DNA of 64,000 bases, taken from positions 4,672,001 through 4,736,000 of the forward strand of contig OZ242318.1 in NCBI GenBank assembly GCA_965208105.1, read 5' to 3'. The translations under genes were made by a program, and so were the position numbers. Below the pieces are notes generated by a model that saw nothing but the letters and a program-made list of their open reading frames with translations, had not been told where the DNA came from and did no database searches. Position 1 is the stretch's first letter. Every line of letters begins with the position of its first letter. This stretch comes from Candidatus Latescibacterota bacterium. GTDB lineage: Bacteria > Latescibacterota > UBA2968 > UBA8231. Below are positions 1 through 64,000 of the stretch, piece after piece.

Positions 1-562
1 GGCGCAGATGATCGACCGGGGATACGAGGACTTTGCCCGGCGCTGGAAACCAATACTCGACGAGTTCCAGAATCTCGACCTCAAATTCGCCCTTGAAGTG
101 CATCCCACCGAGATCGCCTTCGACATAGCTTCGGCCTCGCGCGCCATCGAAGCGCTCGATGGGCATCCTTGCTTTGGTTTCAACTACGACCCGAGCCACC
201 TGGGCTACCAGGGGGTCGACTACGTGGAGTTCATTCATCGCTTCGGCACGCGCATCTTTCACGTTCACATGAAAGATGTGGGCTGGTCTTCAGCTCCAAC
301 CGAGGCAGGGATTTTCGGCGGCCATACCGACTTCGGAGATCGCCGGCGCTTCTGGGATTTCCGCTCATTGGGCCGCGGCGGAATCGACTTTGAAGAGATC
401 ATCCGCGCCCTGAACCGCATCAACTACCGGGGACCGCTATCGGTGGAATGGGAAGACAGCGGCATGGACCGCGAACACGGTGCGGCGGAAGCCTGCGCCT
501 TCGTCAAGGAAGTCGATTTCGAGCCCTCCGCCGTTGCCTTCGACTCGGCCTTCGGCGACTGA
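1..562 (+). CDS. Sugar phosphate isomerase/epimerase (xylose isomerase-like TIM barrel), 5' end outside window
   Basis: Motifs FALEVHP, NYDPSH, HVHMKD, LSVEWED typical of the AP_endonuc_2 family. Confidence 0.85.
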
Positions 563-766
563 GCAAATTCAAAATTCTTCAAAAGGGCCCCTGCCCGCTG
601 ATTTCGCAAGCAGTTCGCCCGCTTGGCCATGGGTATTTCCGCCGCGGTGGACCCATGTTTCCCGGGAGCCGGGGTGGAGATCGGCAAGGATTGTCCTGCC
701 GCAGGAAATGCCCATTCGGCCCAGGGAACAAGCGTGCCATTTATCCCAATCGAAAGGAAAGCATCA

Positions 767-2332
767 ATGAGCCGCAACGCAGCCGTCTTCCTGGTGCTTC
801 TCAGCGGACTGATCGGATGGAACTGCAGCAGCGAACCGCGGAACGTGCTCGTTTTTGGACGGGGGTCCGATTCGGTGGGTTTGGATCCCGCCCTGGAAAA
901 CGACGGTGAATCCTTCAAGGTCTGCGACAATATCTACGAGACCCTGGTGGCTTACAAGGAAGAAAGCACGGCTGTGGAACCCCAGTTGGCCATATCCTGG
1001 GAAAGTTCGGAGGATGGTCTGACCTGGATCTTTCATCTGCGCACCGGGGTGCGTTTTCACGACGGAACCGCTTTCAATTCCGCGGCAATGCTTTTTTCCC
1101 TGGGCCGGCAGTTCTTCAAAGACCACCCCTTCCACGAGGTCGAGGGAACCTACAAGTATTGGAAGGACATGGGCATGGACGACATCGTCGCCGGTATGGA
1201 GGCGCCCGATGATTCGACCTTCGTCATTCGCCTGAACCAGCCCAATGCCCCTTTTCTGTCGAATCTGGCCATGAATTTCGCGGCCGCGGTCAGCCCCGCC
1301 GCCGTGCGTCGCTACGGAGACGATTATTTCAAGAACCCTGTGGGGACCGGACCGTTTCGCATGGTCGAATGGCGCAAGGACGAACGTATCGTCCTGGAAC
1401 GAAACGCGGACTACTGGGGGGCCAAGCCACACTTGGACCGGTTGATTTTCAAGCCCATACAGGACGCATCGGTGCGTTTCCTGGAGTTGAGCACGGGAGC
1501 CATCCACGGCCTCGACAACCTGAGCCCCGAGTTCCTCGAGGAGATTCGCCGCAATCCCGAGCTGAACCTCCTCACCCAGGCGGGCATGAACATCGGCTAT
1601 CTGGCGATGAACATGGATAGAGAGCCTTTTGACAATCACCTTGTCCGGCTGGCACTCAACCACGCCGTGGACAAGCAGTCCCTCGTGGACAACTTCTACC
1701 AGGGTCTGGCCTCACCGGCCAAGAACCCCATTCCCCCTACCCTGTGGGGATACGACGAGTCGGTCGAACCTTATCCCTACGATCCGGAAAGGGCGCGGGA
1801 ACTGCTCGCTCAGGCAGGCCATCCAGGAGGCTTTGAAACCGAGTTGTGGGCAATGCCGGTGCCGCGCCCCTACATGCCTCAGCCGGACAAAATAGCACAG
1901 GCAATCCAGGCGGACCTGGAATTGGTGGGGGTTCGCGCCCGCATCGTACAGTGGGAGTGGGGGACCTACCTGGACAAGGTCTTCAACGGCGAGCACCCCA
2001 TGGCCCTGCTGGGCTGGACCGGCGACAATGGCGATCCCGACAACTTCCTCTACGTCCTTCTGGACAAGACCGCCGCCGCAAAGCCGGCCCAGAACATCGC
2101 CTTCTACCGCAGCGACGAACTCCACGACATCCTGGTCCTGGCGCGCCGGACTTCAGACCAGGGGGAGCGCATCCGTCTCTATTCCGAAGCCCAGCAAATC
2201 ATCCACCGCGATGCTCCCTGGGTTCCCCTGGTGCACGCCACTCAGACGGCGGCATTTCAGAGGGAGGTCGAGGGATTCAAGCTGCACCCCACGGGAAGCA
2301 AGTGGTTCCACGGGGTGAAGTTTTCCAGGTAG
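767..2332 (+). CDS. dppA: Dipeptide/oligopeptide ABC transporter substrate-binding lipoprotein
   Basis: ATG 767 after GAAAGG; lipobox-like GWNC; SBP family 5 motifs LDPA, IYETLV, GVRFHDG, PVGTGPF, MPVPRPYMP, GWTGDNGDPDNFL. Confidence 0.9.
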   Translation: MSRNAAVFLVLLSGLIGWNCSSEPRNVLVFGRGSDSVGLDPALENDGESFKVCDNIYETLVAYKEESTAVEPQLAISWESSEDGLTWIFHLRTGVRFHDGTAFNSAAMLFSLGRQFFKDHPFHEVEGTYKYWKDMGMDDIVAGMEAPDDSTFVIRLNQPNAPFLSNLAMNFAAAVSPAAVRRYGDDYFKNPVGTGPFRMVEWRKDERIVLERNADYWGAKPHLDRLIFKPIQDASVRFLELSTGAIHGLDNLSPEFLEEIRRNPELNLLTQAGMNIGYLAMNMDREPFDNHLVRLALNHAVDKQSLVDNFYQGLASPAKNPIPPTLWGYDESVEPYPYDPERARELLAQAGHPGGFETELWAMPVPRPYMPQPDKIAQAIQADLELVGVRARIVQWEWGTYLDKVFNGEHPMALLGWTGDNGDPDNFLYVLLDKTAAAKPAQNIAFYRSDELHDILVLARRTSDQGERIRLYSEAQQIIHRDAPWVPLVHATQTAAFQREVEGFKLHPTGSKWFHGVKFSR

Positions 2333-2335
2333 TCG

Positions 2336-3343
2336 ATGTACGGCTTTGTTCTCAAGCGCCTGGCTTTGCTGGCGCCGACCCTTGTTGGCGTATCCCTTCT
2401 GGTCTTTCTGATGATTCACCTCGTGCCCGGCGATCCTGCCCAGGTCATGCTGGGAGAGCGCGCCAACGCAGAGACCCTGGCCGCCCTGCGCGCGGAGATG
2501 GGCCTGGACAGGCCCTTTCACGTGCAGTTCGGCCGCTTTTTCGGCAGTTTGCTCAAGGGTGATCTTGGCCGCTCCATCCGCACCCACGAAAAGATTTCGA
2601 CTGAACTCCTGCAGCGCTTTCCGGCCACTTGCGAACTCACCTTCGCCAGCATGATCCTCGCCGCCGCCGGAGGGATTATCGCCGGTCTTCTGGCGGCGGT
2701 TAGAAGGGCCCGCTTCCTGGACTACGCCAGCATGATTGTGGCCACGGCCGGCATTTCCATGCCCATTTTCTGGTTGGCGTTGATGTTGATCCTCCTGCTG
2801 GCTGTCTACTTGCCCCTCTTCCCGATCTCGGGTCGGCTGAGCCCCCACCTGCACGTGGTTCCACAGACCCATTTCTACCTCCTGGACGCTCTGCTCAGCG
2901 GCAATCTCCGGGCTTTCGGGGACGTCCTCTGGCACCTCGCCCTGCCCACGATCGCCTTGAGCACCGTGCCCATGGCCGTCATCGCCCGCATGACCCGGGC
3001 CAGCCTGCTCGAGGTCCTGGGAGAAGACTATATCCGGACCGCCTGGTCCAAGGGATTGGCAAAAAGGGCGGTTATCCTGCGCCACGCCGTCAAGAACGCT
3101 TTCATTCCCACGCTTACGGTAATCGCTCTCCAATCCGGCTATCTCCTGGGGGGGGCGATCATTACCGAAACCATTTTTTCCTGGCCGGGCCTGGGGCGCT
3201 GGCTCTTCCTGGCGGTGCAGGCCCGCGATTTCAGGGCGGTGCAGGGAGGGGTGCTCCTGCTGGCCACGGTTTTCGTCACGATCAATCTCCTCGCGGACGT
3301 GCTCTACGCCTGGCTCGATCCCAGGATCCGCTACGAAAAATAG
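2336..3343 (+). CDS. dppB: Peptide ABC transporter permease DppB/OppB
   Basis: LVPGDPA, GDLGRS, EAA-loop region EDYIRTAWSKGL, ETIFSWPGLG, DPRIR. Confidence 0.92.
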   Translation: MYGFVLKRLALLAPTLVGVSLLVFLMIHLVPGDPAQVMLGERANAETLAALRAEMGLDRPFHVQFGRFFGSLLKGDLGRSIRTHEKISTELLQRFPATCELTFASMILAAAGGIIAGLLAAVRRARFLDYASMIVATAGISMPIFWLALMLILLLAVYLPLFPISGRLSPHLHVVPQTHFYLLDALLSGNLRAFGDVLWHLALPTIALSTVPMAVIARMTRASLLEVLGEDYIRTAWSKGLAKRAVILRHAVKNAFIPTLTVIALQSGYLLGGAIITETIFSWPGLGRWLFLAVQARDFRAVQGGVLLLATVFVTINLLADVLYAWLDPRIRYEK

Positions 3344-3358
3344 GCGGCGAGTGGGACA

Positions 3359-4288
3359 CTATTCGATCCGCTGAATCAGATCAGGTGAAATTCCTCCGAA
3401 GAAATGTTCCTCCTTCACTCCCTCATTGACCGCAACGTCCTCGTATTCCAGGGAGATTTCCACCTCCTTCTGGCGGATCACGACGGTTCGGGGTAGATAG
3501 AGGGGCCCCACTCTCCGATAGTCCTGCATCAGGCGATTCCACCCGGGATGACTTCCGGATGGCTCGACCGCCTCGCGAATGAAGAAGCCCCGGTGGAGGT
3601 CGATCCAGACGCGGCGGGCGAGGTTGGCCCCGCGCAGCGGAACCACCGCCCGGCCTGCCCGGGGGTGCTCGATGGCCCGGCTCGAGTCGATGCGCCCGGG
3701 CTCGATCTGTCCCAGCAGTAGATACCTCAGATTGTATGGTCCCAGCTCCATTCCCGTCAGTTGGTGGAACAGGACCTGGGTCGATCCTTTCCAGTTCCCC
3801 TCCCTGCTGAGGACCGTCAACGAGTCCGCCTGCACCAGTGCGGTAAAAAGGTGAGTGTAGAGCGGGCCGCGAACTTCCATCCTCAGCAGGTCCGGCTGTG
3901 CCAGCAATATCGACATGGCTGCCCGCACCTGGCCCTCTTCCCGGCGAATGGTGATGCTCCCCCTGGCTTTGAGATCCGTGAGCGATTGCAGAGGATTCCG
4001 CGATAGGTTGACGAGTTCTTCGATCCCTTTGTCCGGCCGCCAATCCTGGCGCGACACCGGGGGAGGGGCGCAGCTGAGCGCGATCAACTGCAGCGAGAAG
4101 AAGGCCGATCCAAGAAGCTGGAATGTCCTCCGCCGCCGCCCTTCTGCGGGGGACCAGGGGGAATCGAGTGTTGGCCGGTTCTCCCCGTATGGGTTGGAGG
4201 GATGGAGTATGGCTTGATCCGTCAGCCGCCGTTCAGCTTTCGTGGTTTTCGCTATGATGGATTTCAGACCTGATTCGAGCCGCTGCAT
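3359..4288 (-). CDS. Outer-membrane lipoprotein, LolB/DUF4292-like (true start uncertain, probably downstream)
   Basis: Basic stretch RRRR, hydrophobic segment and lipobox ALSC; beta-rich body; lies directly after a TPR lipoprotein. Confidence 0.55.
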   Translation of the reverse strand: MQRLESGLKSIIAKTTKAERRLTDQAILHPSNPYGENRPTLDSPWSPAEGRRRRTFQLLGSAFFSLQLIALSCAPPPVSRQDWRPDKGIEELVNLSRNPLQSLTDLKARGSITIRREEGQVRAAMSILLAQPDLLRMEVRGPLYTHLFTALVQADSLTVLSREGNWKGSTQVLFHQLTGMELGPYNLRYLLLGQIEPGRIDSSRAIEHPRAGRAVVPLRGANLARRVWIDLHRGFFIREAVEPSGSHPGWNRLMQDYRRVGPLYLPRTVVIRQKEVEISLEYEDVAVNEGVKEEHFFGGISPDLIQRIE

Positions 4289-4298
4289 GCAGGGGAAA

Positions 4299-6248
4299 TC
4301 AAGGAAGAATGAGTTCCAGTTTGGTTTTCACGTCGTGATTGTCGGGAGCGAGCTCCAGGGCCCGGGTCCAGTGGGTTCTGGCCTCGTTGTCCTTGCCCAA
4401 AGCCTGGGCGACATCGCCGGCGTGGTCCAGGATGATCGCCTGATCCCCGGCCGCTTCAACGGTTGGATCGCCGCGGCCCAATATCTCCAGGGCGCGCCCC
4501 AGGTAGTGTTGAGCGTGATCCAGTTGCCCGAGGCGAAAGTAAGCCCAGCCAAGGCTGTCCAGAAAAGCGCTGTTTCCCGGATCCAGAGATACTGCCTTCG
4601 ACAACATCACCACGGCTTCTTCCAGGTGAATGCCCTTGTCGGCGTACATATACCCTAGATAATTCAGCGAATAGGCATCGTCGGGATCTGCTTCGAGCAA
4701 TCGCTCGAAGGTTTCGATCGCTCGGTCGAAGTAGGCTTCCCTGCCTGTCTGGCGCGCCGCCTGTTCGAAGCAGCTTCCCAAATAGAACAGTCTGTGGGTG
4801 TCCTCCGGGTCCAGATCGGTAGCCAGGATGAGCTTTTCAATTGCCTCTTCCCACAATTCCAACTTCTCCAGAGCCAGGCCCCAGTGCAGGTAGAGGTCGC
4901 CGTTGAGTGAGTCCAGTTTCACGGCGTTCCGGTACTGCAGGATTGCCTCCTCCCACTGTTGCCGGCGGCCCAGGACTATGCCCCTGCGCATGTGGAGTCC
5001 GGCATGGCCGGAATTCAACTCCAGAGCGCGGTCGTAGACGGCGATTGCCTCTGTCCAATTCTTCTGCTTTTCATGGGCGAATCCCCAGTAGAGATAGAAG
5101 TCAATCTCGTCGGGATGGACCTCGAGACCTCTGCGATAGATGTCGATTGCCCGCTCAAATCGGTCTGCCCTCTCCATGGCTGCACCCCAGAAAAGATATA
5201 TGCTGCTGCTGTCTGGCATGGCCGCCGCGGCTTCAGAGAGAATTTCGTTGGCGCGGTCGTATTCCTCCCGGACAATGAAATAGCGGGCGAGATCCAACCA
5301 TTCCTCGGCGGTGCCTGGCTGCATTTCGACTATATATTCGAAGACAGCGGCCGCCTCGGCATATCTCTGGGCTTCGGACAGCGCCAGTCCCAAACGGTAG
5401 AGAAAGCGGGGTCCCTCCTCGGCGAGAACGGTGTTCAGTTCCTCGCCCGCGGCGACCAGAACCGCCAGTTTGTGAAAGAAGACAGGGCTCTCGGGCAGAA
5501 TGCGGGCTGCCTGGCGGTAATACATCAATCCAGCTTCCCTTCGTCCTCCGGAGATCTGGACCGCAGCCATTCCCAACCATGCGCTTTCGATCTCGGGATG
5601 GGATTCGAGCACCCTCTCGAAAATATCTTCAGCCTTCTTGCGGTCACCGATGTGCAGATAGACATAGCCTATGTTTACCCTGACTCCGGGAGGGGCATCG
5701 TCCCTTTTCAAGACGGGCTCCAGCAGCGGAGATATGCGCCTGATCTGACCGGTCTTCAGGTAGAAATCGGTGAGGTGAAAGTAGAGTTGCCAGTTCGTCG
5801 GCTCGTACGGAAGCAGTCTCTCCAGCTCCCTGGCAGCTCGGTGTTCGTCCTCTCTATCCTGGAAGATCCGGAAAAGCAGATAGCGCAACTTGGTGCGGCC
5901 GGGATCGAGCTTCAGGGCCTTGCGGGCAAAAATTTCGGCCATCCGTCCATCGTCGATCTTTTCGTAGGCGAGGGCAAGCCGTTCGTGGATCGTCGGGGAA
6001 GAGGGATCGAGGTCGGCGGCGCTGCGCAAGGCCACGATCGCGCCGTGATAATTCTTCTGGGCTTCGAATACCTTGGCCTTGACGAAGTAGCGCGTGGCCT
6101 GCTTGCGCTGGACCTCGGCAGTATCCTCCTGGCGGTCGGGCCTCCATGGCAATGGACCTCCGCATCCCCAGGTGAGGAAAACAGCGCAGATGCCGGCGTG
6201 GAGAAGGGGAAGACAGCCGGTGAAATATTTCCATCCAACCGTGATCAA
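4299..6248 (-). CDS. Tetratricopeptide repeat lipoprotein
   Basis: TTG start overlapping the dppC stop (TTGA); lipobox LTWGC; many TPRs including LNYLGY..AD and AFLDSLGWAYFRLG. Confidence 0.85.
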   Translation of the reverse strand: MITVGWKYFTGCLPLLHAGICAVFLTWGCGGPLPWRPDRQEDTAEVQRKQATRYFVKAKVFEAQKNYHGAIVALRSAADLDPSSPTIHERLALAYEKIDDGRMAEIFARKALKLDPGRTKLRYLLFRIFQDREDEHRAARELERLLPYEPTNWQLYFHLTDFYLKTGQIRRISPLLEPVLKRDDAPPGVRVNIGYVYLHIGDRKKAEDIFERVLESHPEIESAWLGMAAVQISGGRREAGLMYYRQAARILPESPVFFHKLAVLVAAGEELNTVLAEEGPRFLYRLGLALSEAQRYAEAAAVFEYIVEMQPGTAEEWLDLARYFIVREEYDRANEILSEAAAAMPDSSSIYLFWGAAMERADRFERAIDIYRRGLEVHPDEIDFYLYWGFAHEKQKNWTEAIAVYDRALELNSGHAGLHMRRGIVLGRRQQWEEAILQYRNAVKLDSLNGDLYLHWGLALEKLELWEEAIEKLILATDLDPEDTHRLFYLGSCFEQAARQTGREAYFDRAIETFERLLEADPDDAYSLNYLGYMYADKGIHLEEAVVMLSKAVSLDPGNSAFLDSLGWAYFRLGQLDHAQHYLGRALEILGRGDPTVEAAGDQAIILDHAGDVAQALGKDNEARTHWTRALELAPDNHDVKTKLELILP

Positions 6249-7078
6249 AGGGCCGCCCTCCTGGGATCCAGGGCGTCCCGGAGTCCATCTCCCAGCAAGT
6301 TGAGGCCCAGGACCACGATGAAAATCGCCAATCCCGGGAAGGCCATCACCCATGGCGCCTTGAGCAGGAGTTCACGGCCTCCCGAGAGCATGGATCCCCA
6401 TTCGGGGGTTGGAGGCTGGGCGCCCAGCCCCAGGAAGCTGAGTCCGGCGGCGTCCAGTATGGCGGTTCCCAGGCTCAAGGTGGACTGCACGACGAGGGGC
6501 GCCGCACAATTGGGCAGCACATTGTGCCAGATGACGTGCAGGTCTCCAGCGCCGAGGGCCCGAGCTGCTTCGATATAGGCCTTCTCGCGGATGGACAGCA
6601 CCGTGGCGCGGACGAGGCGGGCGTACTGGGGCACCATGACAATGCTCACAGCCACCATGACGTTCTCGATTCCCGGCCCGATCATGGCCACTACGGCCAG
6701 GGCGAGAAGAATGCTGGGGAAGGCAAGCACCATGTCCATGAGCCTCATTACCGAAGCGTCGACCAGGCCGCCGCGGTAACCGGCAACCAGCCCCAGCATG
6801 GTGCCCACGGTCAAGGCGATGGAGATGGAGACCAGGCCTATCCGAAGTGAGATGCGCGCGCCGTAGATGATGCGGCTCAGGATGTCGCGACCGAAGTCGT
6901 CGGTGCCCAGAGGGTTGGCCAGCGAGGGTGTCTGCAGGCGCTGGTAGGGATGTTGTTCCAGCGGATGATGTGGAGCGAGAACAGGGGCAAGCACGGCCGC
7001 CATTACCAGTGCGAGCACAATCCCGGCCCCGAAAAGCGCGAGGCGGTGCCGCTTGAAATGGCGCAATAGATCGAGCAT
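6245..7078 (-). CDS. dppC: Peptide ABC transporter permease DppC/OppC
   Basis: LGTDDFGRDILSRIIYGARISL, YIEAARALGA, LSFLGLGAQPPTPEWG, GDGLRDALDPR. Confidence 0.92.
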   Translation of the reverse strand: MLDLLRHFKRHRLALFGAGIVLALVMAAVLAPVLAPHHPLEQHPYQRLQTPSLANPLGTDDFGRDILSRIIYGARISLRIGLVSISIALTVGTMLGLVAGYRGGLVDASVMRLMDMVLAFPSILLALAVVAMIGPGIENVMVAVSIVMVPQYARLVRATVLSIREKAYIEAARALGAGDLHVIWHNVLPNCAAPLVVQSTLSLGTAILDAAGLSFLGLGAQPPTPEWGSMLSGGRELLLKAPWVMAFPGLAIFIVVLGLNLLGDGLRDALDPRRAAL

Positions 7079-7418
7079 GGCCGTCAATGCTGTTTGTCCT
7101 CTACTGCCTCCACCTGTATCCCGCAATGGCTCAAGCACCAGGATTGTCCTCAAAACCACCAATCGGCGATTTTTCCTTGCGGGTCTTCGTGATCATGCGG
7201 ATAAACTCCCGGGTCCGATAGGGCAGAGATTCCCGGCACGGAGTTCACCGGAAATATAACCCCGGGGGAGACCAGCGCAAAAGACCCCTCTGTCCCTTCA
7301 GGTTCAGATTCTGGGGGACCCGACCCGCGGTTCCGGCCTTCCAGAGCCTTCGGTTGCCGGCCGCAGGTGCAATGCTTATCATTTGCCGGCCGCAAAGCCC
7401 GAAGGCCACCTATCGACT

Positions 7419-8753
7419 ATGCGCAAGTACCCGATCAGCGGCTGGGGTCTCTACCCGATTGTAAAAGCCTGCAAAAGCAAAGCCCGCTACTCACAGGACT
7501 TGGTCGACTTTGCCCTCGGGAAAAAGCCCATGCTGCCCCAGGGCAACTGCCGCAGCTACGGCGATGCCTGCCTCTTCGATCGAGTTGTTTCCACCCTTCC
7601 CCTGAACCACCTGCTCAGCTTCGACCCGACCACGGGAATTCTGTGCGCCGAAGCGGGCATTACCCTTGATGAAATCATCCGCTTTGCGCTTCCGCGCGGC
7701 TGGTTTCTACCTGTAACTCCCGGCACCAAGTTTCCCACTCTGGGAGGCTGCATCGCGGCGGATGTCCACGGAAAGAACCATCACGGGGAGGGGGCGATTT
7801 CCTCATTCGTCCTCCAATTGGATATGGTTCTGGCCGATGGTTCCCAAGTCCGCTGTTCGCCGCGAACCAACAGCGACCTGTTTCGCGCTACTCTGGGGGG
7901 TATGGGACTCACTGGTTTTATCTACGCGGTTGCGCTGCGCCTCAGGAAGGTCTCTTCGGCTTACATCCGGGTGAGATCCCTCAAGACCGCCAGCCTTGCC
8001 GAAACCTGCTCGGTTTTGGAAGAAACCGGAGCAGGCTATCTATACTCCGTAGCCTGGGTCGACTGCCTGTCAAGAGGAGGAAGGTCCGGGCGCGGCCTGG
8101 TCATTCTGGGCAATCATGCTCCTGCAGACGAGCTGGGCTCGAACACTCCCTTTCGTCTGCATTCTGCAGGAAAGCCCTTCCTGCCATTCCACCTTCCCCG
8201 GCTGGCGATCAATCGCTGGTCCGTGCGGATTTTCAACGCATTCTACTATCACAAGCAACTGCGCCGGAGCGGGGACGCCCTGGTACACTACGATCGCTTC
8301 TTTTTTCCCCTGGACGCCGTCGGCCACTGGAATCGAATCTATGGCCGCTGCGGCTTCCTCCAATACCAGTTCGTCGTTCCGCTTGCGGGCGGAGGTGAAA
8401 TCGTAAAGGAGATTCTGCGGTCAATCGCGACCAGCGGAATGGCTCCGTCACTCGCCGTGTTGAAAATTCTAGGGACCCGGCAAGGCGGCCTCCTGTCCTT
8501 TCCCATGCCGGGATACACGTTGGCCCTGGATTTCCAGGTCGGGGATGGAGCCATCATTCCCCGGCTGCGCGAGCTCGACGAGCTGGTCCTGCAGGCGGGC
8601 GGCCGCATCTACCTGGCCAAGGACGCCATTCTCCAAAGGCCGAACTTCGAAGCCATGTATCCGGGTCTGGAGGAGTTCAGGAGAATCAAGCGGCGGTACG
8701 ACCCCGAAAACCTTTTCCGCTCCCATCAATCGGAGCGCCTGGGTATATCGTGA
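7419..8753 (+). CDS. FAD-binding oxidoreductase, DprE1-like (polyprenylphosphoryl-ribose 2'-oxidase)
   Basis: SYGD, LPVTPGTKFPTLGGCIAADVHGKNHH, GFLQYQF, LAVLK, LSFPMPGYTLALDF, GGRIYLAKD. Confidence 0.85.
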   Translation: MRKYPISGWGLYPIVKACKSKARYSQDLVDFALGKKPMLPQGNCRSYGDACLFDRVVSTLPLNHLLSFDPTTGILCAEAGITLDEIIRFALPRGWFLPVTPGTKFPTLGGCIAADVHGKNHHGEGAISSFVLQLDMVLADGSQVRCSPRTNSDLFRATLGGMGLTGFIYAVALRLRKVSSAYIRVRSLKTASLAETCSVLEETGAGYLYSVAWVDCLSRGGRSGRGLVILGNHAPADELGSNTPFRLHSAGKPFLPFHLPRLAINRWSVRIFNAFYYHKQLRRSGDALVHYDRFFFPLDAVGHWNRIYGRCGFLQYQFVVPLAGGGEIVKEILRSIATSGMAPSLAVLKILGTRQGGLLSFPMPGYTLALDFQVGDGAIIPRLRELDELVLQAGGRIYLAKDAILQRPNFEAMYPGLEEFRRIKRRYDPENLFRSHQSERLGIS

Positions 8754-9493
8754 CCGGGCGTGCCCTGATCCTTGGTGCCAAATCGGCCATTGCCCGTGCA
8801 ATAGCCCGAGGCCTCAGCGAGGAGGGGTGGGACCTGATCCTGGCGGCGCGGGACGTGGATCGGCTCGAACCATTCGCCGCCGATATCAGGCTGCGCACGC
8901 AACGGCAGGCCGGCTTGGTCGAATTCGACGCTCTCGCGGACGCTTCGCTTTCCTCTCTGCCCGCCAGCCTGCAGCGGAACTTCGGCGAGTTCGACCTGGT
9001 GGTTCTGGCTTTCGGATACCTGGGCGATCAGCAAAGGGCCAGCGGGGATACAGCGGAGATCGAGAAGATTCTACGAACCAACTTCACCGCCGCGGCCGTC
9101 GTCCTCAGCCACTTCGCGAACCATCTCGTAGAGCGCGGCAGGCCCGGCGGCATAATTGCCGTCAGTTCGGTGGCAGGTGACCGGGGACGGCAGAGCAACT
9201 ACTTTTACGGCGCGGCCAAAGGCGCACTGTCGTTGTTCCTGCAGGGCCTGCGGAACAGGCTGGCTCGCACCCAGGTCCACGTGCTGACCGTTAAACCCGG
9301 CTTCGTCCATTCACCAATGACGGCCCATATGGAGGGCATGTTTCTGGTGGCTGAACCGGAAAGGGTGGCAGGGGATATCTTGAGAGCATACAAAAAGAGG
9401 CGGGACGTCCTCTACACTCCGTGGTACTGGCGCTACATAATGCTCCTGGTCAAGTGTATTCCCGAGTGCGTTTTCAAGCGTCTGCAGCTGTAA
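8750..9493 (+). CDS. Short-chain dehydrogenase, DprE2-like
   Basis: GAKSAIA Rossmann motif, SSVAGDRGRQSNYFYGAAK (YxxxK), VKPGFV; GTGA overlap with the DprE1-like gene. Confidence 0.85.
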   Translation: MTGRALILGAKSAIARAIARGLSEEGWDLILAARDVDRLEPFAADIRLRTQRQAGLVEFDALADASLSSLPASLQRNFGEFDLVVLAFGYLGDQQRASGDTAEIEKILRTNFTAAAVVLSHFANHLVERGRPGGIIAVSSVAGDRGRQSNYFYGAAKGALSLFLQGLRNRLARTQVHVLTVKPGFVHSPMTAHMEGMFLVAEPERVAGDILRAYKKRRDVLYTPWYWRYIMLLVKCIPECVFKRLQL

Positions 9494-11669
9494 CTTCCAG
9501 ATTTTCGGGGTTGCTCCTCAGACCATCCCCGGTTTCCTCCAGTCCACCTGTCTCACCTCGCAAGCGCTGCATCAAGGTCGTGTAGCGCAATGCCACTGCA
9601 TCGTTTTCCACAGCCAGGTTGAGCGCCTTTTGGGTTCCAACCACCACGATCATCTCTTTTGCCCGCGTGAATGCGGTATATAGAAGGTTGCGCTGCAACA
9701 TCACATAGTGCTGCGTAGTCAGCGGCATGACCACCACTGGAAACTCTGAACCCTGTGCCCTGTGAGTGCTGATCGCGTAGGCCAGGGTCATTTCGTCCAG
9801 TTCGGCAAAATCGTAGCTCAGAGAACTGTCAAATTTTATCCTCATCTGCTGTTCATCCATGTCCAACCCGGCGATTATTCCCGTATCGCCGTTGAAAACT
9901 CCCTTGTCGTAGTTGTTCTTGACCTGCATCACTTTGTCTCCCACCCGAAGCTCCACGCCGCCATGATTGTAGGACTGACCATGGGGGTTGAGACGCTGTT
10001 GGAGGCGCAAGTTCAAATTGACAGCCCCGGTCTCACCACGGTACATGGGGGTAATCACCTGAATGTCGCGCATGGGGTCATGGCCGCGGCCCGGCAACCG
10101 GCGGGCGCACAAATCCTCGATCAGTTCCGCGGACCGGGCGGGGTCTTCCTCTTCCAGGAAGAAAAAGTCCGATGCCTCCCTGTTGCTGATTGAGGGCGGC
10201 TCTCCGCGGTTTACCCGGTGAGCGTTGAGAACAATCTGGCTCTCCCGGGCCTGCCGGAAGATTTCTGTCAATCGCACCACTGGCACGGTTCCGGAGGCGA
10301 TAATGTCCCTGAGCACGTTGCCCGGACCCACCGAGGGCAGCTGGTCTATGTCTCCAACAATCACCAGATGGGCGGTATCGGGAATGGCCTGCAGCAGAGA
10401 GTGCATCAAGGCTACGTCGATCATGGAGGCTTCGTCGACTATCAGAGCATCCACCTCCAGACGGTTGTCGTAGTTCTTTCGGAATGCTCTCTCGGCGGGG
10501 ATGAACTCGAGGAGGCGGTGGATGGTCCTGGCCTCCCTGCCCGTGGCCTCGGCCAGGCGCTTGGCCGCCCTACCAGTAGGCGAGCACAGGGCGACCTCAA
10601 GGCCTTTGGACTCGAACAAGGCGAGGATTTCTCTTGTTATGGTGGTCTTTCCCGTGCCCGGGCCACCAGTCAGCACGATTACCTTTTTCCTGGCCGCCAG
10701 GCCTATGGCCTCCCACTGGCTGGGAGACAATTGCAGGCCTTCTCCACTACCGGTGTGGCGGGGGGAATCGAGCTTGACCGCGGCCGGTGTCCGCAGCAGG
10801 CGCTTGAGGGAGGAGGCCAATCCTACCTCGGCGTAGTAGAGCGGTGGCAGGTAATAGCGCAAGTCCTCTTTGGAGATTCCGTCGTCGGCTCGCAGGGTTT
10901 CCAGTGCGGGAGGAAAGAGTTCCGCGTTGACCCCCAGAATGTCCTTGCACTGTTGCATCAGGACCTCAACCGGCAGAAATACGTGGCCTTCCTCGGATCC
11001 CCGGACGAGCAGGTATCGCATTCCCGCCTGAATCCTCTCCGGGGCGTCCGCGGCCAGACCCATGTTCCTGGCGATCCGGTCGGCGATCCGGAAGCCGATT
11101 CCAACAATATCGCGCTCCAGGCGGTATGGATTCTCCCGAACCCGTTGGATCGCTTCCTGGCCGTACTGTTTGAATATCTTGACTGCATAGCCGGTGGTGA
11201 TCCCATGCGACTGCAGAAAAACCATCACGTCCTTGATCCGGCGCTGGTCTTTCCAGGCCCGTGCGATCAGGTCCACCCGGCTTTTGCCCAGTTTGTCAAC
11301 CTCGAGAAGGCGGTATGGGTCGGCATCGATGATCTCCAGGGTCTGGGCGCCGAAATGCGCCACGATGCGCCTGGCGGAAACGGGTCCTATGCCCTTGATC
11401 AGGCCTGATCCCAGGTACTTCTGAATGCCTTCAAGAGTCGAGGGGTGGACCTGCCTGTAGCTCTCGATTTTGAATTGGCGGCCGTACTTTGGATGGCTTA
11501 CCCAATCTCCATCTACTTCGATGGTCTCCCCTTCCTTGAGGGCCGCCACCGAGCCCACCACGGTAATCCGTTCCCGCTTGCCCTCGGGTACAAGGCGAGC
11601 GATCATGTACCCGCTTTCCTCGTTGAAATAGGTAATCAGGTCAATACAGCCCTTGATGGATTCGCTCAT
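9474..11669 (-). CDS. recD2: ATP-dependent RecD-like DNA helicase RecD2
   Basis: HPKYGRQF, KGIGP HhH, Walker A GGPGTGKT, VDEASM, GDIDQLPSVGPG, AYAISTHRAQGSEF. Confidence 0.93.
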   Translation of the reverse strand: MSESIKGCIDLITYFNEESGYMIARLVPEGKRERITVVGSVAALKEGETIEVDGDWVSHPKYGRQFKIESYRQVHPSTLEGIQKYLGSGLIKGIGPVSARRIVAHFGAQTLEIIDADPYRLLEVDKLGKSRVDLIARAWKDQRRIKDVMVFLQSHGITTGYAVKIFKQYGQEAIQRVRENPYRLERDIVGIGFRIADRIARNMGLAADAPERIQAGMRYLLVRGSEEGHVFLPVEVLMQQCKDILGVNAELFPPALETLRADDGISKEDLRYYLPPLYYAEVGLASSLKRLLRTPAAVKLDSPRHTGSGEGLQLSPSQWEAIGLAARKKVIVLTGGPGTGKTTITREILALFESKGLEVALCSPTGRAAKRLAEATGREARTIHRLLEFIPAERAFRKNYDNRLEVDALIVDEASMIDVALMHSLLQAIPDTAHLVIVGDIDQLPSVGPGNVLRDIIASGTVPVVRLTEIFRQARESQIVLNAHRVNRGEPPSISNREASDFFFLEEEDPARSAELIEDLCARRLPGRGHDPMRDIQVITPMYRGETGAVNLNLRLQQRLNPHGQSYNHGGVELRVGDKVMQVKNNYDKGVFNGDTGIIAGLDMDEQQMRIKFDSSLSYDFAELDEMTLAYAISTHRAQGSEFPVVVMPLTTQHYVMLQRNLLYTAFTRAKEMIVVVGTQKALNLAVENDAVALRYTTLMQRLRGETGGLEETGDGLRSNPENLEVTAADA

Positions 11670-11699
11670 CGGTTTCCTGGGGATTTTTACAATGAAAAT

Positions 11700-12302
11700 T
11701 CAGGCCGAGAAGATTCCTTCAATCCACAGGGTCAGCCCCAGAATCAATCCCGTCGCCACCCCACCCAAAAGGGCTCCCGCCGCCACCTGTGCAGCAGTAT
11801 GGTAGCCGAGGCGCAGGCGGGCCCATGCCACCAGCGGCAGTGCCGGGGCAAGCGGCCACATGCCCGTTCCTCCGGCAAGCCAGAGGATCAGGAGTCCACC
11901 TCCCACTCCCGTTGCATGGATGCTGATCTTCCAATGTCTGTTGATCATCCATACCAGAAACGTGTTGCAGAAGAACGCACATCCCGCACCGATCAGGAGA
12001 CCAGGTGCGCCTAGCAGGAACAGCAATAAACACCCGAGGAAGTAGCAGATTGCTCCCAGCAGCAGCAGCCGCCCTCTTTGATTCCCATCACTTGGGTAGA
12101 GGTGGTCAATGTAGCCGGTTCGCCGCAGACGTACCAGTATGATTCCGGGAAGGATGGAAAAGAGCAGTACTCCCGCGCTACCCGCCGTCCATGCAGCTTT
12201 ATCAAGCCAGGTCAAGCCTGCGAACACCACCAGCCCGACCATGGATGGATTCAACGCGTGGGAAATCAGGTGGGCCAGTTTGTCGAGTCGATGGGGATGC
12301 AT
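11700..12302 (-). CDS. PAP2-superfamily membrane protein
   Basis: About 6 TM segments; WKISIH and WARLRLGYHT PAP2-like motifs. Confidence 0.7.
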   Translation of the reverse strand: MHPHRLDKLAHLISHALNPSMVGLVVFAGLTWLDKAAWTAGSAGVLLFSILPGIILVRLRRTGYIDHLYPSDGNQRGRLLLLGAICYFLGCLLLFLLGAPGLLIGAGCAFFCNTFLVWMINRHWKISIHATGVGGGLLILWLAGGTGMWPLAPALPLVAWARLRLGYHTAAQVAAGALLGGVATGLILGLTLWIEGIFSA

Positions 12303-12308
12303 CCCCTC

Positions 12309-12737
12309 TCACCTGGACCATTTCTTCCCGCTGGCTGTCCCCTTGTCCACCGCTTTCTTCTGACCGTCGAGGAGAAACCCGACAAACCGTTTCTCTCCCA
12401 AGGTCTTGAGGTAGGACAACAGTGAAACTTCGGCTTCCTTGCGGTTGAGTTGGTATTTCTTGCCCAGGGACTCGATCATCTTGCCGACCGGGGTGCGGCC
12501 GTTGCACATCTGCCAGACCTCGGTGCCCACTTCATCCAGGGTGATCTTTCGCTCTTTGGGGATATAGAAGACTTTGGAGAGAATGCGGACTTTCCAGGTG
12601 TCCTGACGGCGTATCGTGATCTGCACTTCGCCGTCTTCGTTGGCTTCCCAATCTAGCGCCTCATTGCGTGCCGGCCGTGAAGCCAGCATGGCTTCGCGGC
12701 TCAGCTTCGGTTTTCTTTTCGTGGCAAAAATACCCAT
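12309..12737 (-). CDS. PqqD-family (RiPP recognition element-like) protein
   Basis: ITLDEVGTEVWQMCNGRTPVGKMIESL...LLSYLKTLGEKRFV winged-helix PqqD signature. Confidence 0.8.
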   Translation of the reverse strand: MGIFATKRKPKLSREAMLASRPARNEALDWEANEDGEVQITIRRQDTWKVRILSKVFYIPKERKITLDEVGTEVWQMCNGRTPVGKMIESLGKKYQLNRKEAEVSLLSYLKTLGEKRFVGFLLDGQKKAVDKGTASGKKWSR

Positions 12738-13671
12738 TGATCACCTTTTGGACTAGATCGCCGGCTTTGTCTTTTTTGCGGTACAGGTGGTCGACAATAC
12801 AGATTTTATTGGCCTGCTCGCAGTGCCAGACTCTGCTGTCCAGGTACTGACGGGGGCGAGGATTGATAAGCGGCAGTGGCCGCAGAAGCTGGCGCCAGCG
12901 ACTCCGCGGCCGTCCCTCCACCCGCAGACCTTCATGCGAAGCCACCTCCTCTGCAGCGACGTCATAATTGAAGTCGCGCAACTGTTTTTTAAAGAAACTT
13001 GGATACCAGTCAATGAGGGTGGTGTGCTTGAGCAGCATGGCGGCCATGCTCAGGCGCTGGACCCGGCACACTTGCTTCCCCCGCTCGAAGGACAGCTGGA
13101 TGTGGCCCGACTTCAACTCGTGCCCATTGAGCTTGAAGTCGACCGGCGTGAAGAATTTCAGTCCATAAATACTCCAGAAAAGATGATCGTTGCGGGGGTG
13201 GTCCTGCAGCGAACGCAATACGGTTCCGACCACCTCCTCAATATTCTCGCGTGGCTTGCAGAGGAGGCGAACGAGAACGACCCGGCCGCAGTCCCTGCAG
13301 GCTCGGGCCAGATTGTAGGCGCGGAAGTCAGCATCCCAGGTGAAGGTCTCGTAATCGCTTTCCTCCAGCCAGGTCTTGTCTCTGAGGAACCTGGCGCGGC
13401 GCTTGATGGAAAAGGAGGTGCCTTCTTTTCTGGCTTTTTTCTCCAAGCTCTCGGCGTATCGGTCGACGATCTCGGAGACCCCCAGACTTCCCCTTGCCTT
13501 CCCTTTGCCCTCGCGCCATTCGATCTCGGCGCGCACGATCTCGGCATCGTCGAGGCGCGCGTAGCCGCTCTTGTAGTCCCCGCTTACCCTTCCAAGGTTC
13601 CAGTCCTCGGGAACCCGCAGATAGATTCCCTGCCAGCCGAAGTCCGCCCACTTTGTCGGTGCAAGGGTCAT
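12661..13671 (-). CDS. Conserved hypothetical protein with two similar halves
   Basis: Long ORF closely coupled to the OPT-like gene; halves begin FGWQGIYLRVPEDW and FWSIYGLKFFTPVDF. Confidence 0.7.
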   Translation of the reverse strand: MTLAPTKWADFGWQGIYLRVPEDWNLGRVSGDYKSGYARLDDAEIVRAEIEWREGKGKARGSLGVSEIVDRYAESLEKKARKEGTSFSIKRRARFLRDKTWLEESDYETFTWDADFRAYNLARACRDCGRVVLVRLLCKPRENIEEVVGTVLRSLQDHPRNDHLFWSIYGLKFFTPVDFKLNGHELKSGHIQLSFERGKQVCRVQRLSMAAMLLKHTTLIDWYPSFFKKQLRDFNYDVAAEEVASHEGLRVEGRPRSRWRQLLRPLPLINPRPRQYLDSRVWHCEQANKICIVDHLYRKKDKAGDLVQKVINGYFCHEKKTEAEPRSHAGFTAGTQ

Positions 13672-13675
13672 GGAC

Positions 13676-16075
13676 CTAAAAGATCAGCACCGACACGGAC
13701 TTCTGGATCAGCGCCACGGCAATGGAAGCCATGCCCATCAGCGCCATGCCGCAGGCAAATCCCACCGCCAGGATCGGGGCGTACTGGCGCCATTGCTTTT
13801 TGCCGTACTTGTTCCAGAAATAGTAGCGGGCAAGCAGGGCCCCGACCATCTCGGTGACGAAGAAGTGGGGGATATGCGTCAATGCCCGGACGTATCCGAA
13901 AACCAGCAGGATTGGCAGGCCGAATATGGACAGGAGAACATAGGAGACCAATCCGATACCCACGCCGAGAATGATGATATCGCGCTTCATGGCGCGGAAG
14001 AGCCAGGGCTCGTCGGTAGAGCGTTGGATCCACGGGCTGGTGAATTGGGGATCGGTGTCTACTTCGAAGTAATAGATCCAGCCCTCGGGCACGGTTTCCA
14101 GGGAGAGGACCCGGAGTGTGGGTTTGGGACTGCGCATGATTTCCTGGTCAGCTGCCGGCGCAACTGCCTTTATCGGGGGTCCGGTCGACGGGGCGAGAAT
14201 CTCCTGCGCCATGGCTCCGGCGGGCCGCTCGGGGATCACATCGGGCTGGCCTTCGGCGAAGTAAGTGAAAAAAGCCCGTTTCTCCGTCCAGGGGCCGGCC
14301 TCCCCGCGCTTGCCGGTGCTGTCCAGCCATTCCCGGTCGACCAGACGGGCGCGCCAGTACCACCACTCGTTGGCAGTCAGGTTGGCGGGCGTCCAGGCAA
14401 TGTCCTTTCCGTCCCGGGAGATCTCCAGGTGGCTGCGCATCGTCCCGGTGTACCAGATGCACAACTGGTATGCCCGCAGGCGCCAGATCAGCTGGGCGTA
14501 AGGGTAGGAAGCCGATGGCACCGGAGCCAGTTTCCAGATATAGGACCCGTAGAGGAAGGTGGCTCCCAGGACAATGGGAATCATGAACATTTCGGCCTTG
14601 ATGATGCTCGTGAACCTGGTTCCGGTCAACTCGATTTCGCGGAACTTCTGGGTCATGGCGCCGTAATTGCCCAGGGGAAAGGGAATGAACCAGATGCTCA
14701 CCCCCTGGTACCCGGAGAGAATTATCGTGGCTTCGCGCACGAAGGGAATCTCAACCGTCTGTCCAACCATCCCCACCAGGCGGGCGTTGACGAAGGATTG
14801 AAAGGGTGTGAAGATGAACCCGAAAAACAGAAAGAACCAGATAAAGTGGCTGAACTCGGGCAGGAGGGCCCAGGCAATCGCGATGAGGCCGGCGGTTCCG
14901 GCAATATAGAAGCTCAGCGCAACCCATATCGGGAAGTCTCCACGGCCCTCGGGGGCTTTGAAGCTGCGCTCCCGTCCCTGGGCCTTTTCAAGGGACGCGG
15001 TGCGCAAACTTTGAACAACCTGATAGACTCCGATCAGGGCGATGGCGATAGTGGTTCCGATGCCGAAGCTCATCCAGAAGTCCACCTGATTGACAAAGAA
15101 GGTATCTACCGTACCCATGCCTGGCTGCCACGTGGACAGATATCCCGCCTCGTAGAGAAAGGGATTTACAATGGAATGTACCACCACCCCGAGGAAGGTC
15201 CCCATCACCGCCCAGAAGGGCATTACCAGCCCGGTGAAGATGGGGCCGAGATGGGCGGTGAATCCCAGCGGAGTGGCGGGGATGAAATTCCCGGTTACCT
15301 GGGTGAAGTCGACGAAGGGAATGGGGATCAGCTGAATGGGCTCGGTCAGCAGAGCGCCGCTGATGGCCGGAATGGCCACGTATATGGCGCCGAATACGAG
15401 ACCGATCATGGCGCCTGCGGAGAACACCCGCCAGCGCCAGCTTTCCAGTCCCTGGGTGGTCTCGGCCAGCGCCGTGGCCCCCTGTGCGGCCACGGGTGCA
15501 AATGGGAACGGCAAGCGCTCATAGTCGGAGTTGACCCGAAACAGGATGTAGGCCATGGTAAACCACAGGACCCGCGAGATTACCATGCCGGCGATCATCA
15601 GCGCGATGGGCACTGCCCAATCGCGGTGGAAGAAGGTGCGCAGCACCAGGGCTTCCGAATCGTAGGAAGGGGCCCACCAGGTAGGGATCAGTTTCGTGAG
15701 TCCGAATTGCTTGGCCGCGGGAGACTGCACCAGGTACTGGTTCCAAAGAAGTCCCTCGAAGACCCCGGTCTCGGCGGCGATCAGGCCTGCCGCCACGTAG
15801 TAGAGGAGGTAGACTTCCTGGCGCCTGAGGGTGGTGAACGAGCGCTTGATGACCTCGGCGAAGAGGATGATCGTGACCCATTCGGCCGCTGCCCCGAGTG
15901 AGCCTCCGACCATGAGACTGAGGTACATGTTCCCGGGGATCATGACGAAGGCCACGAACAGAACCCCGAGAACTGCCTTGATGGTAAACCCCTCCTCGAA
16001 TTGAGACGGGGTTTCCATCAAGTCGCGGTATTCTTCAATCTCTTCGTTTGGGTTGGTCTTCTTGCGTCCGAGCAC
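13676..16075 (-). CDS. OPT/YSL-like oligopeptide transporter with inserted soluble Ig/FN3-like domain
   Basis: GTG after GGGAGGAG; more than 12 TM segments; EEGFT..A, WVTIILFAE, ERLPFPFAP resemble the OPT N-terminal region. Confidence 0.7.
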   Translation of the reverse strand: MLGRKKTNPNEEIEEYRDLMETPSQFEEGFTIKAVLGVLFVAFVMIPGNMYLSLMVGGSLGAAAEWVTIILFAEVIKRSFTTLRRQEVYLLYYVAAGLIAAETGVFEGLLWNQYLVQSPAAKQFGLTKLIPTWWAPSYDSEALVLRTFFHRDWAVPIALMIAGMVISRVLWFTMAYILFRVNSDYERLPFPFAPVAAQGATALAETTQGLESWRWRVFSAGAMIGLVFGAIYVAIPAISGALLTEPIQLIPIPFVDFTQVTGNFIPATPLGFTAHLGPIFTGLVMPFWAVMGTFLGVVVHSIVNPFLYEAGYLSTWQPGMGTVDTFFVNQVDFWMSFGIGTTIAIALIGVYQVVQSLRTASLEKAQGRERSFKAPEGRGDFPIWVALSFYIAGTAGLIAIAWALLPEFSHFIWFFLFFGFIFTPFQSFVNARLVGMVGQTVEIPFVREATIILSGYQGVSIWFIPFPLGNYGAMTQKFREIELTGTRFTSIIKAEMFMIPIVLGATFLYGSYIWKLAPVPSASYPYAQLIWRLRAYQLCIWYTGTMRSHLEISRDGKDIAWTPANLTANEWWYWRARLVDREWLDSTGKRGEAGPWTEKRAFFTYFAEGQPDVIPERPAGAMAQEILAPSTGPPIKAVAPAADQEIMRSPKPTLRVLSLETVPEGWIYYFEVDTDPQFTSPWIQRSTDEPWLFRAMKRDIIILGVGIGLVSYVLLSIFGLPILLVFGYVRALTHIPHFFVTEMVGALLARYYFWNKYGKKQWRQYAPILAVGFACGMALMGMASIAVALIQKSVSVLIF

Positions 16076-16097
16076 GGGACGGCTCCTCCCTTTCCCT

Positions 16098-19000
16098 TTA
16101 TGCTGTTATCTCGGTGCGTTCGCCTGCCAGGATCTGCCCGCCCTGCTCCCTGTAATTTTCCTTGGCCTCGGCATCCACAGTGCGCCAGATTAGAAACTGT
16201 TTGCGGATTACGTTCATGAAACGCTGGTTCACCCGGCGCCAGGAGGCATCCTCGCCGCTGAGGCGTTTGATCTTCAGGGTGATGGTGTAGATTTGGTGTT
16301 CGGACTCAGGGGTGGCGTGGAACACCACGTTCTGGCTCACTCCCAGGTCGAAGGGAGCCAACCAGATATTCATGTCGATGATGTAGCCTTCCCCGTCATC
16401 GGTTTCGAAACGCCGCAGATTGGCGCCATCGGTGTAGAAGGTGCCGATGGATTCCTCGCTGTAGGAGTCGAAGTAGCCGATGAGAAAGACGCAAAGCCCC
16501 AGCACCTCGTGGCCGCTGACCGTGAATGGAAAGTCGAAGTTCCACTGGTCTCCCTGGGGAGGAGGAAGTTTCCACCTACGGGTCACGTCCGGGACCGCCA
16601 TCTGGGAGGCCTTGCGGGCGGGATAGATAGTCGACAGCATGACCACGACCATCACCAGTATACAGGATGTAACCGCTGCCAGGGAAGAGTAGTTGAGGGT
16701 AAAGCCGGACAGCAGGTCCAGCACTATGAGCCCCTTGGCGATCATTTGTCCTGCGAGGTATCCGGCCACCACCCCGAGGACCGAATATACGCAGGACTCG
16801 GCAATGAAGAGCCATGAGATGTGCCGGGGAGCCAATCCCACCGAGGAGTAGATGCCGATCTCGCGGAATCGTTCGTAGACGCTGCCCATCATGGTATTGA
16901 GGACGATGAGCGATGCGATCAGGATGGGGATGAACAGGTTGGCCAGGCCGGAAAACGAGGTCAGCCCGAGGGAGCTGTAGATCGACACTTTGATATACTC
17001 GTCCCCTTCTTCCCTGATCCCGGCGAACAGGGTGACGGCCAGACGGGATATGAACTCCTCGATCTCCCTGCGCTCGTCTATCCCTTCGTGGAAGCGAACC
17101 GCCACCGATTGCAGCGGGTTGCCGCTTCCCACGTTGCGGAGGGTGTGGTAGGGGGTGATGAGAATGTTGGCCGGCTCCAGGTGGACGAACGGCTTGATTA
17201 TCACCTTGGCATCTTCCAGCCCCTGCTTTTCGCGCTCTTCCTCCTCCTCGATCTCCTGTACGGCCTGCCCCCCGGTTACGGCGAAGTCGGCCGGGGTCAT
17301 GATCTCGTCGTCCAGGTCCTTGAGATCCTTCATGCGCTTGGAGTCGATGACCCCGATCACGGTGAAGTGTTCGCCGAAGACGCGCACTCGTGCGCTTCCC
17401 ACATCGGCCAAATCCAGGTTCAGGTTGTCCGCTCCTATCATGTCGTTTGGCAGGATGCACACGTTCTCTTCGCCGGGTCGAAACCACCTGCCCGCCACCA
17501 ATGCCCGATCCATTCCGGTAACTTCCTGTTCAGTGGGAGTCAATCCCAGAACTCCCAGGGCGTTGTGGGAGCGGGACCCGTGCTTGATCTTTATGTGGGC
17601 TTTCTCCTTGTTGGTATACCAGCTCCGTGGTGCGATGGCCGCGATTTCGTGGAAGTTGCTGTTGGCGTATTCCAGAACCGATTCTTCCAGGGGAAGCCAG
17701 GCTTTGCTGCGTATCAGGAGTCCTTCATAGAGCCCCTCGTTATCGCGTTCGATCTGGTTGAAGCGCAGACCGGTTTTGATGGAGGTGAAGGAGAGTACGG
17801 TGAATGTGAGAAGAAGAAGGGTGGCAAAGGTTAGGGCGGTTCGCGTCTTGCGGCGTTTCATGTTGGAAATACCCAGTTGAAACGCGGTCATCGAGGCGCT
17901 GGAGCGGCTCACGTCGGTATCGTGAATGACGGCCACTTCGGTTCGCAGCTTCTTCATCTGCTCGTTGAATCGGCCGGAAATTATCCACATTACCAGGACT
18001 GCCAGGGCGAGAATCACGAATGCGAGCAGGATAACGAAAGGGTTGGAAAGCTGGAAGGCGGGATGCACTTGCCAGAGGATTATCCAGATCACCAGGAAAA
18101 CCCCGACGAATCCGAGGATTTGGTTCTTTATGGTGGCGGCGGTGATAAGGAGGCGTTCGGCGAAAAAAGCGCAGGGGATGACCAGGGCCATGAAGAAGAT
18201 GATTCCCTGGATGACATCGTTTTGGGTCGATTTTACGTCCGGATAAGCGCGAGATTCAAGGCCGATGGCGGAGCGGGTATGGCGCACGAAGTCGCTCCAT
18301 TTCTTCTGTCCCAGGGCCGCCTCCGCGGCATCGAGCTCCACCTTGGCGCGGCCATGAAGGTTGTTGAGCCGCTGGTTTTCAATTGCGAAACTCTTGAGCT
18401 CCGCCATCCGCGCTTCATCCAGGTTCCACATGTCCCTTGCGGTCAGGAACGAAGTCCTGGCAAAGGAAGTCTCGGAGTCGATGGCGAAGCCGGCGCCCTC
18501 GGCGGCGTCGATGTCCATGTGGGTCCCGGCATTCAGCAGCAGGGAGCGAAAGCCCAGGATGCTTGCCCCGAAGCCCATCTTTACCTGAGTTCCGGGACGC
18601 GCGAAGAGCACCCCGACGGGCTCGTCCTTGGACGAGGGTCCCTCCCCGATGGTGTAGCCGTATTCAACCGGGGCGCTGTTGCTCTCGTCGAAAACGCTGA
18701 CCGTGGACAACTTGGTCAGATAGCGGGGATCGACAATGTCGTAGAAATTGTAGGCCTCGCAGGGGAAGAGGATCACCATCCACTCTTTGTCGCGCCAATC
18801 CATTTCGATCAGCATGGGGTAGGTCTCGTCGCCCTGCACGCCGCGGTCGGGAGCGTAGGTGATTTTTCCCGTGATCGGATCCATGTAATAGCCTTCGATC
18901 TGCAGGTTCTTGACGCGAATCCGATTGACGTAGAAGGTTCCGTTTTCGTCCACTGTTTCGAAGTACTCGCCGCGCACCCCCTTGTAGGATTTTTTCTTGC

Positions 19001-20855
19001 CGTTGCGCACCACGGCCACGGTTTCCGTTCGCGGCAAATCCGGTACGATACTGCGTCGAGGAAAAACCATTGTTTTTCCCCTCAGGGTGCGAAGATTATC
19101 CTTCAGACGCATTTTGAAGTCGGGAAAGAGCTCCGGGTCTTCGAAAGCCATGTGGAACATTCCCGCGAGCATGCGGATTTGCTTGGACAAATTTGTGAAG
19201 TTGACCCGGTCGGCCTTGTCCAGAGGCGTATCCACCAGGAATCGGGCGTCGTTCACCGTCACGAAGGCCAGGGCCGGAGTGCCGGCGTCGAGGACCAATT
19301 CGCTGTTCACCGAAATTTCCCCGGGTACGAATGTTTCCCAGCTCATCCCGCCTTCGGGGCTGATGCCGTTTATCAGCACGTCCTTGGGATTGTAGCCCAA
19401 TTCCCGGCTGATGAGGCGGGCGTAGCCAATGAAATTCTTTCCGAAGGGAGCGAAGTAGCGTTTGTAGTAGAAGCTGGTGTTGCTGTTCCACACCCCCAGT
19501 TCGTCGGTCTGCGAGGAAAGGTCCAGGCTGACAAAAAGCTTGATATCGAGAGAATCGACCTTGGGATTCACCCAGGTCCGATATAGATCCAGCTTCAAAC
19601 TCTCGTCGTCGATCAACTCCTCCAACAGATCCTCCTGGGTGGCGAAACTGTCCTTTTGAAACAGCAGGCGCCCCCCTTCCCTGCGCACGATGCCTTCCTC
19701 CAGGCTCGCGTTCAGCACCTCCGCAACCAGCGCAGTATCCCTGTCGGTGGCCGCGCTGCGTACCAGGGCTTCCTTGCCAAGAAATTCTTCACGACCCACC
19801 CGATAGTACACGCCATCCTGATCGATTCGGCCCTGGGCCAGCGCCGCTTCCACCGTTCTGCGAATCAACATGTGGTCTACGAAAGGGTCCTCCTTGCGCA
19901 GATAGCGCTGGATGAAATCGTCGACCCCGCGCAAGCCCAGGTGGTGGGCGGAGGTGGCCAGGAAGATGACGCTCCGCGCCGGTGGGTTGGCCTGAAAATA
20001 ACGCGCTAATTCCAGAAGAGCGGTGATGCCGGAGGCTTGCTCGGCGCCGGGAGCGAGCGCTGGAACCACCGACATGGCGTCGTAGTATGATTCCAGAACA
20101 ATGACCTCGTTGCGCAGGAGTGGATCATAGCCCGGGATGGTGGCGAAGATATTCCATGCCGGCCGCCGCTCCCAGTCCATGCGGTATTCCATCCGCACAT
20201 CCACTGGACCGGATGCGGCGATTGCCTCCCGTAGACTTTCACCGTTCAGTTTGGAGATCCAGAATCTGGGGATGTCGAGAGGCATGGTGAGAAACTTCTT
20301 TTCCCCCTCGAGGTAAACCGTTGAATCAGGTTCGACAAAGAGGACGGCAGAGGCTCCTAGGTAGGCGCTGTTGAGCCAGTTGTCTCCCGAGTTGAAGTCC
20401 ATCAAGACGATGGCGTCCTCGATATCCTGGCCGTCCATGTCGGAGAATTCCCCCGAACCGGCATCGATGATTCTTCCCCGCAGCCCTCCCTCGGGCAGAG
20501 TGGAGGTCTTCACCAGGTTGGGCCAAAGGCCATGGAGGGGAAAACCTTCGTCCTGGCCGACAATTTTGAGGAGGCCGCCTTGCTCAAGGGGAATCGAGAT
20601 GTCGTATTCCTGGACGGTGATCCCCTTCAGGCCGATATCGCGGAATGCTTTCTGAATGTGATGTGCTGCCTTCTCGGCCCCGTCATAGCCGGATACCCGG
20701 GACCCCAGGCTGGCGAAAAACTCCATACTGCGTTCCAGACGTTCCTCCGGCGCCGTATTCCTCAGCGCGTCGAAATCTACGGCAGCGTCTGCAATAGTCG
20801 CGTCGAGGCAACTTATGAGCCCCCACAACCATAAGCTTGCCAGGCGCCTAATCAT
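16098..20855 (-). CDS. Giant membrane protein: signal peptide, PA/M28 peptidase-like domain, TM bundle, MacB periplasmic domain and FtsX permease
   Basis: APGAEQASGITALLELARY M28-like; SNMKRRKTRTALT and GRWF..VIGV MacB-PCD; VYERFREIGIYSSVGL and STIYPARKAS FtsX. Confidence 0.8.
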   Translation of the reverse strand: MIRRLASLWLWGLISCLDATIADAAVDFDALRNTAPEERLERSMEFFASLGSRVSGYDGAEKAAHHIQKAFRDIGLKGITVQEYDISIPLEQGGLLKIVGQDEGFPLHGLWPNLVKTSTLPEGGLRGRIIDAGSGEFSDMDGQDIEDAIVLMDFNSGDNWLNSAYLGASAVLFVEPDSTVYLEGEKKFLTMPLDIPRFWISKLNGESLREAIAASGPVDVRMEYRMDWERRPAWNIFATIPGYDPLLRNEVIVLESYYDAMSVVPALAPGAEQASGITALLELARYFQANPPARSVIFLATSAHHLGLRGVDDFIQRYLRKEDPFVDHMLIRRTVEAALAQGRIDQDGVYYRVGREEFLGKEALVRSAATDRDTALVAEVLNASLEEGIVRREGGRLLFQKDSFATQEDLLEELIDDESLKLDLYRTWVNPKVDSLDIKLFVSLDLSSQTDELGVWNSNTSFYYKRYFAPFGKNFIGYARLISRELGYNPKDVLINGISPEGGMSWETFVPGEISVNSELVLDAGTPALAFVTVNDARFLVDTPLDKADRVNFTNLSKQIRMLAGMFHMAFEDPELFPDFKMRLKDNLRTLRGKTMVFPRRSIVPDLPRTETVAVVRNGKKKSYKGVRGEYFETVDENGTFYVNRIRVKNLQIEGYYMDPITGKITYAPDRGVQGDETYPMLIEMDWRDKEWMVILFPCEAYNFYDIVDPRYLTKLSTVSVFDESNSAPVEYGYTIGEGPSSKDEPVGVLFARPGTQVKMGFGASILGFRSLLLNAGTHMDIDAAEGAGFAIDSETSFARTSFLTARDMWNLDEARMAELKSFAIENQRLNNLHGRAKVELDAAEAALGQKKWSDFVRHTRSAIGLESRAYPDVKSTQNDVIQGIIFFMALVIPCAFFAERLLITAATIKNQILGFVGVFLVIWIILWQVHPAFQLSNPFVILLAFVILALAVLVMWIISGRFNEQMKKLRTEVAVIHDTDVSRSSASMTAFQLGISNMKRRKTRTALTFATLLLLTFTVLSFTSIKTGLRFNQIERDNEGLYEGLLIRSKAWLPLEESVLEYANSNFHEIAAIAPRSWYTNKEKAHIKIKHGSRSHNALGVLGLTPTEQEVTGMDRALVAGRWFRPGEENVCILPNDMIGADNLNLDLADVGSARVRVFGEHFTVIGVIDSKRMKDLKDLDDEIMTPADFAVTGGQAVQEIEEEEEREKQGLEDAKVIIKPFVHLEPANILITPYHTLRNVGSGNPLQSVAVRFHEGIDERREIEEFISRLAVTLFAGIREEGDEYIKVSIYSSLGLTSFSGLANLFIPILIASLIVLNTMMGSVYERFREIGIYSSVGLAPRHISWLFIAESCVYSVLGVVAGYLAGQMIAKGLIVLDLLSGFTLNYSSLAAVTSCILVMVVVMLSTIYPARKASQMAVPDVTRRWKLPPPQGDQWNFDFPFTVSGHEVLGLCVFLIGYFDSYSEESIGTFYTDGANLRRFETDDGEGYIIDMNIWLAPFDLGVSQNVVFHATPESEHQIYTITLKIKRLSGEDASWRRVNQRFMNVIRKQFLIWRTVDAEAKENYREQGGQILAGERTEITA

Positions 20856-21025
20856 GAGATGTACCTTCCCGGTGAGAGCAGTGGGCAGATTCGGTCCCGT
20901 GTGAATGTTCGGTGTAAATATAAGCAAATGGCATCAAGGTTCCACTGCCAGGTAGAGAGGCATCGCATCCACCCGGGAGATCTCCGGATTCTGGAAATCC
21001 ATCACCGGTTCCCCGGTTAGCGGTC

Positions 21026-21544
21026 CTATTGCTCAAGCCAGCCATTTGCGCGCAATTTTCCAAGTGTCCAGTAAACAAGCAGGCCGATGAGTATCCCGCT
21101 CGCGAGACCCGTGGCAAGAAATATGGGCAGGAGGAAGAACAGGGAAGCGTGGCCGATGTAAAGGTAGGCCAGGAGCAGTTGGACAGATTGATGAATCAGA
21201 GCACCCAGGGCACTCAGGCCCACGGGGCTGAATAGTTCCGGCTTACTTTTGAAAACCCCTGCCATTACGGCGAGGCTGGCCATCCCCGCGCCCCCGGCGA
21301 TTACGAATGCAGGTCCTCCCAGACTCCCGCTGATCAGCCCGCCCACAAGCAGCTTGATGGCGCTTACTCCCAGTGCGGCGAGAAAGCCGTATACCATCAA
21401 TGCGAGCAATACTGCCAGATTTCCCAATCCCAACTTCATCCATGGCAGGGGCCTCGGGACCAGTGATTCGAAAACGAACAAGACCAGAGCGGCGCTTCCA
21501 AATAGTCCCAGCCGGGTGAGATCCCTGGCGGAAATAGAATTCAT
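21026..21544 (-). CDS. Gx transporter / heptaprenyl-PP synthase component I family membrane protein (EetB-like)
   Basis: ESLVPRPLPWMKLGLGN, FSPVGLSALGALIHQSVQL. Confidence 0.8.
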   Translation of the reverse strand: MNSISARDLTRLGLFGSAALVLFVFESLVPRPLPWMKLGLGNLAVLLALMVYGFLAALGVSAIKLLVGGLISGSLGGPAFVIAGGAGMASLAVMAGVFKSKPELFSPVGLSALGALIHQSVQLLLAYLYIGHASLFFLLPIFLATGLASGILIGLLVYWTLGKLRANGWLEQ

Positions 21545-21990
21545 CGGCTCACCATGTCGAAACCCTTTCCATAAGTCCTGCCCTGGACCCGTAATACCAG
21601 GCGGTTGGGTACGCAGACTGCCGCCTCACCCCGGCGCCGCACCCATCCCCTGCGCACGCAGAGAAGTTGCGGGCATGGAGCCGCAACAATCCGGGCGGCT
21701 CCTTCGCGGATTTCCACCTCGCTGATCCCCTTTGGACCATCCAGGCGCAAGGACCGCGGTTCCGAGAGTGGGTATGGTCCGAACACCTCTGCAGCTACCT
21801 CGACCACCACCTCTGCACCGTCAGGGGAGGGATCGAACTGGTAGGCTGAAAGGCCAATAATAAAAAGCGCCGCACCGAGTATCAATAGCTTGTCGGCCCT
21901 GGTTAGAATCGCCCACCACGCAACCAGGGAAGCCAGGGGTGAATGCCTGGAGTGGCTCGGTGGTTTTTCCCGTCCGGGCTTACTTGACAT
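21541..21990 (-). CDS. NusG domain II / DUF1312 protein (EetA-like)
   Basis: N-terminal TM; APCPQLLCVRRGW...VCVPNRLVL motif; ATGA overlap with the Gx gene. Confidence 0.82.
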   Translation of the reverse strand: MSSKPGREKPPSHSRHSPLASLVAWWAILTRADKLLILGAALFIIGLSAYQFDPSPDGAEVVVEVAAEVFGPYPLSEPRSLRLDGPKGISEVEIREGAARIVAAPCPQLLCVRRGWVRRRGEAAVCVPNRLVLRVQGRTYGKGFDMVSR

Positions 21991-22168
21991 TATCTGCGAT
22001 CTTTGCTAAACTTTCTGGGATTTCCAGGGTCTAACTTGTTGAATTACGGCTACTTCAGCAATCGATTCTCGACCCATAATTCAAGATTCGCGGTCCTGGA
22101 CGACCTCATTCGAACACAGCTCGACCCACTGCAATGTTCCAATTCCGCGTACCGTGAAGGAGCTATCT

Positions 22169-22372
22169 ATGAGTTGCAATTTCAGCGTTGAAATCAGAGG
22201 CGGCGAACCATTCGAAAAAACCCTGCGTCGTTTCTCGGCAAAATTGCGAAAAACAGGCGTACTGCAGGACTTGAAGAGACGCCGCTTTTTCGTCAAACCC
22301 TCCGTCCAGAAAAAGATCGATCGCCAAAAGAGCATACGCCGACAGCAAAAAGCTCAGAGGCTCGCGCGATAA
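22169..22372 (+). CDS. rpsU: 30S ribosomal protein S21
   Basis: AAGGAG RBS; EPFEKTLRRF..KTGVLQDLKRRRFFVKPS. Confidence 0.9.
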   Translation: MSCNFSVEIRGGEPFEKTLRRFSAKLRKTGVLQDLKRRRFFVKPSVQKKIDRQKSIRRQQKAQRLAR

Positions 22373-22545
22373 CTCCGACCTCTCCGAGCGTCTGCCGGAT
22401 CTGAATCGGTTGCCCGAGTTTAAACTTCCCGATCCCCGGGACCTCGCTGCCTTGCCGTCCGCGCCTCCTCACGTCGCGGTAGCCGTTGGGCGCCGAAGCG
22501 AGTAGTCCTTCAACCCAGACTCACCCACATCGCGGGTGGATCGAA

Positions 22546-24801
22546 ATGGGCGACTTGCCATCTCACACAGCTGATCCCGATGCCCCAAAGGCCGTCGATC
22601 CGACTCCCGGGATTCCCATTCCTCTCGCCCACCTCGATGCAACTCTAGAACAAGCCGAAGGCCATCTGCAGCTGCAGATGTTGCTGATAGAAGTGGCCTC
22701 CTCCAACGAGCAGGCCGACTTCGATCTCATCTCCCGGGCCTATCACTTCGCCAGCGAGCATCACGGCGGCCAGATTCGCAAATCAGGCAGACCCTTTTTC
22801 CTGCAGCACTGCGTCGAGGTAGCCCGCATATTGGCACAGTTGCGGCTTGACTCCACAACCGTAGCTGCTGGTCTCTTGCACGACGTCCTTGAGGACACGC
22901 CGGCTACTCCGGAAAAGGTTACAGAGGAGTTCGGCCAAAAGATTGCCGCGCTTATCGACGGGGTTACCAAGATCGACCGTTTCACCTTCGATAGCCGGGA
23001 AGCGCGCCAGGCCGAGACCTATCGCAAGATGTTGCTGTCCATGACCAGGGATATACGGGTCATCCTGATCAAGTTTGCCGACCGCCTGCACAACATGCGC
23101 ACCTTGGAGCACATCGCCCCCAGCCAACAGCGCCGCGTTGCCCTCGAGACCCTCGACGTCTTCGCTCCTTTGGCCCACCGCTTCGGGCTTGCCCGCATTC
23201 GCTGGGAGCTCGAAGACTTGAGTCTCAAGTATCTCGAACCCGAAACATACCAGGAGATCGCAGACAAGGTTGCCATGAAGCGCAAGGAGCGCGAGGACTA
23301 CATCGAGGAGTTCAAGGCGCCCATAGAAGAAGAATTGCGCAAAACCGGAATCGAGGTCGAGATCACCGGAAGGGCAAAGAATTTTTTCAGTATCTACAAC
23401 AAAATGAAGAGGCGCAGCAAGCCATTCGAGGAAATCAATGATCTCATGGCCATACGCCTGATCGTCAGGTCCGTGCGCGAATGTTACCACACCCTGGGCC
23501 TGGTTCATACAATCTACCATCCCAAACCCGATCGTTTCAAGGATTATATTGCTACGCCCAAGACCAACATGTATCAGTCTCTGCACACCTCGGTCATTGG
23601 TCCGCGGGGCCTGCCCGTCGAAATTCAGATCCGGACTGCGGAGATGCACCACACGGCCGAGATAGGTATCGCCACCCACTGGAGGTGCGAGTCGGGAGAT
23701 ACTCGTCCAAGCGACCTTGACCAGCACATGCACTGGCTGCGCCAGGTCCTGGACTGGCAGCGCGATGCCACGGACCCGGCCGAATTCATGGAGAGCCTCA
23801 AAATCGATCTCTTTCAAGATGAGATTTTCATTTTTACCCCCAAGGGGGATCTCCACCAGCTCCCTCAGGGCGCAACCCCCATCGATTTCGCATTCGCCAT
23901 CCATACGGATATCGGCCTGCAATGTCTGACCGCGAAGATAAACGGCCACGTCGTCCCCATCGCGACCGAATTGAAGAGCGGGGATACGGTGGAGATCATC
24001 ACCTCCTCCCACCAGAAGCCAAGTCAGTCCTGGCTGGAAGTGGCCAAGACCACCAAGGCTCGCCACGCAATTCGCCGCTGGTTGAGAGAAGAACGACACG
24101 CCCATTCCGCCCGACTCGGACAGGAGATGCTCGAACGCGAGTTGAAGAGGTGTCGCCATAACCTGAAAAGCGGAGAGTTGGAGGCGTTGGGAAAGGCATT
24201 CGACCTCGCCGACAGCGAACATCTATACGCTGCCATCGGCAGCGGCGATCTCTCCGTTGTAAAGGTTGTAAACCAGCTTGTTCCCCACAAGCTGAGTCCC
24301 CGGCCCCGGCCCAGGCTCAGGGACCAGCGGGGCATCCTCATCCAGGGAATGGACGACCTGATGGTCAGTTTTGCAAAGTGCTGTACCCCGATACCCGGCG
24401 ATCCCATTATTGGCCTGATTACTCGGGGACGTGGAATCTCCGTGCACCGCATCGATTGTTCCAATACCGGTTCCGTTGCAGCGGAACCGGAACGGCTATT
24501 GGCCGTTGAATGGAATCCCGATGAGGATTTTGCCTTTACCGTGCAACTGCGCGTCAAGAGCCATGACCGCAAGTACCTGCTCTCCGATATTACCAAGGTG
24601 ATCAGTGATACCGGCGCGAATATCTACAGTTCGACGACGCGGACGACGGGCAATATCGCCGCCCAAGACTTCTGGGTCGACGTTAAAAATACAGGCCAAC
24701 TTTCGGAAACAATTGAGAAGATTTTGAAAGTAGAAGGGGTGATTGAGGTGTATCGGGTCGGGGAGACGCAGGTTTCATCACCCTCACCTGCAACATCTTA
24801 G
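22546..24801 (+). CDS. rel: Bifunctional (p)ppGpp synthetase/hydrolase Rel/SpoT
   Basis: HD motif LLHDVLED, KFADRLHNMRTL, RFKDY, YQSLHT, EIQIRT; TGS, AKCC and ACT domains. Confidence 0.93.
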   Translation: MGDLPSHTADPDAPKAVDPTPGIPIPLAHLDATLEQAEGHLQLQMLLIEVASSNEQADFDLISRAYHFASEHHGGQIRKSGRPFFLQHCVEVARILAQLRLDSTTVAAGLLHDVLEDTPATPEKVTEEFGQKIAALIDGVTKIDRFTFDSREARQAETYRKMLLSMTRDIRVILIKFADRLHNMRTLEHIAPSQQRRVALETLDVFAPLAHRFGLARIRWELEDLSLKYLEPETYQEIADKVAMKRKEREDYIEEFKAPIEEELRKTGIEVEITGRAKNFFSIYNKMKRRSKPFEEINDLMAIRLIVRSVRECYHTLGLVHTIYHPKPDRFKDYIATPKTNMYQSLHTSVIGPRGLPVEIQIRTAEMHHTAEIGIATHWRCESGDTRPSDLDQHMHWLRQVLDWQRDATDPAEFMESLKIDLFQDEIFIFTPKGDLHQLPQGATPIDFAFAIHTDIGLQCLTAKINGHVVPIATELKSGDTVEIITSSHQKPSQSWLEVAKTTKARHAIRRWLREERHAHSARLGQEMLERELKRCRHNLKSGELEALGKAFDLADSEHLYAAIGSGDLSVVKVVNQLVPHKLSPRPRPRLRDQRGILIQGMDDLMVSFAKCCTPIPGDPIIGLITRGRGISVHRIDCSNTGSVAAEPERLLAVEWNPDEDFAFTVQLRVKSHDRKYLLSDITKVISDTGANIYSSTTRTTGNIAAQDFWVDVKNTGQLSETIEKILKVEGVIEVYRVGETQVSSPSPATS

Positions 24802-24804
24802 AAC

Positions 24805-24837
24805 TCCGGCGAGGGGGGACCGCGGCCCTTCGCCGGA
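24805..24837 (+). terminator. GC-rich hairpin just after the rel stop (weak U-tract)
   Basis: TCCGGCGAGGG...CCCTTCGCCGGA inverted repeat. Confidence 0.45.
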
Positions 24838-24901
24838 TCCATTTCCACATTGCAAACCTTCGGGTGCGCCATTCGCAGGCAGCTAGGAGTACCTCTGCAA
24901 G

Positions 24902-26008
24902 ATGCCAGCCGACTATTTCCTTCCCCACATCTCCCGCATGAATGCATATGTCCCGGGAGAACAGCCGCGGGAAGGGGGTTTCATCAAGCTCAACACCAAC
25001 GAGAATCCCTACCCGCCGTCCCCCCTGGTCCTTCGGCGTCTGCGCTCGGCCTGCGAGGAAGATCTCAAACTCTATCCGGACCCGGATGCCAGTGCCGTGC
25101 GCCGCAGGTTGGGCGAGATTTTCTCCGTCCATCCCGACGAAACTATCGTCGGAAATGGTTCGGACGAGTTGCTCAATATCGTCGTGCGGTGTTTTGCGGG
25201 CCCGGGCGAGAAGGTCGTCTATCCAAGTCCGACCTACGGTTACTACGAGAAGCTGGTCCGCCTGCAGAACGCCAGGCCGATTCCCATTGGCTTTCCCGAA
25301 GATTTTTCGCTCCCTCAAGATCTTGTTTTGGAGGATGCACGGGTTACCTTGATCGCCAACCCCAACTCCCCTTCAGGCACACTTGTTCCCTGCCGGGAAA
25401 TCGCAGGAGTGGCGAGCGCCACGAATGGGGTTCTGGTGGTGGACGAGGCCTATGTGGACTTCGCCGAGGAGGGGTGCGTTCGCCTCATCGACTCGTATCC
25501 AAACGTCATTGTCGTGCGCACCATGTCGAAGTCTTTTTCCCTGGCCGGCATGCGCATAGGCTTTGGCTTCGCCAACCGAGAGCTGGTGGCAGGGATGCGC
25601 AAGGTCAAGGAGCACTACAACATGGGACGGCTGGGCCTGGTGGCCGCGGAGGCCGCACTGGAGGACATGGATTGGATGCGAGGTCACGCCGCCCGCATCT
25701 GTGCGACCCGGAATCACCTCGTTCAAGGCCTCGTTGACCTGGGCTTTTCGGTTTGGGACTCCGCGGCCAATTTCGTCCTTGCCCGGATCGACAACCCTCC
25801 TGCCTCCGGGGTCTATGCGAAATTGAAGGAGCGCCGTATCCTGGTGCGCTACTTTGATCAGGGCCGCCTGCGTGATTGTTTGCGCATCACGGTCGGCCAG
25901 GACCGGGAAGTTGCAGCGCTGCTTCAAGCTCTGGAAGAAATCTTTGGCGAGGAAAAGGGTGAAGGCCAGAAAAGTCCGGAAGTGGATTCAAAGACAGGTG
26001 GAAGATAG
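24902..26008 (+). CDS. hisC: Histidinol-phosphate aminotransferase
   Basis: YVPGEQP, KLNTNENPYPPS, GNGSDE, NPNSPSG, DEAYVDF, RTMSKSFSLAGMR. Confidence 0.92.
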   Translation: MPADYFLPHISRMNAYVPGEQPREGGFIKLNTNENPYPPSPLVLRRLRSACEEDLKLYPDPDASAVRRRLGEIFSVHPDETIVGNGSDELLNIVVRCFAGPGEKVVYPSPTYGYYEKLVRLQNARPIPIGFPEDFSLPQDLVLEDARVTLIANPNSPSGTLVPCREIAGVASATNGVLVVDEAYVDFAEEGCVRLIDSYPNVIVVRTMSKSFSLAGMRIGFGFANRELVAGMRKVKEHYNMGRLGLVAAEAALEDMDWMRGHAARICATRNHLVQGLVDLGFSVWDSAANFVLARIDNPPASGVYAKLKERRILVRYFDQGRLRDCLRITVGQDREVAALLQALEEIFGEEKGEGQKSPEVDSKTGGR

Positions 26009-26050
26009 CAGTTGCATTCTCTAATCGGGCGATTCACCTGGTAGGATCCT

Positions 26051-26086
26051 TCGCCTCTTTCCCCTCCCAAGGGGCGGGGCAGGCGA
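26051..26086. terminator. Hairpin between convergent hisC and GT2 genes
   Basis: TCGCCT...CCCCT ccca AGGGG...AGGCGA nested inverted repeat. Confidence 0.4.
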
Positions 26087-26087
26087 T

Positions 26088-27092
26088 TCAACGAATATTC
26101 GAGTGAGTTTCCGACCCCTCAGGACCCCCGAGGCGCTGGCTGATGCGTGGAGTGCGCCCGCCGCGCTGGTGCATACTGGCCAGCATATCGCCGAGCAGAC
26201 CGGTCGAGAAGAATTGAATCCCTACAATGATCAGCAGGATTCCCAGCATGAGCAGGGGAAGACGGTTTTGTATGTTTCCGTGCTCGTATCGCAGAAAGGC
26301 GATGTATCCACAGACCACCGAGCCAGTCAGAGTGGAAATCATTCCCAATGCCCCGAAGATGTGCATGGGAGTGGTCATGAAGCGCACCACGAAGGTGATT
26401 GTCAGCAGGTCGAGGAAGCCATTGAGCAGGCGACCGGCGCCGAATTTGGACCGGCCGAATTGCCGCGGGTGGTGCCGCACCGGAATCTCCCCCACACGGT
26501 ACCCCGCCCAGTGGGCAATGGCAGGAAGGTAGCGGTAAAGTTCCCCGTAAAGGTAGGGGATGGCGTCTTCGGCCACTTCGCGGCGGTAGGCCTTGAGCCC
26601 GCAATTGAAATCGTGCAGGCGGATTCCCGCAACCATTGATGTCACCCTGTTGAACAATTTGGATGGCAAGGTCTTGCTCAAGGGATCGCGGCGGTTTTTC
26701 TTCCAGCCCGATACCAGGTCGTAGTCTCGGTTGAGAGCCTCCAGCAGGCGGGGAATTTCCTCGGGGTCGTCCTGCAGATCTGCGTCCATCGTGACGATTA
26801 TCCGGCCGCGGGCTTCCAGGAAGCCTGTGGCCAGCGCGGCGGCCTTGCGGTGGTTGCGCCTGAAACGCACGGCCCGGATGCGCGGATACTTCGCGCTCAT
26901 CTCAACGACGGCGTCGTAAGATGCGTCGGTGCTGCCGTCATCCACGAAGATGATCTCTGACTCGAATTCCTGATTTTCCAGGACCAGATGCAGCTTTTCA
27001 CATAGTGGACGGAGGCTATCTTCCTCGTCGAAGACTGGAATGACCACCGACAGGTAGGGATTTCCCCCCGGTGATTCAGGACTTGAGCTCAT
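26088..27092 (-). CDS. GT2 polyprenol-phosphate glycosyltransferase (ArnC/DPM1-like)
   Basis: SVVIPVFDE, VDDGSTD, TMDADLQDDPEEIP, HDFNCGLKAYR, two C-terminal TMs. Confidence 0.9.
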   Translation of the reverse strand: MSSSPESPGGNPYLSVVIPVFDEEDSLRPLCEKLHLVLENQEFESEIIFVDDGSTDASYDAVVEMSAKYPRIRAVRFRRNHRKAAALATGFLEARGRIIVTMDADLQDDPEEIPRLLEALNRDYDLVSGWKKNRRDPLSKTLPSKLFNRVTSMVAGIRLHDFNCGLKAYRREVAEDAIPYLYGELYRYLPAIAHWAGYRVGEIPVRHHPRQFGRSKFGAGRLLNGFLDLLTITFVVRFMTTPMHIFGALGMISTLTGSVVCGYIAFLRYEHGNIQNRLPLLMLGILLIIVGIQFFSTGLLGDMLASMHQRGGRTPRISQRLGGPEGSETHSNIR

Positions 27093-27285
27093 CGACTTCC
27101 TCTCTCCAGCTGCCAGTGCGGTTTGGTAGTACCGGGTAAGTGGATTCCGGGGCGGAACGTCAGCCCCCTTGTGTTCTGTCGTAGCTGCCCCCGAAATTCC
27201 AAAAATAATAATTGCGGGCTTGTATGCACAATCGGCAACCGCCCGGGCTTGACACCCTCCTTCAGTACGCAGTATATAGCCTGTC

Positions 27286-28743
27286 GTGCAACTATCACCA
27301 AATTCCCACATTCACCTCATTGCCGTCGGCGGCACTGCCATGGGAACCGTTGCCGCCATGCTCAAGGAGCGCGGCTATCGCATTACCGGATCGGACGACC
27401 ACCTCTACCCGCCGATGAGCACCTTCCTGGAGGAGGAGGGGATCGAAGTCATGGAGGGGTTTTCCGCAGGCAATTTGCATCGGGCCCCGGATCTGGTGGT
27501 TGTCGGGAACGCGGTTTCGCGTGGCAACCCGGAGGTGGAGGAAACTCTGAATCGCAGGATTCCCTACCTTTCAATGCCGGAGGTAGTGCGCGATTTCTTC
27601 ATCCGCGAAAAGCGCTCCGTGGTAATTGCGGGGACCCACGGCAAGACCACCACCACCGCCCTCAGTGCCCATCTCCTGTCCAGCGCCGGGCTCGACCCAT
27701 CCTTCCTGATCGGGGGCGTTGCCCGCAATTTTCACCGGTCCTACCACCTCGGCAAAGGGGCCTTCTTCATCGTCGAAGGCGACGAGTACGATAGTGCTTT
27801 CTTCGCCAAGACTGCAAAATTCTTCTTCTACCTGCCCGAAGTGCTCGTGGTCAACAATATCGAATTCGACCACGCCGATATCTATGCCAATCTATCCGAA
27901 ATCGAAAAGGCTTTCCGCCAGCTCATCAACCTGGTCCCGCAGAACGGCCTTATACTGGCTAATGGCGATGATCCCGTAGTGGCCGCTTTGGTCCCGGCTT
28001 CCCTTGCGCCGGTGCAGACCTTCGGCTTTGGGGATGGAGCATTCTGGAAGGCGGGCCAGATCGAGGTCGCCGGAGAGATGGTCCGCTTCACCGTTAGCCG
28101 GCAGGGTGAGCGATGGGAGGATTTCGAGCTCCGAATGAGCGGCGCCCACAATGTGCGCAATGCTCTGGCCGCCATCGGCGTAGGGGTTCAAGCCGGCCTC
28201 TCCGCCGATCAATTGCGCGACGGGCTGCGCACTTTCAAAGGCGTCCTGCGCCGCCAGCAAATCGTGGGGGAGGTCGACGGAATCGTTCTCATAGATGATT
28301 TTGCCCACCATCCCACGGCTGTCGCCCACACGCTTGAGGGCGTGCGCCTGAGCTACGCGGGTGCCCGGGTCTGGGCGGTTTTCGAGCCGGCCAGCGCCAC
28401 CAACGCCCGGGCCACCTTCACCGACCGCTACGTCGAGGCATTCGCCGCGGCCGATTTCTTTATCATCGCCAAGGTACCGCGTCCCGACCGCGCCTCCCCG
28501 GACGCTCCAATGGATCCCCACCGCCTTGCCGCGCTGATTCGTGGGCAAGGCAGGACAGCTCACTACATTCCCGAAGTCCCCCGGATTATCGACCGCCTTC
28601 TGGGCGCTCTCCGCCCCGGGGATGTGGTTGTCTTCATGAGCAATGCCGGCTTCGGCAACGTCCAATCAAAACTGCTTGAAGCCCTGCGAGAACGCCATGA
28701 CGCCGAAACCTGTGCTCAAACCACCGGTCCTCGAGCCCGGTGA
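27286..28743 (+). CDS. mpl: Murein peptide ligase Mpl (MurC family)
   Basis: GGTAMG, YPPMSTFL, VGNAVSRGNPE, GTHGKTTT, EGDEYDSAFF, DDFAHHPTA. Confidence 0.9.
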   Translation: MQLSPNSHIHLIAVGGTAMGTVAAMLKERGYRITGSDDHLYPPMSTFLEEEGIEVMEGFSAGNLHRAPDLVVVGNAVSRGNPEVEETLNRRIPYLSMPEVVRDFFIREKRSVVIAGTHGKTTTTALSAHLLSSAGLDPSFLIGGVARNFHRSYHLGKGAFFIVEGDEYDSAFFAKTAKFFFYLPEVLVVNNIEFDHADIYANLSEIEKAFRQLINLVPQNGLILANGDDPVVAALVPASLAPVQTFGFGDGAFWKAGQIEVAGEMVRFTVSRQGERWEDFELRMSGAHNVRNALAAIGVGVQAGLSADQLRDGLRTFKGVLRRQQIVGEVDGIVLIDDFAHHPTAVAHTLEGVRLSYAGARVWAVFEPASATNARATFTDRYVEAFAAADFFIIAKVPRPDRASPDAPMDPHRLAALIRGQGRTAHYIPEVPRIIDRLLGALRPGDVVVFMSNAGFGNVQSKLLEALRERHDAETCAQTTGPRAR

Positions 28744-29656
28744 CCAGATCGCCCTGGTTGCGCCTTCGGGAAGTCCTCCCCCCGCGGCCTTGAGGGAAAG
28801 CACCGCCTATCTGCAACAGTGCGGCTACAGGGTCAAGCCGGGGAGCCATCTCTTCGAATCCTACAAGTACCTGGCCGGACGCGATGAAGAGCGCGTTGCC
28901 GATCTTATGGAAGCCTTTTCCAATGCCCGTACCCGGGCCATATTCTGTGCCCGGGGAGGCTATGGCTGCAGTCGCCTGCTCGACCGGCTCGACTACGGCG
29001 TAATCGCCGGCAACCCCAAAATCCTCCTGGGCCACAGTGACACTACCGCTCTGCACCTTGCCCTCTACGCCCGCATCGGGCTGGTGGGCTTCACAGGTGC
29101 TCTGGCCACTCTGGACCTTCGCCCCGGGCCCCGGACCTCCTTCACCCAGGGGTCTTTGTGGCGCGCCCTGACCAGCACGGATCCGCTTGGCGCTCTTCCC
29201 GCCGACTCAATGCAAGTCCTGGCGCCGGGGCGGGCGTGCGGCCCTCTGCTGGGAGGCTGCCTCTCCCTGCTCTGCAGCCTTTTGGGCACCCCCTTCCTGC
29301 CCGATTTCAAGGGGGCAATTCTCCTGCTGGAAGATGTGGGAGAGAGACCTTACCGGATAGACCGCATGCTCAACCAGCTGCGCCTTGCCGGGATTCTGAG
29401 CCAGGTCAGCGGCATCGTCCTGGGGCAGTTCAGGGACTGTTTCACCGGTCCCAGGAAGGCCTGTTCTTTGACGCTTGCACAGATCGTCGAGGACTTGGCC
29501 CGGGACCTCCATATCCCAATTGTCGCCGGCTTTCCCTATGGCCACTTCAAGCGCCGTTTCGTCCTCCCCCTCGGAGTCTCGGCCATTTTGGACACAAGTG
29601 TTCCGGGACTGCACCTCACCGAGGCGGCCCTCGAATCCAGGGAAGGCCATTCATGA
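28697..29656 (+). CDS. ldcA: LD-carboxypeptidase (S66)
   Basis: ARGGYG, GHSDTT (Ser), LLEDVGE (Glu), YGHF (His); adjacent to mpl. Confidence 0.9.
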   Translation: MTPKPVLKPPVLEPGDQIALVAPSGSPPPAALRESTAYLQQCGYRVKPGSHLFESYKYLAGRDEERVADLMEAFSNARTRAIFCARGGYGCSRLLDRLDYGVIAGNPKILLGHSDTTALHLALYARIGLVGFTGALATLDLRPGPRTSFTQGSLWRALTSTDPLGALPADSMQVLAPGRACGPLLGGCLSLLCSLLGTPFLPDFKGAILLLEDVGERPYRIDRMLNQLRLAGILSQVSGIVLGQFRDCFTGPRKACSLTLAQIVEDLARDLHIPIVAGFPYGHFKRRFVLPLGVSAILDTSVPGLHLTEAALESREGHS

Positions 29657-29877
29657 GGATGGAGGGGTTCGCCTTCACTGCGACAATCTCCGGGTTTCCG
29701 GGTGTGATCGATGCCTCGGGAAACTGCGGAGCGAATGAGGTGCCGGTCACAGGCCTGATGGTGCAGAAATTTCTGCCTGTGGTGGACACCGGGGCCTGGC
29801 CGAATAATTTTTTCGAAGGGGGAAATTTCGGCGATGCGGCGGTGCTGGATTTTCAGCGGATGTCCGTCCTTGACTAA
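29653..29877 (+). CDS. Possible 74-aa hypothetical protein
   Basis: ATG overlaps the ldcA stop (ATGA); no recognisable motif. Confidence 0.3.
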   Translation: MRMEGFAFTATISGFPGVIDASGNCGANEVPVTGLMVQKFLPVVDTGAWPNNFFEGGNFGDAAVLDFQRMSVLD

Positions 29878-30070
29878 TTTGCCTGTTGGGCAGTGTATCT
29901 ATACCCGATCCTTCTCACCACATCCCCATTCAGCTGGTCGGAAAGGGAGAACGAGATGTTGAGCGCAGGTCGAATCCCCGCTTGCAACCTCGAGGGCTGC
30001 AACGATAGACCGGGAAGGGACAGTGCTCCTGAATGGTCCCCCCTGCTGGTGCAGTGGCGGCGGTGAATCC

Positions 30071-31339
30071 ATGCCGATGAGGTCGGTGGTTTCGGCGCAG
30101 TTGCGCGAGTATTTGAGGAGCAACCAGGACGGGCTGGTTTCCCTGCTGAAAAGCCTGGTCGGCATCCCCACAATCAATCCTCCCGGGCAGTGCTACGGAC
30201 AGATGGTGAAGGTGCTGCAAAACCGCTGCCGGCAGCTGGGAATGAAAGTGAAGGTCCACCGGGTCCCCGACGGGCTTGTCCGCGATGTGGCAGGTGTGGG
30301 GCCGGAGTTTCCCAGGTACAACCTGATCGCGCGCTGGGATGTGGGTGCACCCAGGACCGTGCACTTCAATGCACATTACGACGTAGTGCCGGCGGCCGGA
30401 AGCTGGAAACTCGGTGGCCCATTTACTCCTGTTGAGCGCAACGGCGAGGTCTATGGCCGTGGGACGGGGGACATGAAAGGCTCGATCGCTGCCTTGCTGA
30501 TGGCCGTGGAAGCCCTGCGCCACAATCGCCTGTCGCCCGCATTCAACGTCGAGTACTCGTTTACTGCCGACGAAGAAACGGGAGGGGAATTGGGCGCCGG
30601 ATTCATCGTGCGCCAGGGCCTGATCGACGCTGATTACGCCGTGGTCTGCGAAGGTGCGGCGGGCAGCCGGATCGGCTGCGGTCACAACGGTGTTTTGTGG
30701 CTTGTCGTGGAACTGGAAGGGAGGTCGGCGCACGCGTCCAGTCCCCGAAAAGGCATCAATGCCTTCGAGGCAATGGCGGCAATGGTCTCTCATTTGCAGG
30801 GGTACAAAAGAGAGCTGCTCGCCCGGGGGAGTCGTTACCGCGATTTCGACGGGAAGGAGTGCCGCCCTACCATCAACATCGGGGGTGTGTTTGGTGGAGG
30901 CGACGGGGACAAGGTGAATACTGTTCCGGAGCGGTCATGGTTCTCCATCGATCGCCGCATTTTGCCCAATGAGGACCTCCACCTCGTCGAACGGGAATTG
31001 CGCGATGTCCTCGGTCGGGCGGCCCAGAAGCATGCCAAGGTCAAGGTCGAGATCAGGGCTCCTCTGCGCATTGCACCTTGCGTGGTCGATCCCCGCCATG
31101 TCCTGCCCCGGACTTTTGCGCTGACCGCCCAGAGCGTGCGGCGCAGGCCGGCGGAATTCGGGACGACGAGGGGATTTACCGATCTCCACTATTTTGTCGA
31201 GGAGGGCGGGTTGCCGGGGATCGGCTACGGGGTCAAGGGTGAGCAGGGCCACGGCGTGGACGAGCGCGTCGCCGTCCGCGATGTACTGCAGACGGGCAGG
31301 ACATATGCCGAGTTCATGGTCAAGGGGATCCAGGTCTGA
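30071..31339 (+). CDS. M20 metallopeptidase, ArgE/DapE family
   Basis: HFNAHYDVVP, GRGTGDMKG, ADEETGG, GRSAHAS, HGVDE. Confidence 0.88.
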   Translation: MPMRSVVSAQLREYLRSNQDGLVSLLKSLVGIPTINPPGQCYGQMVKVLQNRCRQLGMKVKVHRVPDGLVRDVAGVGPEFPRYNLIARWDVGAPRTVHFNAHYDVVPAAGSWKLGGPFTPVERNGEVYGRGTGDMKGSIAALLMAVEALRHNRLSPAFNVEYSFTADEETGGELGAGFIVRQGLIDADYAVVCEGAAGSRIGCGHNGVLWLVVELEGRSAHASSPRKGINAFEAMAAMVSHLQGYKRELLARGSRYRDFDGKECRPTINIGGVFGGGDGDKVNTVPERSWFSIDRRILPNEDLHLVERELRDVLGRAAQKHAKVKVEIRAPLRIAPCVVDPRHVLPRTFALTAQSVRRRPAEFGTTRGFTDLHYFVEEGGLPGIGYGVKGEQGHGVDERVAVRDVLQTGRTYAEFMVKGIQV

Positions 31340-31355
31340 TGAGAGAGGAATAATC

Positions 31356-32924
31356 GTGGATCTCGTCAAGTTGGTGAGCGCCGGGGAGATGGCGGCAATC
31401 GACCTCCGCAGCATCGAAGAAGGGGGCATTCCAGCAACCGAGCTGATGGAGCGCGCCGGCCGCGGGGTATATGAGATCATCCAGGAAGAATGGGACGGCC
31501 TCGACGGTCTGGACCTGGCAGTGGTCTGCGGCAAGGGCAACAACGGCGGTGATGGATTCGTCGCTGCGAGGTTGCTGCACCAGGCCGGGGTGACCCAGCG
31601 CATCTTTCTGGCCGCCGAAAAAGGGGAGATCGGCAGGGATGCGGCACACCACCTTGAACTCCTCGAATCAGCGGGTGCCCAGGTCGAAAGGCTCCGGGAC
31701 CCAGGGGATTTCAAGCGGTTCGAGGTTGCTCTGAAGGCCTCGGATCTGGTGGTTGATGCCCTCCTGGGCACGGGTATCCGTGGCGCACCCAGGCCGGAGC
31801 TGGAACGAATCATCGATCTGATCGGGGCGTGTGGCTCCCCCGTAGTAGCCGTGGACCTGCCTTCCGGCCTGGATGCCGATACAGGTCAGATCCACGGGGC
31901 ATGCGTCAATGCAACTCTGACCGCCACGTTTGGACTGCCCAAGATCGGCCAGATGTTCTTTCCCGGCCGGTCCCGTTGCGGTGTGCTGCGGCTCGTGGAC
32001 ATAGGTTTCCCCACCGAGGTGCTGGCCAGCAGTCCTGCCACCGCCTGCCTGTTGACCGAGGAAAGAATGGGCATGCTCGTTCCCCAGCGGCCTGGCGATG
32101 CGCACAAGGGTCGCTGTGGCGCCGTCGCGGTTGTGGCAGGCTCGGCAGGCATGACCGGTGCTGCGGCGCTTACGGCGGAAAGCGCCCTGCGTTCCGGTGC
32201 CGGCCGCGTAAGCCTCGGAACCCCGGCAAGTCTCAACGACATTCTCGAGGTCAAGCTCACCGAGGTGATGACCCGGCCCCTGCCGGAGGTCAGGAAGCAT
32301 CGCTGCCTTGCCCTGCGCGCCCTGGGAGAGCTGCTGCGCCTGTTCCCGCGCTGCGACTGCGTGGCCATGGGTCCCGGGCTGGGCAGGCACCGGGAGACCA
32401 TGGAGCTGGTGCGCCGCCTGGTTCCCCGGGCCGGGCGGCCGGTGGTGCTGGACGCCGACGGGCTCAATGCATTCGCCGGTGCGACCGATAAGTTGAAGGG
32501 CGTGGATCACCCGCTGATCTTGACACCGCACATAGGAGAATTCACCCGGCTCTCGGAGCTGTCCAAGGAGGAAATCCTCGAGGATCCCATGGGGAGGGCG
32601 CGGCGGTTTGCACTGGACTTCGGTCTTACCCTGGTCCTCAAGGGCGCTCCTACGGTGATCGCCACCTCCAGCGGTAAGGTCCTGGTGAACCCCAGCGGCA
32701 ACGCCGGGATGGCTACCGCAGGTTCGGGGGATGTGCTGACGGGTCTCATCGCCGGGTTCCTCGCCCAGGGGCTGGCCCCCGAGGAGGCGGCCTGTCTCGG
32801 AGTCTACATTCACGGTCGTGCCGGAGATGCGGCCTGCGATAAGATCGGCGAGTGGGGGATGACAGCCGGGGATATTGCCTCGAAGATTCCAGGGGCGGTC
32901 CTCGACACCTACCGCGCTACTTGA
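31356..32924 (+). CDS. nnr: Bifunctional NAD(P)H-hydrate epimerase/dehydratase
   Basis: GTG after GAGG; LMERAG, CGKGNNGGDG, VDALLGTG, DLPSG, LTPHIGE, MATAGSGDVL. Confidence 0.92.
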   Translation: MDLVKLVSAGEMAAIDLRSIEEGGIPATELMERAGRGVYEIIQEEWDGLDGLDLAVVCGKGNNGGDGFVAARLLHQAGVTQRIFLAAEKGEIGRDAAHHLELLESAGAQVERLRDPGDFKRFEVALKASDLVVDALLGTGIRGAPRPELERIIDLIGACGSPVVAVDLPSGLDADTGQIHGACVNATLTATFGLPKIGQMFFPGRSRCGVLRLVDIGFPTEVLASSPATACLLTEERMGMLVPQRPGDAHKGRCGAVAVVAGSAGMTGAAALTAESALRSGAGRVSLGTPASLNDILEVKLTEVMTRPLPEVRKHRCLALRALGELLRLFPRCDCVAMGPGLGRHRETMELVRRLVPRAGRPVVLDADGLNAFAGATDKLKGVDHPLILTPHIGEFTRLSELSKEEILEDPMGRARRFALDFGLTLVLKGAPTVIATSSGKVLVNPSGNAGMATAGSGDVLTGLIAGFLAQGLAPEEAACLGVYIHGRAGDAACDKIGEWGMTAGDIASKIPGAVLDTYRAT

Positions 32925-32949
32925 CAGGGTTGCCCGGATGGCGTAATGT
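32921..32949 (+). promoter_or_regulatory. Sigma70-type promoter for the 33031 gene
   Basis: TTGACA-N17-TAATGT. Confidence 0.65.
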
Positions 32950-33030
32950 AAACCAATTCGGCCCGCGAGGGCATCGCGAAGCCGCGCCGTAAGGAATTTT
33001 GCACGCAGATCCCTAACAGAGAACCACGGA

Positions 33031-33549
33031 ATGTCAAGCGTTAAGGAAGCCATCGAGGCCATGATCGAAGCCTCCTACCTCCAGGGTTTGTCCGAGGAGG
33101 AAATCCGCCGGGACTTCGATCATTTCATCGACACCTGCCGTGGGGTGGTACAGGCCAACGTCCGTGACGAGGAAGCGGTCAGCAACCTTTCGCAGAGCCT
33201 TGCCCGGGAGAAAGATTGTATCCCCATCGGCGATCAAATCGAAGCCGCCGGCCCCGGTGGGAAAATCCGGGAGGAAGGCGAATGCAAATCGGCGCACGAG
33301 CGCTTCGCCGAGAAGGTGGCCTATCGCAAGAGAGTGGTCCTCAAGAAGCTGGCAGGCTATGATCCAAAGCTGGTCAGCCTCGTGGACGAGCTGCGCTTCC
33401 AGGGTGAGCCCAGGGAAGAGCCGAGAGTGCGCATCCGGATCAGGAAGCAGCACAACTGGGAACAAACCAGGCTCCTGCTGCTCAAACTGGGATATGCCGG
33501 TGCCGTTGTCCTCGTCATCCTGCTGGTCTATCTGGGCTATGTCCAATGA
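33031..33549 (+). CDS. Hypothetical protein with a single C-terminal TM helix
   Basis: Charged helical body; hydrophobic tail LGYAGAVVLVILLVYLGY; own promoter. Confidence 0.65.
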   Translation: MSSVKEAIEAMIEASYLQGLSEEEIRRDFDHFIDTCRGVVQANVRDEEAVSNLSQSLAREKDCIPIGDQIEAAGPGGKIREEGECKSAHERFAEKVAYRKRVVLKKLAGYDPKLVSLVDELRFQGEPREEPRVRIRIRKQHNWEQTRLLLLKLGYAGAVVLVILLVYLGYVQ

Positions 33550-33710
33550 CCTCGAGGAGTAGATGGATTCTTCTCCTGCGAAAAAGTTCATCCCTGCCCC
33601 CCTTGTCCCGACCATCCCGCTCCTCTTCTTCAGCATTCCAGGAAAACTATCCCCGATGAATGGAGATGTGCTCCGGTGCGTCTCTTTTTTTGCGTCTGTC
33701 CCTCAGAGGT

Positions 33711-36932
<3,222 letters not shown>

Positions 36933-37149
36933 TGTCCCGTCGCAGAAATATGTCGCCATTATTCCGCCGATCCATCCCGGCTCACGGCGTTGCCTTCACT
37001 CGCCGCACACCTCTGGTACGACTCGCCCCGGCGCCTTGTGGGTCTGGCGCCTCGGCGGCCCAATTTCGCCAACCTATCTCTGCGAGGGGACACTAGGAAC
37101 GGAGTGACGAGGTCGGAGGCTCGTCGGCCGGCCTCGAGCGGAGATCCCC

Positions 37150-40100
37150 ATGCTTATCTTGCGCCTCATTCTTCTTCTCACCTTGTCGTCATTTGCTGCC
37201 TGCGTCTATTTCAACACCTACTACAACGCCCGAAAACACTTTCACCAGGCAGAAAAGCTGCGCCAGGAACACGAGCAGAAACAGCTTGGCATAGCCGAGG
37301 AGCAGCGCCGGCCCTCGGCTGCGGCCAACAGGTTGTACGACCAGGCCGCGCGCAAGTCGTCGAGGATCCTGGAGCAGCACAAGGACAGCGACCTGGTCGA
37401 CGACGCAATGTTCCTCCTGGGACGGGCGTTTTACTGGCAGGGGGACTATCTCAGCGCTGCCCGCACCTTCGAGGAACTCGAAAGCAATTTCCCCGACGGC
37501 CCTTTTCTCGACCGCGCCCGCTACTGGCGCGGGCTTTGCTATGAGGGCCAGCGGACAAAGTCCGAGGCCAGGTCAATATACCGCACCCTGATGAGCGTGG
37601 GGAGTGGAGAGTTGGCCTCGAAAGCGGGGTACAGGCTGGGCGAAATGGCGTTCTCCGAGGAGAACTATGCCGCTGCCATCCAGGAATACCAGGAAACCCT
37701 GGAGGCCTTTCCCAAAGCGGAGATAAGGTCGGCGTTGTGGCTGCGCCTGGGAGAGGCGATTTTCGCCCTCGGTGACTCTACGCGCTACGGGGAAGCCCTC
37801 TCCGCCTTCGGCGAGGTGCGCAATGAAAGCCCCTCGAAGCTCGAAGACTACCAGGCGCGTTTGATCAGCGGCCGGGTTCTATATGCCCTGGGGAAGGAGG
37901 AGGAGGCCCTTCGCGCCTACGAGAAACTCCTCAAGGAAGGACGCTTTCGGCCCTTCGAGGGGCAGACCCGGTTGCAGATCGGGCAGCATTACCTCGACCT
38001 TGACCTCGTGGATGAAGCTTTGGGCGAGTTCGAGCAGGTGCGCGACGACTTTCCCAACAGCACTTCCTCGGCTATGGCGCTATACCGCACCGCTCAGGTC
38101 CAACTGCAGGAATATGGAAATCTGGAGCAGGCGCGCGAGTATCTGCTGGAGGTGGGACGGGAGAAAAGGGACTCCGAGGCTGCCGTCCTGGCGAAGGAGA
38201 CAACGGCCTACATGACCCAGTTGGACCGCCTGGTCTACCGCGTTCACAGGGCGGATTCACTTCTGGCCGACTCTCTTGCCACCCTGGCGGATTCCCTTGC
38301 GCGGGGAGCCGAGGCGGCCGCGGGCGACTCGGTGGTGGATGCGCCCCGGGATAGCATGGCAATCACCGTGGGCAAGGCGCCTCCACCGGACTCTCTCCTG
38401 GCGGAGGATTCGGGCCACGCCGGGCCCGGGACGGCCGCGCCCGAACTGGAAGCAGCCGGTCCGCCTCCTGCAGGAGGGAGGACAGCCGGCTCCCGGGAGG
38501 GGGCCGCCGCCGGGCCGGATGCCGAAGGAAAATCGCCCGACTGGTTCTTCAAGAAAGGCGATTCATCGATGGGGGAGTCTCCCGCCCGCACGGTGGAAAT
38601 CTTCGAGGATCTCTTCGAGATCGCCGAACTCTACCGCGGCCGTCTGGCACAGCCCGACTCCTCACTCCGCTACTACCAGGAGGTTGCCCGCCGCTTTCCC
38701 AACTCGGTTCAGTTGCCTCGCATACTCTACAGCATGGCCTGGGTTCACCTGGAGATGAAGGAGGACCTGGAAGCGGCCAGGCCCTACCTGGAGCGCCTGA
38801 TCGTGGAGTACTCCGCCTCCGACCACGCCAACGCCGCGCGCAGCTACCTGGGGTTGGAGGAATGGCAGACTGACGAAGAGAAAGCCGCAGCCCGCTTCGT
38901 CGATATCGAAGCATTGCGGATGCAAGATGCTGAAGCACTGGATCTGTACGTGCCTTTGCTCGACAGCCTGAGCCGGCAATATCCGAACGCCCCCACGGCG
39001 GCCAAGGCCGCTTTCATTGCTGCCTCCTCCTACGAAAACGCAGGTGCCGATTCCGCCGAGGCGGAGAGGCGCTACGAGCGCCTGCTCCGCGATTTCCAGG
39101 AGTCTCCTTTTGCGCGCATGGTAGAGGAACGCCGCACCGCCCGTGAGGACGGGTTCCTGATCAAATTGGAGCGCGGCCTCAAGTCCGTGGGAGGGCAACT
39201 GGGTCCCGGCGAGCACGTCGAGGCCATCGCCGTAGAACCCGATTCGCTGGATTCTGTCGCCATCGGGCGAAAATACTTCGGCTTTGCCCTGAGGGCCCAC
39301 CGCCGAGGCGACCTGGACCGCGCCGGCGAGTTCTACGAACTGAGCCTTGAAGAGCAGGGAAGGAATTCAGAGGCGCTCTACCAGTTGGGCAATATCCAGT
39401 GGGAGAGCGGATACTACCAGGATGCCCTGGACTACTACCGCAACGCGGTGCGCTTCGACATCCATTTTCTCAAGGCGCACTACCGCCTATTCTATTCCCA
39501 CACCGCCAATGGACTCGTCGATTCGGCAAATTACTATCTTCAGCAGATCATCAGGAAGGACCGGGGAAATGACCAGGTGAAGTACATCATCGAGGAATTC
39601 CCCGGCCTCAGGCAGGCACCACCCGAGGAGCTCAGCCTCGGTGCACTGGAAGAACTGGTGCTCGATCCCCCCGAGGAGAATCTGTTCGCTTCCGCGGAGG
39701 TGTTGCGGTTGCAGGAATACCCGCTGGTGCGCAAGGTGGCTCTGCCCGCCTATCCTCCATCGGCCGGAGGAGATTCGGCCCTGGTGAATCTGGACGTTCT
39801 GGTGGGCAGGGATGGCCGCTCCGAGTCCGTGGAGCTCTTCGAGGGGGATGAACCTTTTGCCGGTGCCGCCTTGGAAGCGGCGCGGAACTATCATTTCTTT
39901 CCGGCGGAGAGCATGGACAGGGTTCCCTACCAGGATGAGGAAGAGAGAAGGGTGCGGGTCTGGGTGGAGCTGGTCTTGCCATTCCATCCTCCAGAAACAA
40001 CGGCTTCGAGAAAGACCCCGCCCGCAGCTACAGAGCGGGAAGCCAAAGCGGAATCTGCCGCCGCGGCTCCTGCTTCGACGACGGGGGACCCTACCTATCC

Positions 40101-40188
40101 CGATGGGGTGGGAGAGAGCCCGGCCGCTGCTGATACCATTTCTGCGGCCGACCTCCCGGCCCCGGCGGCGGCCGAGGCGGGGGAGTGA
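37150..40188 (+). CDS. Large TPR lipoprotein with C-terminal TonB_C-like domain
   Basis: Lipobox FAAC followed by VYFNTYYNA; BamD/YfiO-like TPRs; PAYP..VNLDVLVGRDG..AALEAARNYHFFPA..VWVELVLPF. Confidence 0.75.
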   Translation: MLILRLILLLTLSSFAACVYFNTYYNARKHFHQAEKLRQEHEQKQLGIAEEQRRPSAAANRLYDQAARKSSRILEQHKDSDLVDDAMFLLGRAFYWQGDYLSAARTFEELESNFPDGPFLDRARYWRGLCYEGQRTKSEARSIYRTLMSVGSGELASKAGYRLGEMAFSEENYAAAIQEYQETLEAFPKAEIRSALWLRLGEAIFALGDSTRYGEALSAFGEVRNESPSKLEDYQARLISGRVLYALGKEEEALRAYEKLLKEGRFRPFEGQTRLQIGQHYLDLDLVDEALGEFEQVRDDFPNSTSSAMALYRTAQVQLQEYGNLEQAREYLLEVGREKRDSEAAVLAKETTAYMTQLDRLVYRVHRADSLLADSLATLADSLARGAEAAAGDSVVDAPRDSMAITVGKAPPPDSLLAEDSGHAGPGTAAPELEAAGPPPAGGRTAGSREGAAAGPDAEGKSPDWFFKKGDSSMGESPARTVEIFEDLFEIAELYRGRLAQPDSSLRYYQEVARRFPNSVQLPRILYSMAWVHLEMKEDLEAARPYLERLIVEYSASDHANAARSYLGLEEWQTDEEKAAARFVDIEALRMQDAEALDLYVPLLDSLSRQYPNAPTAAKAAFIAASSYENAGADSAEAERRYERLLRDFQESPFARMVEERRTAREDGFLIKLERGLKSVGGQLGPGEHVEAIAVEPDSLDSVAIGRKYFGFALRAHRRGDLDRAGEFYELSLEEQGRNSEALYQLGNIQWESGYYQDALDYYRNAVRFDIHFLKAHYRLFYSHTANGLVDSANYYLQQIIRKDRGNDQVKYIIEEFPGLRQAPPEELSLGALEELVLDPPEENLFASAEVLRLQEYPLVRKVALPAYPPSAGGDSALVNLDVLVGRDGRSESVELFEGDEPFAGAALEAARNYHFFPAESMDRVPYQDEEERRVRVWVELVLPFHPPETTASRKTPPAATEREAKAESAAAAPASTTGDPTYPDGVGESPAAADTISAADLPAPAAAEAGE

Positions 40189-41006
40189 GCATGTTTCCCA
40201 TGCAGGACGCAAGCGGCACCCTGCTATCCAATACCGAGGTGGCCGAGGACTTTTACCTGGCCCGCCTGCACCTGCCGCCCCTGGCCGCCGCAGTCGTTCC
40301 GGGGCAGTTCGTGCAGGTGAGGGTCAGTTCCCGTCTGTCGCCTTTTTTGCGCATTCCCCTGAGTGTAGGCGGAGTCGACCGCAGCCAAGGCAACGTGGAC
40401 CTGCTCTACGAGGATATGGGTCCCAAGAGCAGGGCCCTGAGCCGGATAGGTGCCGGCAGCGAGGTGGGCTGTCTGGGACCTCTTGGACGCGGGTTCCCGG
40501 CGCCCACGGATGGGTGCCGCGCCGTGCTCGTGGCAGGGGGAATCGGCGTGCCTCCCCTGCTTTTCCTGGGCTCGGAGCTGCGCGCAAGGAACATTCCCGT
40601 TTCGCTGCTCGTCGGTGCGCGCTCGGCCTCCAGGCACCTTCCAGACGCCATGCTGGAGGCGGCCGCCCATGAGGTGGCCACGGCGACGGACGACGGCAGC
40701 GGGGGCCACCGGGGCCTGGTCACCGATCTGTTGGAGTTCACCCTGGATGAGCACGGAGACTGCGCCGTCTATACCTGCGGGCCTCACCCCATGATGGCCG
40801 CGGTGGCCGCAATCTGCCGCGAGCGCGCCGTTGCCTGCCAGGCTTCGCTGGAGGAGTACATGGCCTGCGGTTTCGGGGTCTGCGTCGGCTGCGTGGTCGA
40901 GATGGTTCCGAGGGACGGGGAGGTGGTATCGCCCTACGAACGCTACGGGCGAATCTGCGTCGACGGCCCCGTGTTCGATGCGCTCCGGGTGCGCTGGGAG
41001 AAGTGA
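40185..41006 (+). CDS. pyrK: Dihydroorotate dehydrogenase B electron transfer subunit
   Basis: PGQFV, GPLGRGF, AGGIGVPP, TDDGS, CGP, MACGFGVCVGC...CVDGPVF. Confidence 0.92.
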   Translation: MSMFPMQDASGTLLSNTEVAEDFYLARLHLPPLAAAVVPGQFVQVRVSSRLSPFLRIPLSVGGVDRSQGNVDLLYEDMGPKSRALSRIGAGSEVGCLGPLGRGFPAPTDGCRAVLVAGGIGVPPLLFLGSELRARNIPVSLLVGARSASRHLPDAMLEAAAHEVATATDDGSGGHRGLVTDLLEFTLDEHGDCAVYTCGPHPMMAAVAAICRERAVACQASLEEYMACGFGVCVGCVVEMVPRDGEVVSPYERYGRICVDGPVFDALRVRWEK

Positions 41007-41917
41007 TGGCCGACCTGTCGGTTAATTTCGCGGGGATTCGCTTGAGGAATCCGGTCCTTCTGGCATCGGGGACCTGCGGCTACGGCCAGGAGCTCGCCTC
41101 CCTGACCGACTTGTCGCGCATCGGGGGCCTGGTGAGCAAGACCATCACCCCCGAACCGCGCGCCGGCAACAAACCCCAGCGCATAGTCGAAACCGCCGCG
41201 GGCATGCTGAACTCGATCGGGTTGCAGAACCCCGGCCTGGATGGCTTCATCGAGCACAAGTGGCCCTTTTTGGCCAAACTCGACACCGCGGTGGTGGTCA
41301 ACATCGCCGCGCCCACCGCGGCGGAGCACGGGGAGATGGCCGCCCGCCTGCAGGAGCTGGAGGGTGTCGCCGGGTTGGAGGTGAACATCTCCTCCCCCAA
41401 CATGAAGGACGGGGGCATGCTCTTCGGCTGCAGCCCGGGGGCCGCGGCGGAGGTCATCGCGGCCGTGCGCCGGGCGACGAGGTTGCCGGTGATCGCCAAG
41501 CTGACCCCCAATGTCACCGATATCGCCGAGATCGCGCGCGCGGTGGAGGACGGCGGCGCCGACGCCATCTCCCTGATCAATACTCTGGTGGGCATGGCGG
41601 TGGACGTGCCGGCCCGTCGCCCCGTGCTGGACAACGTAACCGGGGGCCTGTCGGGTCCGGCGATCAAACCCGTTGCCCTGGCCATGCTCTGGAAAGTGCG
41701 GCAGGCGGTGAAACTTCCCCTCATGGGCGTGGGCGGCATCATGGATGCGGACGACGCCCTGGAGTTCATCATCGCCGGAGCCTCGACGGTGCAGGTGGGC
41801 ACCGGCCTCTTCGTCAATCCCAATGCCGGCGTGGAGATCGTGGAGGGGCTGGAGGCGTACTGCTCCGCGCAGGGAATCGAGAGCCTGGACTCCCTGGTTG
41901 GAAGCCTGGCGACCTAG
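41006..41917 (+). CDS. pyrD: Dihydroorotate dehydrogenase class 1B catalytic subunit
   Basis: NPVLLASGT, GMLNSIGLQNPG, NISSPN, KLTPN, GGLSGPAIKP. Confidence 0.92.
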   Translation: MADLSVNFAGIRLRNPVLLASGTCGYGQELASLTDLSRIGGLVSKTITPEPRAGNKPQRIVETAAGMLNSIGLQNPGLDGFIEHKWPFLAKLDTAVVVNIAAPTAAEHGEMAARLQELEGVAGLEVNISSPNMKDGGMLFGCSPGAAAEVIAAVRRATRLPVIAKLTPNVTDIAEIARAVEDGGADAISLINTLVGMAVDVPARRPVLDNVTGGLSGPAIKPVALAMLWKVRQAVKLPLMGVGGIMDADDALEFIIAGASTVQVGTGLFVNPNAGVEIVEGLEAYCSAQGIESLDSLVGSLAT

Positions 41918-41982
41918 GGCTCGAGGCCGCAGGTCAGGGCGTCGGCAGTGGTCCGCTGCGCCCAACTTTCTTATGTTAAAAT

Positions 41983-42486
41983 ATGTACCCGCTACGCAGA
42001 TGGATCCGCGCCGCGCTGTGTCTCCTCCTCGTGGCGGGGTGCACCCCTCACCCAATCTACCGGGATGAGCAGGGCCAGGGGCCGCGCAAATCGTCATCCT
42101 CGCCGGCCAGGTCCTCCAGGAACTCAGCCAAACCCCCTCGGCCTGCGGCGCATCCCGTCGACTTCGACAAGGTTTCCACCAAAAACGCCTACCAGATCGG
42201 ACTGGCCTCCTACTACGGCAAGAAGTTCCACGGCCGCAAGACGGCCAATGGCGAGACCTTCAACATGTACAAGCTGAGCGCCGCGCACCGGGTGCTGCCC
42301 CTGGGTACCATGATCAAGGTGACCAACCTGGAAAACGGACGCTGGGTGGAGGTCAAGGTGAACGACCGGGGCCCCTTCGTCGAAGGCAGGATTCTGGACC
42401 TTTCCTTCGCCGCCGGGCTGGAGCTGGAGATGGTGAAGAGTGGCACGGCCAAGGTGATGATCGAGATCACCCGGGCGGTGGACTAG
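41983..42486 (+). CDS. rlpA: Septal ring lytic transglycosylase RlpA family lipoprotein
   Basis: Lipobox VAGC; GLASYYG..FHGRKTANGE, AAHRVLP, VNDRGPF. Confidence 0.9.
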   Translation: MYPLRRWIRAALCLLLVAGCTPHPIYRDEQGQGPRKSSSSPARSSRNSAKPPRPAAHPVDFDKVSTKNAYQIGLASYYGKKFHGRKTANGETFNMYKLSAAHRVLPLGTMIKVTNLENGRWVEVKVNDRGPFVEGRILDLSFAAGLELEMVKSGTAKVMIEITRAVD

Positions 42487-42645
42487 GTGCGGTGGGGCGG
42501 GACATCCCCGGGGTCCGGGAGGTGTTACCCGGAGAGGCCGGGTGTGTGTCGTGCCTTACACATGGGTGGGGAAGGCAGGGGGGCGTAGAACGACTCTCAG
42601 AGGGATGCGGGTATGGAAAGACGGCATTCACCCTGCCCAATCGAT

Positions 42646-43053
42646 GGTCAAGTCCTGAGATTTCTGCAAAAGTGATGGCAGCACGAAGCCCCCTTCCTAC
42701 CCGGCCACCGCCCTCCTTTGGGTAGCCGGTTCGATCTTCAACTCCTGGTATAAGAGATCCAGCTGGGCCCTCTCCGTCGCCGTGATCCCGATGCGCTGCC
42801 AGGTACCGGCCGCCCGGATCAGGGTAGCGTGGACGAGCTTGAGACAGCTCTTCTCGTTGAAGAAGCGGGGTATGGTTTTGGTAACCCGTCGCTCTTCCAC
42901 GAAACTGCGTTCAATCAGGTTGGTGGTACGTACGTATTTTCGATGGCGCCAGGGCACGCGCAGGTGGTTGAGAAGGGCCTCCAGATCCTCGCTGAGCACG
43001 GCGCACAGGCTTGGACAATCCTCAGGCAGCTTCGTTGCCCGGGTCCGAACCAA
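42646..43053 (-). mobile_element. IS256-family remnant: transposase C-terminal fragment plus one terminal inverted repeat
   Basis: RTTNLIER..EERR.TK.I..F.NEKSCLKL motif; GGTCAAGTCCTGAGATTTCTGCAAAAGT (42646-42673) resembles IS256 ends; no N-terminal part present. Confidence 0.8.
42697..43053 (-). pseudogene. Truncated IS256 (mutator-type) transposase
   Basis: Only about 110 C-terminal codons of a roughly 400-aa transposase. Confidence 0.8.
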
Positions 43054-43236
43054 GCAGGATCCAGATCACCTTGTTCACTCTAATAATCTCAGAGGCCGGT
43101 GGTTAGCACCCTCGAATGCAGCCCGAATGGATTCATCTCCAACTCTCCGGAGAATTGGGCGAAGCAAGATAAAAGGAAGAAAAGATGATATGAGGTAATG
43201 AGAGGGTGGATGGCCTTCGGTCCCATTGCCTGCTGA

Positions 43237-43252
43237 GGGCACAATTCTTGCT
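43237..43252 (+). promoter_or_regulatory. Sigma54 (-24/-12) promoter upstream of the precursor gene
   Basis: GGGCACAATTCTTGCT versus consensus TGGCACGNNNNTTGCW; exact GG-N10-GC spacing. Confidence 0.65.
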
Positions 43253-43292
43253 GAAAAAGGGAAGCACCTCGTTTCCCCGCTCGGCGGGATCT

Positions 43293-43791
43293 ATCCCCAA
43301 GTGCCTCGGAGGCCTTTCCACTCAACCAAGGAGAGAAAAATGATCCAACTACAGAAGCGAACCCTGCAACCCTACGGACATAAGCTCGGTGTCACGGCAT
43401 ACGGCTTCGAGTTCGATGTGGATGGCTTCGTGGGTGACGCCAAGAAACTGGTAAAGGACCTTGCGAAAGGTAAAATTGAGGTCGGGAACATCAGGACAGG
43501 AGAGTCAAGAACTACATTCACAATCAACGCGGGGATCGGGCGCAGGAGCAGCAGCGATCCGGTGCATGACTATGGCGACAGCAACTGGGTCGAGTACAGC
43601 ATTGGCCCAATGAGCATCACCCATGTCAGCGCCCCCAACAGCGGCGGCAGTGGTAGCAGTGGTAGCAGTTCGCCATCGGGAGGTTATGGTTTCTCACCGA
43701 GCGACTACTACGATCGTTAATGTTTTCCAGGTTCTTCCCGGAATTGTTGCCAGATTGAAATGAACGGAAGGTCTCCGAGGCCACCGGGGAT
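43293..43791 (+). repeat. Imperfect inverted repeat pair (43293-43319 / 43766-43791) enclosing the precursor ORF
   Basis: GCCTCGGAGGCCTT pairs with AAGGTCTCCGAGGC (one G-U); ATCCCC pairs with GGGGAT. Confidence 0.7.
43340..43720 (+). CDS. Putative RiPP/bacteriocin precursor, 126 aa, CLI_3235/PapA-like leader
   Basis: AAGGAG RBS; MIQLQKR...VTAY|G leader pattern; Ser/Gly-rich tail; first gene of the cluster. Confidence 0.7.
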   Translation: MIQLQKRTLQPYGHKLGVTAYGFEFDVDGFVGDAKKLVKDLAKGKIEVGNIRTGESRTTFTINAGIGRRSSSDPVHDYGDSNWVEYSIGPMSITHVSAPNSGGSGSSGSSSPSGGYGFSPSDYYDR

Positions 43792-43834
43792 TCGGTTAAC
43801 ACTCTGCCCATAACCGTCCGGGATCGAGGCAAAT

Positions 43835-44557
43835 ATGCGTAACTCAACCGCCACACCCTGGCCCGCGAGCACGGATATAGGGTTCGTAAGAGGCCTGATC
43901 ATCGCGGCCTTCTTTCTGGTAAGCCTTCCCCTCCTCGAGGTGATCGTTGTCAACTTGGCTGGCACAGGATATATCATCGATACCCTGGAAGGAGCGGCGA
44001 TTATCTTGCCGGTCCATATTTTCAGCCTTTTTATGGTGGGATTCGTCGTGCAGAGGTGGGGAGGTATTCACTTCAAATCCCTGTTCCGCCGCCTTCCTAA
44101 CTTGAGGGAAGGCATAAAATGGGGTTCGGTCGGCGCGCTACTCGGATCAACGATGTTTTTTAAGGCGCTGAATTCCGGGTACCGGTTCGACAATCCGGAG
44201 GCCAACATCATGGTTTTGGTTCTGCTTGTAAAAGTCTCCCTGATCACCCCACTTGTCGAGGAAATCAAATATCGCGCGGTTTTCTACGCCGCCTTGCGCA
44301 AGAAGGGCAGGATCATCGCCTATGCGGTTTCGTCGCTGGTGTTTACCCTCGCCCACGCCCCGTCCTACGGCGATCTGTTCTTGCACGGATCCATGGGTCT
44401 TTCCGGTGGACAGATCGCTGGGCTCCTGCTCGCAGGCCTGGTCTTCGCTCATATCTATGAAACCACCGGCAAGCTGCTGGTCTGTGTCCTGTGCCACGCC
44501 ATGATCAACGGCATGGAGGTAATCGGCTACCTGGCAGGCTATTTGTTCGATGTGTGA
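43835..44557 (+). CDS. CPBP/CAAX (Abi) intramembrane metalloprotease, possible immunity protein
   Basis: PLVEEIKYR (EExxxR), FTLAH, HAMIN motifs; multiple TMs. Confidence 0.88.
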   Translation: MRNSTATPWPASTDIGFVRGLIIAAFFLVSLPLLEVIVVNLAGTGYIIDTLEGAAIILPVHIFSLFMVGFVVQRWGGIHFKSLFRRLPNLREGIKWGSVGALLGSTMFFKALNSGYRFDNPEANIMVLVLLVKVSLITPLVEEIKYRAVFYAALRKKGRIIAYAVSSLVFTLAHAPSYGDLFLHGSMGLSGGQIAGLLLAGLVFAHIYETTGKLLVCVLCHAMINGMEVIGYLAGYLFDV

Positions 44558-44786
44558 AGCTTCCTTATTGTGGGATCCCACAATCTTCGGCGGTATCCTG
44601 TCTCCTCCCTCCAAATTGGGCATCCTCGCCTGACCTCGATTCCGGATCGCTGAGTCAAACCGAGACCCCAGGTCTTACCTAGCGGGATTACCCGACGGGG
44701 ACCAGACCGCGTGAAGTGTCGGGTATAGAATTTGCCGCTTTCTGCTCAACTCCAATCGAATCTACCGGGTGCCCTGGTACGTGTCT

Positions 44787-46502
44787 ATGAACCAAATCCT
44801 GCAGATTGTTCGACTCCTGCGGCCCTACTGGCGCTTCATTGCACAATCTCTGCTGGTAGGAGTCATGCTGACCTTCCTGAGTTTACCGGGGCCATTTATC
44901 ACCAAGCTCCTGATTGACGAAGTTTTCCCTCACAGAGATTACTCCTTGCTCTATTTCGTCCTGATCATGGGTGCGGTTTTCGCGGCGTTCACGGGGTTGA
45001 CCAGCTTCATGAGCGGCTATTTCAGTCAATGCGTAAGTACGAAAATGAGCTTTGATTTCGAGACGGATTTCTACAGCCATATCCAGTCCCTGGATTTCAG
45101 TTTTTTCGACCAGAGGGAGACAGGGGAAATCATGGCCAGGTTCGGAGACATGCAAAGTTCCATATTCAGCATGATTAGGATTGTAAATACCCTGGTAATG
45201 AATTGTCTGCAGTTGATGATATTTCCTCTCATTCTCTTCTACATCAACTGGAAGTTGGCTTTGATAAGTCTGGCAGTACTGCCCTTCGATACCCTCCTGG
45301 TGGCAATCACCAAGAAACATATCCGCAATCTGTCGAAGCGGATTGCCGAGCGTTCTGCCGAGATGTCGGCAAAAACATTCGAATCGCTGTCGGGGATTCG
45401 AACTGTCCAGGCGCTAGGTGTGGAGAGGATCTTTTTCAACAAGATTTTTGAAATCTTCAAGGAAGTGTCGAATCTCCGGCTCAAATTGTCCCTTGTGCAA
45501 AACGGTTCGGGATTTGCCGCGAATCTATTCAAAGCGGCGGGGAGTATGGCCTATGGCTGGTATGGATGGACCCAGATTTTACAGGGAAATTTGTCGCTGG
45601 GAAGCTTCATGGCGTTTTCCGGGTATGTCGGATTTCTCTACGGGCCCATAGAAAACCTGATTGGAATTCTCCCCCTTCTCGAGACAACGAAGGTTCACCT
45701 CAATCGTTTTTTTGAGATCTATAATTTGCGTCCGGCGATTCAGAATCGTCTGAATATGCCCGTTCTGCAACGCGTGCAAGGGGAAATCGAGTTCAGCGAA
45801 GTAAGTTTCTCCTACGATGAGCGCCAAAGGATTCTCCATCGGGTCAACCTGGAAATCCCCCCACGTACCATGATCGCCCTCGTAGGCAGGAGCGGATCCG
45901 GGAAATCCACTCTGGCCAAGCTGATTCCAAGGTTCTACGACCCCGATGAAGGGCAGGTTCGCATAGATGGAAAGGATATCCAGAAATTCCAGCTCAACTC
46001 GCTGCGCCGGCAGGTTGGGTTTTCCATGCAGGGAACCCCCCTTTTCCAGGGGAGTATTCTGGATAACCTGACCTTCGGAAGGAACATTCCAGTGCAGGAC
46101 GTGGAAGATGCGGCTCGATCAGCCTATATCCACGATTTCGTGAATTCCTTGGCGGATGGCTACGATACCCTGGTGGGCGAGCAGGGGGCCAAGTTGTCGG
46201 AAGGACAGAAACAGCGCATCGCTCTTGCCCGTGTTTGGTTGCTTGATGTCCCAATTCTGATACTGGACGAACCCACCGCGGCTCTGGACCTGGAATCAGA
46301 ATTTTTCATACAGGAAGCCCTCAAAAGGGTACGGAAAAATCGAACAGTCGTCATAATCGCACACCGGCTCTCGACCATCCAAAGCGCAGACGAGATAGTT
46401 GTACTGGATGATGGCAGGATATCCGAGAGGGGAACCCACGGGGAGTTGTTGCAAAACGGCGAAGGGTACTCTCAGCTCTTCAGCCGAATGGCAAGTATTT
46501 GA
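44787..46502 (+). CDS. ABC exporter (TMD plus NBD), no C39 peptidase domain
   Basis: 6-TM domain; GRSGSGKST, LSEGQKQR, ILILDEPT, IAHRLST. Confidence 0.92.
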   Translation: MNQILQIVRLLRPYWRFIAQSLLVGVMLTFLSLPGPFITKLLIDEVFPHRDYSLLYFVLIMGAVFAAFTGLTSFMSGYFSQCVSTKMSFDFETDFYSHIQSLDFSFFDQRETGEIMARFGDMQSSIFSMIRIVNTLVMNCLQLMIFPLILFYINWKLALISLAVLPFDTLLVAITKKHIRNLSKRIAERSAEMSAKTFESLSGIRTVQALGVERIFFNKIFEIFKEVSNLRLKLSLVQNGSGFAANLFKAAGSMAYGWYGWTQILQGNLSLGSFMAFSGYVGFLYGPIENLIGILPLLETTKVHLNRFFEIYNLRPAIQNRLNMPVLQRVQGEIEFSEVSFSYDERQRILHRVNLEIPPRTMIALVGRSGSGKSTLAKLIPRFYDPDEGQVRIDGKDIQKFQLNSLRRQVGFSMQGTPLFQGSILDNLTFGRNIPVQDVEDAARSAYIHDFVNSLADGYDTLVGEQGAKLSEGQKQRIALARVWLLDVPILILDEPTAALDLESEFFIQEALKRVRKNRTVVIIAHRLSTIQSADEIVVLDDGRISERGTHGELLQNGEGYSQLFSRMASI

Positions 46503-46538
46503 ACTGAAGGGAGGAAAGAAAAAATCGAAAGAATCAGT

Positions 46539-48536
46539 TTGAGTCGTCTGACTGGCCGCGATGTCAAGGTCGCGATTGTGGACAGCGGCATTGATGCTTC
46601 GCACCCGAAAGTCGGTTTGGTAGCTGGAGGACTGGCGCTGTGGTCCGCCCCGAATGGGGGAACTGCCTCGGGAGGGGATTGGTCGGACTGCACCGGCCAT
46701 GGAACAGCCTGCGCCGGTATTGTCCGCAAGAAAGCTCCGGAATCCGAAATGTACAGCGTCCGCATTTTCGACGAAACCTTGTCGACCGATGGCACATCAC
46801 TAGTGGCTGCTCTGGAATGGACGATTTCAAAAGAAATGGACGTGGTGAATTTGAGCCTGGGAAGCACCGGCCTGAGCCAAAGGGAAGACCTGAGGGCAGT
46901 CTGTCGTCAGGCGGCAAAGGCCGGAATTGTCCTTGTTGCAGCCGAGCACAATGCGGGCAGAGAAAGCTATCCGGCCGTGTTTCCGGAAGTAATAGGAGTC
47001 AGTGGAGGATGGGTTCAGGGGGCCTACGGCTACTACTACCGTTCGGAAGAGGCCATCGAATGCGTGGCCAGGGGCAACCACCAGCGCGTATGCTGGTTGA
47101 ACCGAGGTGAAATCATGATCGAGGGGACGAGCTTCGCCGCAGCCCATATTTCGGGGATTGTATGCTTGATTCGCGAAGCATTACCCGGGGCTACGGTGGA
47201 GAAAGTGCGCGAGGTTCTGCAGGCAAACGCTCTGCCTGAAATTTCCAACCATAGCGCCGGTGTGGGACAATCTTCGCCACCGCCTGCTCAGCGGAAGCTC
47301 GTTCAGGCTTCCCGGTCAGAGGCCAAATCTGCCATCAGGTGGATCCGGAAGGCGGCAATCTATCCATTCAACAAGGAGATGCATGCCCTGGTTCGATATC
47401 GAGACTTGCTCAGCTTTGAACTGGTTGGCGTCGCCGATCCGGTAGGAAAGGGGCTGGTAGGCAAGGACGCCGGGGAAGCCATGGGGATTTCTTCTGCGGG
47501 CATCAGAATTCAGCCGAGGCTCTCCTCTGCCCTTCGGGGGGCCGACACCCTTATTCTCGGCTACGTCGACCAACTCAGCCGCATCGGCAAAAAGGACATG
47601 TTGCGCGAGGCGGTCCGCCTCGCTTTGGATCAAGGCTGCCACGTCTTCAGTTTCGTCTCCCTTCCTCGAGACGTCTACGCGGACCTCCATGATCTCGCGG
47701 CGGGAAAAGGATTGCGCCTCACCTATCCATCCGTCGATTACGAGGAGGTCCGGGATGCCCTGGTCTCCGGTCAGAAATCCAGCCCCGTCGACGTTCCGGT
47801 GGTAGGGGTGTTCGGAACCAGCTCTCAACAGGGAAAATTCACCCTGCAACTGGCCCTGCGCCGCCGCCTCCTGCGCCTGGGATACAAGGTCGGTCAGATT
47901 GGCACCGAACATCACTCAGCACTTTTCGGCATGGATTTCGCATTTCCCATGGGGTATGCTTCACCTCTGGATTTGCCAATCCAGTGGCATGTACCCTATC
48001 TGGACTACAAAATGCGGCAGATATGTGGGCAACGAAGGCCCGACCTCATTCTGGTCGGTTCGCAGTCCGGTACCATCCCCTATGACGTGCATGAGCACGG
48101 GGCTCATTCCATGGCCTCGGTCTCGTTCCTTCTGGGCACCAAGCCCGATGCATGTATATTGGTGGTCAACAGCATCGATGCGGACCGCTACGTTGAGGAC
48201 AGCATGGATGCCATCCGCGCCCTGGCCAAGGCCCCCACTTTGCTTCTGGCCATGAGCGACAAGAAAAAGCATATCATGGCGGCGTACGGACGTAGTTGGG
48301 TTGCGCCGCGCCAGATGAGGGGGGCGGAAATCGCGGCAAAGCTGGGCTACCTGGAAGACAGGTTCGGCTTGCCAGCCATTGAAATCTCCTCCGTTCAGGG
48401 CCAGCGAATAGTTGCTGCGGAGGTCCTTCGGTATTTTGCTTCCTCGAAAAAGGCGGGTTGTAAGCGGGGCCTCACCCGGATTCACCGGCCTCGTTGGAAA
48501 AGAGATGAAACAACCCTAAAGTCAAGGTTTCCTTAA
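46539..48536 (+). CDS. Cytoplasmic S8 subtilase fused to a DUF1611/TIGR04066-like P-loop domain
   Basis: Triad VAIVDSG / GHGTACAG / GTSFAA, no signal peptide; C-terminal VPVVGVFGTSSQQGKFTLQL..GYKVGQIGTE..ILVGSQSG. Confidence 0.8.
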   Translation: MSRLTGRDVKVAIVDSGIDASHPKVGLVAGGLALWSAPNGGTASGGDWSDCTGHGTACAGIVRKKAPESEMYSVRIFDETLSTDGTSLVAALEWTISKEMDVVNLSLGSTGLSQREDLRAVCRQAAKAGIVLVAAEHNAGRESYPAVFPEVIGVSGGWVQGAYGYYYRSEEAIECVARGNHQRVCWLNRGEIMIEGTSFAAAHISGIVCLIREALPGATVEKVREVLQANALPEISNHSAGVGQSSPPPAQRKLVQASRSEAKSAIRWIRKAAIYPFNKEMHALVRYRDLLSFELVGVADPVGKGLVGKDAGEAMGISSAGIRIQPRLSSALRGADTLILGYVDQLSRIGKKDMLREAVRLALDQGCHVFSFVSLPRDVYADLHDLAAGKGLRLTYPSVDYEEVRDALVSGQKSSPVDVPVVGVFGTSSQQGKFTLQLALRRRLLRLGYKVGQIGTEHHSALFGMDFAFPMGYASPLDLPIQWHVPYLDYKMRQICGQRRPDLILVGSQSGTIPYDVHEHGAHSMASVSFLLGTKPDACILVVNSIDADRYVEDSMDAIRALAKAPTLLLAMSDKKKHIMAAYGRSWVAPRQMRGAEIAAKLGYLEDRFGLPAIEISSVQGQRIVAAEVLRYFASSKKAGCKRGLTRIHRPRWKRDETTLKSRFP

Positions 48537-48548
48537 AGGGAGGGGTAA

Positions 48549-48836
48549 ATGGGAAAAGAAGGCACAGAGTATCGCATCAAGCGCACCATCGTCCGTACCC
48601 TGAATCTCGACATCGAGCCCGATGAAATCGGTGACGATGATTTGTTGTTCGGCGGCGACCTCGGTCTGCACTCCATGGCGGCGATGGAAATCATTGTCGG
48701 ACTGGAGGAGGAATTCAGCTTTGAGGTTTCGGACGATGATCTGAGAGTCGAGTTACTGAACAGTGTTCGCTCGATGAGCGAATACATTGAATCAACCCTT
48801 TCAGATTCCTCCGCCATGCGGGTGAAGGACCCTTGA
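48549..48836 (+). CDS. Stand-alone acyl carrier protein
   Basis: GGGAGG RBS; acidic 95 aa; LFGGDLGLHS (Ppant Ser), LEEEF. Confidence 0.85.
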   Translation: MGKEGTEYRIKRTIVRTLNLDIEPDEIGDDDLLFGGDLGLHSMAAMEIIVGLEEEFSFEVSDDDLRVELLNSVRSMSEYIESTLSDSSAMRVKDP

Positions 48837-48839
48837 GCC

Positions 48840-51533
48840 ATGATACCGGATATAAAGCTATTTTACGAGCCTGGATCGAGAGATTGTGCAGAAGACCTGG
48901 CGGTCTCCGTAGCCTCCTGGAAGAGGAGAAAGCACGAGCTGATGTTCGCTGAGTCATGGGGGTTTGGTTTTGACCCACCTGGTTCGGGCGGTGGAGAAAG
49001 AATTGGAGATGGGATCGATCCTGCAATGGGCGACCGGTGGGGATTGCTGGAGCGCCATCACGGAATAAAATGGTCGGTCGGCAAAAACCATTCTGATGAA
49101 GAACTCGCTGCTCTCTTGCAGGGGGAAATTGAAGGAGGTTTTCCGGTCGCATTGAGCCTGAGCGTGGGTGAAACGAGGAAAGAATGCAGCGCCAAGGGCG
49201 ACAGGAGTTCGCCCCTCCCCTATATCCTGGCCGTGGGGTTTGATTACAGTGCCCGGACCCTGTCTTATCTGCGATACAACACCCAATGTCCCGGTGAAGG
49301 AAACGGCGAAATAGAGCATATCTCCCTCGGTGACTTCGAGGATTGGGATGGTGGTTACATGACCGTCCGACTGACGGGAAAGGACAAGTGGCAAGAGGCC
49401 GACGGGGTTGAAGTTATTGAAAGAGCCTTGGCAAGCGTCGGCAACTTCGATGAATGCAGAAGCACCGTTTCAATCCACCAATTTGCCGATGCATTGGATC
49501 GGGGCCTTGATATAGAGGCTGAAATTGCAGGCTGCACCAACTATCACCGGGTTCCATTGTTTTACAATCTGATGCGGGTTGGCCATGGGCGCTTTCAGTT
49601 CTCCAGATTGCTGCGCCTTCTGAGCATCACTGGCCACTTCCCGGAGCTTGGGGAAGCTGCTGGCCGCTTGGAGTCCCTGGGAAGACGGTGGAATCTGGTC
49701 CGCAGCCTGTTGATGAAATTGGGGATGAGGGCGAGCGATGTTCAATTGCCGGGTCGAATCAGCACGAGAGTCAGAGAACTGGCGGCGGCTGAGGAGGAAT
49801 TGGCCTCGGTCCTGCGGGAATTCGGTTTTAGGAAGAGAAGGAACCCCTTCTCGAAAATTCGTAAAAATTCTCTCGTCCCGGAACCATCCTCTTCAGGAAT
49901 TGAAATGTATCCCCGTCCTGCACTGAAGCATCCATATGTGGGCCCTCGGGACGGGAAGGAGCGCCGCCTCGTCCATATCTGGCAGGAAGTCCTTGGCGTC
50001 CGAAAGGTTGGTGTTCACGACGACTTCTTTGAGTTGGGCGGGGACTCCTTGCTGGGGATCCATGTTGTTGCCCTTGTCCGTAAGGCAGGGTTGCAACTGA
50101 CTACCGGACAGCTTTTCGAACGCCGGACAATCGCAGGATTGGCCCAGGTTGAAGGGAAGGGGACCTGGATTTGCGCTGAGCAGGATCTGGTGACAGGTCC
50201 TGTACCCATCACACCCGGTGCGCGCCGGTTCCTGGAGCATATCGGTCCCGGCAGACACCACTACAACGTGTCTGTTCTCCTGGAGACGCCAGACGGCTTC
50301 GACCCCGGACGAATGGACCAGGCCGTGCGCCATGTGGTCGCCCATCACGATGCCCTCCGATTTCGTTATTTCCATGACGGCAGGACGGGATGGCGGCAGT
50401 ACATGGCCGGGCTTGATGGGCCAAATCATTTCACCATTACAGATCTGAGCGGCATTCCCAGGGCGGGGCAAAGTGCCGCAATTGAAGAGGCTGCGGCCGA
50501 AGTACAGGCCAGCCTGAACCTGTCCCGGGGACCCTTATGCCGGGTGACCTTTTTCGATCTTGGGGATCACCGTCGCGGGCGCCTGTTATTTGTCGTACAC
50601 CACATTGCCGTGGATGGGATGTGCGAGCGCTTTCCCCTGGAGGACCTTCTTTTGGTCTACCAGCAGCTTTGCGCAGGCGATGAGGTCCGGATGCCTCCAA
50701 AGACAACCTCATTCAAGCGATGGGCAATTGGTCTGGAGAAATACGCCCGTTCGGAGGCCTTGAAGAAGGAGGCAGATTATTGGCTGAGCTTGCCCTGGGA
50801 TCAGGTGCGTCCCTTTCCCCTGGATAATGCAGAAGGAGTGAACAGCCGAGCCTCTTCATCCTTCATAGAAATTACCATATCCCCAGAAAAGACGCACACC
50901 TTACTGTCAGTTCCCAGGAAGTCGACCACCAGGGTCCACGAGGTGTTGCTGACAGCGCTCGCTCTGGCCCTCTCACGATGGACCGGATCGGATACCGTAT
51001 TGGTAGACCTGATGCATCATGGACGCGAGCCGCTTTTCGACCACATGGACCTGTCTCGCACGGTGGGCAATTTCATCTCCCATGTTCCGGTAGTACTGAA
51101 ACTGGGGAACGCATCCCCTGCTTCACAGGCGGTGGAAATGGTCAAAGAGCAACTTCGCAAAATTCCCAGGGGAGGCATCGGGTATGGTTTGCTGCGGTAT
51201 AGGTGTGGGGATACTGAGGAAAACGAAAAATTGCGAAGCTGCCCAAAGGCCGAGATCAGCTTCAACTGCCGGATTCACGGGGCTCGGACATTGCCGGCTA
51301 ATCAGGGTCATCTGGCCGCTGGATCTTTTCAACCAGCCATGGAATCCTGCGGTCCCCCTATCGCCCAGGATGCAATCAGGGGCCATCTGATCGGATTCAG
51401 AGCCGACATCATTAACGGCCGGGCAAACCTCGGCTTCACCTACAGCGCGGCGTTGCAAAGGGGATCTACGGTCGAAGCTCTGACCCATGGCTGTATGGAG
51501 GAGTTGGACTCGCTCCTCGGCCGTCTTCATTGA
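48840..51533 (+). CDS. BtrH_N-like domain, PCP and epimerization-type condensation domain fusion (no A domain)
   Basis: DCAEDL..ELMFAESWGFGF BtrH_N-like; DDFFELGGDSL PCP; HHIAVDG, PKTTSF, HGRE..LSRTVG, VKEQLRKIPRGGIGYGLLRY E-domain motifs. Confidence 0.8.
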   Translation: MIPDIKLFYEPGSRDCAEDLAVSVASWKRRKHELMFAESWGFGFDPPGSGGGERIGDGIDPAMGDRWGLLERHHGIKWSVGKNHSDEELAALLQGEIEGGFPVALSLSVGETRKECSAKGDRSSPLPYILAVGFDYSARTLSYLRYNTQCPGEGNGEIEHISLGDFEDWDGGYMTVRLTGKDKWQEADGVEVIERALASVGNFDECRSTVSIHQFADALDRGLDIEAEIAGCTNYHRVPLFYNLMRVGHGRFQFSRLLRLLSITGHFPELGEAAGRLESLGRRWNLVRSLLMKLGMRASDVQLPGRISTRVRELAAAEEELASVLREFGFRKRRNPFSKIRKNSLVPEPSSSGIEMYPRPALKHPYVGPRDGKERRLVHIWQEVLGVRKVGVHDDFFELGGDSLLGIHVVALVRKAGLQLTTGQLFERRTIAGLAQVEGKGTWICAEQDLVTGPVPITPGARRFLEHIGPGRHHYNVSVLLETPDGFDPGRMDQAVRHVVAHHDALRFRYFHDGRTGWRQYMAGLDGPNHFTITDLSGIPRAGQSAAIEEAAAEVQASLNLSRGPLCRVTFFDLGDHRRGRLLFVVHHIAVDGMCERFPLEDLLLVYQQLCAGDEVRMPPKTTSFKRWAIGLEKYARSEALKKEADYWLSLPWDQVRPFPLDNAEGVNSRASSSFIEITISPEKTHTLLSVPRKSTTRVHEVLLTALALALSRWTGSDTVLVDLMHHGREPLFDHMDLSRTVGNFISHVPVVLKLGNASPASQAVEMVKEQLRKIPRGGIGYGLLRYRCGDTEENEKLRSCPKAEISFNCRIHGARTLPANQGHLAAGSFQPAMESCGPPIAQDAIRGHLIGFRADIINGRANLGFTYSAALQRGSTVEALTHGCMEELDSLLGRLH

Positions 51534-51608
51534 ATCCCAGCGATCAGATCCCCTCGATGAGTTCAATTCAATACCTGGAGATGGTGGGTTGTCAGGTCCC
51601 CGCCCTCC

Positions 51609-52262
51609 CTACCGCATCGGCACGAAGCGCACGGCGATGAGCTCGCGGCGCTCCACCCCCTGAGGCCCCCTCTTGACCCTCACCAGGCGCTGCTGGTCGG
51701 CCCCCACCGGCATGATCAGCCGTGAGCCTGAAGCGAGCTGCTCGATCAGCGCCGGGGGGATCTCCTCCACGGCGGCCGAGCCGATGATTCCGTCGAAAGG
51801 CGCCTCCTCCTCCCAGCCCTGGGCGCCGTCCCCGGTCCGCAGGCGGATATTGCCATAGCCCAGATCCCTCAGGGTGTGCTGCGCCTTTTCGGCCAGTTCG
51901 GGGAAGAACTCGATGGAGAAAACCTGGTCCACCATCTCGGCGAGGAGGGCGGTCAGATAGCCGCAGCCGGTGCCGATCTCCAGGACCCGGCCGGGCCGCT
52001 CCACTGCGAGTTGCTGCAGCATGTAGGCGACCACGTAGGGCTGGGAGATGGTCTGCCCGCAGCCGATGGGAAGGGGATGGTCGTGGTAGGCCCGGGATCG
52101 CTCGGTAGGCGGTACGAAGAGGTGGCGCGGCACCCGGCGGAAGGCGTCCATGACCGCTGCCTGGTGGATGCCGCGTCCCCTGAGCTGGAATCGCACCATG
52201 CGCTGGCGTTGAGAGGCGAACTCTTCCGCCGATGAATCGCCGTCGGAAAAGAGAGCAAGCAT
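51609..52262 (-). CDS. pcm: Protein-L-isoaspartate O-methyltransferase
   Basis: VPRHLFVP, QTISQPY, VLEIGTGCGY, GDGAQGWEEEAPFD, VRFVPM. Confidence 0.92.
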   Translation of the reverse strand: MLALFSDGDSSAEEFASQRQRMVRFQLRGRGIHQAAVMDAFRRVPRHLFVPPTERSRAYHDHPLPIGCGQTISQPYVVAYMLQQLAVERPGRVLEIGTGCGYLTALLAEMVDQVFSIEFFPELAEKAQHTLRDLGYGNIRLRTGDGAQGWEEEAPFDGIIGSAAVEEIPPALIEQLASGSRLIMPVGADQQRLVRVKRGPQGVERRELIAVRFVPMR

Positions 52263-52465
52263 GGCAATTGGCGGGGTGGGTTGGATCGGCAAAGTCCGCT
52301 CGAGGAAGGGCAATCTCCCTTGTGCGGCCTGGGGCCGACTGGGGGCTCATCCCATCGAGGAGCATGCCTGTGAATGGAAAGGAAGGTATCGGTGGATCCT
52401 CTACCAAAGTCTACGGTCTGGCATCCTCCGTGGCAAGCACCCGGCACCGGATCGCGGGAATCACC

Positions 52466-53407
52466 TCACCTTCCCTGCAGGCATCTGGTTGATTCCTCCA
52501 GGACTGCGGCGGTGGAAAGTTCTCTCAACCTGCCGCCGGGAGCCTGAATGAAACGGGCTGCGGGGCCGCGCGGTGCCCAGATTTGGGGGTCGGTAGGCCC
52601 GAAGATGGAAACTGTCGGAGTGCCCACGGCTGCCGCTACATGCCCCGGCCCGGTGTCGTTGCCGATGAAGAGGTCGGCCCTGTCGATCAGGCCGGCCAGA
52701 TCGAGGAGGCGGGGCGGTTGCAGGAGATGGCAGTTTGGGGGGAGCCGCTCCTGCAGAGTGGCGGCGATGTCTGCTTCCGCCTCGCCGTGCAGGACCAGGA
52801 TTCGGCAACCCCGCCGTTGCAGTTGCTCCGCAAGGGCCAGGAAGCGGGCCAGCGGCCAGCACTTGCGGCGCCCGCCGCTGCCCGGGTGGAGCGCCACCAC
52901 GGGGGGCTGCAACCGGAGCTTCCGCCACAGCCGTTCGGCCCGGGCTCGGTCCTCGTCGCGTAGCCGGATCCGGGGAACAGGGTCGGGAACGGCCATTCCG
53001 TGCCGCTGCAGAGGCTGCAGCAGATGGTCGACAACGTGCAGGCGGCGTCCGGGGACGGGGCGGGGATCGCAAACGAGGCAATCCCGCCCCGTGAGTTCAC
53101 CCAACCGGGCTTCCAGGACCCCATCGGGGTCCACCGCGTAGCAGAGGACGAAGCAGGTGCCGGCGAAGAGGGCGCGGGTTGCCTCCGGGAGGGGCCTGGA
53201 ACAGGTGTAAAGCGGGAACAGGGATGCGCTGTTGTGGTCGAGAATCCGGTCGGGATGGGCCAGGCGCACGATATCCGGAGCACCCGCCAGGTGCAGGTCG
53301 GTTCCGGGGAAGGCCTGGCGCAGGGCATCGATGGCGGGAAGGGTGAGGACGAAATCGCCGCAGGCGCCGCCTCGTATCACGGTGAGGTTTGTCTGACTGC
53401 CTGACAT
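52466..53407 (-). CDS. GT9 glycosyltransferase (LPS heptosyltransferase-like)
   Basis: GACGDFVLTLP, LHPGSGGRRKCWP, GNDTGPGHVAAAVGTPTVSIFGPT. Confidence 0.88.
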   Translation of the reverse strand: MSGSQTNLTVIRGGACGDFVLTLPAIDALRQAFPGTDLHLAGAPDIVRLAHPDRILDHNSASLFPLYTCSRPLPEATRALFAGTCFVLCYAVDPDGVLEARLGELTGRDCLVCDPRPVPGRRLHVVDHLLQPLQRHGMAVPDPVPRIRLRDEDRARAERLWRKLRLQPPVVALHPGSGGRRKCWPLARFLALAEQLQRRGCRILVLHGEAEADIAATLQERLPPNCHLLQPPRLLDLAGLIDRADLFIGNDTGPGHVAAAVGTPTVSIFGPTDPQIWAPRGPAARFIQAPGGRLRELSTAAVLEESTRCLQGR

Positions 53408-53508
53408 GGATGGCCGTCCTGGGTGCGGGACTCTTGCCCTATGGAAAGGTTTTCTCTATCTTTTCTGGTTGATTTTTCACCGGAAAAGCGGATGCAGGAG
53501 TTCGAATT

Positions 53509-54129
53509 ATGACTGGATTGATCGCCAAAAAGCTGGGAATGACCCAGCTCTACAACGAGAAAGAAGACCTGATTCCGGTTACGGTGGTTGGAGCAGGTCC
53601 CTGCCCGATCGCCCAGGTCAAGACACGGGAGGACCATGGCTACACCGCCTTGCAGCTGGCCTTCGAGGAGATCCCGGCGCGCAGGGCAAACAAACCCCAG
53701 GCCGGCTATTTCGCCAAACTCGGAATCAAACCTCACCGTCTTCTGCGGGAGTTCCGTCTCGACGAGCAGGGCGACTACGAGGTGGGACAGGTGCTGGACG
53801 TGGGCCTGTTCGCCGTGGGAGACAAGGTCAAGGTCAGCGGCAAGTCCAAGGGCAAGGGGTTCGCCGGAGTAGTCAAACGTCATAACTTCCATGGCAAGAA
53901 CACCTCCCACGGCACTCCCGACCAGGTGCGCCGAGGCGGCTCGGTTGGACAGGGTACAACCCCGGGCAAGGTCTGGAAGGGCAAGAAGATGCCCGGGCAG
54001 ATGGGCAATGCCAGGGTCACCGTCAAGAACGTGTTCGTTGCCCGGGTCGACGCCGATCGCAACCTTCTCTTTCTCAAAGGTCCGGTGCCGGGAAGCGTCA
54101 ACGGGTACATAACGATTCAGAAGCTGTGA
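53509..54129 (+). CDS. rplC: 50S ribosomal protein L3 (stand-alone)
   Basis: KKLGMTQ, PVTV, GYTALQL, SKGKGFAGVVKRHNF, PGKVWKGKKMPGQMG, KGPVPG. Confidence 0.95.
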   Translation: MTGLIAKKLGMTQLYNEKEDLIPVTVVGAGPCPIAQVKTREDHGYTALQLAFEEIPARRANKPQAGYFAKLGIKPHRLLREFRLDEQGDYEVGQVLDVGLFAVGDKVKVSGKSKGKGFAGVVKRHNFHGKNTSHGTPDQVRRGGSVGQGTTPGKVWKGKKMPGQMGNARVTVKNVFVARVDADRNLLFLKGPVPGSVNGYITIQKL

Positions 54130-54156
54130 ATCCGCAGCGCGATGATCGAAGGGGAT

Positions 54157-54184
54157 AAAGCGGCCTGGAACGGGCCGCTTTTTT
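54157..54184 (+). terminator. Intrinsic terminator after rplC
   Basis: AAAGCGGCC tggaacg GGCCGCTTTTTT. Confidence 0.8.
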
Positions 54185-54198
54185 CGTGGGGTCGCCGC

Positions 54199-54598
<400 letters not shown>

Positions 54599-54891
54599 CT
54601 AGCTGGCAGAGTGGCACGGGCATGCAGAGCGGACGGCCCGTCTGGCCGGGATACACGAGCCTGACAGCTCTGTTGACGGCCCCGGACTTCGGCAGCCTGA
54701 AGCCCTCCGAGGTCTGTTCGCCCACCGGGATTCAGGTTGAGGCCGTTAGGAAAATCCTGGAGACCTGGCGGCCCAGGCGATGAGACGAAGGGGCCGCCCT
54801 CTTGCAAATTGGAGAGGCAGGGGTGAATCAGGAGGCGGCCTTAGCTACGAAGTGTCCGTGATCCTCCGGGGCGGCCTCCGATGCGCCCATC

Positions 54892-55893
54892 TCAGGAAAA
54901 TTGGTCGAGGATGAGGTCGATCCGGTCGGCCAGTGGTCTCTCCAGGCGCGGTCCGTAGCGGGATACAACCTGGGCGGCGGCATAGGATCCAAGCTTGGCC
55001 GCCGTCTCCAGGTCGAACCCGTGGGTAATGCCGAAGAGAACTCCTCCCGCAAAGGAATCGCCGGCTCCCGTGGTGTCTACGGCCCCGACCCGAACGGCGG
55101 GAATGTGGCTTCTGCGGACCCCGGCATGGACGATGGCACCCTCCGACCCGCGGGTAATGCAGGCGGAGGCGACGCGCTCGCCCAGGGCATTGCATGCCGC
55201 CTCGGAACCCTCTTCCCCGGTGAGGGCCAGGGCCTCTTCTTCGTTGCAGAACAGCAGGTCTACTCCGCTTTCGAGCAAGCGGAGGAAGCGGTCCTTGAAG
55301 ACGGTGGCCATGGAGGGATCGCTCAGGGTGAGGGATATGGCTGTTCCGTGCCGGCGGGCGAGCTTCTGGGCCAGGCAGCAGGCGTCGAAGCCTTGCTCCG
55401 AGCTCAGGAGGTAGCCTTCGAGATAAACGAATTGGCTGTTTGCAATGATTTCTTCCTGGACCTGTTGGGGGCCCATATTGCTGCTGGCGCCAAGGAAGGT
55501 GTTCAGGGTGCGGTCGGCGTCGGGGGTGATGAGAACCAGGCACTGGCCGGTTTTTCCTGGCAGGCGATTGGATGGATTGCTGGTGACACCGGCTTTCTCC
55601 AGGTCCTTCTCGTAGAAGTCACCCCATTCGTCCCCGCCCAATTGGCAGGCGTAGTGGGCACGGCCGCCAAAGCGCGCCACGGCGATCATGGTATTGGCGG
55701 CCGATCCACCGGAAGCGCGGGCGATGGGCTCTTTTCCTTCCAGGGCCTGAAAGAGCACCTGCCGGCGTTCGCTGTCGATGAGGGTCATGATGCCCTTCTC
55801 GACGCCGAGTTCAGCCAGGCATTCCGCGGATACGGTATACTGAATGTCCACGAGGGCATGACCGACACCGCAGACATCGTGCCGTCGAATCAT
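54892..55893 (-). CDS. PfkB-family carbohydrate/adenosine kinase
   Basis: KGIMTLID, GGSAANT, DADRTLNTFLG, LFCNEEEA, DTTGAGDSFAGG. Confidence 0.9.
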   Translation of the reverse strand: MIRRHDVCGVGHALVDIQYTVSAECLAELGVEKGIMTLIDSERRQVLFQALEGKEPIARASGGSAANTMIAVARFGGRAHYACQLGGDEWGDFYEKDLEKAGVTSNPSNRLPGKTGQCLVLITPDADRTLNTFLGASSNMGPQQVQEEIIANSQFVYLEGYLLSSEQGFDACCLAQKLARRHGTAISLTLSDPSMATVFKDRFLRLLESGVDLLFCNEEEALALTGEEGSEAACNALGERVASACITRGSEGAIVHAGVRRSHIPAVRVGAVDTTGAGDSFAGGVLFGITHGFDLETAAKLGSYAAAQVVSRYGPRLERPLADRIDLILDQFS

Positions 55894-56006
55894 CGCTCCC
55901 TCTCCAATGTCTTGAGGAGCGCCTGCGCAAGAGTAGAATGGAAAAGTTTGCAACCGTCGGGCAATGAATGAACCGAAAGATTTTGGGGCAAACCGGGCGA
56001 ATCCTC

Positions 56007-56035
56007 TTGATTATATTTGCAGTGGAAGTTAAGAT
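56007..56035 (+). promoter_or_regulatory. Sigma70-type promoter of infC, followed by a 5' hairpin (56042-56073)
   Basis: TTGATT-N17-TAAGAT; CGACCGG.GCCCGTA/TGCGGGC.CTGGTCG stem. Confidence 0.55.
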
Positions 56036-56154
56036 ATAGACCGACCGGCGCCCGTATGTGCGGGCACTGGTCGAATCGGGATCATGGTCCTGGGCGGCAA
56101 GGCCTTTACGGCATAGCCGCCACCCTGCAAACCCGCATACAGGAGGTAGAGAAT

Positions 56155-56676
56155 ATCGCCCCAAAGAGACCGTCGTTTACCAGGATCAATCGAGATATCC
56201 GAGTGCCGCAGATCCGCCTGCTTGATGCAGACGGTCGTCAGATCGGGATCGTCGATACTCACAAAGGTCTTGAGAGGGCCGAAGAAGCGGATCTGGATCT
56301 GGTCGAAATAGCTCCTGAGGCCAAGCCGCCGGTTTGCCGGATCATGGACTTCGGCAAGTACCGATACGACAAGGAGAAGAAAGCCAAGGAGGCGCGCAAG
56401 AAACAACACCAGGTCCAGATGAAGGGGATTCGGCTGGGGGGTCCCAATATTTCCGACCACGACATCGAATACCGCATGGGTCATATACGCGAGTTCATCG
56501 GCCATGGAAACAGGGTCAAGGTCAGTCTGCGTTTCAAGGGACGGCAAATGGCCTACAAGGAGCGCGGCCGCGAGGTCCTCGACGATCTCGCCCACAAGCT
56601 AGAGGATATTGCCATACTTGACCAGGCGCCAAGAATGGAAGGGCGCGAGATGTCCATAATTCTAAGGCCGATCTGA
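56155..56676 (+). CDS. infC: Translation initiation factor IF-3, AUC start codon
   Basis: AGGAGGT 7 nt before an in-frame ATC; RINRDIR, LDLVEIAPEAKPPVCRIMDFGKY, KVSLRFKGRQ. Confidence 0.92.
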   Translation: MAPKRPSFTRINRDIRVPQIRLLDADGRQIGIVDTHKGLERAEEADLDLVEIAPEAKPPVCRIMDFGKYRYDKEKKAKEARKKQHQVQMKGIRLGGPNISDHDIEYRMGHIREFIGHGNRVKVSLRFKGRQMAYKERGREVLDDLAHKLEDIAILDQAPRMEGREMSIILRPI

Positions 56677-56855
56677 AACCCTCTATAAATCCGGTCTCCG
56701 CCACCTGCGAGCGCGTCGCGGGAACCATGTGCGCCGGTCGGCCCTCCTGGCCATCCTCGACGGACCGGCAGAAATCAATATCGGTACCATCCTGGCCCAC
56801 CCTTCCCCGGGTTGGCCATTTCTGGTTCAGTGGAATTTCAGGCAGTTGGGAGGAG

Positions 56856-57197
56856 TTAGAACCGGGGAGCAGGGGATTGTCCGGCGTCCTCTCCGAGATC
56901 GATGGTCGGGGAGGTCGATTCGCCTTCCAGCCGCCGGGTAACATTGTCGAGGCACTGGTCGGTTCTGGTTAGCAGATTATCCTTTTTCCTTCGTTCTTCC
57001 AGGACTTTCTCGGCGATATTCAGAGCTGCGAGCACGGCTACATCCAGCGGCGGAATCGTGGCCGTGGCGGATACTTCGCGCATCTTCGAGTCCAAGTATG
57101 CTGCAACTCTCTTTATATGGGCGGGATCCACTCCCTCGTTGCTCAAGGGGTAGGTCTGGTCGTATATCTTGACCTTGACAATTTTGTCCCGGGACAT
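56856..57197 (-). CDS. zapA: Cell division protein ZapA
   Basis: VKVKIYDQTY, VAAYLDSKM, VAVLAALNIAE. Confidence 0.88.
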   Translation of the reverse strand: MSRDKIVKVKIYDQTYPLSNEGVDPAHIKRVAAYLDSKMREVSATATIPPLDVAVLAALNIAEKVLEERRKKDNLLTRTDQCLDNVTRRLEGESTSPTIDLGEDAGQSPAPRF

Positions 57198-57225
57198 GAA
57201 TGCGGCAGGGGTGGGTGATGTGGGG

Positions 57226-57270
57226 AAAAAAATGGGGACTTCCGAGATCTCCCCTTCTCCCGGAAGTCCC
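57226..57270 (-). terminator. Terminator-like hairpin plus U7 in the zapA 5' leader
   Basis: GGGACTTCCG/CGGAAGTCCC 10-bp stem; CA-T7 follows on the minus strand. Confidence 0.6.
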
Positions 57271-57297
57271 TCTTCTGCGCGCTAACCACGTGGTTAG

Positions 57298-57343
57298 AGA
57301 CAAGATATTGTGGAGAGAAATATTTGTCAACAACATATTGATA
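57298..57343 (-). promoter_or_regulatory. zapA sigma70 promoter overlapped by two NrdR-box-like sites
   Basis: Minus strand TTGACA(57330-57325)-N17-TATCTT(57307-57302); AGACAAGATATTGTGG and CAACAACATATTGATA 30 bp apart. Confidence 0.55.
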
Positions 57344-57682
57344 TATTTTGCAATTTTGTTTGGAACAAACTTGGCGCCAAAAGATTGGGTGATTCACAGG
57401 ACAATCTGTGCTAAGTTGAGGTGTTTAACGGCTTCTCCCAGTATAGATCACATCGTGGAGAACAATCAATCCCGAGATCAAAGCGCAGGGGACTGGCCAA
57501 CCAGGCAGGGAATTGCCTGCCTGGGGGAGTTTTTCGCAGTGAAACGAGACAATTATGGACCTTTCAAGCTGGCCGGGACAGTTGCCCATCCGGCTTTGCA
57601 TTGCAGGTGAAATCAAGGGTTTGGCCCGGGCTGCAACAGAGGTCCGGGCGGGTCCAGTATTGAGAGGCAGGAGGTAGGCGCA

Positions 57683-58978
57683 ATGGAACCTGTCGGCGTG
57701 TGGTTGCCGTTCGGGCGCTCGGGCCTGAACGCCGAGATCATGCCTCCCAATTTCCTGGGAGTTTTCGAGCCGCGCGAGGTCGGCACCTCCACTGACGAGG
57801 CCGAACTTCTTCGCAAAGCTCTGGCGCGGCCTGTTGGATCATCGCCATTGTCCGAGTTGGCCCGGAAGGGGAAGAGGGCTGTCGTTGTCACCAGCGATTT
57901 AACGCGTCCTTGTCCTTCCCGGCGGATGTTGCCTGCAATCGTGAATGAACTTGGGGCGGGAGGTATCGCCGACGCCGATATAACCGTTGTCATCGCCCTG
58001 GGGCTGCACCGAGCCATGACGGCGGCCGAGCTCAGGGAGGAGGTAGGCTCCGAGATCTACGACCGCGTGCGAGTGATCAACCACGACCCGGATGATACGG
58101 TCCATCTCGGGTTTACATCCGCAGGCACCCCTGTGGAGATCTTCCGCCCGGTTGTCGAGGCCGACTTGCGGGTCTGTCTGGGGAATATTGAATTCCACTA
58201 TTTTGCCGGCTTTTCAGGCGGTGCCAAGGCGGTGCTTCCCGGCTGTTCCTCTCGAGCGACGGTGACCGCCAACCACGCATTGATGGTGCGGCCTGAGGCT
58301 GTAGCGGGACGGCTGGATGACAATCCGCTACGGGTCGATATCGAGGAAGGGGTGGCAATGTTGGGAGTGGACTTCATCCTCAATGTCGTGGTGGATGGCA
58401 GCCACAAAATCGTCTCCGCCGTGGCTGGCGATGTGCGGGAAGCGCATCGGTCCGGCTGCGAAATAGTGACCGGGTGCGGTTCGGTACTGATTCCCCAGCT
58501 CGCCGATATCGTCCTGGTGGGTGCGGGTGGCCATCCAGGCGATGTGAATCTCTACCAGGCGCAAAAGGCACTGGAGAACGCCGCCTGCGCCGTCAGGGAT
58601 GGAGGTATCATAATCTGGGCGGCGGAGTGCAGCGAGGGCTTGGGCAACCAGACCTTTGAGACCTGGCTGCGGCAGGCGTCTTCCCCAGAAGAAATTCTGG
58701 ACCGCATCCAGGGCGAGTTCGTGCTGGGAGGGCACAAAGCTGCGGCTGTCGCCACCGTGCTGCAACGGGCAAGGATCTTTCTGGTCTCCTCGTTGCCGGC
58801 TGAGTTGGTGGATAAAATTGGCCTGGTCGTATTCAGGGACCTGGAGGAGGCGCTGGAGAAGGGATTTTCGGAACTGGGTGAGGAAGCCAAGGTGATGGTT
58901 TTACCTCGCGGTGGTTCTGTCTTTCCAATGCTGCACCATCAGGGCAAGGGCCAAATGGAACCCATCTCGGGGAGCTGA
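57683..58978 (+). CDS. LarA-family nickel-pincer-dependent racemase/epimerase
   Basis: SDLTRP, ALGLHR, NHD, HYFAGFSGGAK, NH, NLYQAQK, AECSEG. Confidence 0.88.
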   Translation: MEPVGVWLPFGRSGLNAEIMPPNFLGVFEPREVGTSTDEAELLRKALARPVGSSPLSELARKGKRAVVVTSDLTRPCPSRRMLPAIVNELGAGGIADADITVVIALGLHRAMTAAELREEVGSEIYDRVRVINHDPDDTVHLGFTSAGTPVEIFRPVVEADLRVCLGNIEFHYFAGFSGGAKAVLPGCSSRATVTANHALMVRPEAVAGRLDDNPLRVDIEEGVAMLGVDFILNVVVDGSHKIVSAVAGDVREAHRSGCEIVTGCGSVLIPQLADIVLVGAGGHPGDVNLYQAQKALENAACAVRDGGIIIWAAECSEGLGNQTFETWLRQASSPEEILDRIQGEFVLGGHKAAAVATVLQRARIFLVSSLPAELVDKIGLVVFRDLEEALEKGFSELGEEAKVMVLPRGGSVFPMLHHQGKGQMEPISGS

Positions 58979-59158
58979 GTTCAGGTCTTCCTGCTTGCAT
59001 GTGATTGAATTGGTTCATGGAGGAGGATTTCCCCATTCTCAAGCTTCATCGGTCGCTGCGGCCCTGGACCGTCTCTCAAGGCGGCTGAAGTTTCGTACTC
59101 TGATCCGCATCGAGGGGCAACCTGGTGGGGTATTTTTCTTCCAGAAGAGTCCCGGGCC

Positions 59159-60277
59159 CTAAACATTTGCTCTGGAATCCTCATCTCCTCGAAACAGGTC
59201 AAGCTGCTTTGATTTTTCCCTGTCGAATCCTGCTATTCCGATCCCGAGGAGGCGCACGCCGCGGCCAAATGCTTCGGTGCGGGCGAGTAGCTCGAGGGCA
59301 AGCTTGAGAATGGGTGCGGTCTGGTCTATGTAGATGACCAGGGACTGTGAGCGGGTCACGGTCTGGAAGTCGGGGTAGCGCGCCTTCAGGGTTACGACCC
59401 GTCCCTTGAGATTGCGGCGCTGGAGGCGATGGCTCAACTCGGTGGCCAGTTCATCCAGGACCTGGCGCATTTTACCGGGATCGTGGATATCGGCTGGAAA
59501 AGTGGTCTCCTGGCTTATTTGCTTGGGCTCATGGGTGGGAGAAACGGGGTCGTCGTCTTCTCCCCTGGCCAGGCGCCACAACTGGGCACCCCGCCTTCCG
59601 AAGATTTGTGAGAGATTTTCTACAGGGGACTCGGCCAGTTCTCCAACGGTGTGGATCCGCAGTGCTTCGAGCTTGGCCTGGTTGACCTTGCCCACACCGG
59701 GAATTCTGGATACGGGAAGGTCGCGCAAAAACTCCCTTGTCTGATCGGGCATCACCACCACGAATCCATCGGGCTTGTCGAGATCGGATGCGATCTTGGC
59801 CAGTGTCTTGTTGGGTGCAACACCGACCGAGGCAGTCAATTGAAGCTGCCGGTGGATATCTGCCTTGATCATCCTGGCTACCCGCGATCCAAAGGGAATA
59901 CCCGGCTTGTTCGAGGTCACGTCCAGGTATGCCTCGTCCAGGGCCATGGGTTCGATAAGGTCGGTGTATTTCCGGAATTTGGCGTGGATTCGGGAAGAGG
60001 CTTGGTGATATTTGCCGAAGTCAAGAGAAACCCGGACGAGGTTGGGGCATAGGCGCAGGGCGGTTCTCATGGGCATTGCCGAATGAATACCGAAGCGCCG
60101 CGCTTCGTAGGAGGCGGCAGCGACCACGCCTCTCCCCTCGGGATTGCCGCCGACCACCAGGGGTTTGCCGCACAGGGCAGGATCGTCGCGCTGCTCGACC
60201 GAGGCATAGAAGGCGTCCATGTCGACGTGGATGATTTTGCGGCAGCCCACCGACACCCGCGGAGGTGGCTGTTTCAC
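59159..60277 (-). CDS. dinB: DNA polymerase IV
   Basis: GTG overlapping the ygfZ stop; IIHVDMDAFYASVEQRD, ASYEARRFG, LDEAYLD, KPDG, QLDLF clamp motif. Confidence 0.93.
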   Translation of the reverse strand: MKQPPPRVSVGCRKIIHVDMDAFYASVEQRDDPALCGKPLVVGGNPEGRGVVAAASYEARRFGIHSAMPMRTALRLCPNLVRVSLDFGKYHQASSRIHAKFRKYTDLIEPMALDEAYLDVTSNKPGIPFGSRVARMIKADIHRQLQLTASVGVAPNKTLAKIASDLDKPDGFVVVMPDQTREFLRDLPVSRIPGVGKVNQAKLEALRIHTVGELAESPVENLSQIFGRRGAQLWRLARGEDDDPVSPTHEPKQISQETTFPADIHDPGKMRQVLDELATELSHRLQRRNLKGRVVTLKARYPDFQTVTRSQSLVIYIDQTAPILKLALELLARTEAFGRGVRLLGIGIAGFDREKSKQLDLFRGDEDSRANV

Positions 60278-61335
60278 GGCGATCTTGGGAAGGGCAGGGC
60301 AGTCACCTCCGCCTTCTGGACACATCCGTCGAAATCATACTCGACCTCGGTTCCCGGTGAACAGTAAGCTCGTCGGACATAGGCCAGGGCGATATTGTTT
60401 TTCAGGTGAGGAGAATACACCGCTGAGGTAATCTTCCCGGCGGCGCGACGCCCGGAGCGAATGGGGGTGGGGGATGCCGGGGTTCGCCCCGGCGGCAGCC
60501 TCAGGCCCATCAAGTGTTGCCTGACCTTGTCATAGGTGTTGAGGCGGGCTATCACCTCCTGCCCGATGTAGCAGCCCTTGTCCGGGTGGATCGCGTGCCC
60601 CAGATTCGCTTCCCAGGGATTGTACTCCTCCGTAAGTTCGCGGTCCAGGACCGGCTGGCCGGCCTCGATGCGCAGGATCTCCCAGCCGTCCTCGCCAATG
60701 GGAAGGGCACCCCCGGCCTGCAGTTCTTCCCACACACATCGGATTTTCTCTGGTGATCCCGCGATGCGGAAGCCCCGATGGCCGCAAAAGTCCAGGGGCG
60801 CCAGCCAAAGTCCCTTTGAGGCAGGGTCACTCGACAAGTGGTGAACTGCTTCAACTCCATTCTGTCCGAGGGCGGCGCCTAGAGCGGCCGCCCGAGGTCC
60901 CATCAGTTCGATCATGGAGGTGCTGGCGGTGATGTCTTCGAAGAAGATTTTTTCGGCGAATATATAGCGGTCGAGCCAGGCCGGTATTTTCTTTCTGCCC
61001 TTAGGACTGAGGACAGACAAGGTGGAGTCATTGCTGCGGTAGAAGGCACCCACGTCGAGGATTCGGGCACGGCCTTCCACGAACACGGCTTCAAATCCAG
61101 TCCCCGGCAGCAGACTGTTGAAGTCATTGGTCGTCATGCGATGCAGGAAGTCGAGATGGTCTTCTCCGGTAATGCGGAGGCGGCCCCAATGAGAGGCATC
61201 GCGCAGTACCGCAGAAGAATGCGCCGCTTCGTATTCCGCTTCAGGGTCGCCGTAATGGCGCGGGATTTCCCAGTCGCCGAAGGTCGAAAACTCAGCGCCT
61301 TTTTCTTGGGTGAGATGGAATAGGGTTGTCCTCAT
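60274..61335 (-). CDS. Folate-binding YgfZ/GcvT-family protein
   Basis: GcvT-like N-terminus; RIEAG, KGCYIGQEVIAR YgfZ signature. Confidence 0.88.
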   Translation of the reverse strand: MRTTLFHLTQEKGAEFSTFGDWEIPRHYGDPEAEYEAAHSSAVLRDASHWGRLRITGEDHLDFLHRMTTNDFNSLLPGTGFEAVFVEGRARILDVGAFYRSNDSTLSVLSPKGRKKIPAWLDRYIFAEKIFFEDITASTSMIELMGPRAAALGAALGQNGVEAVHHLSSDPASKGLWLAPLDFCGHRGFRIAGSPEKIRCVWEELQAGGALPIGEDGWEILRIEAGQPVLDRELTEEYNPWEANLGHAIHPDKGCYIGQEVIARLNTYDKVRQHLMGLRLPPGRTPASPTPIRSGRRAAGKITSAVYSPHLKNNIALAYVRRAYCSPGTEVEYDFDGCVQKAEVTALPFPRSP

Positions 61336-61338
61336 GAT

Positions 61339-62712
61339 TCAGCGGATGTGACGATCCGGTTGTCCTCGACATTGTCTCACCTGCTCCAGGGCATCGACGA
61401 GACTTTTCTCGATCAGGTCGCACATTTCATCGATGTCTCCTTTTTCCGCGATCAGGGCAGGGCCCACCGCAAACCAGGTGGGGTCGACGCGGATGATCAG
61501 TCCGTTTTTCAGCGCAGTGCGCTTCAGGGCCATTCCAAGTTCCGGGAATGGTTCCATGCTCCGGGTGTCGCGTACAAGCTCCACCCCCCGGAACAAGCCC
61601 CTGCCCCGAACTTCGCGGATTACGCCGTAGCGCTTGAGACCTTCGAGCCTGGCCGCAAGATAGTTCCCCAGTTCCCCGGCCTTGCGGTCCAGCCCCTTCT
61701 CCACGATTTCATCGATCACGGCCATTCCCACCGCACATCCGAGCGGGTTGTTGGCAAAGGTATGGCCGTGGGAAAAATTGGTTTCGTCCTCCGCTGGGCC
61801 CAGGAAAACCTCGCCCATTTCCTCGCGGGCGATCATTGCGGCCAGGGGGATGGCGCCGCTGGACATGCCCTTGCCGCAGCAGATGACGTCCGGCGCTACG
61901 CCGAAGGTTTGGGCGGCGAACATCGAACCGGTGCGGCCGAAGCCGGTAATGATCTCATCGTAGATCAGGACCACGTTGTGTCGGTCGCAAATCGCGCGGA
62001 TAATCCGGAAGTACTCCTCGGTTGGGGTGATGACTCCACCGGTATTGCTGATGGGCTCGAGGACGACCCCCGCCACCGTCTCCGGATCTTCGTTGACGAT
62101 CACGTCCTCGAACATCTCGGCGCAAAAGCGGTTGCACTCCTCCCAGGAGGAAAATTGGTCCCGGTAATAGGTAGGTGGAAAAACCTTCGGAAATCCTGCA
62201 ATGTGTGGTTCGAATGGAGTCTTGCGCTTTCCCGTTCCGCTGGCCGCCATGGCGCCGAAAGTGGCCCCATGGTAACCGAAATAGCGACTGATGAACTTGA
62301 ACTTTGCCGGATGACCGCTTTGCCGGTGGTACTGGCGGGTGAACTTGAGGGCGGATTCGATGGCCTCTGAGCCCCCGCTGTAGGACTTTATGAAGTTCAG
62401 ATTTTCGGGTGAAATGCTCCCCAGCTTTTCCACGAAGTCCAGGGCAATGTCAGCTATCCCGTGCATGGGAGGGGCGAGGCTCAATGTTTCCAGTTGCCTG
62501 TGCACCGCCTCCAGGACGCGAGGATGGCCGTGGCCGAGGGTCGCGACGAAGATCCCCGCGATGCCGTCGAAATAGCGCTTTCCCTCCACGTCCCAGTAGT
62601 AAAGTCCACGAGCTTTCTGCACGACGAGGGGGTTGTCGAAGAAGGCTGCGGTGGGCTGGTAGTCCAAAAAGGTGTGCTCAAGCAGCTTCTTTCGCCGTCC
62701 ATCGAGCTCCAT
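61339..62712 (-). CDS. Class III PLP aminotransferase
   Basis: GGSEAIE, YHGAT, DEIITGFGRTG, PDVICCGKG, HGHTF. Confidence 0.9.
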   Translation of the reverse strand: MELDGRRKKLLEHTFLDYQPTAAFFDNPLVVQKARGLYYWDVEGKRYFDGIAGIFVATLGHGHPRVLEAVHRQLETLSLAPPMHGIADIALDFVEKLGSISPENLNFIKSYSGGSEAIESALKFTRQYHRQSGHPAKFKFISRYFGYHGATFGAMAASGTGKRKTPFEPHIAGFPKVFPPTYYRDQFSSWEECNRFCAEMFEDVIVNEDPETVAGVVLEPISNTGGVITPTEEYFRIIRAICDRHNVVLIYDEIITGFGRTGSMFAAQTFGVAPDVICCGKGMSSGAIPLAAMIAREEMGEVFLGPAEDETNFSHGHTFANNPLGCAVGMAVIDEIVEKGLDRKAGELGNYLAARLEGLKRYGVIREVRGRGLFRGVELVRDTRSMEPFPELGMALKRTALKNGLIIRVDPTWFAVGPALIAEKGDIDEMCDLIEKSLVDALEQVRQCRGQPDRHIR

Positions 62713-62721
62713 CGCGATTTC

Positions 62722-63891
62722 CTAACAATATGCAACGGCGGTCAGGGCGTAGACCTGGGCGACGCGTACCAACTCCGCCACGGGGACGCATTCGTTGACC
62801 GTGTGGGCGCCCGTGGCCGCCGGACCATGGGTGAGAGGAGAAATTCCGGCAGCGGCGAAGAAGAGGTTGCCGTCGTCGACGAATGGTTTGCCACCCAGAG
62901 GAAGGGTGGAGCCGGCGACCGCGCGGTGGGCGCTTTGGAAAGCCCCGACGATCGGGTCTTCGGGGTCAATCCTGAAGGCGTCACCCTGCACATGGAAGTT
63001 TGCCCGGATTCGAGTCCGTGTGCTGCGCTCCAGCTCATCCAGAACCTGCTGGAATCCGACTGCAACAGCTGCTTGCGTTCCGGGCTCGACCCAGCGCCGC
63101 GTTCCCTTCAGGGTGCAGGTCGTCGGCGCCTGGTTGTAGATCTCCCCGGCGTTAATGCTTCCGACGAAGATTGAATCGCTCCCGCTGTGGGGCAAGGTAG
63201 TGTTCTCGAGTCGCCGGCGCTGTTCTTGAAACCTGCAGACCAGCTCCGCCCCGGCGGCCAGGACATCGGGGAGGCCCGCGGGTCGCAGAACCTCGTGAAC
63301 CGGGTCGCCATCGCGGCTGATCTCGATTTCGAAGATGCCCATGCCCCGGCCGGCAATGGGAAGGTGATCGGCCAGGTATTCGGGAAGGAGGACGGCATCG
63401 CCTTTATAACCTGAGGCGATGAGGGCGCTGAGCTGGCGCCGGTCGCCCCAGGGGCCTTCGTGGTGGTCGTGGGCCGTGAGCAGTATGCCTCCCCGGGGAA
63501 GGCTCCTGGTATCGCGCAGAACCCGCAAGGCTTCTACGAAAGCGGCGATACCGCCTTTCATATCGGCTGCGCCGGAGCCGAAAAGACAACCGTTTTGGCG
63601 CTTTGGCGGGACGAAGGGAAGGTGAACGGTGTCGAGATGGCCGTCGAACTGCAGAACCCTCCCGGATTTGTCCGCCTCGAAGCGGACGACTACGGCAGGC
63701 GACGCAGGCCAGTCGGCCTCGGGCCGTTCGACCTTGAAACCATCGTCGGTGAGCATCTCGGCGAGGCGGTCGGCAGCAGCGCCGGCGTTGCGCGTGGGGC
63801 TGGGAACCTCGATCAAGGCGGTGGCCGTATCCACTAAACGCTGGGCATCAACGCCTTGAATGATGGTATCAATGGGAGGAGAGGAGATCAT
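62722..63891 (-). CDS. M20-family metallohydrolase (deacylase)
   Basis: DGHLDTV, GSGAADMKGG, AHTVNE; HDHHE where DEE is usual. Confidence 0.82.
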   Translation of the reverse strand: MISSPPIDTIIQGVDAQRLVDTATALIEVPSPTRNAGAAADRLAEMLTDDGFKVERPEADWPASPAVVVRFEADKSGRVLQFDGHLDTVHLPFVPPKRQNGCLFGSGAADMKGGIAAFVEALRVLRDTRSLPRGGILLTAHDHHEGPWGDRRQLSALIASGYKGDAVLLPEYLADHLPIAGRGMGIFEIEISRDGDPVHEVLRPAGLPDVLAAGAELVCRFQEQRRRLENTTLPHSGSDSIFVGSINAGEIYNQAPTTCTLKGTRRWVEPGTQAAVAVGFQQVLDELERSTRTRIRANFHVQGDAFRIDPEDPIVGAFQSAHRAVAGSTLPLGGKPFVDDGNLFFAAAGISPLTHGPAATGAHTVNECVPVAELVRVAQVYALTAVAYC

Positions 63892-64000
63892 TGGATTTCC
63901 TTCCTGCAGGCGGGAAATTGACCCGATCGGCCCTCTGCGAGGGGAAAAGCTGGCGGCGCCGGATGATGGAAATCCAGGCGACTCCGATGGGCAGGCCGGA

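Follow-up and report, generated by a model that had tools for sequence, protein, structure and literature searches.

The six co-oriented genes that lie on the + strand at 43340-51533 of the window (the whole 64,000-nucleotide stretch of DNA analysed here) form an intact operon which is under selection and which is one of a large RiPP-like family, and, judged from sequence, this operon appears to be a rare variant of a widespread peptide-maturation system to which NRPS parts have been joined. All six genes were found where the original prediction had placed them, and its statement that they encode no radical SAM, LanM, YcaO, adenylation or KS domain was borne out by Pfam and NCBIfam searches of the six proteins, which also revealed no ATP-grasp or building-block enzyme in the cluster. 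The reading preferred here is that the operon, as a selected member of this RiPP-like family, carries out leader removal, thiotemplated transfer of an acyl or aminoacyl unit onto the precursor, and export, and we consider the chances of this reading to be evenly balanced. The size of the S8-DUF1611/ACP family, the finding that the absence of a radical SAM enzyme is its norm, and the leader motif held in common with the CLI_3235 precursor are new in this work.

The same cluster was found in 4 of the 61 relatives searched, across 2 genera, with all frames open in the 4 genomes, and in the comparison of two sister-genus genomes each of the 7 genes has a dN/dS within 0.10-0.26, indicating purifying selection throughout. 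The recurrence in 4 genomes and 2 genera, taken together with these ratios, implies that the arrangement is more than a product of chance. Versions of the cluster in four metagenome runs show about 98% identity, and the indels among these variants are in frame or compensated. It might be supposed that the operon has lost its function and is a mobile island in decay, given the IS256 transposase fragment at 42697-43053, a G+C content below that of the flanks, a transposase-like HTH ORF within the copy of the cluster in genome G001, and the patchy distribution of the cluster, but the open frames, the low dN/dS values and the nature of the metagenome indels all oppose this idea, as does the fact that the substitutions at catalytic positions described below are the same across the clade rather than random, and it is therefore highly improbable.

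The invariant core of the family consists of an S8-DUF1611 fusion followed by an ACP, usually with a peptidase-less ABC exporter, an HlyD-type adaptor, a CPBP protein and a homologue of the BtrH/CtaG-fold transacylases. Relatives of the fusion make up at least 551 protein clusters (both domains are present in 117 of the 120 listed). Of 168 host-phylum genomes, 87 encode the S8-DUF1611 fusion; the rare PCP-E fusion is encoded in 6. Among 16 loci of the host phylum, which were chosen manually and annotated using in-house HMMs, the ACP lies directly 3' of the S8-DUF1611 gene in 14, an ABC exporter gene that is closely related and full-length is present in 14, an HlyD-like gene in 11, and a BtrH-like protein, usually stand-alone, in 9. 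A radical-SAM candidate is present in only 2 of these loci. The description of the cluster as a maturation cassette without its thioether enzyme holds, but this state, found in 14 of the 16, is the norm in the phylum and not the exception. A radical-SAM version of the system is also present in the host genome, at a separate locus (L132).

The CLI_3235/CcpM cassette to which the operon had been likened was defined by genomics, and includes a TIGR04065 precursor, a TIGR04068 radical SAM, TIGR04066 and the ACP-related TIGR04069. The canonical clostridial locus comprises TIGR04065, CcpM, TIGR04066 and TIGR04069, and in a cluster table for P. polymyxa (PMC10731318) these four are joined by an ABC transporter and a subtilisin-like protease. 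The likeness is supported by the order of the genes, in which a small carrier comes next after a DUF1611/TIGR04066-like protein, by the N-terminal motif of the precursor, by the presence of a subtilisin and an ABC exporter in the neighbourhood, and by the 28-31% identity, over the full length, of the host fusion to clostridial fusions that adjoin radical SAM and ACP genes. The operon differs from the cassette in its lack of a radical SAM and of a Cys-rich precursor, in the fusion of S8 with DUF1611, and in the additional BtrH-like-PCP-E protein. Its TIGR04066 match (6.1e-35, residues 271-560) reaches 120.9 bits against a curated cut-off of 200, whereas true clostridial members score 220-497 bits; TIGR04069 is absent from the 14 NCBIfam families matched by the ACP, and the small protein matches no NCBIfam family, TIGR04065 included, so that the leader motif alone is held in common with that precursor. 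Neither a radical SAM/SPASM maturase in the six proteins nor a conserved Cys in the alignment of the small-protein family was found, and the operon is thus not a member of the ranthipeptides or sactipeptides. The claim that a BtrH_N protein accompanies such cassettes was not confirmed in the 3 clostridial loci scanned, but agrees with the 9 host-phylum loci noted above.

The precursor-like small protein (126 aa, 43340-43720) is encoded by an ORF whose longest frame extends from 43226 to 43720 (164 aa, with a TTG start), but the likely start is the ATG at 43340, which has AAGGAG a few bases upstream. The protein has no Pfam or NCBIfam match and belongs to no known family; it has only 13 relatives among 5.8 billion proteins, is present in 4 of 4 clusters of family f1, and has a dN/dS of 0.10 in the sister-genus pair. 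Its AF2 model has a pLDDT of 45.8, its C-terminal part is Ser/Gly-rich, and the C-termini of the family are not conserved in the alignment. The most conserved stretch of the family is the leader-like N-terminus, residues 1-21 (43340-43402), with the motif M..L.K[KRP]....Y......[IVL].[AL][YC]. When used as a regular expression on the six-frame translations of 25 cluster loci (about 1.0 M residues), this motif matched 18 small same-strand ORFs, and 8 of these ORFs were outside the set used to derive it. Control loci (2.78 M residues) gave no match, and the host genome (9.69 M residues) gave 4, one of which is the 126-aa ORF itself. The TIGR04065 precursor of locus L101 has the same motif, and the small proteins beside the S8-DUF1611/ACP core therefore have in common with the clostridial CLI_3235 precursors what is, on the evidence of sequence, a leader motif. 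The N-terminal Gly that leader removal was predicted to expose is not conserved, since the residue that follows the AY motif is Ser in a same-genus relative. The core that would be left after leader removal has about 105 residues, which is long for a RiPP and counts against the preferred reading.

The candidate leader peptidase is the cytoplasmic subtilisin domain (46539-47348) with which the S8-DUF1611/TIGR04066-like fusion protein (46539-48536) directly begins. This domain matches Peptidase_S8 (PF00082, residues 6-243, 1.5e-26) with 93.8 bits against a cut-off of 21.8, its Asp-His-Ser triad is present, and D15, H54, S198 and N138 are invariant across 6 aligned fusions. Its nearest NCBIfam model is QhpE (NF049966), for which it scores 146 bits, below the cut-off of 165. 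QhpE is described as cutting the 28-residue QhpC leader in the cytoplasm, before export by an ABC transporter (PMC7876137), and the S8 domain would in the same way recognise the leader of the 126-aa protein and remove it in the cytoplasm. The maturation of the QHNDH gamma subunit (QhpC, QhpD, QhpE, QhpF) is also similar to the present system in its small, mostly unstructured leader-bearing protein and in peptidase-less ABC export in a diderm; it differs in that the QhpD radical SAM, QhpG and the dehydrogenase subunits have no counterpart here, and in that carrier proteins, which are present here, are absent from qhp. That the present host is also a diderm, as was originally assumed, is weakly suggested by an RlpA match above cut-off and by the HlyD adaptors of sister clusters, although a heptosyltransferase-like match falls below cut-off. 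The ABC exporter (44769-46502), which would secrete the product, consists of ABC_membrane and ABC_tran alone (PF00664, residues 28-293; PF00005, residues 356-504); its TMD starts at residue 28, no N-terminal C39 peptidase is among the 8 Pfam families matched, and it is thus not a PCAT. The CPBP/Rce1-like intramembrane protease homologue (43835-44557; PF02517, 1.1e-18, 67.7 bits), for which the NCBIfam CPBP matches are all sub-threshold, has homologues in the other 3 clusters and in 5 of the 16 sampled loci, and is a candidate immunity or trimming protein that might provide self-protection or a final trim.

The second part of the fusion is a DUF1611/TIGR04066-like Rossmann and P-loop domain (47349-48536; PF07755, residues 414-618, 6.3e-13), which scores 49 bits against a gathering cut-off of 25 and contains the P-loop GTSSQQGKFT (47814-47843), of which the residues GT..QGKFT are invariant in the 6 fusions. 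This domain would charge the ACP with an acyl or aminoacyl unit, a role which is assigned to it because it is the sole nucleotide-binding candidate besides the exporter. A single relative is found in the PDB, 2g0t, itself a "conserved hypothetical protein", and we know of no loading activity for DUF1611, which counts against the preferred reading. Two carriers are available to such a relay: the stand-alone ACP (48549-48836; PF00550, 2.9e-11, 43.9 bits), whose predicted attachment Ser, in GLHS, lies opposite a Ser in 7 of the 8 partner ACPs aligned, and the PCP domain of the fused protein (residues 376-436, 49965-50147; PF00550, 1.4e-12, 48.1 bits), which has the GGDSL motif and whose GGDS is found in 14 of 14 fused-clade proteins. 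The presence of the carrier Ser in both counts in favour of the preferred reading, as does that of one PPTase gene in the host genome.

The carriers could instead receive the precursor itself, which a thioester bond would attach to the ACP or the PCP through capture of the S8 acyl-enzyme or through activation of a carboxylate by the P-loop domain, with the E-type domain then epimerising or cyclising the C-terminal residue ahead of release. Such a scheme would account for why no adenylation domain is needed and for the fusion of S8 and P-loop domains with the ACP next to it (14 of 16 sampled loci), and it is consistent with the action of the E-type fold on carrier-bound acyl groups and with the ability of subtilisin-like macrocyclases, such as PatG, to resolve acyl-enzymes with non-water nucleophiles. 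However, such loading of a ribosomal peptide on a carrier has no known precedent, the S8 acyl-enzyme would hold the leader half and not the core, and the C-termini of the small proteins are not conserved, which together make the scheme unlikely.

The last gene (897 aa, 48840-51533) encodes a BtrH/CtaG-fold, PP-binding and Condensation fusion. Its N-terminal papain-like domain (residues 1-365, 48840-49934) matches no Pfam family at E<=10, so the BtrH_N (PF14399) call of the original prediction lacks a direct match, but relatives and predicted fold agree with it: the domain has 392 relatives, of which 10 were scanned and 8 contained BtrH_N (4 above cut-off), and a Foldseek search with the AF2 model (pLDDT 85.2) retrieved AziU3 (4.7e-9), CtaG (8e-7) and CcbD (3e-6), the matches overall (E 5e-9 to 3e-5, TM 0.5-0.6) indicating a bipartite papain-like and helical fold. 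BtrH, AsbE and CtaG are reported to transfer acyl groups from carrier thioesters to amines via an acyl-Cys intermediate, and MllDE to be a fusion of carrier and transacylase (PMC12865890). The domain resembles BtrH, AsbE, CtaG, CcbD and MllDE in its bipartite fold, N-terminal Cys, carrier partners and carrier fusion; it differs from the papain-like transacylases in its low identity (about 13-15%) to the solved structures, in its fusion to an E-type domain, in its location within a ribosomal-precursor operon, and in the replacement of His and Asp. The Cys is found in 148 of 155 alignment rows, and Cys16 is kept here and in 14 of 14 fused-clade members, at identities down to about 30%. The triad is nevertheless incomplete: across the clade of about 900 aa the His has given way to P, K, F, R or S (Pro here), the Asp column does not contain Asp here, and the same pattern, with Cys kept but His and Asp replaced, holds for 12 of 15 proteins of 600-1000 aa. 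According to the same report, CtaG H128A still makes the acyl-Cys thioester, from which it follows that a domain without the His could still be loaded, but a His-less CtaG variant traps the intermediate, which counts against the preferred reading (PMC12865890).

The C-terminal epimerisation-type condensation-fold domain (50223-51518; PF00668, residues 462-809, 2e-62) has as its 10 best PDB matches proteins that all contain E domains (PvdL, BacC, GrsA, TycA, TycB; 1e-57 to 7e-73), in agreement with the prediction that a PCP-E unit has been added, although its TIGR01720 match is below cut-off. As in the PCP-E units of GrsA, TycA and PvdL, a GGDSL carrier is followed by an E-type fold with HHxxxDG (HHIAVDG, intact); unlike in those units, there is no adenylation or downstream condensation domain in the cluster, and the Glu of EGHGRE is replaced by Met, MHHGRE aligning with LEGHGRE of PvdL. 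This first Glu is present in 0 of 13 alignable fused-clade sequences. In favour of the preferred reading, the E892A variant of GrsA is reported to retain about one sixth of its epimerase activity (PMC8905534). The missing catalytic His and Asp and the missing E-domain Glu both count against the preferred reading, and their loss across the clade would be expected if the fused protein served for scaffolding or docking without catalysis, much as the C39-like domains of some exporters do (PCAT1 and HlyB are weak fold matches of the BtrH-like domain), and if the product were simply a leader-cleaved, exported bacteriocin-like protein. This explanation is improbable given that all 14 clade members retain Cys16, the Ser of the PCP and, in HHxxxD, the second His, that the carrier Ser of the ACP is kept, and that dN/dS in the sister-genus pair is 0.22-0.34 across the three parts of the protein (0.34 for the BtrH-like part).

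Under the preferred reading, thiol-thioester exchange would carry the unit from the ACP to the fused PCP by way of Cys16 in the BtrH-like domain; the E-type domain might epimerise it there, and it would finally form an amide with an amine of the processed precursor, most probably the one at the new N-terminus. In the most specific form of the proposal, a non-ribosomal unit would cap a ribosomal protein with no adenylation domain involved: the DUF1611 P-loop domain would be a new kind of carrier-loading enzyme, the relay would run from ACP to Cys16 to PCP, and the E-type domain would epimerise the unit before its attachment to the N-terminus just exposed by the fused subtilisin. This form is fairly unlikely. 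If true, it would constitute thiotemplated (D-)aminoacylation or acylation of a RiPP, and it would show what chemistry the widespread S8-DUF1611/ACP family as a whole performs. Goadvionins and lipolanthines are lipidated RiPPs made with acyl-ACP donors, and the idea of a carrier-delivered acyl group on a ribosomal peptide is common to them and the present scheme, but the GNAT acyltransferases, PKS/FAS genes and lanthionine-type cores of their pathways are all absent here.

The same genes could also make a small thiotemplated metabolite (compare closthioamide and the butirosin side chain), with the small protein not an acyl acceptor but a separate bacteriocin or regulator. The characterised papain-like transacylases covered by one report all belong to non-ribosomal pathways (PMC12865890), and PCP-E is itself an NRPS unit. 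The fused protein also has homologues in a different family of the phylum, where they adjoin canonical NRPS genes (C-A and C-A-PCP-TE, in G398) or an ACP and a CN-hydrolase (in G410), with no leader-motif ORF nearby, and are unlinked from the S8-DUF1611 gene of the same genome, all of which counts against the preferred reading. We nonetheless give the metabolite a low probability, since adenylation, ATP-grasp, KS and building-block enzymes are missing from the cluster, the only Condensation match in the whole host genome is that of this cluster, each of the four family f1 clusters encodes the small protein alongside the fused one, and leader-motif ORFs adjoin S8-DUF1611, ACP and BtrH-like genes in many loci. 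The host genome has 7 AMP-binding matches, all outside the window.

The six co-oriented + strand genes form a cluster which is real and well described. The first encodes a 126-aa protein with no family match in Pfam or NCBIfam (43340-43720), whose ATG lies a few bases 3' of AAGGAG, and it is followed by genes for a CPBP/Rce1-like protein (43835-44557; PF02517), an ABC exporter without a C39 domain (44769-46502), a 665-aa fusion of an S8 domain and DUF1611 (46539-48536) which scores 146 bits with QhpE and 120.9 bits with TIGR04066, both under the cut-off, an ACP (48549-48836; PF00550), and an 897-aa protein (48840-51533) which carries a PCP at residues 376-436 and a condensation-fold domain at 462-809. 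Gaps of 36, 12 and 3 bases separate the last four genes, and promoter and terminator scans of the cluster produced no signal exceeding shuffled controls. The cluster is bordered by the housekeeping genes pyrK, pyrD and rlpA at one end and by pcm and rplC at the opposite end, and its G+C content is 0.51-0.57, compared to 0.58-0.67 in the adjacent 2-kb bins. There is no adenylation domain in the cluster, and the host genome contains one PPTase gene, of the Sfp type (G000:C1:4070428-4070748), and no Condensation domain beyond the cluster's own. A 118-aa fragment from the C-terminal end of an IS256/Mutator-family transposase lies directly upstream (42697-43053, - strand). The protein-L-isoaspartate methyltransferase at 51609-52313 (- strand) was rejected as a cluster member, because its score exceeds the housekeeping Pcm cut-off and because the sister-genus clusters have no similar-sized ORF after them.

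The original prediction that these genes represent a known maturation cassette is right, and the cluster is a new variant of a system that has been defined by genomics but is biochemically unstudied. In the canonical locus of Clostridia a TIGR04065 precursor is accompanied by the radical SAM protein CcpM, TIGR04066 and TIGR04069; TIGR04066 is found above its cut-off in 7 of 300 genomes. Clostridia also possess S8-DUF1611 fusions near a radical SAM gene and a small carrier, and these fusions share 28-31% identity with the window's protein. The fusion occurs in at least 551 protein clusters, with both domains present in 117 of the 120 listed; the names of some refer to Spirochaetales, Latescibacteria and Gemmatimonadetes MAGs. 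Among 168 genomes of the host phylum 87 have the fusion, the highest count being 7 matches in a genome. A literature search on DUF1611, DgcN and CcpM returned nothing relevant; the DUF1611 family includes acetyltransferases of the DgcN type. The pair formed by TIGR04066 and the ACP-related protein has for years been a named, unexplained "peptide maturation system", whose roles the literature searched only guesses at (PMC10731318). The window places this pair, fused to a subtilisin, among diderm environmental bacteria, where it is common and mostly lacks a radical SAM enzyme.

The composition of the wider family was surveyed in 16 loci, hand-picked mostly from complete genomes and annotated with HMMs built from the sequences of this analysis. 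An ACP gene directly downstream of S8-DUF1611 and a full-length ABC exporter are each present in 14 of these loci, an HlyD-like gene in 11, a CPBP protein in 5, and a BtrH-like protein of 339-370 aa in 9 (8 detected by HMM, with E-values from 2e-22 to 1e-5, and 1 by its BLAST family), while none of the 16 contains a PCP-E fusion. A radical-SAM candidate appears in only 2 of them, so that the missing radical SAM, which had been considered unusual, has to be regarded as the common condition in this sample. One of these two loci, L132 (~523-534 kb, within G000:C1:516400-534300, outside the window), is a second, radical-SAM version in the host genome itself, with a radical SAM protein of 493 aa, an ACP of 105 aa, a 597-aa ABC exporter, a BtrH-like protein of 352 aa that stands alone, a 631-aa S8-DUF1611 protein with 29% identity to that of the window, and a Cys-rich 52-aa precursor which bears the leader motif. 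The stand-alone BtrH-like partners found in most sampled loci (BLAST family F4, e.g. L125:10499-11518) keep the His, but at the nucleophile position the Cys appears to be missing, with a Ser adjacent, although their N-terminal part aligns poorly and this reading is uncertain. Four loci (L118-L121, in G060, G047, G045 and G010) show a larger conserved cluster type around S8-DUF1611 and the ACP, with recurring uncharacterised families of ~140, 183, 233, 376 and 408 aa; by eye, the 183-aa protein resembles a membrane-anchored thioredoxin-fold protein.

The small proteins of the clusters share 29-62% identity, with the first ~50 residues best conserved, and the conserved N-terminal Gly that had been proposed is to be corrected. 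Relatives of the small protein number only 13 among 5.8 billion proteins, an ESM Atlas lookup gave no lead, the AF2 model obtained from a shallow alignment has a pLDDT of 45.8, which does not support a fold assignment, and the complex prediction with S8-DUF1611 returned no verdict, with a score of 0.00. The small ORFs that separate the ABC gene from the S8-DUF1611 gene are hypervariable, yet alike at the start, and the N-terminus of the window's small protein (MIQLQKRTLQPYGHKLGVTAY) can be set beside that of the clostridial TIGR04065 precursor (MKKLGKKLHSYQGTIEAYA). When searched for with a regular expression, this leader gave 19 matches in ~1.0 M six-frame residues from 25 cluster loci, compared to 0 in 2.78 M from 80 unrelated loci, whose higher G+C may have lowered the background, and 4 in the 9.69 M residues of the whole host genome, one of them the 126-aa ORF. 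Of the cluster-locus matches 1 is false and the other 18 fall in small ORFs that share the strand of the cluster; 10 of the 18 served to write the pattern and 8 are new. These matches connect the 126-aa protein with the precursor class and locate its recognised part at the N-terminus. The family's leader motif is recognisable and finds its substrates. Tandem arrays of 3 or 4 leader-motif ORFs of 66-75 aa with hydrophobic, Gly/Ala-rich cores are present at L129:1405-2547 and L130:1610-2610, upstream of S8-DUF1611 proteins with long N-terminal extensions (843 and 1080 aa).

The N-terminal domain of the 897-aa protein had been called directly as BtrH_N, a call which must be amended: residues 1-365 have no Pfam match at a threshold as loose as E<=10, though BtrH_N is found in 8 of the 10 relatives scanned, some of which also have DUF4872 or Peptidase_C39_2. 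A search made without a word index yielded 392 relatives: proteins of ~320 aa that stand alone, others of ~530 aa, and domains at the C-terminus of NRPS/PKS megasynthases. The AF2 model of the domain (pLDDT 85.2) resembles AziU3, CtaG and CcbD (E 5e-9 to 3e-5), and its structural matches include the CcbD-PCP complex; the domain is thus predicted to be of the papain-like, carrier-dependent transacylase class, members of which work through an acyl-Cys intermediate with a Cys-His-Asp triad (PMC12865890). In the 155-row alignment of the domain Cys16 is kept in 148 rows, and the catalytic His in 51/61 rows from relatives of 300-400 aa, 60/64 from those of 400-600 aa, 11/11 from those over 1000 aa, and 3/15 from those of 600-1000 aa. 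All members of the ~900-aa fused clade have P, K, F, R or S at the His position, and the Asp is also gone.

The C-terminal domain is of the epimerisation type, and the 10 best PDB sequences all have E domains. Its HHIAVDG motif is intact, LMHHGRE aligns to LEGHGRE, and the first Glu of the EGHGRE motif is present in 0 of 13 alignable fused-clade sequences; each of Cys16, GGDS and the second His is retained in 14/14 fused-clade proteins. These substitutions speak for a rival reading of the fused protein as a non-catalytic scaffold, and the retained residues speak against it. Judged by published mutants, the domains are altered yet not evidently dead, because formation of the acyl-Cys thioester persists in CtaG H128A (PMC12865890) and GrsA E892A is only ~six-fold less active, H753A being dead (PMC8905534).

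The fused homologues of G398 and G410, genomes from a different family within the phylum, have NRPS genes nearby or an ACP and a CN-hydrolase next to them, with neither a leader-motif ORF nor a relative of the small protein at these loci, an arrangement that speaks for the rival reading of the cluster as a small-molecule pathway. The S8-DUF1611 genes of these genomes are located elsewhere, with an ABC exporter at both loci, an ACP in G410 only, and other partners. Given this separation, the PCP-E protein looks like an NRPS-type accessory recruited into the RiPP-like cluster in the host's family (f1), where it appears to occupy the place usually held by the stand-alone BtrH-like protein. In G398 (L114:11503-18160, - strand) the fused homologue has next to it a two-gene NRPS, one gene for C-A and the other for C-A-PCP-TE plus a second carrier, as well as genes for an ABC exporter and an ankyrin-repeat protein; a DDE transposase lies between these and the homologue.

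The cluster components, their conservation and the leader motif are established, and a capping mechanism may be proposed on this basis. The S8 domain would cut the leader in the cytoplasm, by analogy with QhpE, QhpC and QhpF (PMC7876137), the P-loop domain would load the ACP, a thioester relay via Cys16 would pass the group onto the PCP, epimerisation would possibly follow, an amide would be formed on the processed precursor, and the ABC transporter would export the product. A peptidyl-carrier relay is a rival to thiotemplated capping; the latter, if true, would be a new kind of RiPP/NRPS hybrid logic and would also supply a new enzyme tool. Because of its compactness, the selection acting on it and its link between the pair and NRPS parts, the six-gene cluster is a practical entry point to the role of carrier proteins in ribosomal peptide maturation.

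Searches for the fused protein's N-terminal domain were positive in 4 of 61 related genomes and in 6 of 168 from the phylum. This patchy distribution is a point for the unlikely rival reading of a decaying remnant, and the signs of selection speak against it. The cluster occupies the same site in G001, a relative of the same genus, and in two genomes of another genus (G021 and G008) it comprises HlyD, ABC, a 119-aa small protein, CPBP, S8-DUF1611, the ACP and the fused protein. Between these two, dN/dS ranges from 0.10 for the small protein up to 0.26 for the fused protein, whose three parts give 0.34, 0.23 and 0.22. A contig search with the full 897-aa protein found only generic NRPS PCP-E loci matching ~250-896, mostly from ~335 onward, and a metagenome contig search with the N-domain alignment found 3 distant loci. 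Four metagenome runs contain the window's cluster at ~98% identity, with indels that are in frame, compensated or intergenic, and coding changes in the window's own lineage number 11 nonsynonymous and 16 synonymous, a count drawn from 40 of 274 variant sites, 27 of them coding. The G001 cluster is syntenic except that a 256-aa HTH_32/HTH_23 transposase-like ORF (L085:8770-9540, + strand) separates the CPBP gene from the ABC gene. The ~98% copies of 43226-51533 come from runs X5, X6, X8 and X9, labelled as sponge or marine metagenomes from several studies, and in these copies the small gene has a pair of frameshifts that compensate each other and a 3-base insertion in its Ser/Gly-rich part.

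Follow-up and report, generated by a model that had tools for sequence, protein, structure and literature searches.

Gene content of the lower-GC island

The window, i.e. the whole stretch of 64,000 nucleotides of Latescibacterota DNA analysed here, contains an island of lower GC content (0.46-0.59 across positions 43000-51499, versus 0.60-0.70 on the flanks). The upstream edge of the island is marked by a fragment of a Mutator-family transposase gene on the reverse strand (42697..43053), which matched only the last 76 profile positions of PF00872 (E = 8e-9). The island consists of one same-strand set of six intact genes, all on the forward strand. The operon is headed by a small open reading frame (ORF; 43340..43720) with an ATG start, which encodes a leader-bearing protein of 126 amino acids (aa). 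It is followed by a gene for a 240-aa CPBP (Rce1-like) intramembrane glutamic protease (43835..44557; PF02517, E = 1.1e-18), in the sequence of which the EEIKYR and H motifs are visible, and by a gene for a 577-aa ABC exporter (44769..46502) with fused permease and ATPase (ABC_membrane and ABC_tran). The exporter has no N-terminal C39 peptidase domain, and it aligns to bacteriocin-exporter models from about model position 140, i.e. after the peptidase domain. The HlyD-type partner found in many related loci is absent from the window.

The fourth gene (46539..48536) encodes a 665-aa fusion of an S8 subtilase and a DUF1611 domain (PF00082, PF07755, NF049966 and TIGR04066). The small ORF lies 3.2 kb upstream of this fusion gene, on the same strand and in the same operon. 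Next come a gene for a 95-aa acyl carrier protein (ACP; 48549..48836; PF00550, E = 2.9e-11) and a gene for an 897-aa protein with PP-binding and Condensation domains (48840..51533; E = 2e-62). In the latter, a BtrH-like region (residues 1-360) precedes a peptidyl carrier protein (PCP) domain (376-436) and a condensation domain (462-809) with the sequence HHIAVDG. The first 367 residues gave no match in the profile libraries; the BtrH-like assignment comes from 26% identity (E = 2e-8) of this N-terminal part to a 369-aa protein with BtrH_N and DUF4872 domains, which is encoded next to another fusion gene (L047:9814-10920). Cys16 of the BtrH-like domain stands opposite a Cys in five of ten homologues, in an alignment of ten sequences that is too divergent to carry weight. 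Among the 42 fusion-gene loci compared below, the BtrH-like-PCP-condensation architecture occurs only in the window and in the loci L002 and L056.

All six genes of the island could be assigned, and none of them is a radical SAM (rSAM) gene, as the sequence-only reading had stated. The genome's only matches to FlmE/OhkG-type rSAM enzymes lie outside the window, at 0.52 and 1.46 Mb. Searches of the island with Pfam and NCBIfam profiles detected neither an adenylation domain nor an acyl-ACP ligase, and nothing in the island accounts for how the ACP and the PCP are loaded.

The small ORF is a real gene

The ORF at 43340..43720 is a real gene. Its translation opens with MIQLQKRTLQPYGHKLGVTAY, followed by G. 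In agreement with the sequence-only reading, Cys is absent from the 105 residues that follow Tyr21; the whole 126-aa protein has none. The amphipathic-looking core segment GFEFDVDGFVGDAKKLVKDLAKG and the Ser/Gly-rich tail are likewise present as that reading described them, and the protein ends in PSDYYDR. We refer to residues 1-21 (43340..43402), with V18-x-A20-Y21 as the proposed protease site, as the leader and to residues 22-126 (with the stop codon, 43403..43720) as the core. A ribosome-binding site, AAGGAG, is located 7 nt 5′ of the ATG. This site lies in a 5′ untranslated stretch (43290..43339) of the same strand, which is about 92% identical to positions 9951-10000 of L002, a locus on another Latescibacterota chromosome, as compared with 60% protein identity for the ORF. 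The stretch is not coding, since indels further 5′ break the frame between the two. The remote homologues of the small protein also begin at the start assigned here, MIQLQ.

The copy in L002 is found in the same chromosomal place, between an rlpA-like gene and pcm, and is followed by the same downstream genes as in the window. An insertion-sequence fragment is also present inside the L002 cluster. In a 9.9-kb metagenome contig that is about 93% alike, the reading frame of the small ORF is preserved: a +1 and a -1 shift separated by 8 nt compensate each other, AAG is inserted in frame, and the stop codon is TGA instead of TAA. DNA of the island recurs in sponge, coral-reef and marine metagenomes.

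A word-indexed search (E ≤ 0.01, 154 candidates) returned nine homologues of the small protein with 60-95% identity and conserved length. A profile search of 1.84 billion representatives gave nine matches at E ≤ 0.001, in which P0130 (E = 1e-28) and P0133 (E = 4.8e-7) are true remote homologues and P0134 shares only the first 25 positions. Three further matches (P0131, P0132 and P0135) are long proteins of repetitive sequence, which aligned by way of the Ser/Gly-rich tail; these were dropped as spurious. Across the nine homologues the N-terminus is the most conserved part of the protein, with M1-T8, P11, Y12, L16, V18, A20 and Y21 nearly invariant. Conserved blocks are also found in the core (FEFD.DGF, SRTT, HDYGDSNWVEY, GP.S.TH.SAP and PSDYY). 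In P0130 and P0133, the leader is kept while the cores have drifted.

The core showed no match in Pfam or NCBIfam. AlphaFold2 gave no confident fold for the small protein (mean pLDDT 42, pTM 0.28), and comparison of the ESM Atlas model (pLDDT 0.34; best feature score 0.81, all TM < 0.35) gave no nameable fold. No similarity that hints at an activity of the core emerged from these sequence and fold comparisons. The sole RNA match was a 256-nt contig from one metatranscriptome run, about 96% alike, which aligns 3′ of the ORF at 43762-44013. Scans for promoters, terminators and hairpins in 42600-44900 and in the spacer 43715-43840 gave nothing above shuffled sequences.

The S8-DUF1611 fusion protein

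In the 665-aa fusion protein, the S8 subtilase half occupies residues 1-250 and the DUF1611/TIGR04066 half residues 271-620. The S8 half has neither a signal peptide nor a propeptide, with residues 4-231 aligned to residues 21-245 of mature subtilisin, and should therefore act in the cytoplasm. In an alignment of 35 sequences, the catalytic D15, H54 and S198 do not vary, and the P-loop G426-T435 varies little or not at all. Among curated models, the S8 half matched the QhpE-like NF049966 best (146 bits, cutoff 165) and the DUF1611 half TIGR04066 (120.9-121.9 bits, E = 3e-35, cutoff 200), both below the cutoff. A structural model of residues 271-665 (pLDDT 83, pTM 0.83) matched the DUF1611 structures 2g0t and 2obn, and it also matched 7xrj (E = 2.4e-10, TM 0.66 by target), which is deposited as the N-acetyltransferase DgcN.

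Fusion proteins of this kind are numerous. With the DUF1611 part as query, 864 proteins were found at E ≤ 1e-3 among the 8000 candidates scored. The 120 matches listed are 61-100% identical over the DUF1611 part, and nearly all of them have both Pfam domains; the source names among the matches listed include Latescibacteria, Gemmatimonadetes and Spirochaetales. Of 168 genomes of the phylum, 87 contain a match to the fusion at E ≤ 1e-40, and a single genome may contain up to seven. The genome of the window has a second copy at 0.52 Mb (locus L052), which is 31% identical to the first.

The complex of the fusion protein and residues 1-60 of the small protein was also predicted, from alignments of 35 and 10 sequences, respectively. 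In these uncontrolled runs the scores were 0.25, 0.31 and 0.17 against a mark of 0.32, which speaks neither for nor against binding.

A leader family encoded next to fusion genes

We compared 42 loci, namely 40 fetched fusion genes with about 7 kb on each side, the window and L002. Many of these loci share a genome or lie in related ones, so the counts given below overstate their independence. Neighbours were counted by tblastn with the proteins of the window and of a few other loci (E ≤ 1e-5, at least 60 residues). By this measure, 33 of the 42 loci have an ACP gene after the fusion gene, 25 have a BtrH-like gene near it and 13 a CPBP gene. An rSAM gene is found in six loci and is absent within 7 kb in 36. 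An ABC exporter is present in most of the loci.

Most small same-strand ORFs near the fusion genes start with M-x-x-L-x-K, continue with a variable stretch and then show [V/I]-x-A-Y, in many cases with x-x-E after it. We chose 32 such ORFs from 28 loci as seeds, guided by a loose pattern and by visual inspection. The Tyr is at residues 19-24 (median 21) of the seeds. Counting from the Tyr as P1 (Y in 30 of 32), P4 is V in 22 seeds, I in nine and A in one, while P2 is A in 27; P3′ (+3), a position unconstrained by the anchoring pattern, is E in 19. These residue counts cover the 32 seeds only and leave out five ORFs found later by a hidden Markov model (HMM). This HMM was built from 29 leaders, leaving out the window, L002 and L052, and was applied to the 42 loci, which have 11,122 six-frame ORFs. 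Thirty-five ORFs scored E < 0.5, and each of them is encoded in the same direction as its fusion gene. The HMM recovered the left-out L052 peptide and added five ORFs outside the training set from four loci (L037, L046 twice, L058 and L060). At least one leader-bearing small ORF is thus present in 32 of the 42 loci.

The sequences after the leader are 29-118 residues long and mutually unrelated; an HMM of the core of the window's family matched only the window and L002 among the 11,122 ORFs. The leader type is common to unrelated cores beside the same enzymes. The cores linked to rSAM genes are short and Cys-rich, and nine of the 37 precursors listed have Cys-free cores. A set of 30 leader-bearing ORFs and homologues, searched against NCBIfam, matched no precursor family; curated precursor models were matched only by two rSAM-linked leader ORFs (FlmA and, weakly, Clo7bot). 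The leader HMM detected nothing at E < 0.5 in 80 metagenome loci, most of which contain S8-only relatives or have short flanks. By eye, leader-like ORFs were seen in two of the metagenome loci, L082 (E = 0.63) and L074 (E = 7).

These observations bear on several claims of the sequence-only reading. It had taken the first 21 residues for a leader, and this is borne out by the type being shared by unrelated small ORFs next to S8-DUF1611 genes in 32 of 42 loci. It had also proposed that small ORFs beside homologous S8 fusions be collected to look for a conserved leader, and the collection shows one, [V/I]-x-A-Y. Its suggestion that the leader addresses the S8/acylation machinery rather than an rSAM enzyme agrees with the same type being found both among loci with an rSAM gene (six of 42) and among loci without one (36 of 42). 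The common elements are the S8-DUF1611 gene (which defines the set), in most loci the exporter, and the ACP in 33 of 42, which fits a leader that serves this machinery. The combination of a leader with a protein-sized cargo stands in part: long Cys-free cores are indeed found among the 37 precursors listed (nine cases), while the idea that the leader was grafted onto such a cargo gained no support, the rSAM-less form being the majority in the phylum and not a derived oddity.

The small protein in the window as a probable member of the leader family

The leader of the window, MIQLQK…V18-T-A-Y21-G-F-E24, has every motif position (M1, L4, K6, V18, A20, Y21 and E24) and a length of 21 residues. 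With the 29-leader HMM, from which it had been left out, the ORF scored 3.9-4.7 bits and ranked 100th among the 82,902 ORFs of its genome (E of about 190); the L002 copy scored 8.6 bits. With an HMM of three leaders that precede unrelated cores (L069, L053 and L056), the ORF ranked first of 82,902 (E = 1.8), and with the L069 leader alone it ranked second among the genome's ORFs (E = 3.4). The strict motif M..L.K.{6,16}[VIL].AY was written after the window sequence had been seen, and only 17 of the other 30 seeds conform to it. A six-frame translation of the genome (8.17 million residues) contains it three times: in the ORF of the window, in a 52-aa ORF just upstream of the rSAM gene and second fusion gene, and inside a long unrelated ORF. 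We conclude that the ORF in the window is very probably a divergent but genuine member of the [V/I]-x-A-Y leader family.

Comparison with known systems

The sequence-only reading had called the leader ranthipeptide-type and likened it to leaders of the CLI_3235 family (TIGR04065). Profile searches did not support this: neither the whole ORF nor residues 1-27 matched TIGR04065 or any other NCBIfam model, even at E ≤ 10, a search in which the HMMER filters may drop very weak matches. The short Cys-rich core and the TIGR04068 rSAM enzyme that go with TIGR04065 are both absent from the locus, and the protein has no Cys anywhere, whereas a ranthipeptide would have Cys residues to be cross-linked. 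It does not resemble class II (double-glycine-leader) precursors either, since its leader has no GG motif and the exporter has no C39 domain.

Clusters of the CLI_3235/CcpM type come closest among described gene sets. The example of Paenibacillus polymyxa SacP23 comprises a TIGR04068 rSAM enzyme, TIGR04066, a TIGR04069 ACP-related protein, an S8 protease and an ABC transporter, together with a 61-aa precursor in which 19 residues are predicted as the leader and 42 form a Cys-rich core (PMC10731318). The two sets share TIGR04066/DUF1611, a carrier protein, an S8 protease and an ABC transporter beside a small leader-bearing ORF, and the predicted leaders are of similar length (about 19-21 residues) (PMC10731318). 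The window differs in having S8 and TIGR04066 in one polypeptide and no rSAM enzyme, in its Cys-free core of 105 residues as opposed to 42 Cys-rich ones, and in its additional BtrH-like-PCP-condensation protein and CPBP protease (PMC10731318).

The second fusion locus of the same genome (L052) is related to another family. Its 52-aa precursor, which has the same leader type, scored 28.3 bits with the FlmA model NF052472 (cutoff 30), and its rSAM enzyme scored 378 bits with the FlmE/OhkG model NF052473 (cutoff 500). [quoted passage not shown] For this DD(I/V)LF-type (FlmA/OhkA) family, products and cleavage sites are described as unknown (PMC12703449). Unlike FlmA/OhkA as presented there, the ORF of the window has no DD(I/V)LF end, no Cys, no rSAM enzyme and no arginase (PMC12703449). 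The FlmA model (NF052472) gave no match to the ORF of the window at E ≤ 10.

Two further comparisons concern the enzymes. QhpE is a cytoplasmic protease of the subtilisin type, which removes the leader from the QhpC subunit. No other curated model matched the S8 half better, and like the enzyme proposed for the window QhpE acts on a leader-bearing protein substrate; the fusion protein differs by its score below the cutoff, its DUF1611 partner and the lack of a quinohemoprotein amine dehydrogenase context. Goadvionins, selidamides and lipolanthines are natural products in which a ribosomal core is acylated from a carrier protein or CoA, some of them from an ACP. Their systems use GNAT-type transferases and have short cores. 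The likeness would be a ribosomal core that receives an acyl group during or after leader removal, an acylation that we infer for the window. Unlike in those systems, the core in the window is protein-sized, and the candidate transferases are domains of the DgcN-like, BtrH-like or condensation type.

Our literature search returned no paper on the function of TIGR04066, on DUF1611 in peptide maturation or with RiPPs, on OhkG, on FlmE, on BtrH with RiPPs, or on ranthipeptides combined with a subtilisin and an acyl carrier. The combination of a protease with DgcN-type acyl transfer was likewise found in no paper by this search.

A possible leader-guided maturation pathway

From the gene content and the shared leader type, we consider it probable that the 126-aa protein is a precursor which is cleaved in the cytoplasm, under the guidance of its leader, at or near Tyr21, is possibly N-acylated from the ACP, and is then exported. 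The protein would thus be the substrate of the operon that it heads, and its leader would recruit it to the cytoplasmic S8-DUF1611 fusion protein. The subtilase half would cut at or beside V18-T-A-Y21. Classical subtilisins prefer a hydrophobic P4 residue (S4 pocket), a small P2 residue and an aromatic P1 residue (large S1 pocket), and V18-T-A-Y21 suits them on all three counts. With the conserved Glu at +3, the cut need not fall exactly after Tyr21.

The DgcN-like half, the BtrH-like-PCP-condensation protein, or both, may then take an acyl or aminoacyl group off the neighbouring ACP and transfer it, probably to the newly freed amino group. This step is suggested mainly by the fusion of the protease and the DgcN-like domain in hundreds of proteins. 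In butirosin synthesis, BtrH passes an ACP-bound aminoacyl group to an amine. The BtrH-like domain, joined here to a PCP and a condensation domain, could similarly add or extend an aminoacyl group. The 105-residue core would leave the cell through the ABC transporter without a C39 domain. CPBP proteins are known both as self-protection factors against bacteriocins and as maturation proteases, and the CPBP protein of the island may serve for self-protection or for further processing.

The same genes could be explained without any modification of the core. The small protein may be an unmodified secreted protein or bacteriocin, the leader of which is used only by the S8 protease and the ABC exporter, while the ACP, DUF1611 and BtrH-like-PCP-condensation proteins serve a small molecule or lipid. 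Its protein-sized, Cys-free core, conserved over the whole length, would suit such a product, and so would an island without an enzyme able to load the carrier proteins. CPBP genes and ABC exporters are also typical neighbours of unmodified bacteriocins. However, hundreds of proteins physically join the protease to the DgcN-like domain, and the ACP follows in 33 of 42 loci; carrier chemistry unrelated to the substrate of the protease is hard to reconcile with these two observations. We regard this explanation as unlikely, though it deserves to be kept in mind.

It is less credible still that the small protein is no substrate at all but an accessory (immunity, scaffold or regulatory) protein with a coincidental likeness to the leaders. 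The ORF holds the precursor's place in the operon, and its N-terminus, the most conserved part, shows all the motif positions including the length and the Glu at +3. It also ranked first in the genome with the three-leader subfamily HMM, and P0130 and P0133 retain the leader while their cores drift. These points outweigh, in our judgement, the weak score with the general leader HMM and a conservation that spans the whole protein rather than the N-terminus alone, and leave the accessory role improbable.

One could also imagine a genuine ranthipeptide-type precursor on which the rSAM enzyme of the second locus, at 0.52 Mb, acts in trans, because this FlmE/OhkG-type enzyme adjoins a precursor with the same leader type. 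Ranthipeptides are defined by Cys residues cross-linked by an rSAM enzyme, and thioether-forming maturases need Cys, of which the core has none. Together with the 36 of 42 related loci without an rSAM gene within 7 kb and the mere 31% identity between the two fusion proteins of the genome, this makes maturation in trans very improbable. Finally, a spurious or decaying frame in a transposon-damaged island, which the transposase fragment directly upstream and the insertion-sequence fragment in the L002 cluster might bring to mind, is hardly worth considering given the ribosome-binding site, the six intact genes, the conservation reaching remote homologues and the preservation of the frame in the variation of the diverged strain.

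Implications

Leader-guided maturation and export is a known kind of system. What distinguishes the present one is the fusion of a protease with an acyltransferase-like domain, the absence of an rSAM enzyme and a protein-sized Cys-free core. Beyond the precursor role that we favour for the small protein, we put forward, as a speculative extension, the possibility that S8-DUF1611 proteins with ACP and BtrH-like partners constitute a large unrecognised rSAM-free class of leader-guided maturation systems. In such systems, a single polypeptide would remove the [V/I]-x-A-Y leader and cap the resulting N-terminus with an acyl or aminoacyl group carried by the ACP. Hypervariable cores of up to about 120 residues would be accepted, yielding acylated, exported ribosomal proteins as natural products. 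The ORF of the window, with its PCP-condensation module, would then represent a ribosomal/non-ribosomal hybrid.

If these proposals are correct, one short leader motif would point to hundreds of gene clusters that are still uncharacterised and whose products greatly exceed the cores of usual RiPPs in size; the clusters observed in this analysis are from Latescibacterota. In the fusion enzyme, proteolytic removal of the leader would be coupled with acyl transfer of the DgcN type. A role would also be assigned to the TIGR04066/DUF1611 and "ACP-related" proteins of CLI_3235-type systems, for which, to our knowledge, none has been given since they were defined. Bacteria would thus trim, probably modify, and export protein-sized products by a widespread and unstudied route, and the recurrence of the island's DNA in sponge, coral-reef and marine metagenomes suggests that such products may matter in symbiont communities.

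Upstream region and chromosomal site of the cluster

The 50 nt preceding the start codon of the putative precursor ORF (window 43290-43339) are about 92% identical to positions 9951-10000 of L002, the syntenic cluster of another Latescibacterota genome, whereas the downstream ORFs of the two clusters share only 60% protein identity. A near-palindrome, GCCTCGGAGGC, lies within these conserved nucleotides, which may therefore be a regulatory site. The window and L002 clusters occupy the same chromosomal site, despite a GC content lower than that of the flanks in both. A fragment of a Mutator-family transposase (window 42697-43053, minus strand) was found at the edge of the lower-GC island, and a different transposase-like fragment is located between the CPBP and ABC genes of L002 (11244-12014). 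Across 11 studies, metagenome runs of sponge, coral-reef and marine origin contained DNA near-identical or related to window 43100-44600. With the best-matching sample excluded, these runs shared a fraction of 0.19-0.47 of the sampled words. In an alignment of three such runs, all three covered the stretch.

Diversity of the fusion loci

Several loci around homologues of the S8-DUF1611 fusion gene encode two or three leader-bearing ORFs. L051 encodes three in tandem (400-1400), with hydrophobic cores containing four Cys each. L050 has a row of five small ORFs (4947-6929), only one of which matched the leader pattern. Further examples are L061 (9931-13541) and L066, the latter with two ORFs. 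In a subgroup of the fusion loci (L033, L034, L035 and L036), CPBP is replaced by genes for Yip1-domain-containing membrane proteins, an AhpC/redoxin-like protein, a glycosyltransferase of the GT28 type and a MauE/DoxX protein, located at 5260-6950 and downstream of ACP in the oriented maps. The accessory gene set thus differs between subgroups. In some of the matches to the fusion gene, for example those in three genomes of the phylum (G089:C1:5045019-5046929, G138:C1:3975757-3977667 and G123:C613), the reading frame is interrupted by one or two stop codons (TGA, TAG or TAA); such matches may represent decaying paralogues or assembly errors.

The genome under study also encodes a second fusion locus, L052, outside the window (G000:C1:517475-531367), whose fusion protein shows 31% identity to that of the window. 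Besides a 105-aa ACP-like gene, this locus contains three ABC-2 permeases, an S41 peptidase, a radical SAM gene of the FlmE/OhkG type (378 bits) and a Cys-rich ORF of 52 aa with the C-terminus GDILF, which scored 28.3 bits against the FlmA family model (cutoff, 30). L052 ties the fusion enzyme to the 'DD(I/V)LF' orphan RiPP family.
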